This document shows, one piece after another, positions 1 to 64,000 of a DNA stretch of 64,000 bases. Within the stretch, counting starts at the first letter, position 1; each line of letters starts with the position of its first letter. This DNA is from Ginglymostoma cirratum (taxonomy: Eukaryota), in NCBI GenBank assembly GCA_024137785.1, contig JAHRHZ010000250.1, forward strand, positions 788,515 to 852,514, given 5' to 3'. The notes beneath the pieces are model-generated. The model saw only the letters and a list, made by a program, of their open reading frames with translations. It was not told the DNA's origin and ran no database searches. The position numbers and the translations under genes were made by a program.

Positions 1-476
1 TGTTGTTGTCATACTTAACGCAAAGGAAACTCGTAAAGGTTGTTTTTATGACAATAGTTTTGGCCTAAATTTGAGCTGCATTGGTTCAGAAGTATAGTAT
101 TCTCGCACCGAGCAGTTTCCACTGCTGCATGGTCTTGTCAGAAATGGATGGGTATATTTATGAATGTGTTGTGATCTTTATGATTCCTAATCCTCAAGTA
201 GTGAAGTGCTCCGTGTATATATGCACAGTCTCGTCTGCATTGAGCCGACGACTGCTAAGTTACATGTATTATTCTTGGCACGCAATTGCCAGTTAAAGCC
301 TCTACAGCAAGAGGAAAGGTAATGATCTGCCTTGGTGTTAAAGCGACCATTGATAAATCCTCCAGCAGTAAAAGCATGATAATTTTGATGCTAGTTTAAC
401 TCAGTTGCTTAAATGGCTGTTTTGCTAATGCAGCGTAATTCGAACACCATAGGTGTGTTAAAAAGAAAAGAAAAAC

Positions 477-1112
477 AATGAACTGTGCAAACTGGAAATC
501 AGAAACACAAACAGAAATTGCAGGAAAATCTCAGTTGGTCTGGCAGCATCTGTGGAGAGGAGTCAGAGCAAATATTTTCTATCCAGCGACCCTTTTCAGA
601 ACTGATTGCAGCTGGATAAAGTTTTGTATATATGCTGAAGATGTGGTGGAGAAAGGGATTGAGGAGTACATGTCAGGTACAGAGGAAGCCCAGATAGAGA
701 AAATAACAGTTGGGCATACAAAGGAATGGGTAAAGATCAGCTGGGAAAGCCTGGACCTTCTCTTATGTCCTTATGCAGATACTCACAGAACAGGTCTTGT
801 TACCACAAGAACTTCTACCACAACCCATTGTCAGCTATTTATGATCCCTATTAGCAGCTATTGATTCTCCCTGTCTGACCTTTACCCATTCCTTTGTCTA
901 CCTAACTGTCGTCATCTCGCTTTTGGCTTCATTTCCACCAATTATTTACTCATCACCCTTACTCAGAACCCCTCTTCTATACATATACCAACTTTTTCCT
1001 AGCTACAATCCGTTCTAAAGATGAATCACTGAACAAGAAGAAGTGTTTACTTTTCTTTCTCTCCACAGATGCTGCCAGACCTGCTGACTTTTTCCAGAAA
1101 TTTCCGTTTGTG
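477..1112. mobile_element. Inverted pair of Penelope terminal-repeat fragments
   Basis: 477-760 (GGTCTGGCAGCATCTGTGGAGAG) and about 870-1112 (CTCTCCACAGATGCTGCCAGACC) are reverse complements. Confidence 0.7.
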
Positions 1113-2514
1113 CAGAGGTACATTCCTCATATTAGCTGAAGGGTTCACATTCTCACACTCAACCATTGCCTGAAGTCGCTGCTGATCATCACTTTCCAAT
1201 GAGACAGCAGCCTATAAGGCATTGCCAAACGTTTCACTCAATTTCAATTAAATTAACGAAGTAAATTTTATGGCAACAAGAGGGTGTCCACAAACTCCTT
1301 AAAACTACTTGACTTCTAAAAAAGAAAGAAAAAAAGTAGGCATTCCATTGAATGCAGACCACATTCCTGGCTGAGTGTGCCCCGAATTACAGTCAGTAAA
1401 CTTCAATTGTGTCAGGACAAAATAGCACACTTCATTGTTATGCCACACAGTGCTCTAACATTAACTTCATCCATCACCAATGCACTCCTTCAGCAGTGTG
1501 TACCATACAAAAGTCACAATGCAGCGTCTCAAAAAACATCCTTGACCTGTATTTTCCAAACTCACAACCTTTATGATCCAGAAAGTGACTGGGAGCAAAC
1601 ACATGCTTACCTAATGCCTTCCACATTTGTTCCAAGCCTAACATTATCAGCGTCCTACTATTGCTTTGTGTTGCTGAATCAAAATCCTGGAATTGTCTTG
1701 CAATAACATTGTAATTATTATTTCAGGCGTTAGGCTGATTTATAAACACATTGACATGTAAAGTGCAATGTTGTGAAAAGACCAATTATAATCAATTTAT
1801 GTCCAAATGAATAATCTTTGTAATGAAGCAAAGTCGTCTAGATATTGAGGTGGAGGATTACTTCCCTTATGTTGCATATTGAAATGAGAGTCTGCTCTCT
1901 TAATTGTGTCTGGCCTACATGTGACTCCAGGTCTAATCAATACGATTGATAGTTAACTCCGTCTGAAATGGCCTCGTAAACCATTCAGTTCTAGCTCACT
2001 GCTTTCCAAAATATTTCAGAAATTACCTGCTTATTTTATCCGACTGTTCTTTTTATTCTGAAAATTGTTAAGAGTTAGTTCTTCAAAAATTTCACACCGC
2101 AATATCCAATAAATATCACTTTTCTTTTGGATTGCTTTGCTTTCTTAGGTAAGGAAGTCTTTTAAATATATTGCCGTGCAATAAGTTTACAGACGATCAT
2201 TTGCAGTTCCTTTACTTCACACAGTTCCAATATCACAGGTATCCTTAGTACCAAAAAAGCCTTCAACTTCTGTTTTGAGAATATGCCAGGGCAGATCATT
2301 AACAGTTTTCTGGCGTATTTTGACACGTAAATGTATCCCCAGTTTACTGCGCAATTGTTTAATCACAATGTATCCAAGAGTTAACACTGGGTCGGTATTT
2401 CAAACTGAATCGATTCTCAGGTGTTAAATATACGTTAAATACACGTTATGCACTTTTGTTAAATTGGTTACATCAAAGTTAAATTTACTTGATTGAAACT
2501 ACAACTTTTTTTCA

Positions 2515-3220
2515 GTTACAGAGTCTTAGAGATGTACAGCACGGAAACAGGTCCTTTAGTCCAATTCATCCATGCCAACCAAATATCCTAAATTAAAGTA
2601 TTCTCATTGGCCAGTATATGGCCCATATCCCTCAGCCCTTCCTATTTATATACCCATCCAAGTGCTTTTTGAATGTCGTAATTGTACCAGCCTCCACCAC
2701 CTCCTCTGGCAGCTCATTTCATACATGCATTACGCTCTGCGTGAAAAAGTTGTCCCTTAGGTTCCTGTTAAATCTTGCCCCTTCACCTTAATTTTATACC
2801 CTCTCGTTTTGTACTCCATTACCCTTGGAAAACGCTTTGAGTCTTTGTCCTATCCATGTCCTTCGTGATTTTACAAACTTCTGCAAGGTCACTCCGCAGA
2901 CTGCAGTGCTCCAGGGAAAAATAGCCCCAGACTATTCAGCCCCTCCCTATAGCTCAAATCCTCAAACTCTGTGAAGCATTCTTATAAATATTTTCTGAAC
3001 CTTTCAAGTTTCACAATACCTTTTCTATTGTAGGGAGACCAGAATTGAATGCAGTAATCCAAAAGTGGCCTAACGAATGTCCTGTGTGACTGTTTCATAA
3101 ACTCCCAACACGTATACACAATGTTATGACCAATGAAGGCAAAAGTAGCAATATCTTCTTCACTACACTCTTTACCTTTCACTCTGCTTTCAAGGAACTA
3201 TAAGCCTGCATCCGAAGGTC
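2515..3220 (-). mobile_element. CR1-clade LINE 3' fragment
   Basis: RPLLDYCIQFWSPYNRKGIVKLER in ORF 2982-3182, typical of the CR1 ORF2 C-terminus, followed by a 3' UTR shared with 28840-29295. Confidence 0.85.
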
Positions 3221-3944
3221 TTCTTTTCAGCTGCCGCCCAGCTTATGATTGATATTCAAAGCAAAACCATTAAATTGTCATTGGAAAATATGGAGCAATG
3301 TACTTTCATAACAGATATTTCACTTGATGAAGGCATTGACAAGTCAGCATTTATAGACTGGAGTGTTGTTAAATGTCAACCATATTGCTTTGGCTCTGGA
3401 GTCACATATAGCTGACGGCTTCTTTCTCTAAATGACATTGGTAAACCTGATGGGTTTTCTCCCAGACAGCTGATCATGATGATCAGTGGACTCTTTAAAT
3501 CTAATGTTTTGGAATTCAAATTTCACTATATCACGATTCCTACAGGGATGTCTCTGGATTAACAGTCTAGACATAATGCCAATAGGGGAAAAAAAAACAA
3601 TCCCATGCACTCGTGTTGTTTCAATCAATTTTTTAAAAAATACAGGTAGAAATTCATGGTTCGCTACTCAGAACATTTTATCTCCTCTCATTTCGAGAGT
3701 CTGTGTTAAACAATGGGAGATAACAATCGAGTTACACCACTTGCCAACTTTGCACAAGCAACACGGCTAACTTGGAATTACAGCAGATGACATGCGCAGA
3801 ACTTTTGCTAACCTTTCTTTTTACATCAGATGAAGGCCATTAGTACTATGAATTATCAGCACACATCTCCATGAATGTTATCAGAATCTCTTTTCTAGTG
3901 AAAGTAATTTTCCAGAGTTCCTCCCCATTATACAATTTGCAGTC

Positions 3945-4165
3945 GGAGTCAGAGAGTCATAAAGCTATTCAGAATGGAAGTAGACCCTTTCGTCCAATTC
4001 ATCAGGGTCGATCAGATCTCCTAAACTGACCTAGTCCCTTTTGCCCGCGTTTCACCCTTATCCCTCGAAATCCTTCCTATTCATGTGCCCATCCAGATGC
4101 CGTTTCAATGTCATGACTGTACCCGCCTTCACCATTTCTTCCGGCAGATCGTGCCATACACGCAT
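3945..4165 (-). mobile_element. CR1 3' UTR fragment
   Basis: Similar to 2520-2735. Confidence 0.65.
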
Positions 4166-4659
4166 AGAAATTTCTTAGAATTTGTGTCCTGTTTCGTCAA
4201 TAATGTTGAAAAGAATTGTTCAATTTATCTACAATTAATCATCTACAGTTGTTTTGTTAATATTGCATCCAATAGTTCATTTTGTCATTTTTATAATGGT
4301 AAACTGAAAGTGCTGGAGAAATCCAGCATGTCTGGCAGCATTTGTAAAGTTTGAAACACAGTGCAAACGTCGAACCCAATGATTAATTCATATTTTGATT
4401 ATCTGCACTAATTTGTAGTTAATGACTTTTTTCACTTTGTGTATTCGTAATTGTTTGCGTTTGTGTTTGTGATTTAAAATCTATGTTATAGTAAGGTATG
4501 GGGCCTTTATCATGCTTAGATTCCTTTTTTAACTTCTCCACTTATCTGCTCATTTAGTTTTAGATTTGTACTATCCATCCTTCTTATCACGATCGACATT
4601 TAAAAGAAAGCTATATTTTTTTTTATCTTGTTCTCTCACTTCTTTGCTCTCACATATCT

Positions 4660-5395
4660 ATTGAGCTGAGTGAATGCTTGTGAATGTAATTCCATTGCAG
4701 CGGGTTGCCTTGACTTGGAATTTGACAAGCTTCTTGAGTATTGTTGGTGCACCAGTCGCCCAGCCAAGGGGGGTGTATTCCAATGCAATCCTGAGTTGTG
4801 CCTTGTCGCTGGTGGACAGGCATTGTGGAGTTAGTCGGTGGGTTACTCGCTATAGTGTTCTGAGCCTCTAACCTGATATTGTAGACATTAAGATTATGTG
4901 GCGAATCCAGTTCAGTTGCTGGTCAGTGGAAACCACCAGCGTTACAATCGTGGGGAATTTAGGGGTTTAAATGTGAAACGGTCGTGGTTGTATTGTCTCT
5001 TCTTGTGGATTCTGATTACCTGGCATTTGTGTGGAGTAGATGTTACGTGCCACTTTTCAGGCCAAGCCTGGAAATTGTCCATGTCTCATTGCATTCGCAC
5101 ACAGGTTGCATTACCAACTAAGGACTCGGAAATAATGGTGAATACTGTGCCAACCGTGCCGAGCATCTCCATTTCTGACCTTATGATGGAGAAAGAGTTA
5201 ATTTATGAAGCAGTCGTTTATGGTTAATCTTAGGACACTTCCCAGCAAACTCCCGCAGAGAGGTCTGGAACTGAGATGACAAACCTGCATCAAGAACAAC
5301 TATTTTGTTTTGTACCATGTATGACTCCAAACAATGTAGAGTTTTCTCCCTGATTTTGGTTGATTCCAGTTTTACTTTGGCTCCTGAATGCCAAA
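4660..5395 (-). mobile_element. L2/CR1-clade LINE RT fragment
   Basis: Reverse-complement similarity to about 34690-35330. Confidence 0.65.
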
Positions 5396-6319
5396 GAAAA
5401 TTCTGAAAGGCAAAGACAACAGGCTGCATGCAGTTCTTTTTGTCACTTTGATATATTACTGATCCGACATTGCCTGTCTGAGTAATTGTATCAATGCATT
5501 TTTATATTATGATCAAAGTTTAAAATTTCCAGAAGTGAATGTTTAAAATTATTATTATAAAATTTGAAACAGAGGTTTTGCAATTCCTACGTTTCAATTG
5601 CATGATGAAGGAACCTCTATGAAAAAGTTTTCCAAAATGTGAACTGATTATCGTTAAAAATTCAAAACGGAAACATTTTACTGTATTGAAGGATTTCATG
5701 GAATATTCTGTAGATTGTAATACATTCAGGAAACTACAGTCTGTGTTCATGCATTGCCATTTTGGATATATGTCAATAACACAAGAGTAGATACAATTTA
5801 TATCAGGCATTTTCATACGACCGGAATGGTTTGAAAATTTTCATGGCAATGTATTTTTCATTAAATTCATAGACATTCGTTCTCCATCAATTGCTTCCTA
5901 TTTAAAAAATAAAAAACTGTTTAATTTTTAACGTTGGTTCCATCGTTCTGGATACTTTAACGTTTTTAAAAATGAAAAAAAAATTCCGGTTTATTTGCAA
6001 GAAGTTTTCATGACTGTTAACAAAAGAGTCAGTCACAGGAAAGAGTGGAGTCAAATGATGGTGAATATTACAACTCCCCATGTTTTATGTGTCTATTTTG
6101 ACCGGGTTCCAGCTACCAATTTATTCCATATCCGGATATGTAACAAGAAATCAATGGGACGAATTGAATTGTTATGCTTACAACGCCTGTGGACAGCTCT
6201 GTGGTCACCTTTGCGGAAGTTTACAAATGTGTAAGGTGTCAGCCAGTGATGACCGCTCACTCAGCCAGATATCTGAGCCACGCATGAACATTGTGCAAAG
6301 AAATGTACGAAATATACTG

Positions 6320-6555
6320 AGATAAGAAGGTGTAGAGCTGGATGAACGCAGCAGGCCAAGTAGCATCAGAGGAGCAAGAAAGCTGATGTTTAGGGCCTGG
6401 ACCCTTCTTCAGAAGATCCTTTTTCTAAAGAAGAGTCGAAGCCCGAAACGTCAGCTTTCCTGCTCCTCTGATGCTGCTTGACCTGCTACGTTCATCCAGC
6501 TCTACACCTTGTTATCTCAGATTCTCCAGCATCTGCAGTTCCTACTATTCCTCTA
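6320..6555. mobile_element. Inverted pair of Penelope terminal repeats with hammerhead-like motifs
   Basis: 6320-6413 is the reverse complement of about 6423-6518; same family at 47690-47785 and 49805-49925. Confidence 0.8.
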
Positions 6556-9167
6556 CCAAGTATACTGCTTCTTCTGTAATTGGCTATGTGACTGCTGCAG
6601 TAAGCATCGTGGGTAACAGCCTGAGAACGAGAGTGGTATGGACCAGGCCAGCCCCCCTCAAAATATTTTAAGAAGGTAGCGTAGACCTTAACTTTTCTTA
6701 TTTTAAAGGTACATGTGAAGTGGGTGTTCCGGATGTGATACAACTGGTCGAACCACTCGGCTTCAAGCAAAACACAACTTATTTAAACACGATAGCGAAA
6801 ATACGAACAAAAGAAAGCGGAATTTAGAACAACTTAGCTATTGGAAAACTTAACAGAATACTCAATGCAATAACTTAACTAATTAACTATTCCAATGTAG
6901 TAACATTCCATAAACAAACCCTTGGCAAAAAGTTAAATTCAAACACAGACTCTTACAAGCAGGAGGGAACAGCATCCAAAGAGATTTCGGAGAATGTCAG
7001 TTAGGAATAATTTATTTGCAACTCTTCTGGACTCAAACATCTTGTGACTGCTACAGCTAAAAAGGTAGGAAATACTGGCAAAGAGCTATAGCTCGGGTTA
7101 TGGTTGAGGTTGTTGACTTGCTCGCCGAGCTGTGATGACGTCACGTAGCATGGTGACTAAACGACTGGACGAAAAAGAAGCCAGCTGGACGAGCAAGTTA
7201 GCAATCTCAAAAAGTAGAAAACGTGAACTGGCAGAACCGGCTACTCCCTTTCCGTTCTACAACTGTTGAAAAAAGAATGCCCAACGGTCTCTTAAGCCTA
7301 GGCATTGCAGCTCTTCTGCCTTTACAACCTCTCTTCAAAACAAAAGGACAAAATAACCTGTTTTAAAGTGATAGCAGAAGAGCAGGTCCTGCTCACCCAT
7401 CTGCTCTCTCTCTTCCACACAGCAGTAGTCGCAACATCAAAAACTGAAATTGCGGGAAATCAGACCAGGTCTGGCAGCATCTGTACAGAGAAAGCAGAGT
7501 AAATGTTTTGGGTCCAGTGACCATTCTTCAGAACTGCTGTTCTGTTTTAATTCTGATTTCCAGCATCCGTAGTCCTTTCGGATTAATGTTCAGCACAGTC
7601 ACAAACCTGTTGAACAGCTTCGAGAGAGAGAGAGAGAGAAATAGAGGCTATGAAGCTCAGAAAGGGGCTCGACACGTTACTACTGTGATACCCTACAATG
7701 ATAAACTAACAATCCGAAATTCACTAAGATAGCTGCATGACTCCCAGGGAGAGGTGTTGTCCTGTCACTGATATCACGTATGTTGAAGGCCCGTAATCTC
7801 TACTGTTAATGGTGCAGGCCCTCAGCAAAATTGCGAGTTCGCACCAGCTCACTCGGCACTATTATCCAGGGTCGCTGTCCAAGCTCCACCAAACGTTAAT
7901 CAAAAATCCTAAGAAGATGCCAAACAGAGGTAATTTGGCATTGAATTGATGTGGAGAAAACGTGGATGAGTACTGCGATCAAAGAAAGTGCCAGGCATGA
8001 GTCTGTAAACAGCAGGGTGTTGCGAATTCCAGGTCATTGAAAGGTCAGGTGACCAGTGATTCCAGCTGGTAAAGTCGCTGGTGAAGTAAAATCAATTATT
8101 CTTCTGACCGACTGGTCATGCCGTGAAGCTGGCGTACAACATCAGGCAAAACAGGACTATTACATACATGAAACCAACAGATGGAGGATCCTGCAGCAGA
8201 GGTAGCAAAGACATCACAATCCTTCACCAGTCACTTTCGAACAGTGACGTTAAAGAGGTCCGCTGTGAAAATTAGATCTTATGTCCAAACAAATCACAAA
8301 TCTTTTGCAAATGCAAGCATTTATTTCACTCTGGTTAGATCTGTTGTAGCACATGATGTTGTTGGTAAACATCAAAGATTCTAACATTTATTTGAAAGAA
8401 ACGTAGGTGTTTGAAATTGGAGAAATCGTTACCCTTCAATTTGAATTTCATTACAAGCATTCTGTGCTGCAAAACCTGCATTTTTTTTTCCAAAAAAAAA
8501 TGCACGTGAGCTGACTTTTACAGGCTAACAATTTGATATCAGAATTTGAAAATTATGGCAGCTTGGTTTAAACAGATAGGACAAGTGGCTTGTTCTTTTG
8601 AGCATGTTTCTTTTAAAGAGAGTGGGACGTAATAGTGCATTTTTTTAGACAACCAGAATGTTTGAGTAAAGTCAAAGGAAGGAAAATGAAATTTCAAAAG
8701 ACAGATAGTAGATCATCCTTCCAATTTCCAAATTAATAAATTTACATGCGTAAATTTACGACTATGGTTGGATATTATTATCTAAGCGGTCTTATATCCA
8801 GATGCAGGTTGGATGTCGTTTTCCGTTTTTAAACAGTTTCAAAAGCTATCGATAGCACAGTCGGGGAGCCAGGAATCTTGGAGGTTGAAGAATTTCCTTC
8901 CAGTCATCATATTTTGACGAAAAGACAATCATCTATTTTGTTCTATTCAAAGACAACGTGTTAGAGAATGAAAGAACCATGAAATAACTCCGATCATTTC
9001 TGCACCCAATATAAAAGCATTGTTTAAAATCATCAAGCTTGGACGTTTTTTTTTCTGAACCTGGAATTGAAAAAGTAATTTAATATAAGTTGCTACTTCA
9101 AACAATCATTGGGAATTGTATACAAAGTTAAATAGTCAAACAAAAATAAATAGAAATAAGAAATAAA

Positions 9168-9420
9168 TACCGAAAAAACTGCAGATGCTGTAAACCAGGA
9201 ACAAAAACAGAAATTTCTGGAAAAGCTCAGCATGTTTGACAGCATCTGTGAAGAAAAATCAGTGTTAACGTTTTATGTCGCTAGACTATTAATCCAGAAT
9301 CCCAGGTAATATTCTGGGGACAAAAACAAAGTTGCTGGAAAAGCTCAGCAGGTCTGGCAGGCTCTGTGAAGGAGAAAACAGAACTAACGTTTGGGGTCCG
9401 GTGACCCTTCCTCGGAACTT
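9168..9420. mobile_element. Two Penelope terminal-repeat fragments; the second is inserted in a SINE head
   Basis: GGAAAAGCTCAGCA... copies at 9168-9280 and 9322-9418; the second is flanked by TTCTGGGGAC at 9312-9321 and 9419-9428. Confidence 0.8.
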
Positions 9421-9715
9421 CTGGGGACCTTGGTTCGAATCTCACCGTGGTAAATGGTCGAATTTGAATTCAATAATAATCTGGAATTAAGAGTCCAATG
9501 GTGACCACGAAACCATTCCTGATTGTCATGAAAAAAAAGTCCATGTGGTTCATTAATACTCTTTCGGGAAGGAAATCTGTGACCCTTACCTGGTCTGGCC
9601 TGCATGTGATTCCAGACCTAAGGCAATGTGGTTGACTCTTGACTGCCCTTCAATTAGGAATGGGCAATAAGTGCTGGTCTAACTAGCAACGCCCACATTC
9701 CATGAATGAACAAGA
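9281..9715 (+). mobile_element. tRNA-derived SINE with a LINE-shared 3' tail (SacSINE1/Deu-SINE-like)
   Basis: B-box GGTTCGAATC at about 9433; tail TTAGGAATGGGCAATAAGTGCTGG shared with the LINE end at 35665-35715; related copies at about 3340-3570 (-), 59030-59195 (-) and 1905-2000 (+). Confidence 0.7.
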
Positions 9716-11696
9716 TTTTTTTTAAAGTATCTCCTTACAATCTGCTCGGCACTTGTCCCTCAATCTCTCTCTAAAAGAAACCAGGGCGAAACCCATCACT
9801 TAAAGCCATAGACTCATCACAACAGCAAATGAAACATGAATCGCTTGTGATATTTGTCCCATCTGGAAGCATACCGTCCGTTTCTTACGTTCTGAAGCAA
9901 ACGTAAAAGGAAGGCATTTATATGTCCACATTTCCAAAGTCACAGGCGAAGAGAAAACGACTGCAATCAGCATGCTGCATTTCTGCTATCTGTCAATTTG
10001 GCTACCGAATCCCCCCAGTGTCATGGTAACTCAAATAAACCCTCTCCAGGACAAACACATCATAATTTCCTCCGGGTAATGTGGCCCAGATCAAGAATTG
10101 AAACTCCAGAAGAGAGCCCCGACATGACAATGTGAGTCAGACCCCTTGTTTGAGAATATTTGCTTATGTTAAGTAGTCGCTAAATGATTGATATCAAATG
10201 GTCTGATACTTTTGGTATGTTATCTACGATATATAAGCAAAGTATTAGTAAATCAAACTTGTACTTTTAAACTCGATGTATTAGTTAATAATTAGTTGTG
10301 AATGTCAAAAAGCATGTTTTCTTCGCAAAGAGGGGAGTATTGGAAATTAATATCACTTTAAAACTGCATTTTAGTAGTATTTAGAATGAGGCATGAGATT
10401 CAATTTAACTGCTGTTGCAACAGAAATTAACACATGAAATCAAAAAAAAAAAGGCACAATGATCATAACAGTTATTGAGGTCCGGATGCCTGATTTGCCG
10501 CTGTAGGTATCATATTATCAATGTATCAAAAGGTAAAATAATTTACTGTAGATAAATGAATGATAAACTCCTCTTTAGTGGGAGCAGACTGGTGACAATG
10601 GTCATCCCAGCATCATAAGTAGCTGTCTATGTCATTGACTTAAAGTTTTCAGATTAGTGATTGGCATAATACAGATTTCCAGTTCATAAAATATAACATA
10701 TTGAGAGATGTAGGAAGAAAGTGACCGTGAGAGAGGGAGACGTTACAGGGACAGGAGACAACACCTTCTTTGGTTCAGACCAAAGATTTGAGGGAAGAAT
10801 AAAGAATGTTCCCATCACAGCTTCACCAACGATTGTGAAATATCAGGGATGAACACACCAGCACTCTAAATCATAATGGTTTCCAGGCACCTCATGTCCA
10901 TTCTACAGAAAAGTCTCCAAGTATTTACAACGTTCTTGTCTATTAGGGGTTGTATATTTTCTTTTCTTCCTCGAATTAAGTTATATATCGAATCTAAAAT
11001 GCTGCTTCACGATTAACACCATAAACCATTTGAAAATTGCACGGAAATGGTAGAGTGGATACATTAGACATCTACCCTACCAAGCGCCAAATGGGCACCA
11101 TCATCACAAATTTCATAGTTGAGAGTTGCAATGAAATTTAGTAATGATAACAAACTTTATTGTCTTGTGACTTCAGATTGATGTCATATGTTTTCTTCTT
11201 GTCCATTTTCTCCTCATAAGTTTGATTCTAAATGGAGAAAAAAAGTGCTTGAGCAAATTCACAATCTAACAAGAGAAATTGTTTTCTTCACAGCCAAAAA
11301 GATGTAGGGGCGCCCAATATTGAAAAACAGCACAAAGATGCATTGAGAATCGATACCGCCTCATCACGGATTCGTTTTTCAACACTTCACAGATCTTTGA
11401 ATGAGATTGATTTAATCAAACCAGCGTGGATGAAAGTCTTTAAGTAATAACATTGACGGTCCTTAAATAATTTCGTCTGGATACAAGATAATTTATTACT
11501 AAATTGCACTATCGTTAATTATCAATGGTGAATTGCAAACAATTGAAGTTCGTTGAATAAAAAATGCAAAAATTGGGAATATGAGACAGCGCAAGACGGG
11601 ATTTTAATTGTGCACCATTAAATACAAGATTCCTTGGTATTGTAACTCCCTGAGAGCAGTTTTGCTTTAAGAAATGCCTGGTGCAATTATGGGTAA

Positions 11697-11754
11697 GGAC
11701 TCTTTGTGTCGCTGTCTACCAATAGGAAAACCATACACTGCAAGAGATCTACCC
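11697..11754 (+). promoter_or_regulatory. Protocadherin promoter CSE (CGCT box + CCAAT, putative CTCF site) plus downstream GAGATCTACCC motif
   Basis: GGACTCTTTGTGTCGCTGTCTACCAATAG with CGCT at 11710, 271 bp upstream of the ATG; aligns without gaps to 42033-42090. Confidence 0.85.
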
Positions 11755-11980
11755 AGCTTCCTCCTTTAATACGAAACACGGCGCAGAATCAAAGAACAGG
11801 GCAAAGTCGCCCGCACCTAAACCATCTTGCGCTGAAAGGTCAGTTCGAGATTTCACGTTTATAGTTTTAATGTCGGTTTTATTTTCATCAGAACATGTAT
11901 TTCATTTCATTGAGAGCAAGATAAGCCGAAGAGATAAGACGGCATTTTGGCAGATTTGCAAGTGGGTCTAATCCGGAACA

Positions 11981-14362
11981 ATGGCGAAAAGCCTCAGGCG
12001 GCTGTTCTATTTTGTGTTACTGACTTGCGTCTCGGATTTAATTTGCGGTCGACTACAATACGTGATTCCCGAAGAAATGGAGCGCGGTGCTTTTGTTGGG
12101 AATATCGCGGAAGATCTAGGCCTAAGCATTGGAGAGATGTCATTTCGCAAATTTCGGCTCGTCTCTGACGACGGAAAGCAATTATTGAAGGTGAACATGG
12201 AGAATGGTATTATAGTTGTGAACGAGAGAATTGACAGGGAAATTCTGTGTGGAAAAACAGCGACTTGTTTTGTTTCTCAAGATGTAGCGGTAGAACATCC
12301 ATTGGAAATGTACCATGTCGACGTGGAAATATTGGATGTAAATGATAATTCGCCCAGATTTCTCGAATTGAGATACACTTTACAAATATCTGAGTTAACT
12401 GGAGCAGGAGCTCTTTTCCCACTCGAGAGTGCGCACGATGCGGATGTGGGTACAAATGCAGTGAATAGTTATGAAATCAGCACAAACAAGCACTTTGGTT
12501 TGAAGACTCACACCAGAAGCGATGGAAGTAAAATTGCAGAGTTGCTGTTAGAAAACTCCCTAGACCGTGAGCAAGACTCAACTTTTCACCTGACGCTGAC
12601 GGCCATTGACGGTGGGATTCCTCGAAAATCTGGTACTGCAGAAATAGTCATCACTGTACTAGACGTAAACGATAATGCCCCAGTATTTGATCATCAGTTG
12701 TACAGGGTTAATGCATTAGAGAGCTTACCTAAAGGCAGCTTGATCATAACGTTAAATGCTGTTGATTTAGACCAGGGAACAAATGGCGAAGTAAAGTACT
12801 ATTTAACCAGCCACGTTTCTCACAGGGTAAGGGAGTTGTTCAGTTTAGACTCCGAAAGTGGACATATCAGAGTTCAAGGGTCACTGGACTATGAAGCGGA
12901 GAAGGTTTACCAACTTGGAATACAAGCTGTGGACGATGGCACGCCCGCAATGATTGGACGCACCGAAGTTCTTGTTGAATTAATTGACATTAACGATAAC
13001 GCGCCAGAGTTAAAAATAAGTTCGCTATCCATTGAAGTACGCGAAGATGTCACAAGTGGGACTGTGATCGCTATAATAACCGCAATCGATCGTGACTCCG
13101 GCGAAAATGGACAAGTGCAATGTCAGTTGCAACCAAATATTCCTTTTAAACTTCAAAGATCTTCAAACAAACAATACAGTTTAGTGGTCAGCGATACGCT
13201 GAATCGCGAAATCTCGCCTTTCTATAACATCTTCATTTCAGCCTGGGATGCAGGGTTACCCCCTCTTTCTACGAATAAAACTATCCACATTTCGGTTTCT
13301 GATATAAACGACAATGCACCACAATTTACACAGTCGTTATATCATGTGTTCTTGATGGAAAACAATGCAGCTGGTACATCAATATTAGCCGTTACCGCTT
13401 TAGATCCTGATTTGGGCAAGAATAGCGAGATATCGTATTTCTTATTGAGCAGTTTCATGCATAAAACTGGCGACTTTCGAGTTGGCTCCGAAAGTGGGCA
13501 CATTTACGCGCTCCGCTCTTTTGATTACGAAATACAGAAGAATTTTCAGTTAAACGTTCTGGCTCAGGATAGTGGAACTCCCTCACTGACCAGCACTACT
13601 CTCGTGAGTATTGTTATTTTGGACCAAAATGACAATATGCCAGTCATAGTATCACCTTCAAACGACAACAGTCGGTTTGTGATTGTACCAAAGTCTGCAA
13701 GTCCAGGATACTTGGTGACCAAAGTCGTTGCTACTGACGCAGATTCCGGACAGAATGCAAGACTTTCCTATCAGCTCATAGAAGCTACTGATCACAGCGT
13801 GTTTAGCGTGGGATTTACCTCTGGCGAAATTAGAACAATTCGAAAATTTAAGGAAAAAGATGCTCTTAGACAGATTATTGTAGTTTCGGTCAGTGACAAT
13901 GGACAGCCGAGTCTCTCCAGTACAGTCTCAATTCAGATTACAGTCCAAGAAAACGTTACTGAAAATACCTTTGAACAAAAAGCCAATACTAGAAATCCAG
14001 AATTATTTTCAGATTTAAATTTTCTGTTGATCATAATTTTTGGATTAACTTCCTGCATATTTCTATTAATAATATTTCTTCTGATCATTGTGAAATTCAA
14101 ACAAGACCGGAATATTTGCTGTTGCATGTCCAGGATCTGTTACTACGGACAAAGAAATTCAACCGATGCCCCTCAAAGTACAGCAGTTCCAACAGCAAAT
14201 TTAAATTATCTAGATTCTCTTCAAACTCTGCCTATTCGGGAATCATATAATTACACAGTTTGCCTCTCACCGGAATCCTCTAAGAGCGATTTTTTGTTTT
14301 TAAAACCGTGTCACCCGAAGTTGCCTCCGGATGATATTAATATCCGTGACGTCGAGGGTTAA
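11981..14362 (+). CDS. Clustered protocadherin variable exon (793 aa ORF): signal peptide, EC1-EC6, TM, cytoplasmic tail with a PCDH10/gamma-C-like motif
   Basis: Repeated cadherin motifs (IDRE, DVNDNSP, LDRE, DVNDNAP, LDYE, DINDNAP, FDYE, DADSGQNA), C-X5-C in EC1 (CGKTATC), hydrophobic TM (FLLIIIFGLTSCIFLLIIFLLII), tail YNYTVCLSPESSKSDFLFLKP. The true 3' end may be a splice donor rather than this stop. Confidence 0.96.
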   Translation: MAKSLRRLFYFVLLTCVSDLICGRLQYVIPEEMERGAFVGNIAEDLGLSIGEMSFRKFRLVSDDGKQLLKVNMENGIIVVNERIDREILCGKTATCFVSQDVAVEHPLEMYHVDVEILDVNDNSPRFLELRYTLQISELTGAGALFPLESAHDADVGTNAVNSYEISTNKHFGLKTHTRSDGSKIAELLLENSLDREQDSTFHLTLTAIDGGIPRKSGTAEIVITVLDVNDNAPVFDHQLYRVNALESLPKGSLIITLNAVDLDQGTNGEVKYYLTSHVSHRVRELFSLDSESGHIRVQGSLDYEAEKVYQLGIQAVDDGTPAMIGRTEVLVELIDINDNAPELKISSLSIEVREDVTSGTVIAIITAIDRDSGENGQVQCQLQPNIPFKLQRSSNKQYSLVVSDTLNREISPFYNIFISAWDAGLPPLSTNKTIHISVSDINDNAPQFTQSLYHVFLMENNAAGTSILAVTALDPDLGKNSEISYFLLSSFMHKTGDFRVGSESGHIYALRSFDYEIQKNFQLNVLAQDSGTPSLTSTTLVSIVILDQNDNMPVIVSPSNDNSRFVIVPKSASPGYLVTKVVATDADSGQNARLSYQLIEATDHSVFSVGFTSGEIRTIRKFKEKDALRQIIVVSVSDNGQPSLSSTVSIQITVQENVTENTFEQKANTRNPELFSDLNFLLIIIFGLTSCIFLLIIFLLIIVKFKQDRNICCCMSRICYYGQRNSTDAPQSTAVPTANLNYLDSLQTLPIRESYNYTVCLSPESSKSDFLFLKPCHPKLPPDDINIRDVEG

Positions 14363-16524
14363 TTTAATGGATCAATAATTGGTGCAATCAAATTGCAGTT
14401 TCTACATCTACATGTATGCAAGAAAAGAGAAATCCAACATTCCACGTATGATGTTTTTTGGAGTGCTGCCTCGCCTATGCATCGGTCGAGGCGGACGAAA
14501 ACCTTGCCGATGCAATGTCTGAAGTGCTACTTTATGATTGGTGTTAATAATAGAGCATCTGCTGATCTTTTTAGGAAATTTAATATTTACAGTTGAAGTA
14601 CAGAAAATTATGCTAGTAAATAACTGGTGACAGGAAGAGCTTGCTATGGAATATGCTATTTTCAGCATCCTACACGCTATTTCGGTATTGTAGTTTGACC
14701 ATTGCTTCTCACGCAAAGATTCACATTGTTTGAGTAAAGTATTGTCGTTTAATAAATATTCCAGTGTGATTTTAATTTTTCAGAACAATTTAAGAAAACT
14801 TGGCTGTTTTCTTAAATTCTGATTAAGTTTGAAGAAAAAGAAAAATAGAACATGGAGCGTCTAGGACTTTAGTTTGATCACGGCTGACATGATTGCATTT
14901 ACATGACAATTTTTCACCACTTTAAGTAACAAGAAACTTTCCACTTTGGCCTAGAAAACATTCAACGATTCTTATCCCAGCATCTTTGCAGGAAGCCTAT
15001 GACAAAGACTCATTGATGCTCTGGAAGAGAGAAAAAAAAAACACCTCGTCTCAATTTCATATGGGAACACCTGATTTTTGAAAATAGCGACCATTAGTTC
15101 TTCAAAACCCCACAGGCTGAAACTTTTGTACATACCACCCGTTAGTTCTTCAAAATCATGCAGGATGAAACTTTCTCTCCAGATGTAGGTTATGCAGGGT
15201 GGTTTGATCATAGAGTAGGATAATAGGTCGGCACAACATCGTGGGCCGAAGGGCCTGTACTGTGCTGTCCTGTTCTTTGTTCTATGTTCTTTCTACCCTA
15301 TCAGGCTCGTCAGAATCTTGGTTCAACGAAGTCAGATCTTCACCTTCCAAACTCCAACTTATGCAGGAATAGTCTGCCCAAACTTTCTTTCTAAGGCATT
15401 CGTCCATTATAGATATTACTTCTCTTAAAGGGCCATGAATGCGTGGAATTAATTTTCCCTGATTGTGGTGGACACCAGAGCCAGGAATGATTTTAAGGAG
15501 GAGATAGACAGATGCTTAATCATTTTTAATTAACACTGGGGTAATTGTTTACGGGGGGTGGATCCTAAAATGAAGTTGAGGTCAAGTTGATGTCAGCCGT
15601 GATAGTACGAAATGGCACAACAGGTTCGATGGGCTTTATTTTCTATTCTTTCGCAGGATGTTAGTATTGCTGGCTGGACCTGCGCTTATTGCCCCTCCCC
15701 AGTTGATCTTGAAATGAATGTTGGTGAGCTGTCTTCTTGAACGACTGCAGTCCAGTTGCGGTGGGTAGACTCACAATGCCATTAAGGAGGGTGTTCCATG
15801 ATTTTGACCCATTGACAGGGACCGAAGAGCCATATATTTCTCAATCAGTATGGTGAGTGGCTTAGAGAGGAATTTGCAGTTGATGGTGTACACATGTAAC
15901 TGCTGCTGCTGTCCTTCAATATTGAAGTGGTCGTGGCTTTGAAAGATACTGCCTAAGGATTTTGGTTGAGTTGACTATGTCTGCTAATAAGTTCTTATGT
16001 TCTTATAGTACTCAATTAGCTTCCCTAAGTACTTGGTGTATTTAGTTTCGTTATCCATGACAATTGAATGTTGGCCAAATTGATCTTCTTCAGCTTGGCA
16101 AGATATGATAAGCGGTGTGACACAGGGATCAGTGTTGTGACCCTAACATTTTATAAATCGTATAATTAGTTTGATGAGACATGTAGGTATGTTGGGAAGT
16201 AAGTTGAAGATACGTAAGGAGGCGGGGAAAAATATATTTAGGCTGTCTGAGGGAATGAGCAAACATGTGACAAATGGATTATCATGTAGGAAAATTTAAA
16301 ACTGCCCATCTTGGAGTACAAAGAAGTATGGCATCAATATGGTGAGCGTGTACAAGACTCCAAGATTAAGACGATCTGGTGTCCTCGGCGATGAATGTCA
16401 AAACGGTTAGTGCGCAGGTATAGCAAGCAATTAGCGAAGTAAATAGTATGTTATCAGTTATTACAAAGAATAATGAATGTGAAAGGTTCGGATGAAACAA
16501 AGAAGTGAGGATGTCGATCATCTG

Positions 16525-17745
16525 AAGCAAGCAAAAAACAGGAATTGCTGGAGAAACTCAGCAGGTCTGGGCAGAGCCATACAATGAACTTATCCGTCCT
16601 GTGGCCCTTCTTCAGAAATGATAGCAGCTAAGAAAATATGGCATTTATGCTGATAATGTAAATATGTGGGGGAGGATGGGTTGGAGAGTGGTGGAGAGGG
16701 AGCGCAGAGAGGGAGATGAAAATATAGGCTGACAACGGAGTTGTTTCAGATGTGGAAGAAGAGATGCTAAAACAGAAATTACTGGGGAAATTCAACAGTT
16801 CTGGCAAATGTGTTCAGGCAGAAATCAGAATTTACATTTCAAATCCAGTGATGCTCCTTTAGAACTAATTGTCAGAAGAAAAAGATACTATGTATGCTGA
16901 GGACAAGGGGATGGGTGAGGTGGTTGGAAGAAGTAAGCAGATGGTTGAAGACGAAACCCGAGAAAAAGAAAGACAAAAAGATGGGTGATAGTAATCAAGG
17001 AAGGAGAAACGTTGATAATGGTGACAATAACTAAGTGAAAATAGGTTGGTCGTGCTGAAAGCTAAATATGGCATTATGAGCAAAGTGAGTAATTGATCAA
17101 GGGTTGGCTGGACTGAAAATAACTCATTTCATGACAGGTCCCGAGGTGTTGCTTAGATGATACTCATATACGAAGGTGGTGCCGCTCTGAAATAGTTAAG
17201 CACGAATTTGAATCCGAAAAGCCGTAAGGAACCGAAGCAGAAGATGTGATGTTACTCGTTCCAGATTGAGTTGAACTTCGCTAGATCACTTTAATAGGCC
17301 TGACATTTACAAAAAAGAACATTTTGTCCAAGGAACACGGCAGTGTGTTGAAGTGACAGGCAAATGGAAGCTCGGGATTTTTTTTTTTAACGAACAGAAT
17401 GTTTGTGTTCCTAAAAACAGTCACCCAGTCCACAATTTATCCCTCCATTGTAGAGCATACTCCATTGTGAGCAGTGAATACAGTATGCCATGTTGGATGA
17501 TGTGCGAGGAAGTTGTTGCTTAACTGGAAAGGTTTTGTCTGGGACTTTGGATAGTGAGGTGGAAGGAGATAAATGGGAAAGTGTTGTACCTTCTGTGATT
17601 GCATGGGAGCGTGCTGAGGTGGTTTAAGTAAGTGTTGGGAGTCACAGAGAAGTGTACCACGGTTCGCTACAGGAAGCGGTAACTGTGGAATGCTGACAAG
17701 GGAGGGCAGATTAATATTTGTCTTGTGAGGCATCTGCTGCGGGTG
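16525..17745 (-). mobile_element. Degenerate Penelope-like element of a third family, with terminal repeat copies
   Basis: Minus-strand YCIHCSQWSMLYNG (GIY-YIG-like) at about 17440-17490; GAAACTCAGCAGGTCTGG-type terminal repeats at about 16535-16620 and 16770-16865. Confidence 0.65.
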
Positions 17746-18074
17746 GCAAGTAATTTAAAAAAAACTAATGAAATATTTTGCTTTAACCCAAGAGAAATTT
17801 GTAAGTAAAACGAGGAGGTTATGCCCTCTGTGAAAAAGGGCACTGGTAAAATCGCATCTGGAGTACTGTGCACAGTATTAGGGAACTTATTAAAGGCAGT
17901 ACAGAATTGTATTGAAAACAGTTTGGATAACGCAGAGGAGACTGAAAGCAAGAAGTAGTTGTTTGCCGTATGAGGAAAGGTTGGATAGTCTAGGCTGCTG
18001 TGCTTGAGGTCAGAAGAGTAAGAGTTTAATTGTTTAAAATGCATAATATGCTGAGGAGTCTTGACAGGACAGAT

Positions 18075-19690
18075 ATTAGAACAGAGAACAGTGCAACACA
18101 GGAACAGATGCTGAAGCCTGCCATGTCTGCGCCAATCATGATGCCTAAAGAAAACTAGCCGTATCTACCTGCGTATGGTCCATACCTCTATTCTCTGCCT
18201 CTTCATGTGTTTCTCTAAATGCATCTTAAGTGTGGCTATACTATCTGTTGATACCGTGCCCCGCAACTGCACCCCACCACTAAATTCAGCAGGGCATTCC
18301 AGGCACCAACCAGCCTCTCTGTAAAATAAAACATGCTTCGCACAACTCCTTTGAATTTTCCCTCTATCACCTTAAACCTATGCCTCCTAATATTTGAACT
18401 TTCCATCCTGGAAAAAAAGACTCTGATCCCCCACTCTTACCCATGCTTCTCATAATCTTATATACTTCTTCGGTGTTGCTCCTTAGACTCCGATACTCAG
18501 GTAAAAATAATTGGAATTTGTCCAGCTTCACGTTATCGTTAATTCAGTCCAATCCAGACAAAATCCTGGTAAACCTCCTCTGCACCCTCACCAAAGCCTT
18601 CACATCCTTCCTGTAGTATGACGATTAGAGTTGCATACAATATTCCTAATATGGCCTAACTGAATGTTTATACAGCTGCGCATGACTCGCAAACTTTTAT
18701 ACTCAAATATCCTTATTGATGAAGGCAAACATGCCATACACCTTTACCATCTGATCTGCTTATGTTGCACATTCATGACGCTATGGACTTGTACCTCAAG
18801 ATTTACCTGTATATCAATACTGCTGATTTAATGTATACTTTCCTTTTGAATTCAGTCATCCAAAATACATTAGCTCACGTGTCTGGATTAAATTCCAATT
18901 GGTATTTCATGTCCCAAATTTTGCTGCTGATCTATCGACTGCTGCGTCCTTTGACAAACTTTTTCACTGTTCACAACTTCATCAAATTTCATGTCAAACG
19001 CAAACCACCTGCATTTTTATCCAATTAATTTACATGTGTTACAAAAAAAACAGCATTCTCAGTGCTGATCCTTGTGGAACACCACTGGCCAGAGAGCTCC
19101 AGTCAGGAGACAAACATCCTTCACAACTGCACTACAAAGCCAATATTGTATCCGACTTAACTGTCACCATAGATCCCATGTGACTTAGCCTCTGGACCAG
19201 TTTACCACGAGGAAACTTGTCAAATGCTTTAGTAAAAATCCATATTCACAACGACCATCAATCTACACTAATTAATTATCTTTGCCACGTCCTCAAAAAG
19301 TCCAATGAATTTTCTGAGAAAAACTCGCTCCCTGCACGTTGCCGAGCTGACTATCCATAACAATTCTATTCTGTTCCAGATGTGAGTGAATCCTGTCCTT
19401 ATGAATCTTCTAAAATAATTTCCCTGCTACTGATTAAGACTCACCGACCTACAATTTGCTGGATTATCCTTGTAGTCTTTGTTAAACAAAGGAAATACAT
19501 CATATATTCTCAAGTCTTCTGCTACCTCGCCTGTGGCTAATTTGGATACAAAGATCTGCCAAGACCCAAGTAATCTCCTCACTTACGTTGCTCAGTATCC
19601 TACAATAGATCCCATCAGGTGCTCAGAACTTACCTACCTTAATGCTTTTCAAGTCACCCACCACCTCCTTCCTCTTAATACAACTGTCCC
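18075..19690 (-). mobile_element. CR1 LINE fragment (RT and 3' end) nested in an older plus-strand CR1
   Basis: Minus-strand GVPQGS motif (TGATCCTTGTGGAACACC at about 19066-19083) and AFDKFP; flanked by plus-strand CR1 pieces at about 16090-16480, 17800-18075 and 19790-20040. Confidence 0.75.
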
Positions 19691-20049
19691 TAATCTTACC
19701 ATTACCCATGAGCTTCTCTTTGGTGAAGACCCATGCAAAGTACTCATTAAGGATCTCATGAAATTTCTCTGGCTTCATGCATGTACCAATCTATAAATCA
19801 GGTATCACTGCTTAGCAATCACAGCGTGCCCATTTAAAAATTAGGAAATTTTTCTTTCTATCTCAGAGGGATGTGAGCCTTGGGAGCTGTCTTTCTGAAA
19901 AAAAGTGAGTAGATATAAAGTTCTTGAATAACATGAGCTTAATGTGTATTTGAGTTTACAATCAGATCAGTAATAATTTGATTGAATAACAGAGCAAGAT
20001 CTCGGAGCTAAACAGTTTACCTCTGCTCCTGATCCGCCTGTTCCTGTGT

Positions 20050-21070
20050 ACGTTTGCATGTTATCTTGTATTTCAGAGTTTCCAGTGTTTCACCTTTTAC
20101 ATAATGCGTTTCTATCATATTGTTCATACCAAAATGAAAATTTTTCATATTTTCCCACATGAATCTCCATTTGCCATATCTTTTCCGCTCACATGATTCA
20201 TCTGTATTTCTAGTCTTCTTGTGTCTTCGTTACAACTTACTTTTCTATCTACGTTTGTCAAATCAGAAAACATATCAACCGTATCTTCAGTCCCTAAATC
20301 TATTACAGGTACTTAATACGCAAACTTCTGAAATACTTTCACCTATTTCCGCTGGGTACATTTCATTACATATGGACAACCTGTAAAATAAGGCCCATTT
20401 ATATCTCCAGTCTATCTCATTGTAGCCTGCCAACCATTCTCTGTATGCCAAAAATACTAGCTTTTACTCCATGAGAGTTTTTTCCAGCACTTACATTTGA
20501 TGTGACATTTCATCGAATGCATTCTCGAAATCAACGTATAACAGCAATCCTCATTATCCACGGCACGCGTTATCTCCTAAAATAACTCCAACAGCTTGGT
20601 CAGGCAAGATCTGCCTTTCACAAAGCAGTTTTCATTGTCTGATTGCCTTAAACTTATCGAAGTGCTTTGATGTCACTTCTTTAGTTATTGATTGCAAAAT
20701 TTTCCCCGTGACAATGTTTAGTTAACTGATCAGCAGACTCCTGCATTCTGTCTTCCTCCCGTTATTAGTGAAGGAGTTACATTTGTTGTCCAAGAATTAA
20801 TGGGATCTTCCTCGAATCAATTGAGTTTTGGAGAATTGAATTCAAAGGAACAATTGTTCCGTTAGCAATTTACTTTATAATCCTAGGATGAAATTCGGCC
20901 CCCGGGCACTTCTCAAGTTACAGATCCGACAAGTTACTTTTACCACTTCTCTGACAGTTATGATCACACTGCGCTCTCCCTCAAGCCCATTTCATGATGT
21001 ATATCTGTTTCTGGAACGTTTCATGGATAAGATATAGTGATGGCCGATGCAAATTACCTGTTCGATTACC
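20050..21070 (-). mobile_element. Degenerate CR1 RT fragment
   Basis: CATCGAATGCATTCTCGAAATCAAC = minus-strand VDFENAFD at about 20510-20535. Confidence 0.55.
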
Positions 21071-23357
21071 ACTCTCGTCCTAAACAAAGGTGAAGGATAC
21101 TCATAATTATTCTAGGTAAATGATTTCCAAAGCCTTTACAGTGCATCTTCAATGGTTGTCCCGTAAGTTATTTTTAATCATTCTGGACATGTGAAATCTC
21201 CAGTAAGAAGACCACCAACTTGTATTTGCCCTTTTAAACCTTCAAGAGTAAAAGTTTAGATTGGGAACATTTAAACATTCGAAAGTAAGCCCCACTGCCG
21301 AATTGCTGTGCTGCATCTGCTGATGATAGTTATTCGACACTTTTATAGAGCAAAATGTCTTTGCAGTGGGCATGAAGGTATGGTGATAAATCTTGAAGTT
21401 GTCTTTTCTCATGATAGGACCAAATCATGCAAATACCTGTAACCTTAATATCTTCAGGTGATTAATATTATGGATTTGATTTGCCTTGTGTAAAGAAAAT
21501 AGAAAGTTCCACTGCACCATGTTGCATAGAATAGGAATGGTTGGGAGTGAGTAGAAAGACCACACAGCGTTAGGTAAATCTCGTGTCACCATTAATGCAG
21601 GTCGCTTGTAGGTAAAAATGTACCTTCCCTAAAACAAGCACTGATCTACTTGGGCTTTAGCTTTACTTAGAAGAAATGTTTGACGAATTCCAAGCATCAT
21701 GATCCAGAAGAGAAGATGAATAAAATGGGACCATAAATTATAATATTTATTGATTGTATTAAAATGATCAGTATTTCTCGGTAAAAGGCTAAGGAATAAT
21801 CTAAGGGTACAAAGACAATTTTAGAACACACATTCTTAAAATCATAAGATATATCAACCATTATTAATAATGGTGAATTATGACCTGGAATGTGGCGTGG
21901 TAGCAAAGAGAAACAAAGCATAAAATAGTGAGAATTGGGTGTTTATTACCTGATGTGCAAGAACTTCAGAAATATATTGAGATGAAAAGAAGACGAGAGT
22001 TATGGTAGTGTTGTTAACAAAGATATTGTCGGACGCCAAAGAGGAGTGGCATTAATGAAAATGTGACAGAATTTATTGTTAAACTTGGCAAGTCAAATAA
22101 CAATGATTACACTGCTAGTCATATCCAATAGATGTAAAAATACTCGGAAACAAACAGAGACAAGGGAAAACAACCTTCAGGAAAACATATAACTTTACAT
22201 TAAACTGAGCGTTCTTTCTGTGAGGTTAGTTATACAAATGTTGGCAATGTTACTGTCGGACTAAAAAGATAATGGAACAGGAATTATTTCTGAAATACTG
22301 ACAATAGAAATTCCATGACCATTAGGCTCTTAGGCCAACTAGAAAGGATTGGTTGATCTTGTGCTGAGTACTGAGATGTTCAAGACTGAGGGGCGTACAA
22401 GACTGACCAACAGTTCTGTAGAACACACTTTCTAACATGATTATTCGAGCATCAAGTTTATCGTATCAAGAAAACATGCACATGTTCTTGCATGACATTG
22501 ACATAACCCAGTGTCTGTCAATGAGCAATGAACACTCTCCGAACACCCCCGCCCCCATCATGCAATGAATTGCACTGTTGATTTATTGTCAGCGTTCACA
22601 ACAGTGGTAAACATTACGTAATTAACTTTTTTTTTGTTCAGAGCAATCTAAGGTTGTTTTTGGTTCAAGAAACCAAGAGATGAAGGAGTTTCGGGCAGTC
22701 GTTGTCGTGGTCTATGACGGAAGTTGACAAGATGGCCACCTGGGGCTTTTGAGTTCACATAAGATGGCCGAAAGGCGTTGACAGCTACATATAGCAGACG
22801 TTCACAACTAGAGTTGTGGTCTCCATCTCGAGCTTTTGGATGAGATAATGAAAACTCCCCTGGGGTCTTAAACGTGTCCTGGTGAGAAGAAAGATTAGGG
22901 AATTTACTTGGTTTTCTGTAAACAGGCAGTTCTAAGCATAAAAAAAAATTAATAAGAGACAATTTTGAAAGACCTATTTAAGTCACAGTCTTAAGTGTGC
23001 TACTTAGTAAAACGTCGAAGGAAAAAATATGATCTCACAATAATCTGGGCTCTTTGGGCATTTCTCATTACGTATTAAACATAGCGATATGAGTACACAC
23101 CGAAAGAACTGTGGATGCTAAGTTCTCAGGAAGGGTCACTCGACCCATAACATTAAACCTGATTTCTCTCCACAGATGCTGCCAGACCTGCTGAGTTTTT
23201 CCCTAAAACTTCTGCTTTTGGACCTGTCGTGGAGAATCACCAGGAGACGTAGAGAAGTCTTCAAGAACGTAAACTTTTATTTGCAAGTAAAAGCTGTGAC
23301 AATCAGAAAGCAGTTTTCAGATCGCCCGCGCCCCTCAGGGCCTGTTCTTCTTTATAC

Positions 23358-23463
23358 CTTTTCTCAATTATCATGTTTTTCTAAAGTTATCAGTATGACC
23401 AATTATGTTAGCTTTTCTCAGTTATCATGTTTTTCCAAAGTTATCAGTATGACCAATTATGTT
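23358..23463. repeat. Tandem duplication, 54-bp period, two near-identical copies
   Basis: CTTTTCTCA(A/G)TTATCATGTTTTTC(T/C)AAAGTTATCAGTATGACCAATTATGTT x2. Confidence 0.9.
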
Positions 23464-24919
23464 CGCCTTTGTTATCTCTTCAAGGTTGCTCATCTTCTGC
23501 TTCACTTGTTAGCCCCAGTGGTTTTCTACCCTAAGATATTGTGCTTTTTCGATTATTACATTCATGATTAACTTCTGCCATTATGGTTTCCTAGGACACT
23601 CCATCTATTTTATAAATTACCTTTCTACACTCTATATTCTGAGTATTATCTTTCTATGTATTACTTCATCTACTTTGCGTCCTCCGTATGTACTATGTAT
23701 GCACCATTTTATTTTCCATAGACCCATGTGAATATTATGAAGTGCATGCATCCATGCAGAGATATAGTTGAATTTTTACGAACAGCCAACAGTTGACAGT
23801 AAGAACAGCCAGGAAGATGGACCATTAAATGATGTAAGCAGGCAAACTTTAAGAGATCAAAATAGGTTGTAACACATGGAAGGATCAACATTTGCAGGTT
23901 AAGTGCAGATTATTACATCCAAAGATCAAGGGAAGAGTGACAAAGAGTGATAAAATACGGAGTGAAGATATAGTTAAGTCATCTTCTTAATTTAGGAATC
24001 TAAACAAGTTACTTTTAATGACCTGGTAAAGTTGTAAAGTGATTGAATTTCACCCTGATCTGTGGAATTCCAATAGATACTTTCTATTTATAATCAAAAA
24101 TGAGTAATCAAAGATGCTTAGAGTAAAAGCTGTAAAACATTCATTCAAGAACTAAACTTGAGAATTCCATACAACATGACAAAGCGGGTGCTGTAATTGC
24201 AACTGCAAGTCAGAAGGAGTGGTTGTTTGACCTCTTAGGGCGAAGTGAGAGATGTCGTTCCCAGTTTGTGCACTGTGTCACAGAATCGTAATGACTATAT
24301 ATTAGAGTTGATTTTAAAGAACTTATAATTACTGGTAGAAGTGAATATCCTTTCTAAACCACCGTATTAAAGTTTGAACAGAAATTGGAAGACTTCTTAG
24401 TGATAAGCAAATATTTCGGTTATTGGCAAATAACGCGATTGAGCTGGCAATTGTCTGGGAAGGAGTGCGACTAACAGAAACGGTTTAAGATCCCAAAGAC
24501 AGGTGGTGGAGTTTTCATGAGATCAAGACCCAGGGCGGTCCATAAATTTGTTCATATCGATCGTGAGTTTACTGGATTGGATGTATAAACGTGGGGTTGT
24601 AGTTAAGAATGACATCAATGTTGCATGTAATTACTGTAACACGAAAGATATAAACAGGTTCTATTCAGCTGGGGAAGTTAGTGTGTCATTGATCTTTCCT
24701 CCAATCTGATTCATGAAAAGAGAGCAACTCCACCCTTCGTGAAAGTCAATTTGGATTGGTATCTGGTATCTCCCATGCATATGGGAAAAGGGCTCTGAAT
24801 AAAATTGCTTCTACTGCTGAAGACAGAAATGAAGACTCCTCTTTAATATTTATCCTGACATTACAGTTCAGAGGAACCATGGCTAGAATCACAAGGAAAT
24901 ATAGCTTCCTCCTAAAAAA

Positions 24920-38300: not shown

Positions 38301-38639
38301 TGTGTTTAGCACACGTCCAAGAACAGAATCTTATGCTCAGAAGTATAAACCCTCCCTCCTTCATCATTTCTCTAGCCAGCGTTCATTTCACTCCATCTCT
38401 TATTTCTCTATACTTAATAGATCAAGGTACTATGAGTAACTGTGGAATTACTGCCTCACACGTTCTGGTTTTAAATATATTGCTAGCTCCCCAAATTCTG
38501 CTTCAATATCTCATCTCTCTCTGTAGTTGTGTTTTTGGCATGAAAGTGACTACGACTTCTATTGGTGCACCCTCTGTGCTGCATCCTATCCACGGTATCC
38601 TTGATCCTGGCAGAGAGTGGCAACATGTCATTCTGCCCT

Positions 38640-39640
38640 TTTTAATTTATCCATTCGATATGAGAGTCACTGGCTGCACCAGTACTTGTTACACATTCCT
38701 AACTGACATGGGGCATATGCTGATTGTTATCTTCTGGAACCATTGCAGTTAATGGATGGTGTAAAGCAAGTTTGGATCAATTATGTTAAGAAAAAAAATG
38801 AGTTCCATGATTTTGACCCACTGATCATAAACGAATGGTGATATAGTTCCAGTCATTTCGTATCTGGAAGGTGTACTTGCAGCAGTGATGTTTCCATGAA
38901 TCTGGTGACCCTCTCCTTCAAGATATCAGGTAAATCCAGGAGCCTGGGAATTTCGAAGGTTCTATTCAAGAAGTCGCAGACAGTGACTAGAATGCATCAT
39001 AGACTGTGTAGACTGCTATCATTGAACATCATTTGTTGCACGTGCATGCTAGAGATGGTGAGTGGGGTGTAACTAAAGCTTGTTGCTTGTCTTTGACGAT
39101 TATGAACTTCTTGAGTGTTTATTTCTATACCCTTTGAGCGGCCTTCATCCAGGCTAGCGGAGTATCTTCTATTGTACACCTTTCTTGTGCTTTGCAGACA
39201 GTGGAAAGGCTTTTGGGATCAGGAGATGAGTCACTCGGTGCAGGATACATAGCTTCAGACCTGCTTTGTTCCCATTCTGTTTACATCACTGGCCCAGTTC
39301 ATTTTCTGGTAAAGGTGAAAGACCAAATGGTTAATTGTTGGGAATTGGGCAATGGAAAAATAAAATCAATGGTAAGGGATGGTGTTAAGATTGTTTCTTG
39401 TTAGGGCTGGTCATTGTTTTGTACTTGTTTGTTGCGAAAATTTCGAGCAACTGATCAGTTTAAGACCGTACGCTCTGAATATCTTGCTGTATTGTCTTGG
39501 GTTGATAATTTAGGACTAGTTCTGAAGATAATTGATGATGTTGATAAAAAAATGATTGGGCCCAAAACTCTACCTTAATGAATTTCTGCAGTTTATGAGA
39601 TGATTGATCTCCAACGTCTTCCTTTCCCCTCAACATGACA
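38640..39640 (-). mobile_element. Degenerate L2/CR1-clade LINE 3' part
   Basis: Reverse-complement similarity to 34800-35715 and to 15640-15960. Confidence 0.6.
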
Positions 39641-42032
39641 TCAATGCATGGTGCATTTTTTAACTGATTCTTATTTGTTCATTTTTACATACTCTGTCAA
39701 ATAAGGCTTTGACGCTAACGGTACTCACTCTGAACTCACTTCTGACATTCGGCTCTTTTCTTTCTGTTTGTATAAAGTTATCCATAATAAAGAGGTCAGC
39801 GGCGTTGCAAGCCCACTGCAAACTAAACTGAATTCCAATGTGCATTCGTAACAGTGCAACTGTTGCTACAAAGAATTGACTTATACCTGCTTCCTAGCAT
39901 TGCAGCTGATCGACAGCGGCCTCGCTCTCTCCTGTTTTGTTTGCAGTCAGGACATAGCTGGTAAACTTTGCTCACTGCGCAATTTGAACTGCGCACTTAC
40001 CATGATATTCTAATGCTTATCGTGCCGTCAAGTCCTGACGTGAATTCGAATCTGTCGACCAGCAGACGAGCGTAATGATGGCAAAACCGCGACATTTTTT
40101 GTCACCATGCACTCACAATGCACCCAATAATGTGTCATTTTACTTAATTAAAGTGCTGTCTTTTGAAATAGACCTATCTAAATCGGATATGTTACAGCCT
40201 CGCCTTTGAATTTTTCACTCAATATCCTCCTCACACTTTGGATAGTATTCCAGTCCTGTTTCCATGGGAACATTTACTCTCCAGTGCCCTTTCCTCCTGC
40301 GCATAGTGCACAATATTCAAACTCCCGCACATGTGATATTGATAATGCTTCTCACTCGCAGGAAAACGTTCACCCCTCGTTTTCCGAAATTGCCAGCTCT
40401 TCTTCCTTCGCTGACAATGTTTTTCGCCTCCCACGAAGATGACCGCTCATCTCCCTTCACTCCCCGCGCGCCTGCAGCAGGTCACCACGAAAAATGTAAC
40501 TTTTCCCTAATATCTGCGACCTTCCCTATCCAACCCGCATCACTGTTGTCATTTTTGATATTAGTGTTCAAGAATTAAGAATTCTGGAATGTATGTCATA
40601 GGGGTGGGCGGTGGGGAAGAAGGGTGGTGGAGCTGGTGGGGAAGGGTGCACTGTGGTAAATTTTGTCGGGGAGGGATCGATCAATCTCTGGAGAGGTGAC
40701 TGACGAGAGAGGCGTGAATGCTGTCCGGGGGAGTACATTGTTGGAGAGGGGGGTGACAAATGTGCTATCGCTTGGAACCATCGCACCTCAGCTGATGTAT
40801 TTCGCTTTGTACTCCTTATAGGCTTCACGTCCACCAAAGAAACTCAAATTTAATCCTTGTGTTAAAACAAAATACGAATAATTATCAGAGGAACAGACTT
40901 CTTGGATATAGCTGTCTAATTGTTTAGCCCCTTGAAGAATCAGGTAGTAGTCGGGTCGTGCGCAATCATCAACAGAATGTGAAAACGGTTCGCATGAGTA
41001 CGCGCATGTGTATGGTGGAACTCCTTCTGCAATTAAAGGCCCATGGGCGACATTTGAGTCATTTGCCGAATAGCACTTATAAGGACTTTTATTGGACACT
41101 ACTCTTGAATGTGGTTTCAGTTTTAATGAAACGTCGCAGAAGTTGGACTTGTGCTCCTAACGGCAGATGCGGGAACGGGAAAACCTACAAGAAATAGTTG
41201 AGATTATATGCTGTTTTTATTGGGCAAGTGGAAACAGATGTTTTCTATCGAGTGGTGATTTAACCAAAGCCAGCTTTTTTTTGAAATTGCCAAATAGCAC
41301 ATAGGTAATGCAGGTTCTCCAGCCGTTGGAATTTCCGATCCTGAACACATTACCTTGACGACTGATGAAATCAATTTGTATAGGAACTGTTATAGGCAAT
41401 TCATCATACATTTAACTGGACGATTTTATAAGCCTATTGAGGAATAGGGCTTGGGAATCAACTGGACAGTTTTTTAGGCGTGGCACATTAACACGCAGCC
41501 AAATGGCCACTTTTTGTACCTTTAAAATCTGTTTCATTAATTAACCCTTTTAATTTGGATTGCGAATGTACTATTCTCCTCTGCAGATATCAAGGAATAA
41601 AGCAATCACAAAGTGAAATTCGCTGACAAATTGGAAATCAGGAAAACAATGTTAAAATTTGAGGGTAAAACATATTGAAACTACATTGTATACCGTGTTT
41701 CGGAAAATGCCATTGAGAACATTTAACTGATTTTTTTCTGGTCATCATCATGGTACATTTCAATCTTAAAAGCACATAGCGTCAGAAAGAAAATGTTATT
41801 GATGGAAAGTATTTGACAGTCACACACGTTTATGAGGTTGAAGACACGTGAATTGGGGACAAGGGATAAATGTTAGTCACGATTTTTAAAAGTTTTTTTA
41901 AAAGAAACAAATGAATGTATTAGCTGTATTATAATTTCTTTTTCGTAAGTAGATGCTATTTGTGTTGTACAAGGTAAATTAGAAATTATCCGTGGCCTGA
42001 AACAGCCTCGCTTTAAGTGCTTGAATTGGGTT

Positions 42033-42090
42033 GGACTCTGCGTGACGCTTTCTACCAATAGAAAGCACGGTTGTTCCGAGAGATCTACCC
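42033..42090 (+). promoter_or_regulatory. Protocadherin promoter CSE (CGCT box + CCAAT) plus downstream GAGATCTACCC motif
   Basis: GGACTCTGCGTGACGCTTTCTACCAATAG with CGCT at 42046, 266 bp upstream of the ATG; matches the first promoter. Confidence 0.85.
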
Positions 42091-42311
42091 CTCCTTCGCC
42101 TGTCATCGGACTCGAACAAGAAGACAAAGAACCTCTGCAGCTAAGTATTGCGGCATTGTTCTTCAAGGCGGAGGTTTAATATTCACGTTTATTTTCAATT
42201 TTAACATCGCTATTTGCAGTTATCGTGGCTTCTCGGAAGAAATAACTGAGCGCAAACGGCTCAAGACAAATCCTTGTTCAGTATTCACATCGACTTTAGC
42301 AACAAAATAAC

Positions 42312-44828
42312 ATGACAGAGGAGCAGAGCATTAGCGCAACATCGCGCACTCTGCTTAATTTAATTCGCTTATTCCTCGTGACTGATGTTTTTGGACAAAT
42401 TCAATATTCAGTTCCCGAGGAACTAGAGCATGGAGCTTTCGTGGGGAACATTGCTGAAGATTTAAATTTAAATATCAGGAGACTGATTGCTCGGAAATTT
42501 CGTCTCGTCACTGATGGCACGAATAAATACTTCGATGTAAACTTCCGAAACGGGATTTTATTTGTGAATGAAATAATTGACAGAGAGCAAATCTGTGGAC
42601 ATATTTCAACCTGCGTAATTTCATTTGAAGTCGTGATGGAAAACCCATTGGAAATATACAGTGTTGACGTGGAACTAAGAGATATAAATGATAATTCACC
42701 TACTTTTGCAAAGGGCAAGATTTTCGTTGAAATCGCTGAATCATTTGCTCCAGGAGCGCGCTTTCCTCTGGAGGGCGCACATGATTTGGACGTAGGCACC
42801 AATTCTGTCAACGCCTACCGGATCAGTTCAAATGAATACTTCGGTCTCAACACACAGACACGAAGTGACAGCAGTATAATTGTTGAGTTGTTATTGGAGA
42901 AGTCCTTGGACCGAGAAAAGGAATCGTCATTTCATCTTGTACTGACGGCGATGGACGCTGGGATTCCGGAGCGATCGGGTACAGCCGAAGTAATAGTTAC
43001 AGTTCTGGATGCAAATGACAACGCGCCTGTGTTCGAACACGAAAAATATGAAGTCAGCCTATTCGAGAATGTCTCGAAAGGCTTTCTGGTCATCCAGCTC
43101 AAAGCGAATGATGCAGATGAAGGGACGAATGCTGAGGTACAATACTTTTTCAATACACATACTTCTCAAAGAGTGCGACAGCTGTTCAGGCTGAACGCAC
43201 AAAGTGGAGAAATTGAAGTTCAAGGTGTTCTAGACTTTGAAGATTCAATTGTTTACGAAATTGAAGTACAAGCCACGGATAAAGGCATCTTAGCACTGGC
43301 GGGACACACTCAAGTCCGGGTCACATTAATTGATGTCAATGACAACGCTCCCGAAGTTAAAGTGATCTCAGTATCCAACGCAATCCCCGAAAATGCGACA
43401 TTAGGTACTACAATAGCTTTAATTAGTGTAACGGACAGAGATACTGGAGACAATGGGAGAACTGATTGTCAAGTGCTTAGGAACATTCCTTTTAAACTCC
43501 ATGAATCTCTAAAGAACCAGTATAAGTTAATTACCAGTGGCATACTAGATCGCGAAATGGTTCCTTTGTACAACGTGACCATCGTAGCCTGGGACACTGG
43601 GACTCCACGTCTTTACACAAATAAAACTATTGTGGTGCCCGTAACAGATATAAATGATAATGCGCCAAGATTTACGCAATCTTTATATGCTGTATATGTG
43701 AAGGAGAACATTGCTCGGGGTTCTTCATTTTTTACAGTTACGGCTTTTGATCCTGATTTTGGAGAAAATTCGCGTGTATCCTATTCTATTCTGGGTAACC
43801 AGTACGAAGACGTTTCAGTTCCGAATTATATTGATATTAATTCCAACGATGGCAATATCTATGCGCTACGTTCTTTTGACTATGAAGAAACAAAAAGCTT
43901 TCAAGTTCGCGTGCAAGCAACGGATAACGGAATCCCTAAATTGAGTAGCAGCACTACTGTTACTGTGACTATTCTTGATGAAAATGACAATGCTCCCGTA
44001 ATTATTTCTCCTTTAGTGAGAAATGGTTCAGCTACATTGCGAAAGGTACCTCAGTCAGCATTTCCGGGATATTTAATTGCCAAGGTAGTCGCGTCTGATG
44101 CGGATTCTGGCCAGAATGCAAGACTTTCCTTTCAATTACTTGGAGCTACTGACACTGGCCTAGTCAGCTTAGGGTTTCACTCTGGGGAAATCAAGCTAGC
44201 ACGGGCACTTACTGATAAAGATCTCACTATGCAACGTCTGAATGTCCTCGTGAAGGATAATGGAGAGCCAAGCCTTTCGAACAGGGTCTCCCTTTACTTT
44301 TCAATAATGAGCAGCGCGAATGAAACATTCGTTGAATCTCGTGACTTGCTCAAGAAAACCGAATACTTCTCAGATTTTAACTTGTATTTAATAATTATTC
44401 TGGGGACAATTTCCTTAATATTTTTTGTGACAATTATCGTCCTTTTTGTCGTTAAATTGCGTCAAGGTACAAATGTTCGTGGTTACAATTCTGGCTTTTG
44501 TTGTGCGCGTTCAAATTCTCTGGATACTTGTAATCAGAGACAGATTCCAGGAGAATATCTGAACTATCTTGGAGATAATCAGACAATCTCCGTTCGTGAT
44601 CGCCAGCACTACAGGATGTATTTATCCGCAAGTTCGCCGGGGACTGACTTTTTCTTCATGAAACCTTTCGATGCAACTTTGCCCTGCAGTGAAGTGAAGG
44701 ATAATACTATAAACAACTCGACAGAGCAACCTAAGGAAACAATTGCGTTGAACGATAAGTATTGCAAAAGGGAACAGTTAAATATATGTGGCCAAGATTG
44801 TCTCAAATGTGAGTTCAGTTCTCAATAG
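42312..44828 (+). CDS. Clustered protocadherin variable exon (838 aa ORF): signal peptide, EC1-EC6, TM, cytoplasmic tail
   Basis: GQIQYSVPEE...GAFVGNIAEDL start of EC1, IDREQICGHISTC, six cadherin repeats with DxNDNxP linkers, TM LYLIIILGTISLIFFVTIIVLFVV, tail TDFFFMKP. Paralog of the 11981 ORF. Confidence 0.96.
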   Translation: MTEEQSISATSRTLLNLIRLFLVTDVFGQIQYSVPEELEHGAFVGNIAEDLNLNIRRLIARKFRLVTDGTNKYFDVNFRNGILFVNEIIDREQICGHISTCVISFEVVMENPLEIYSVDVELRDINDNSPTFAKGKIFVEIAESFAPGARFPLEGAHDLDVGTNSVNAYRISSNEYFGLNTQTRSDSSIIVELLLEKSLDREKESSFHLVLTAMDAGIPERSGTAEVIVTVLDANDNAPVFEHEKYEVSLFENVSKGFLVIQLKANDADEGTNAEVQYFFNTHTSQRVRQLFRLNAQSGEIEVQGVLDFEDSIVYEIEVQATDKGILALAGHTQVRVTLIDVNDNAPEVKVISVSNAIPENATLGTTIALISVTDRDTGDNGRTDCQVLRNIPFKLHESLKNQYKLITSGILDREMVPLYNVTIVAWDTGTPRLYTNKTIVVPVTDINDNAPRFTQSLYAVYVKENIARGSSFFTVTAFDPDFGENSRVSYSILGNQYEDVSVPNYIDINSNDGNIYALRSFDYEETKSFQVRVQATDNGIPKLSSSTTVTVTILDENDNAPVIISPLVRNGSATLRKVPQSAFPGYLIAKVVASDADSGQNARLSFQLLGATDTGLVSLGFHSGEIKLARALTDKDLTMQRLNVLVKDNGEPSLSNRVSLYFSIMSSANETFVESRDLLKKTEYFSDFNLYLIIILGTISLIFFVTIIVLFVVKLRQGTNVRGYNSGFCCARSNSLDTCNQRQIPGEYLNYLGDNQTISVRDRQHYRMYLSASSPGTDFFFMKPFDATLPCSEVKDNTINNSTEQPKETIALNDKYCKREQLNICGQDCLKCEFSSQ

Positions 44829-45674
44829 CTGATGCGTTCTCTAAGAATTCGTTTAAAAAATCTTCAAAAGTGTGAAAGCAGATTGAACCTCAGGCTATTT
44901 TCCAATGTCTGTTCTACAGCAATAAAAACGCCTTCCATGTCTTCCCATGTTTCTTCTTTTAATTGGACATATGACTGTGACATCTTTGTTGTTTATAACA
45001 GGATTAAATTAATATCGCTCAATCGTGTTTTAACATTGTTCATTCGTAAGAATCAAGTAATATTTTTCATTTTCTGACATTTCCCTCGTTGCCAAAATAC
45101 ATAGGGTTAGGTTTATAACATGTTCTGGAATTACAGGTGATGCTAAACATAGTCATACCATCGTGTCATTTGTCTATCTTTTTGGATTTTCAGTAATACC
45201 AATGTCAATACAACGTACTACTTTCGATCAGAACTATCAGTTCTGTTCAAAGTAAACCACAGGACAATAGATAACAGTGGAAGTCAATATTGAGTACACA
45301 TAGTGTACAACAGGAAAGCTGAGGAGAGCGAGGAATATTCAGATATGGCTCGTCATCTTTGGACTATCTGCGCCAATATCGGGAAATCGATAAGGCAGTC
45401 TTTTTTTTGAGAAAGGGGGCGGGTAGGACGAGGCTCGTGCAGGGAGGATCTCACTGCGGTCCTAATTTAGTCAATGCATCTAGTAAGTGTTCCGCCCGAC
45501 CAGGCTTCACCAAAACTACTAACAAAGTATCTGCTGGCCGATCCTGAACCAATGTGCCAGGTGTAACCTTTCTCGCGATCCGTTTCGCACACTCTCCTGA
45601 TCAATGCCCGAAAAAAGGAACTCGTTATAGAATCAGATTTGAATATTGAAGTGATAATAGTGTTTTATAACAAT

Positions 45675-46900
45675 ATGGCGCAACCTCAGAAAGGGTCCAA
45701 AGGATGAGTGCTATAAAGTGCACCCGACTGTCAGCCGTAACTTTCGTTGCAATGTTGGTGTGAAAATTAAGTTTTCATTTTTTTCAGGGACGATTCCTTC
45801 CTTCCCGAGGGCGAATTGAAAAGAAAATAAATGAAAATGTCTAAAATAGTTAAACATTTCTCACAATAGTTCGCGCAAAACTAATATAGTAAACTATGTT
45901 TGATCGTCAATCCATTGTTGACAGTGGGACACATCAACGGCGTAATGAAAAATTGCCCAGCGATATTCCTTTTATTACCTTAATCAACCTTTTGAGCATA
46001 AATGTTGTGTGTTAATAGACATTAGTCCAGACAGATTCTTGTTGTAGCAATATCAGAGCGCCTTTAAAGCAGTGTGGAATTTTACACGTTCACTGACACT
46101 TGAGATGAACCACAAGCATTGTAACCTAAACCCATATTGTATATTGAGACGATTAGATTTTGCTTCGTGTGCTAGAATTCCAATATAACATGCTCCAAAC
46201 AACGGAGATGTGAAATATTTATTGTAGTGAATGAACTAATTCATTAGCTGCATTTTGTCCCTTCTATAGTTATAAAAGGATGAAAAGCAAAAAGGATAAA
46301 TAATCCCATTTTCCAATCATGTAGGTATAACACGGAGACACGGTTTATATCCATGCGCTTGTATTAATAATATTCATGTATTATTTAAGCTAAAATTGAA
46401 ATATTTTATCTTTTATGCTACAGCATAGAACAACAAAATTTAGAAGATGGCAGCCTTCACTGGAATTCCGAAAATGATCAACAGCAAATCATCAATGCCA
46501 TTGCAACAACATCCAACTAATATCTTCCGTATATGTGTCCTGGAAGGATTTCTTTTTGATGACTTCATTATCAATATGCTTTTAATGATATTACGGCATT
46601 ACGCAATTTATAACGTGGTAATAACTTTATGTGTGTTTTTGTCAGGTGATATGTAAATTTTGAGCTCACAATTCTGTTTGAACTCCTTTCATCAAAGAGA
46701 CCACTGAAATGATCAGTGCCGTGCAAGACTTAAGTATTGTAAGATGTTTTGAAGAAACTTGTATTTTGTATCCTGTAAATTTGTTAACCATTGACAGATA
46801 TACATTTATGGACGCTTAAGTTATCTATCTGTCTGTTCTGCATGAAAAGATGCAACGTGCAGCCAGCAATAAATCTGTGAGTGAAACAATAGGTCTTGTA
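45675..46900 (+). pseudogene. Highly degenerate protocadherin exon candidate C (EC1-EC3 region)
   Basis: AACAATATGGCGCAACCTCAG resembles the start context AACAATGGCGAAAAGCCTCAG of the first gene; FASCARIPI*HA..GDV at about 46160 (cf. FAPGARFPLEGAHDLDV); AAFTGIPK and IFRICVLEGFLFDDFII in ORF 46447 (cf. AIDGGIPR, LYRVNALESLPKGSLII). Motifs occur in the expected order. Confidence 0.45.
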
Positions 46901-47689
46901 TTAAAGAAATACTTGGAAAAGTTTGACAAAGAACAATTCTCATCAAAAATACTCTTATGTATTCATTAATGAGATTTCTTTAACATTATTCACTCGTGAG
47001 ATGTGGATGGCGCTGGCTGGGCCAGCATTTATTGCCCCTCACTAGGTACCATTGAACAGGTGGTGGTGAGATTGTAATTTATAAACTATTTAAAATCGTG
47101 AAGCCAGATTTACTTTGCTAGATATAATATTTAATGGAGACTATGACAATTCTTAATTACTATGACTTATATTTAACAGAATTCTGATTTCTGTGGCAAT
47201 GTATTAAAACATGAGGAATTTACATCCAAGAGTAATCAACAGGTGTGAATTACGAAATGAAAATGCTCGTCTACGATCATCTATAAACATTCAAACACAC
47301 GAACTAGGATCAGAAATAAGCTATTAAACTCCTCTTAGTGGATATTTTTCATATTTAAATATGACTAGAGAGAGCTACCCTTGGTATTTATAGAAACATG
47401 ATCATTCAACAAAAGCAAATTATTGTAGATTGTGAAGATCTGAGGTTTCTTTTTAATGTTACAGAAACTAATCAGAGTTGCAAAGTTACCAGAGAGTCTG
47501 AAGCGATTGTCCAAGAATGGAAATGGGATTAGGAAAGTAAAATCGCTGTTATCAAGTGTGACCAAAATAGCCCGAACAGGCTCCTTCTGTGGTCTAAACG
47601 TCTTCCAGTCTCCGAAAATGCCAGCATTTGTGGAGAGATGAACAGTGTTAATAGGACTCTGCTTCAAAACTGAAGAGGCCTAGAAAATT

Positions 47690-47717
47690 CTGAAGAAAGG
47701 TCCCGACCCGAAACGTC
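47690..47717 (+). ncRNA. Minimal hammerhead ribozyme motif in a Penelope pLTR; core nucleotides intact
   Basis: CTGAAGA-A-AGGT(CCCG)ACCC-GAAA-C-GTC; flanks GAAAATT / AGCTTTC can form helix I (6 of 7 pairs); one mismatch at the base of helix II. Confidence 0.6.
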
Positions 47718-49489
47718 AGCTTTCCTGCTCCTTTGATGCTTCCTGGCCTGCTGTGTTCCTCCAGCTCCACACTGTGTTATCTTAGGGCTAGACAATGACG
47801 GTTTCACATAGTGCCAAAGAAGAGCAGTAGAAAGTACTGTAGGTGGTAATGGTGTCAAGAGCAAAGGTCAAGTGAATTATTATTGGTACAATTGCCACCT
47901 GTTCTCTCGTTCCTCCTCACTTTTGTGAGCTGCATAAAGAAAAAGTAATTTTCCATCCGATTCCATTCTAAAGTTGAGTCACATTCAGCACAAAAAGTTA
48001 ACACCGTTTCTCTCTCCATGGATGCTCTTAGACTTGCTGAGCTTCTCTAGCACTTTCTGATATTACAAGAAAATCTTTAACTTTGCTTGGCTCCATCCTT
48101 TTGATGTAAGCAGCTCTGGAAGTGCATTAGGTAGCTTTCCTCAATTTTCTTTTTAAATTCAACCTTAAATAATCTACCACACCAGTACACATTCAGAAAG
48201 TACATGACCGGATTAAATTGTTTTTCCTGTTTCCTAAATCATACCTAGTTTCCCTTAGATCTTTTTTGGAATGGTGCAATTATCCAACGAGGAGATCTTG
48301 GGCAGGTGATCCTGTATCACCTAGGAAAATGTGAGGTGATTTTATTCAAATATTGATATGACATTATGTCTTAGGATGGAAGTAGTGAAGATGTCTTCCT
48401 TTTGTAGTAAAGAAAAACTCTAAGACATGGTCTAAGAATAATCGATCTCCCTCCCGAGAAAGACACAGAAAGTTGTCTTTCATTCTTTTGCAGAGTCTCC
48501 AGAATATTTCACTGCTGAAATGAGAAATTTTGTTCTGAAAATAAGTCCATGTCCAAGCAGATAAGTTTTTGGTAGATGAAGGAATCGAAGACTATGAGTA
48601 GACAGAAGTATGGTTGAAAGCATAACTGCATCAAGTAGTAAATTTTTAATGCGGTTGTATTTGGGTTGAAGGGTTAATCCGCTGTCGAGTCCTAACCTAC
48701 ATCCCAATAAAGCTGTGTTGTAATTGTCACTTTTCTTTTACCTAACAATAAGTAGTTATAAATTATTTAAAAATCACAGTGTATAAATAAATAAAAAGAA
48801 GGAAAACAGCAACTGAAATTTAAATGATAACATGAACATAATTTCATAGGAGGCTATCAAACAAAAGTTGAGTCTGAACCTCACAGGGGTACATTGGGGT
48901 AGATAACCCCAGTTCATTGTTCAAAAAGTTATGTTTTGTGAAGGATTTAGATGGGGAAAGACAAATGAGATTCCCTGCCAGCAGCTGGGAATTTCATCAA
49001 ATGAAACATCTCGGATTTTGCAGGAAGGCCAAAGTTCTTATGATTATAATATGATAACACAATTAAGTAATTGTTTTTGTGTGTTTATTTTAGCAGTGCA
49101 TGCAACTGGAATGTTAATTGAATAAGCTAACCAAAAGGCTAGCTGGTCCATGGTTATTATAAAGACAAATTCTTTAAGTATATATAAACATCAACTACTA
49201 TATCTGTAAAGGACATGTCAAGAAATGTTTTCCAAAATCTCTTGGCAGGAAAATGCATAGCTACACGAGTCATACACCTTGTGGCCAATAGAGGAATTTT
49301 ACATCAAAAATAAATATATGTTGAGTTACATAATATGATGTTTTTGGTAAATGTGACATGCGGAAAGAATTTTATGATTGCATAACTTGGACATACATAT
49401 TACAATTTCGTGTTACTTCTGTTGGGTGACGAGCACACATATCAGAAGACATTTTCGCAGTGATTTTCCAGGTGTTCACACAATTCTTA

Positions 49490-49785
49490 CAGAGTGTACG
49501 CAAGCCATTCAGCCTATTCAACCTGCCGAAGAGCATTGCACCCTGACCAAGTGCCCTACTTTCTCCCTCTAACCCTGCATATTCCATGACTAATCCACCT
49601 AGCCTATACATCCATGGATACTTTTGGCAATAGAGTATGGTAAATTCACCTAATCAGCCTATTTTTGGAATGCAGCAGGCAGAATGTGAAAACTCCACAC
49701 AGACAGTTGCACAAGGATGGAATCGAAATCCGGTCCCTGGGGTGCGAGTCAGCAGTGCTAACCAGTGAACGATCATGCCACCCAT
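49490..49785 (-). mobile_element. HE1-like (V-SINE) tRNA-derived SINE
   Basis: AAACTCCACACAGACAG...GGAATCGAAATCCGGTCCCTGG...CAGCAGTGCTAACC...TGCCACCC is an antisense tRNA-like head with A/B boxes. Confidence 0.75.
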
Positions 49786-50469
49786 ATAGACAAAACAGTT
49801 TAACAGGGTCTAGGCCCGAAAGGTCAGCCTTCCTGCTCCTCTGATGTTGCTTGGCCTGCTGTGTTCATCCAGCTCTACACCTTGTTATCTCAGATTCTCC
49901 AGCATCTGCAGTTCCTAGTATCTCTGAAACAGATTTATTTATATTGTTTGTTAAAGGATTACATTACAAAATACACATACAGCTATTAATACGAAAATGG
50001 AAATATAAGAACCCACAACGTAGGAAGGTTTTGTTAAAATGTACGTTCAGAAAAAGAAACATGTTCAGAGTGAGAGTGACTATATTGGAGTTACGTTGAG
50101 AGAGTGTGAGTAACTGAGTAACTTATTCATTTTAGCAAAGGAGGGAAAACGTGTTTTAAACAAGGCTTACTCCAATAAATAAAGTGTCCAGGGCAAGAGA
50201 GGAGTGCGACAAGAAATAAGTAATGGATCCTGAGGTCTTCTTGTACTGAGCCGTCAGGCAGTCTGCTGTCACAAATGCAGTGAATGTAATTGATTGGTGA
50301 GTAAGTTTGGTCAGTATTTTAACTCATTAAAGTGGAAGATGGATTATAATTTTATTGTTGATTTCTCTCGACTAGTTTTTTTGCCATCGCTGAGTTTTTT
50401 AAAAGTAAATCCATACTTAATCCAAGGCTAAGAAAGATTTATCAAAATTACAGAAATGACAAGGCAGTG

Positions 50470-51170
50470 AGAAGTGGAGTGTACATCCTGCAATATTAGA
50501 TAATTCATGAACATATCATGTGTCCAAGAAAAGCCCATCTGCAGGAAGTGTCACCAAGTGCACAATCTTGAAGTATGTTTGTGGAAGGTGGGGAGGTAAT
50601 GGATTCTCCGTTGTGCATCCACAAGGAAGAGCACTGCCTTGATATCTTATAGCTACATGGTCACATCACATCTTACAAGCACGATGGCACAAGGAATCTG
50701 TGACAAGTCGGCAGTCTAAGAAAACCATATAGATTTTGTAGGAATACACCATGTCTATGGTGTTTGCTAATCGATATATGATTTGGAATCTGGTGAGAGT
50801 GATGGTTCCTTGGCAGAGATGCACCTAAGGCCAAGACCACGGCAATGCAAAAGTCTCGACTCTACAGGGATGGACAATCGACGATACAAGAGAGTTAACT
50901 AAGAAGGATGAAATAGTCATGAGGTCAGACAGGCGTATCTGTGGCAGTAAACATGACTTGTGGATGGTGCGTTGTATCCTTTGTTCCAGTGTCATGGATA
51001 TGACAGGACAATTGCAGGACATTCTTTTGGGGTGAGTTGAGTAAGCCACAAGTTAAGGTCCACAATGGTACGAATGACTGAGTTCGGAAAAAGGGTGAGA
51101 TGCTGAAGGCAGATTTCAATAAATTAGGAAGAAAATTAAAAAGCAAAAGCCAAATGAAGTATTCGCAGGA
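50470..51170 (+). mobile_element. Degenerate CR1 ORF1 remnant
   Basis: Cys-rich ICRKC at about 50537; HNGTND at about 51061; collinear with 56200-56870. Confidence 0.6.
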
Positions 51171-51454
51171 CAGGAAAAAAAGTATCACTGCTCTCTACTT
51201 TCTGCTGCCTAGCCAAACTTCCACCCATACCTGTAATAACCTTTGAGATTGTACCTTTTCATATGTTTACTGGGAATACAGGTACAGTACCTACACCAGC
51301 TTCCTTTTCTTTCACAGCATGTTACTTGATCAAAGATATCCAACAAATTGGTGGAATGAATCTGCCCTTTTCGAAAACTATGTTGGCTTTGCCTGACTAA
51401 CTTGAACTCTTCTAAATGATCAGGTCTGCTATCTTTTGTAATAAACAAAAAAAC

Positions 51455-51700
51455 CCGAAACAACTGCAGATGCTGGAAATCGAACAAAAAAAAATGGAAA
51501 TTTCTGGGTGAACAACACAACGGGTCTTTCAGCATCTGTGGAGAGAAATCAATGTTGGCATTTATGGCCCAGCGACCCTTCATCGGAATTGAAGAATTTC
51601 AATTTTGAAGAAGAGTTACTGGACCCGAAATAAGACCTCTAATTTCTCTCCACCGATGCTGCCAGACCTGCTGAGTTTTTCCAGCAACTTCTGTTTTTGT
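51455..51700. mobile_element. Inverted pair of Penelope terminal repeats
   Basis: CAGCATCTGTGGAGAGAAAT...GACCCTTCATCGGAA followed by TTGAAGAAGAGTTACTGGACCCGAAA...CTCTCCACCGATGCTGCCAGACC. Confidence 0.75.
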
Positions 51701-53164
51701 ACTGCCATCCTTTGTATTAATTTCTAACATGCTTCCTACACCAGATATTAAACTAGAAGGTTGTTTTTTTCTTATTTCCTGCCCCCCATTTTTATATAAA
51801 GATCATAAATTTATTAATTCCAATCTAATGGATCCTTCTGCAAACATAGGTGATTTTGAAAAATTAAAACCAATGTTTTTTTTTTCAGAAGCCCCATCTT
51901 TCAAGGCCTTAGTATGAAATACATAAAATCTGCTACCCATTACCATGCATCATCTTCAATTTTTAAAGTGCAATTTCTCTGACAGATGTAATTTTCTTAA
52001 AGATCTTCCTCCCTTCCATTTCAGTTATGGATATACATTGGGTAATTGAGGCCGAAGTCCTCAGAGAGAAAAAAATGTGAGGCACTGAGAGAAATATTTG
52101 AAACGTGGGTGGTCGATAAAATAGGTAGAGTGGTTCTTTTTCCCTTATTTAAAGAAACAAGAACGATAGGGCAATTATTTAAAGTTTCTTGTAAACATAG
52201 CTCATGGGATGTGTGAAAAAAAATACTTCACATATTGAGTGCTTCATGACTGGAATTTACTGCCTGGAAATGTGTTGGAGGAAATGTCAACTGAGGCGTA
52301 CAAGATGTTATTGATTGGTAGAAAAACAGAAAATAGATAGCAAATAAATCGAAAAATTCTCAAGCGTTTGGCAGAAAAGCAGGAATTTACATGAATTGAT
52401 AATGTTTGTGGCAGAGCTAGTGCTGACATGTTGTGGCAACTGGCCTTCTTATCTGCTATAACCTTTCCATGGTTTCTTGATATGCTGAATTACAGCTATT
52501 ACTGGAATCCTATTTTAACCTCTACAATGAGGATCAACGAAATATGCATGCCCAATTCATGTGACATCTCCTTATTTCGCATTGTTAATTTGCCAAACTC
52601 AAATTTTCTTCGACCAACATTCACAATTTTAATGCTGTTCATTTCTCACGTCTATAGAATGTCATATGAACTTTATTTTTATATACTTGTGCCCCCGTTC
52701 TCGAATTTCTCCTGCTCATTCATCTTTCAATCTACCTTTATTTTAATCTGTCCAGTCGTCTAACTTGCCATCTAAATTTTTGCAATTAAAGACTTTACTA
52801 AAGTTTGATTCCATCGTCAGCATTTTCTACATGAACACAGATGTTGAATTCTCCCCTTGAATGTTTAAATTCTCATTAGAATGTATGCATTCTTTGTATT
52901 TTGAATAAACACTTTAATGTCTGCTGCTACCTCCTCTTTGACTTGTCCCCCGAATTAATTACTATGTTCACTTTAGTTTCATTTCTGAAGAATAATCATA
53001 TCAGTCTCGATAACTTGATAACTCTTAACTTGTTTTCATCTCCACCAATTCTGCCAGTTCCGTTATGTTTATCTAGCATTTTCAGCATTTTATTTCTCTT
53101 TAGCTAGGTTTGCTTTCATGTCCTCATTATTACCCTATGTTCAATGGAGAAACTTTCGTCTGAC

Positions 53165-53285
53165 CAAATCGACAATGATGTATCTATTTAATGAAATTTG
53201 TCACGCTGCAATAAAAATATCATTAGTTGACTGAAATAATAAACAAGTGTCTCATGAGTAATATTCAAGCCAAAGAAATGCCACG
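53165..53285 (+). pseudogene. Probable protocadherin EC3/EC4 junction fragment (likely the upstream part of exon B)
   Basis: CHAAIKISLVD*NN followed by GAAATGCCACG (E-N-A-T-like); cf. GHTQVRVTLIDVNDN...PENAT in the 42312 ORF. Confidence 0.5.
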
Positions 53286-53636
53286 CAAAAACTATCTCAA
53301 ATAAAAGACTCTCTCAACACGATCCCCTTGACAATCGGTGGCATTATCGTCACTGAATTCCCCACTATCGACATCTTGTAGTTACTAGCAACTCAACTGG
53401 ACTCGTCATAAGACATGCAATGTCTGCAATAGCACGTCAGAGCCACGTAATACTGCAGTGATTAATTCACCACCTGCCCTGACCACCCAAGACCTGTGGT
53501 CCATCTACAGGGCATAGGTCAGGAGTGTACTGGAATTGTCCTCACTGGTCCGAATGACTGCTTTTACAAAATCACTCAAGAAGCTTGAACGCCTGAGGTT
53601 GTAGACTGGCTCGCCAAGCCTGTGTGTTTGGTTGGA

Positions 53637-53670
53637 GACGTTTCTTCACCCTGTTAGGTAACATCAACAG
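53637..53670 (-). ncRNA. Degenerate hammerhead motif, second family
   Basis: Reverse complement CTGtTGA-TGTTACC(TAACAG)GGTGAA-GAAA-C-GTC. Confidence 0.5.
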
Positions 53671-54378
53671 TGAGAATTCACTTCCTTCTTTGTACGCGTG
53701 CATTGTCACAAGTGAGAATTGGCCGTGTCTCTTGGTGACTGGCTGGTATTCCTGTATCCTTGTTGACTGCTTTCTTCCAGTTTGACCAATGTAATGTTTT
53801 TTCACAGTCCTTGCTTGGTATTTTGTATATTACGTTAGTTTTATTGCTTGTGAATATGGGATCCTTTACATTCGCCCGTAACTATCGCAGTGTGTTTGTT
53901 GGTTAGTGGGCTACCCTCATACCTAGAGGACTGAGTAGTGGTCATCTCTGATATGTCTCTGATATACGGTAAGGTGAATAGTGTGTCTGGACATGTTGTG
54001 TCTTCGTGTTGCGGTCTGTCACGGAAGTAACAAAGCATTATGCAATTCAGCTATCCATTCCTTTTAAAAACTCCCTATATGTTCTCTTGTTCTGCTTTGC
54101 GCAATTCCGGACTGCTCAAGTGTGTTGTGGTCTTTTTGAAGAACGGAGCTGCGTCAGGAAGTCGACTGGGACAACACATGCATAATAGCACGAGCTAAAC
54201 AGACATGCCAGGGAATTCCTGGGGCCCTGGCATTCCAACTGGAACAACATCAACAAACACATTGAACTGGACCCGACATACAAATACTGAAAAGCAGAGT
54301 CGAAAGTAATGCCAAACCCCAGCAAACCGAAGCATCAAAATAACAAGCGGGATAGAACACCAACGGTTCACTGGAGGC

Positions 54379-54418
54379 GCACTGACGATGCTACCCAGCA
54401 GGGTGACAAAACGTCTGC
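54379..54418 (+). ncRNA. Minimal hammerhead ribozyme motif, second family, one core mutation
   Basis: GCA-CTGACGA-TGCTACCC(AGCA)GGGTGAC-aAAA-C-GTC-TGC; helix I GCA/TGC; GAAA reads AAAA. Confidence 0.6.
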
Positions 54419-55599
54419 AACCAAACACACCGGACTCAACGAGCAATTCTGCAACCTCAAGTTTGACACCATCTAAAGCAAAGCAGTAGGTTTGATTGTA
54501 ACGATATCAACAACAGCCCACTTGCTCCACCACTGACCTTAGTAGCAATAGTGTGTACTTTCCATTAGATGTAGAAATTCGTCAAAGATCCTTGGACAGC
54601 TCCTCACAAGCCAATTACCACTCCATATGGAAGGACAAGGCATCACAAGCATGGGAACGTGGACATATGGCAGTTTTTGGCCATTAATGAGGTTAGTACC
54701 TGAGAAACGGTTTCAACAAATTTGGAGGAGACATTATGCTCGAGCAGGTGGCAGATGTTAAACTGTAAATGGGGCCTTGTCGGGGTCAGTCAGTCTGGCG
54801 GGGACAGATCTGTAATTTATGGGAAGGTGTTTGGCTTTTGGTTCTCCAGAACGGAAGTCTGAAATCTGTCTGCCTAACTTCCCGTTTTCAGCTACTGGAC
54901 GTTCAGCAAAGAGAAAATAGAGTTATAACTATCAGTGAATTCCTCTGGGTGAATTTTAAAAAGTGGCACTGGTGGACGTCTGAGAAGATCAACGAAGAAA
55001 TAATCGTCTACCCCTATGACACAACGTGCTATGAAAACCACCTATGCAATCTGGCCAGTTTTTGTCATTTTATTTTATTTATCCTCTAACTGTGTTTGTT
55101 TGTTAGTCTGGATTTTGTGTGAATGGAACTGAAAAGAAAAGTTATTAGGTTTAAATATAGATATCAGTTTGATTACTTGGTTGTTTAATTTTGTTCTGGT
55201 GAAGTTACTGTAGTGTTATTAAATTGTCAAGTGTTTTAATAAAGCTATAAACTGCTGTCGAGAATTAAGTATTTCCACTGTTGGGGTAGGTCATTTAAAA
55301 ACGTCTAGTTAAGAACCATTGGGTAATTTTTGCGTTTCTCTAAAAGTTTTAATTTTATTGTGTTGCGAATTTGGGGTTGAAAGACTAATTTGGTTCTGGG
55401 CCTAGTTCCCTTTCATACAACGTGGACTGCAGCGTTTCAAGAATACAGCTCACCACCACCTTCTCAAATGCAACGAAATACCGGCAACAAATTCTAGCCA
55501 ACTAGCAACACCCGCAATACTCAAATTACTTCAGAAACAGTATCTGAAATGCTTAAGGTTAGTCACAAAATGGTGGTAGGGAGAGAATCGCGGCTGTAC

Positions 55600-58497
55600 C
55601 AGCTGCTCTTGTTTTTGAGGGTTTTCAGTGGTGGAGCTGATTTCCTCGATTTCTTGGAGAAGTATTTTTAATTTTTGCTTTTGGAACTTTAAAAAAAAAT
55701 CAAAAACAACGTAACTTTAAATGGAAGGAAAGGAGAGAGCAGGAGTTTCCGAAGAGAACCACTTGGGAGGCCCGAGAACGGTCTCGAGTTAAAAAAAAAC
55801 GGAGAAGTGAACTTTCACAGATGGCTGACTGAGAATTTGCGAGCTTACAAGCATAGCTGGAAATCGGAGTTTGGTCCATGGAAAGCAAATAAACAGTGAA
55901 ATTTCACAGCTGACCTTAGACAGACGTCATTATGGGTCCAACACATATATGGGACTGTCAGAATTTCGTTGATCAGCTAAGTATTTCTTTTTAAGATTTA
56001 GAAAACTTATAAATCTTGGGTTTATTTTTGCAAATCGACAAAAGTGTGTAGAGTGTTTTTTTATGTGCGTTTTACTGAGATCTGTCTTTTGTTTCTTTTT
56101 ATGTTATAAAGCACAGGTAATATGTTATACCAGAGCAGTGTTTTTGGACCGTGATTGTAGATTGTGCTACTTTGTGGGTCTGTAGATTAAGGTACAGAGA
56201 TAGCCTTTAGTGCAGTGCTGTGCTCTTCCATTTGGATGTGGGATATTAGGGAGAATTTCAATGTTCTGATCATTGAGTAAGTGCATTTGGTGTGTATCCT
56301 ATTGGATCATATATATCAGTTGAGCCACAATTAGAGACAATGAGGAATTTACGCAAAACAGGGGGTATGATATATCGAAGTTTCAAGAGGGTACAAAACC
56401 CGCAGATACAGTCAGATAGATGTATTGCCTCTAGGAAAGGTGGGAGAGGTGGGCAGGTAGTGCAGGAGTCTGTTGTGGCTATCGCTACCTCAAAAAAGAT
56501 TGCTGTTTTGAATAAGGTAGAGGCTGATAGACTTTCACGGAAATGCAGTTCTAACAGCCAACTTTCTCGCACCGATACTGGCTCGATTGTCATGAGGGGG
56601 ATGTCAGGTTCCAAGTAATCGACTGTAATAGGGGGCTGTCTAAATAGGAGCACAGATAGATGTTTCTGCGGCCGACAGTGGGACATTAGAATGGTGTGTC
56701 ACCTATTTGGTGCGAGGATAAAGGATGTCTGGAAGAGCGTGTAAAATACTCTTGAACGGGGAGTTACCAGCGTGAGGTCATTGCACATGTTGGTCCTAAC
56801 AACATAGCAAGAGAAAGGGTCGAGATGCTGAAGAGAAAATATGGGAAATTAAAAGGAGGTTAAAAGCATGTGCTTCATGGCATTAATATGTGGATTACTC
56901 CCCGTGCCACATGCACGTGAGAATAGGAATAAGACGATTGAGCGCATGAATGTTTGGCAGAAGAGTTGCTGCAGGGAGCAAAGATTCACATTTTTGGCTC
57001 GTTGGAAACTCTTCTGGAGTAGAAATGACCTGCACAAGAAGGACTTTCTGCAGCTGAATTAAAAGGGGGCTAAAATCCTGGCAGGAGCATTTGTTAGTGT
57101 TACTTGTGAGATTTTAAAGTAGTGGGGGCGGGGGAGGAAAGAGAGAGACCCAAAGGGACAGTGGGAAAAGTGATTAGTCCACGCTGGTACAGTTGAGAAG
57201 AGAAGCAAGTCTAATTGTCAAGGAAGGCAAGAGCAAGGCAGAGATCGAAGGAAGACTGATAAATTAAACTGCATTTATTTCAATGCAAGTGACCTGACGG
57301 GTAAGGCAGATGAACGCAGGGCATGGTTGGGAACATGGGACTGGAATATCGTAGCTAATATAGAAACATGGCTCAGAGAAACTAAGCTTAATATTCCAGG
57401 GCATAGATGATTTAAGAAGGATAGAAAAGGGAGGAAGATAGGAGGCGAGTAGCATTTTTGGTTAGAGGTAACATTATGGATCTACTGAGGGAGGATATAA
57501 GTCCATTGAATTTTTGGGTGGAACTGAGAAATACCAAAGTGATGGTCAATTTGTTGGGATTGTACTATTGCCCCGAATCCCCCTACCCGTCCCACCCCCC
57601 AGTAGGGCGATAATGAGAAGCAAATTTATAAGGTGATCTCAGATATCTGTAAGAATGATCTGCTTGTAATGGGAGAGGATTTTAAATTTCCAAACATTAA
57701 CTGGGTCTGCCATAGTGTTAAGGGCTTGGATGGAGAGGAACCTCCTAAGTGTGTAGAAGAAAATATTTTTATTCAGTATGTAGATGAACCTACTGGAGAA
57801 GGATCAAAATTTGACCTTTTCTTGGGAAATAAGGCAGGGCAGATGACTGTGATGTTCGTGGGGATGCACTTTAGAGCCAGTGATCATATTTCTATTAGTT
57901 TTAAAATAATCATGGAAAAGGATAACTCTGATTTAAAAATTAAAGTTCTACTTTAGAGGAGGGCAATTTTGACTTTATTAGGCAAGAACTTTCAAAAGTT
58001 GGTGGGCAGACGCTATTCGCAGGTAAAGGAGTGGTCGGAGAGTGGGAGGCCTTCGAATATGAAAGAACAAGAATCCAGAGCCAGTATGCTCCTATTAGTG
58101 TGAAGAGAAAGGATGGTAGGTGTTGTCAAACGTTCTTGATATATGGTAGTGTGGCCAGTCTTTGGGGGCGTACTATGTCCTCTTGGCATTGTCTATCTAA
58201 TGGTATGATAACCAGCCAGCTCGGCGAGCAAGCCAACAACCTCACCCACAACACGAGCTACAACCCTTTGCAAGCACCTTAAATAGTCGGAGTATACACA
58301 AGAGGAAAATCAGAAGGGCAAAAAGTGGTCATGTAATAACTTTGGCAAATACAGTTAAGGAGAATCCAAAGAGATTCCAAAATTACAAAACAGCAACTAG
58401 GGAGAGAAAAGGGCCTCTTAAAGTTCAATAAGACCGTTCATGTACGAGACCAGAAGGAATGGTGAGATAAGAAACGAGTAATTTGCGTCAATATTTA
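55600..58497 (+). mobile_element. CR1 LINE 5' portion: ORF1 (SGNH-esterase-like) and ORF2 endonuclease remnants
   Basis: VIGGCLNRSTDR (GDS block) at about 56625; IAHVGPNNI at about 56780; CIYFNAS at about 57270; MGEDFKFPNINW and PTGEGSKFDLFL in ORF 57633; short Penelope fragment at about 58125-58270. Confidence 0.85.
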
Positions 58498-58930
58498 CCC
58501 AGAACAATGATTACAGTAATTACTATGATGGACTTAGCTTCAGAAGGCAGTGAACGAACCATTTGCCATATTCCTATTCGCCTTCCATTTTGACTGAGAT
58601 GCAATTATAAAGCTTTCTACACCTTATTGACTAGCGATATGCTAGACCAAGAAACCATGTCTAAATATTACATTGGCATTTCATGCAAACACATTGGGTT
58701 CCCTCCTCATTTCACGAACAAGACCATAGAATTTCATGTGACAGACTTTATTGTCAACCCGTTACATTTTTGCAAACTTCTTACAGGAGTTATGTTGTAG
58801 AAAACAACATTGCTGAAACTTTTTTTCGGTAATTGCACTTGACTCATACTTAGACAAAAACTCCAAAATTTTCTTCTCTACATTGGACAGTCGGCCTGGG
58901 GACGTTTCGGTTTTATCATACGTTTCCAGG
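58498..58930 (+). pseudogene. Decayed protocadherin variable exon B, EC4 to start of EC5
   Basis: TMITVITMMDLASEGSERTICHIPIRLPF*LRCNYKAFYTLLTSDMLDQETMSKYYIGISCKHIGFPPHFTNKTIEFHVTD...QTSYRSYVVENN...VIALDSYLDKNSKI; collinear with EC4/EC5 of the intact ORFs; TGA at 58591. Confidence 0.9.
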
Positions 58931-59399
58931 TTTCGAGAAGATTTGCAGCTCGGGTTATGGATGAGGTTGTAGACATGCTCGCCGAGCCGGTGGGTTTGGT
59001 TGCAATCGGTTTTTATTCTTTATTCATTAACGGAATGAGGGCGTCACATTCTAGGTAGCATTTACTGCCCATCCCTATTTGCCCAGAGGGCAGATCAGCG
59101 TCAACCACTTTGCTGTGGATCCGGAATCACATGTAGGCCAGACGAGGTTAGGATGGCAGTTTTCCTTCCCTAAAGGACATACCTGAACCGGGTGGGCTCC
59201 CTAGTTCTCCCAATTAACGGTCCAGCCACGAAGTCATTGCCTCCCCCAATTTAGTATGTTTGTTGATAGAGTTCCTGTTAGAATATCAGGCCTCGAGGAA
59301 TTCCCTGACGCGTCTTTTTTTTTTTGGCTTGTGCGATTATGGATGTGGTGTCCCAGTCAAATTCGTGTCCCTCGTTCTCCCTCTGTAGTGAGACAAGTC

Positions 59400-59700
59400 T
59401 TATTGTGACAGATAATGGATAATGGAGATCCAGTCTACCAAGCTCTACAACTATCCAACCTTCTCTCACAGACACCAATACTGAAGGAAATTCTGGGCTT
59501 AGGAGTGTTCCCAAATCGAAGGCACTTTAGTCAGATCCAGCCTTTTATATAATAATGTTTTTGGATACAATCACACTACTTGTTATGATTAGTGTAATTG
59601 TTCTTACTGCTTTGCTTTGTCACACATACAGTGGCAGACATCTTACGAATTGTTGCTACAAAACAACAAAATAACAAACACGAGGAGATCATAAATCCCC
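59400..59700 (+). pseudogene. Decayed protocadherin variable exon B, end of EC6, TM and juxtamembrane region
   Basis: VTDNG..SLPSSTTIQPSLTDTNTE...L*SDPAFYIIMFLDTITLLVMISVIVLTALLC...NCCY; collinear with VSDNGQPSLSSTVSIQ...FSDLNFLLIIIFG; TAG at 59528. Confidence 0.88.
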
Positions 59701-62700
59701 AAATTAGTTTTTAGCTCGCTGCTAAATCTAACTTGCTTTGTCATTGTATTGAAGTTTGTGGTACAGGGCCCTTTTCCCAAACGCATAGTTATAAGTTATC
59801 TTCGGAGGAAACAACATCCCTTGGTAAGGCTCTTATGTCTCGATAACGTGAGCCCACAGAAATTAGCAATTACCTTAAAAGCGTTGACACATTTTTTTCA
59901 GAATGGATTGTTAGAGCAACAAATAACTTGAGCAATGATGCTGATGGGGTAAGATACAAACTTCAATAATTGATGTGTAACAATTAATTTTGCTTACCCT
60001 ATGATATTAAATGGTCACAATTGTATGTTCTTAATTGTCATGAATACAAAATGCATTCAACATATAAAATAAGATAAAATAAAGGAATTATATAGCTTTA
60101 TATATATGCTTGGACTGTAACGTCACTTTATGTCTTTCTTTCATCTTTAATGCGATCGAAGAATAAATGTGTAAGCAGAAGTGTGGAGTTATGACCACAG
60201 TCGTGTTAAACATGATTTTACGGATTGCCACAGCAAGTTTGATGGCAGAGATAGCATATTCCTTCTTTAATTTCTTATGTTCCAATCCTCGCTGAATTAT
60301 CATGGCAGCAACGTCTTCTGTTAAGTTAATGGCCACTAACATAATTAATGTGGCCCTAATAAAAAACGTTAAAAGCAATTCAAGTTGTAATACCATGTCA
60401 TTTTCTATCTATACTTGTAATCCCAGTGCTTTATGAGGTGCTCATGATATATTTGTTTCTTATGCTTCTCAAATATTGATGATAAGAAGAATATCATTTT
60501 CCCAGGAGGCAGCGTGCACCACAATGCAACTCCCCAACCATTTCTGGAAATTGGTCCGAGGGCATGGGTAATCTGCCAACATCAAGGACACTTTCATGTG
60601 CCGATTGTTAAAGGGAAATTCAATTTCTTACATTCCGGAATGGTAAATAGAAGAACATACGAAACGGAAACTGAAATGGATCATTTTGCATGTTTCACGA
60701 ATCAAAATGATCGTAGCCGACTTAATTTTGGCTTTAGTTCTATTTAGTGGCCTTTTCCCTGTAACTAATGACTCTCATTGTTATAGATCAGACCAAAACC
60801 TCTCAAAATATATTAGGGAGATAGCTTAGACCCTAACATTTAGCGTAAGAGTAAGGAGCTGTGTTGCAAGTCTGATTCGATTGGTCCACTAAACCTTACC
60901 TTTAAACATTCACCTCCACTGGCGAAACTACAAAGCTTTGAGTTCTTGTCTGCCTCCTGTTTTGTCACATGCTGTGTTACTCTTAAATGCTGTCTAGACA
61001 ACTCACCCACTCTTTAATCTCTCCCGAAAACTTAATGCATAGTCCAGATAAGTGGTCTCTGAACGCTGTCTCACTAATTTCTCCTTAATTAATGTCAGTG
61101 GTCCTCCCACCTCATAAATGTAAATTAATTCAAATGGACTCTATTTCGTTGATTGATCATGTGCATCTCTAATTGCAAAAATTACAAATGGAATTTCTTT
61201 AATCCAACCCTCTGGATAGCGTTGACTATAGGCCCGCAACATGGCCTTTAAAGTTTGATGCCAATGTTCTAGCGCACACTGCAATTCTGTAAGGGATGCA
61301 GTTGATTTAAATTGTTTTACTTCTCAGCCAATCATAATTTGGAGAATAACTTTGACGTAAAATTTGATCCTTGATCTGATTGTATCTCTGTGGGTAGGCC
61401 ATATTTTGTTCTAAAAAGAGCAACTTTTCTATAATACTTTCAGCCCTGATGTTGCACAGTGGAATGGCCTCTCGAAATTTAGAAGACACTTACATTATGG
61501 TCAACAAATAGTGATTCCCACTTTTTTTTGTTTTAGAGAGGAGTCTTACGTAATCATTTAAGACTCTTGTAAAAGTTTCCTCAAATGCCAGAATGGGTAC
61601 TAAGGATGCTAGTTTTCTCACTGCTTGAGGTTTTCCTGTACCTTGGCATGTGGGATATGTGCAGCAAAATTTAACAGCACATGTATGCAGTCCAGTCCAA
61701 TGGAAATTTTTGTATTTTGTCTTGAGCTTTCCTTACTCCTCTACTCACAAAAACTGATTCGGCAAATGTGATGCTTACAAGTTGTTTTATGGATGCCAAT
61801 GGAAGTGTCTGACGACTCAACTTGCTAATGCACCGAGCTGGGCAGAATGATGCAATTGGCAGCAGTTGCCACGGTCAGCCTGGCAGCGATATAATTATCC
61901 AGCTTAATGTTTGACTTTGAAAACAGAGAACAACAGAATTCAGAGTCAGGAGATAAGGTACTTTTTTGACAACTGGAACACTGCACGGGGATCGTCCTTT
62001 CAAGATTTTGTTTAGGTCTATCACATCAACAACAACAGTTAATATCTATGCCCTTCATAAGATGTTGGTAAACTGCTCATTTGGAAAACACTGAGCACAC
62101 TATCATCTGAGACCGAGTATTCCTAGAGTTATTCGAAAATATAATGTTCTCTTTTTAAGGTATGCACACTACCCTCAATTTAGCTGACTTTCAAACCAAT
62201 GTTGAGAGAAAGCAAGGACCAAGTTTCCGAATAAAACAAGACTTATTATTTATTAGAAGTAGACTGTCGTGACAAATAAACAGTTATAAACCACTGACAT
62301 GAGCCATGATGAACTAAAGCTTCCACCCCTATACAACATACTCATCCGCCTTATGCACATTCACTCTCACAGGCAAACAAATAGGGACATGGATTTTTGG
62401 ACCATGTAGAGGAAAACTAGATTTTCCTTGGTCTTCCTTCCCCATTTCCGAAGTTGGAATGATATTTTTCCACTGGCCAAGCCCTTGTTGTTCAGATGAT
62501 ATTCTACAGAGGTTTTTACTCATTATAAGAAGTACAGAATGATGAATTCACTTGGAAGATGCCTCAGATTTATATACTCGAAATCACAACTCACACGAAC
62601 TGCTGAAGGAAAGGCAGCTTGTTATCGTCAAGTTGAAACTGAATTTTTAAAAAAAAACCTACAGATAACAGGCATTTTCTGTTGAGAAAATAGCATACCC

Positions 62701-63159
62701 TTCTGTGTCTTTCAGTGTATGCATACATTTGTTCCTTTGAAACGTATTCTCAGTTCCAACCTATAGAGATAGACGAGAAAAAAAAATCAGCATTACTTGT
62801 AAACAACTCCTCGGTGCCTAATTGCCTGCATACAATTTTTTTATGCATTGGATATTTTTGACCAACCATCCACCCGTTGTTAATTTTCATCTTGTTTCCA
62901 TCACCCTTGTTCATGTGCTGTTAAGTGCTTTACTTGTTGTCCATTATTCCTGTATAAGCAAGACAACAATTTTTCTTTGCTGGTGGCAAATTTAATTAAA
63001 TTGAAACAAAATATAAGTTTTCATTCTCAAAAATCTATTCCTATTTGCTGTTTCATTCCTCTACGCAAATGTCTGCTCCCTGTGTCGTTTATTCTTAGCA
63101 GTTTTGTAACCACGCTCTTGTTTTACTCCACTGCTCTGGAAGATGCTGACTCCTTGTTA

Positions 63160-63790
63160 GAATATAGAGGCATCGCGTCACGCAATACGGAACATACCCT
63201 TCAATCCAACCAGTCCAGGCCGAGCATAATCCCAGACTAAACAATCCCACCTGCCCGTTCCTGGCCCATATCCTTCTAAACCTTTCCTATTCATATTCTT
63301 ATCCAAATGTTTTTTAAACGTTGGAACTGTGCCCACAACTACCACTTCCTCAGGAAGTTCATTCTACATGCGAACGATCCACTGCATAAAAAGATTGCTA
63401 CCCGCAATATCTTATTTTCAAATCTCTCTCCTCTCACTTTAAAAGTGTGCCCTGTTGTCTTGAAATCCCCCACAGTAGGGAAAAGACACCTACCAGCAAC
63501 ACTATGTATACCCCTCATGATTTTATAAACGTCTAGAAGATCACGTCTCAACCTCCTACGCTCCAGCGAAAAGGCCCCAGCCTATCCACCCTTCCTTTAT
63601 AACTCAAACCTTCCATACCCAAAGCATCCTAGTAAATCTCTTCTGAACCCTCTCCAGCTTAATAATGCTATTCCTATAACTGAGCGACCAGACTGGACAC
63701 AGCACTCCAGAAGAGGCTCACCAATGTCCTGTAGAACCTTAACACGACTTTCGAACTCCTGCACTTGAAGCTGTAGGACTTCCATGCAAG
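63160..63790 (-). mobile_element. CR1 LINE 3' fragment
   Basis: RRDLLDVYKIMRGI and PLLECCVQ in the minus-strand ORFs; 3' UTR at 63165-63300. Confidence 0.88.
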
Positions 63791-64000
63791 CTAGTTTCCT
63801 TTTTACCATCTCTTTCTCCTCTAATACAAGTTTGCTTTCCTTCCAACGATTTCGCTAACAGATCCGTCATAATTTGTGGAACGTAGTTTTCTTCTTCAAT
63901 TGTCCAAGCCATTGAAACATTTGACTTTGCAATCGGTTTTTTTAAGTACCATTGGCAATATTAATTTTTCCGTGTTACTTCTTCAAATCATCACTTCAAG

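Follow-up and report, generated by a model that had tools for sequence, protein, structure and literature searches.

Work on promoter choice among the clustered protocadherins centres on CTCF, yet several isoforms are CSE-less; the available text of PMC7811963 names alpha-c2, beta1, gamma-c4 and gamma-c5 for mammals. According to the available portions of PMC7811963 and PMC3333863, the mammalian CSE has, like the shark promoters described here, a CGCT box 200–300 nt before each variable-exon ATG, and the CSE and SSE likewise have neighbouring elements whose spacing is critical. A CGCT element has already been reported for the elephant shark cluster (PMC2926608, available text), and the CSE-less promoters of Xenopus tropicalis pcdh-gamma2 15–36 carry an uncharacterised 13-bp motif (PMC4978886, available text). 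Among general promoter factors, NF-Y is often found at paired CCAAT boxes and at sharply preferred distances from partner sites (PMC4889920), and it maintains open promoters (bioRxiv 10.1101/369389), as far as the accessible parts of these sources go.

Two protocadherin promoters in the window

The window, i.e. the whole 64-kb stretch of Ginglymostoma cirratum DNA analysed (G000:C250:788515-852514; genome of 4.36 Gb), holds two clustered protocadherin variable exons on the + strand, with ORFs of 793 aa (11981..14362) and 838 aa (42312..44828). Both are single large exons encoding a signal peptide, cadherin repeats and a transmembrane segment, arranged in a tandem same-strand array. The closest full-length proteins are carpet-shark protocadherins (whale shark 83%, zebra shark 78%), and the first window gene groups with elephant shark epsilon proteins in a tree, on which its label "epsilon-like" rests. 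The two ORFs share 50% protein identity and 37% of 172 four-fold sites.

An ungapped alignment of the two promoters runs from a CSE-like core through to an identical 11-mer, GAGATCTACCC, found 18 nt past TCTACCAATAG in both cases and 5' of a long protocadherin ORF, and this part of the original prediction holds in both promoters. The copies at 11744..11754 and 42080..42090 (both +; GATC cores at 11746-11749, 22 nt past CCAAT, and 42082-42085) are the sole exact ones in the 64-kb window. Allowing up to two mismatches gave 14 matches in the window where 10.0 were expected, and the exact pair alone is therefore conspicuous. The CSE-like cores (11696..11714 and 42032..42050, +) contain CGCT boxes at 11710-11713 and 42046-42049, 271 and 266 nt before the respective ATG; the core has a mammalian-type CGCT box 200–300 nt before the ATG, and this box is conserved among the 5'-group paralogues. 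Each core is followed by a CCAAT box, at 11716..11726 (+, CCAAT 11719-11723; a likely NF-Y site and the spacing anchor) and 42052..42062 (+, CCAAT 42055-42059), and by an 18-nt spacer (11726..11743 and 42062..42079, +) of fixed length and moderately conserved sequence among paralogues. Beyond the 11-mer lies a pyrimidine/C-rich tract (11755..11765 and 42091..42100, +; +36 to +45 in the column profile, counted from CCAAT).

The predicted upstream block GCTTTAAG, the upstream part of the shared scaffold, is present in both promoters (11664..11671 and 42010..42017, +) but out of register, with CTTTAA 54 nt before CCAAT in promoter 1 and 44 nt in promoter 2, where it lies 10 nt nearer. Promoter 2 also has an inverted CCAAT box (ATTGG on the + strand; 42025..42029, -) 25 nt ahead of the forward CCAAT, degenerate in promoter 1 as ATGGG (11689-11693). 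A TGCAATT at 11682..11688 (+) in promoter 1, part of a TGCAG-like block upstream of the shark core, resembles the upstream CTCF module.

Decayed protocadherin exon fragments were seen at 32849-33714 and 58504-58924 (36–42% to intact ORFs), and no promoter module was found 5' of either. The window further holds inverted repeat pairs at 6317-6520 (86%/204 nt) and 506-1112 (68%/626 nt), with the appearance of oppositely oriented SINE-like copies.

CCAAT-N22-GATC is a selected, cluster-specific element

Searching the genome with the first 140 aa yielded at least 59 matches; at least 50 of them lay on the + strand of C250, from 17 kb to 1.44 Mb, and at least nine on other contigs. The cluster loci were numbered L001–L050 in order (window genes L020 and L021), and L051–L059 are non-clustered controls. 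Of the 50 cluster loci, 41 carry an ORF of 650 aa or more and nine are broken.

The pattern CCAAT-N22-GATC occurs in 37 of the 50 cluster loci, four of them broken, and in 35 of the 48 loci outside the window; the paralogue promoters thus neither generally lack the motif nor vary its spacing. Among 85 CCAATs in these 48 held-out loci, 35 have GATC at 22 nt and every other distance occurs at most twice, and shuffled upstream regions gave a mean of 0.19 loci with the pattern (maximum 2 in 200 shuffles). None of the nine non-clustered protocadherin loci has it. The 11-mer proposed as the motif is exact in the window pair, but at the expected position just 5 of 50 cluster loci have it exactly and 12 of 50 within two mismatches; the conserved unit is the near-invariant GATC, not the full 11-mer. 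The hexamers around it in the 37 module-bearing loci are AGATCT (12), AGATCC (7), GGATCC (7), AGATCG (4), GGATCT (3) and others (4), and 29 of the 37 fit the mostly palindromic RGATCY.

The exact pattern is absent from 8 of the 41 intact exons (L001, L002, L019, L024, L027, L028, L031 and L040). L001 and L027 are without the module and L002 has only a degenerate CCAAT-N22-GATG; L028 has N23, L024 no GATC, L031 AATC and L040 CAAAT. The spacer of L019 is 9 nt shorter (N13), with the 11-mer and ORF intact (L019:749-775, C250 ~775.9 kb); this locus is a recent paralogue of the first window gene and a natural spacing mutant. L001, L002 and L027 are isolated exons that group with non-clustered-like or basal protocadherins, possibly single-gene subclusters or C-type equivalents. 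Constant exons were looked for in 50 kb of a region (L141) that begins within the last three exons, and one weak gamma-constant-like match (E 0.002) turned up.

The spacing is tied to CCAAT and not to the CSE, as 14 intact 3'-group genes without CGCT keep GATC in place. Of the 22 5'-group promoters, 21 have CGCT at -9, as against none of the 14 in the 3' group (L035–L050), all of which have GATC at +27. The ATTGG-CCAAT gap in L045–L049 is 15, 23 or 24 nt at a constant CCAAT-GATC distance of 22, and in L035, L037, L042–L044 and L050 the core keeps its 25-nt length with diverged sequence. The 3' group also retains GCTTTAAG, the inverted CCAAT (ATTGG) and the C-tract. The scaffold order reads GCTTTAAG, inverted CCAAT, variable core, CCAAT, 22 nt, GATC and C-rich tract. 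Within the 37 module-bearing loci, CTTTAA lies 5' of CCAAT in 32 (at 53–54 nt in 26) and 23–24 nt ahead of RTTGG in 19 of 21, and the RTTGG-CCAAT gap is 25 nt in 19 of the 25 loci with such a site. Given these spacings and the constant CCAAT-GATC distance, the scaffold appears to consist of two rigid units, one pairing GCTTTAAG with ATTGG and the other CCAAT with GATC, on either side of the CSE-like core.

Further conserved features are TG[CT]A[AG]T at -37, seen in 17 of the 37 module-bearing loci and in no 3'-group promoter, A columns in the spacer at +14 and +16, and a pyrimidine tract 3' of GATC in both groups of the column profile. In the flanks of CCAAT, 33 of 36 promoters have A at -1, 34 have A at +6 and 32 have G at +7; the pentamer columns themselves were the alignment anchor and their invariance is partly by construction. 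CpG observed/expected ratios of 0.45–1.22 mark CpG-rich proximal promoters. The contiguous 3' block L034–L050 (G000:C250:1.296-1.441 Mb), without CGCT, has more canonical CCAAT boxes on both strands, and many of its promoters have a GCCCC tract at +37 that half-matches the reverse CTCF core.

Column statistics were computed for 36 of the 50 loci (22 in 5' groups and 14 in the 3' group), leaving out the nine broken loci, L001, L002 and L027 for their missing or degenerate module, and L019 and L028 for their shifted spacing, a selection that favours conservation somewhat. On the protein tree, the GATC columns of these 36 promoters require 2, 1, 1 and 1 changes, compared to a mean of 11.6 at 21 four-fold sites. 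Between the groups (308 pairs), identity is 0.31 at four-fold sites, 0.84 in the CCAAT region, 0.43 in the spacer, 0.77 in the block at +25..+31 and 0.19 in the ACCC tail at +32..+35. The predicted 18 divergent nucleotides proved exact in length but not free in sequence, with pairwise identities of 0.43–0.60 across the cluster versus 0.27–0.31 in the flanks; the far flanks were compared ungapped, so the latter values are a floor and the four-fold sites are the fair control. The outcome is the same for the 220 divergent pairs among the 231 of the 5' groups and for every one of the 308 between-group pairs. The original prediction of a second, exactly spaced motif is borne out in 37 of 50 loci, and the motif is selected, with one or two changes per GATC column; CCAAT-N22-GATC is a real, selected and cluster-specific promoter element.

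A general shark promoter element was considered and rejected, as the genome-wide composites sit in a context unlike that of the protocadherin promoters. A relaxed pattern gave 55 matches genome-wide, 21 in the cluster and 34 elsewhere, and a reversed control 17. On the columns that the pattern leaves free, these 34 and one further match scored -44.3 to +1.5 and the 36 training promoters, inflated by training, 0.5 to 33.0; 34 of the 35 non-cluster matches had a CpG observed/expected ratio below 0.5. Six loci (L146, L154, L155, L159, L163 and L175) are copies of one repeat family with CCAAT-N22-GATC, in a CpG-poor context and with a spacer unlike that of the protocadherins.

Teleost promoters

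Metagenome contigs were scanned in a protein-driven and motif-blind manner, and the best 80 of 507 loci were considered. Among these 80, a clear teleost clustered-protocadherin-like start with upstream DNA was present in L061, L062, L064 and the second ORF of L090. The remaining loci were mostly distant cadherins, and L060 (45% to a protocadherin) was without the module. One of the four teleost promoters, L062, carries the module. This gene is 93% identical to a percomorph protein named gamma-C5-like and does not group with any shark group in the N-terminal tree. Its promoter reads ATTGG, 21 nt, CCAATAG, 18 nt, GAGATCTACTC and a C-tract, ~270 nt before the ATG, matching the shark 11-mer at 10 of its 11 positions and having no CGCT at the CSE position. 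The spacer differs from that of the shark and both end motifs stay. Over 1,067,022 positions in the best 80 of 507 loci, L062 scored 25.2 bits on the shark matrix and the runner-up 7.2.

The module is absent from the other three teleost promoters: CTCF-like cores stand in L061 and L090, and in L064 there is a CCAAT but no GATC. The CSE-like cores of L061 and L090 have CACT in place of CGCT, and L061 matches 12 of 14 positions of a CTCF core consensus, better than any shark promoter. The teleost sequences are unannotated host contigs, perhaps from one or two fish, and one positive in four shows presence in a teleost, not frequency. Since a teleost promoter, L062, has the module, it is probably not chondrichthyan-specific and probably predates the split between sharks and bony fish. 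The original prediction had left the choice between a chondrichthyan-specific and an ancestral component; this one teleost promoter argues against the former and favours the latter.

Candidate readers of the element and comparison with described systems

We consider it reasonably probable, judging from motif and spacing, that GATC serves a partner factor as its binding site, at a constant distance from NF-Y, in a scaffold common to most variable exons. NF-Y would bind one or both CCAAT boxes and keep the promoter open. A partner reading the mostly palindromic RGATCY, for which a GATA-type zinc finger is one candidate, would sit at a fixed distance, 22 nt downstream of NF-Y's CCAAT; SP/KLF-type factors may read the C-tract, and transcription would begin some tens of nucleotides beyond it. 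The CSE-like core between the CCAAT boxes of the 5' groups would then be an optional layer for CTCF-dependent choice. In these groups the inverted CCAAT falls inside the presumed CTCF footprint, and competition between NF-Y and CTCF is thus possible; the available text of PMC4889920 reports low overlap of CTCF and NF-Y peaks in ENCODE lines and cites good overlap in neuronally differentiated ES cells. The 5'-group CCAAT flanks, TCTACCAATAAG, fit the NF-Y consensus less well than the 3'-group flanks. The box-to-box distance of 30 nt is outside the human double-CCAAT peaks at 19, 24–28, 35–37 and 43, for which the available text of PMC4889920 gives no orientation of the sites.

GATC might instead, though this seems improbable, be a core-promoter element fixed to the start site and read by the general machinery, the pyrimidine tract acting as initiator; the constant distance to CCAAT would then arise because NF-Y sets the start site, and not from protein-protein contact. 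NF-Y controls start-site fidelity according to the available text of bioRxiv 10.1101/369389. The pyrimidine tract lies 3' of GATC in both groups, and no TATA-like column is seen 3' of CCAAT in the column profile. Weakly against this account, contig 5' ends, which cannot show a transcription start, lie 68–99 nt past CCAAT and ~40–70 nt past GATC in four of nine promoter-by-run cells; in the others contigs begin at +3, +279 and +327, and two run through the promoter. NF-Y CCAAT boxes typically lie ~60–100 nt upstream of start sites. The raw RNA reads on a window gene (3 in X7, 0 in X8) are uninformative either way, as are those of L140, in which no position was found where many molecules begin. 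A high-depth X2 contig over the L049 exon (L140:4506) starts with 24 letters that match no locus in the set and that could be an upstream exon or an artefact.

Somewhat less probable still is a single multi-zinc-finger protein with a long footprint that reads CCAAT, spacer and GATC together, NF-Y being uninvolved. A partly conserved spacer would also be expected from one long footprint, and the spacer is indeed rigid in length, above background in identity (0.43–0.60) and marked by the conserved A at +14 and +16. Such a protein is harder to reconcile with the teleost promoter, where the spacer differs and the end motifs stay, and with the second, inverted CCAAT upstream in most promoters; NRSE/REST matches are at background, and only 3 of 37 loci have GGACAG after GATC. 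The REST half-site was tried as a candidate and rejected, as TYAGMRCCNNGGMSAG (consensus from the available text of PMC2926608) matched at best 8–11 of 14 specified positions, at no common position.

That GATC belongs to an extended CSE/CTCF site, as the original prediction of a CSE extended by the motif implied, we regard as very unlikely. CGCT does stand at a fixed position relative to GATC in 20 of the 37 module-bearing loci, but the spacing follows CCAAT, a box left unnamed in the original prediction, GATC is kept without CGCT in 14 of 14 3'-group promoters and in teleost L062, and L061 and L090 have a CTCF-like core without GATC. In addition, the SSE is upstream of the CSE and gene-specific in the available literature, in contrast to the downstream and common GATC. 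The CGCT-less promoters have already largely refuted this reading. Against a 14-position CTCF core consensus, the best matches of the shark promoters between -60 and +70 were 8–11, and those of far-upstream controls likewise 8–11. No second CSE-like site was found in the exons, where the best downstream score was at most 3.9 bits compared to 22–50 at promoter sites, using a promoter matrix that would miss a dissimilar CTCF site.

Identity left over from a recent duplication or gene conversion, or chance, has next to no probability as the source of the 11-mer and is refuted for GATC by the tree and identity statistics. Some pairs of paralogues did diverge recently, with four-fold identity as high as 0.95, and the tail is clade-biased (0.19 between groups at +32..+35); duplication may account for ACCC. 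However, the window genes share only 37% of four-fold sites at 50% protein identity, GATC is conserved far above four-fold sites in 220 divergent pairs out of the 231 in the 5' groups as well as in the 308 between-group pairs, and a teleost also carries the module.

A wider version of the NF-Y reading is offered tentatively, as a possibility we would not bet on: CCAAT-N22-GATC, bound by NF-Y and a GATC factor, may be an ancestral jawed-vertebrate core that is older and more general than the CSE and drives the CSE-less promoters, with CTCF choice layered on top. If so, this core would drive the shark 3' subcluster, the teleost and frog gamma-C-like genes and possibly mammalian gamma-C4/C5, and CTCF-dependent stochastic choice would be a layer added to it, through a CTCF site that overlaps the inverted CCAAT. 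From its distribution, CCAAT-N22-GATC is likely an old shared on-switch of protocadherin promoters. As a promoter motif, this rigid two-word element, common to CSE-bearing and CSE-less promoters in a shark and a teleost, is a concrete target for footprinting, mutagenesis and pull-down, and can be tested in zebrafish or Xenopus.

No literature description of a CCAAT/NF-Y plus GATC module in protocadherin promoters was found, although the alignments of Wu 2001 and Yu 2008 may show the positions. The composite modules of NF-Y in the available text of PMC4889920 are double CCAAT boxes and CCAAT with an E-box, RFX or ZNF143 site at fixed distance. The shark scaffold resembles them in its paired CCAAT boxes, a partner at a sharp distance, a GC/C-rich tract and CpG-rich promoters; it differs in that no GATC partner is listed there and in that the shark composite is confined to the protocadherin cluster. 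The Xenopus 13-bp motif, which sits ~200 bp upstream of the start codon in a contiguous block that lacks the CSE and is related to gamma-C4/C5 (PMC4978886, available text), is likened here by position and CSE-less context, not by letters; as in that block, the teleost carrier L062 is gamma-C5-like and without CGCT. For the mammalian CSE, the accessible portions of PMC7811963 and PMC3333863 mention neither CCAAT/NF-Y nor GATC. Compared to the mammalian CSE and SSE as described there, the shark GATC is found 3' of the CSE, is shared among paralogues, is spaced from CCAAT and outlives the loss of CGCT.
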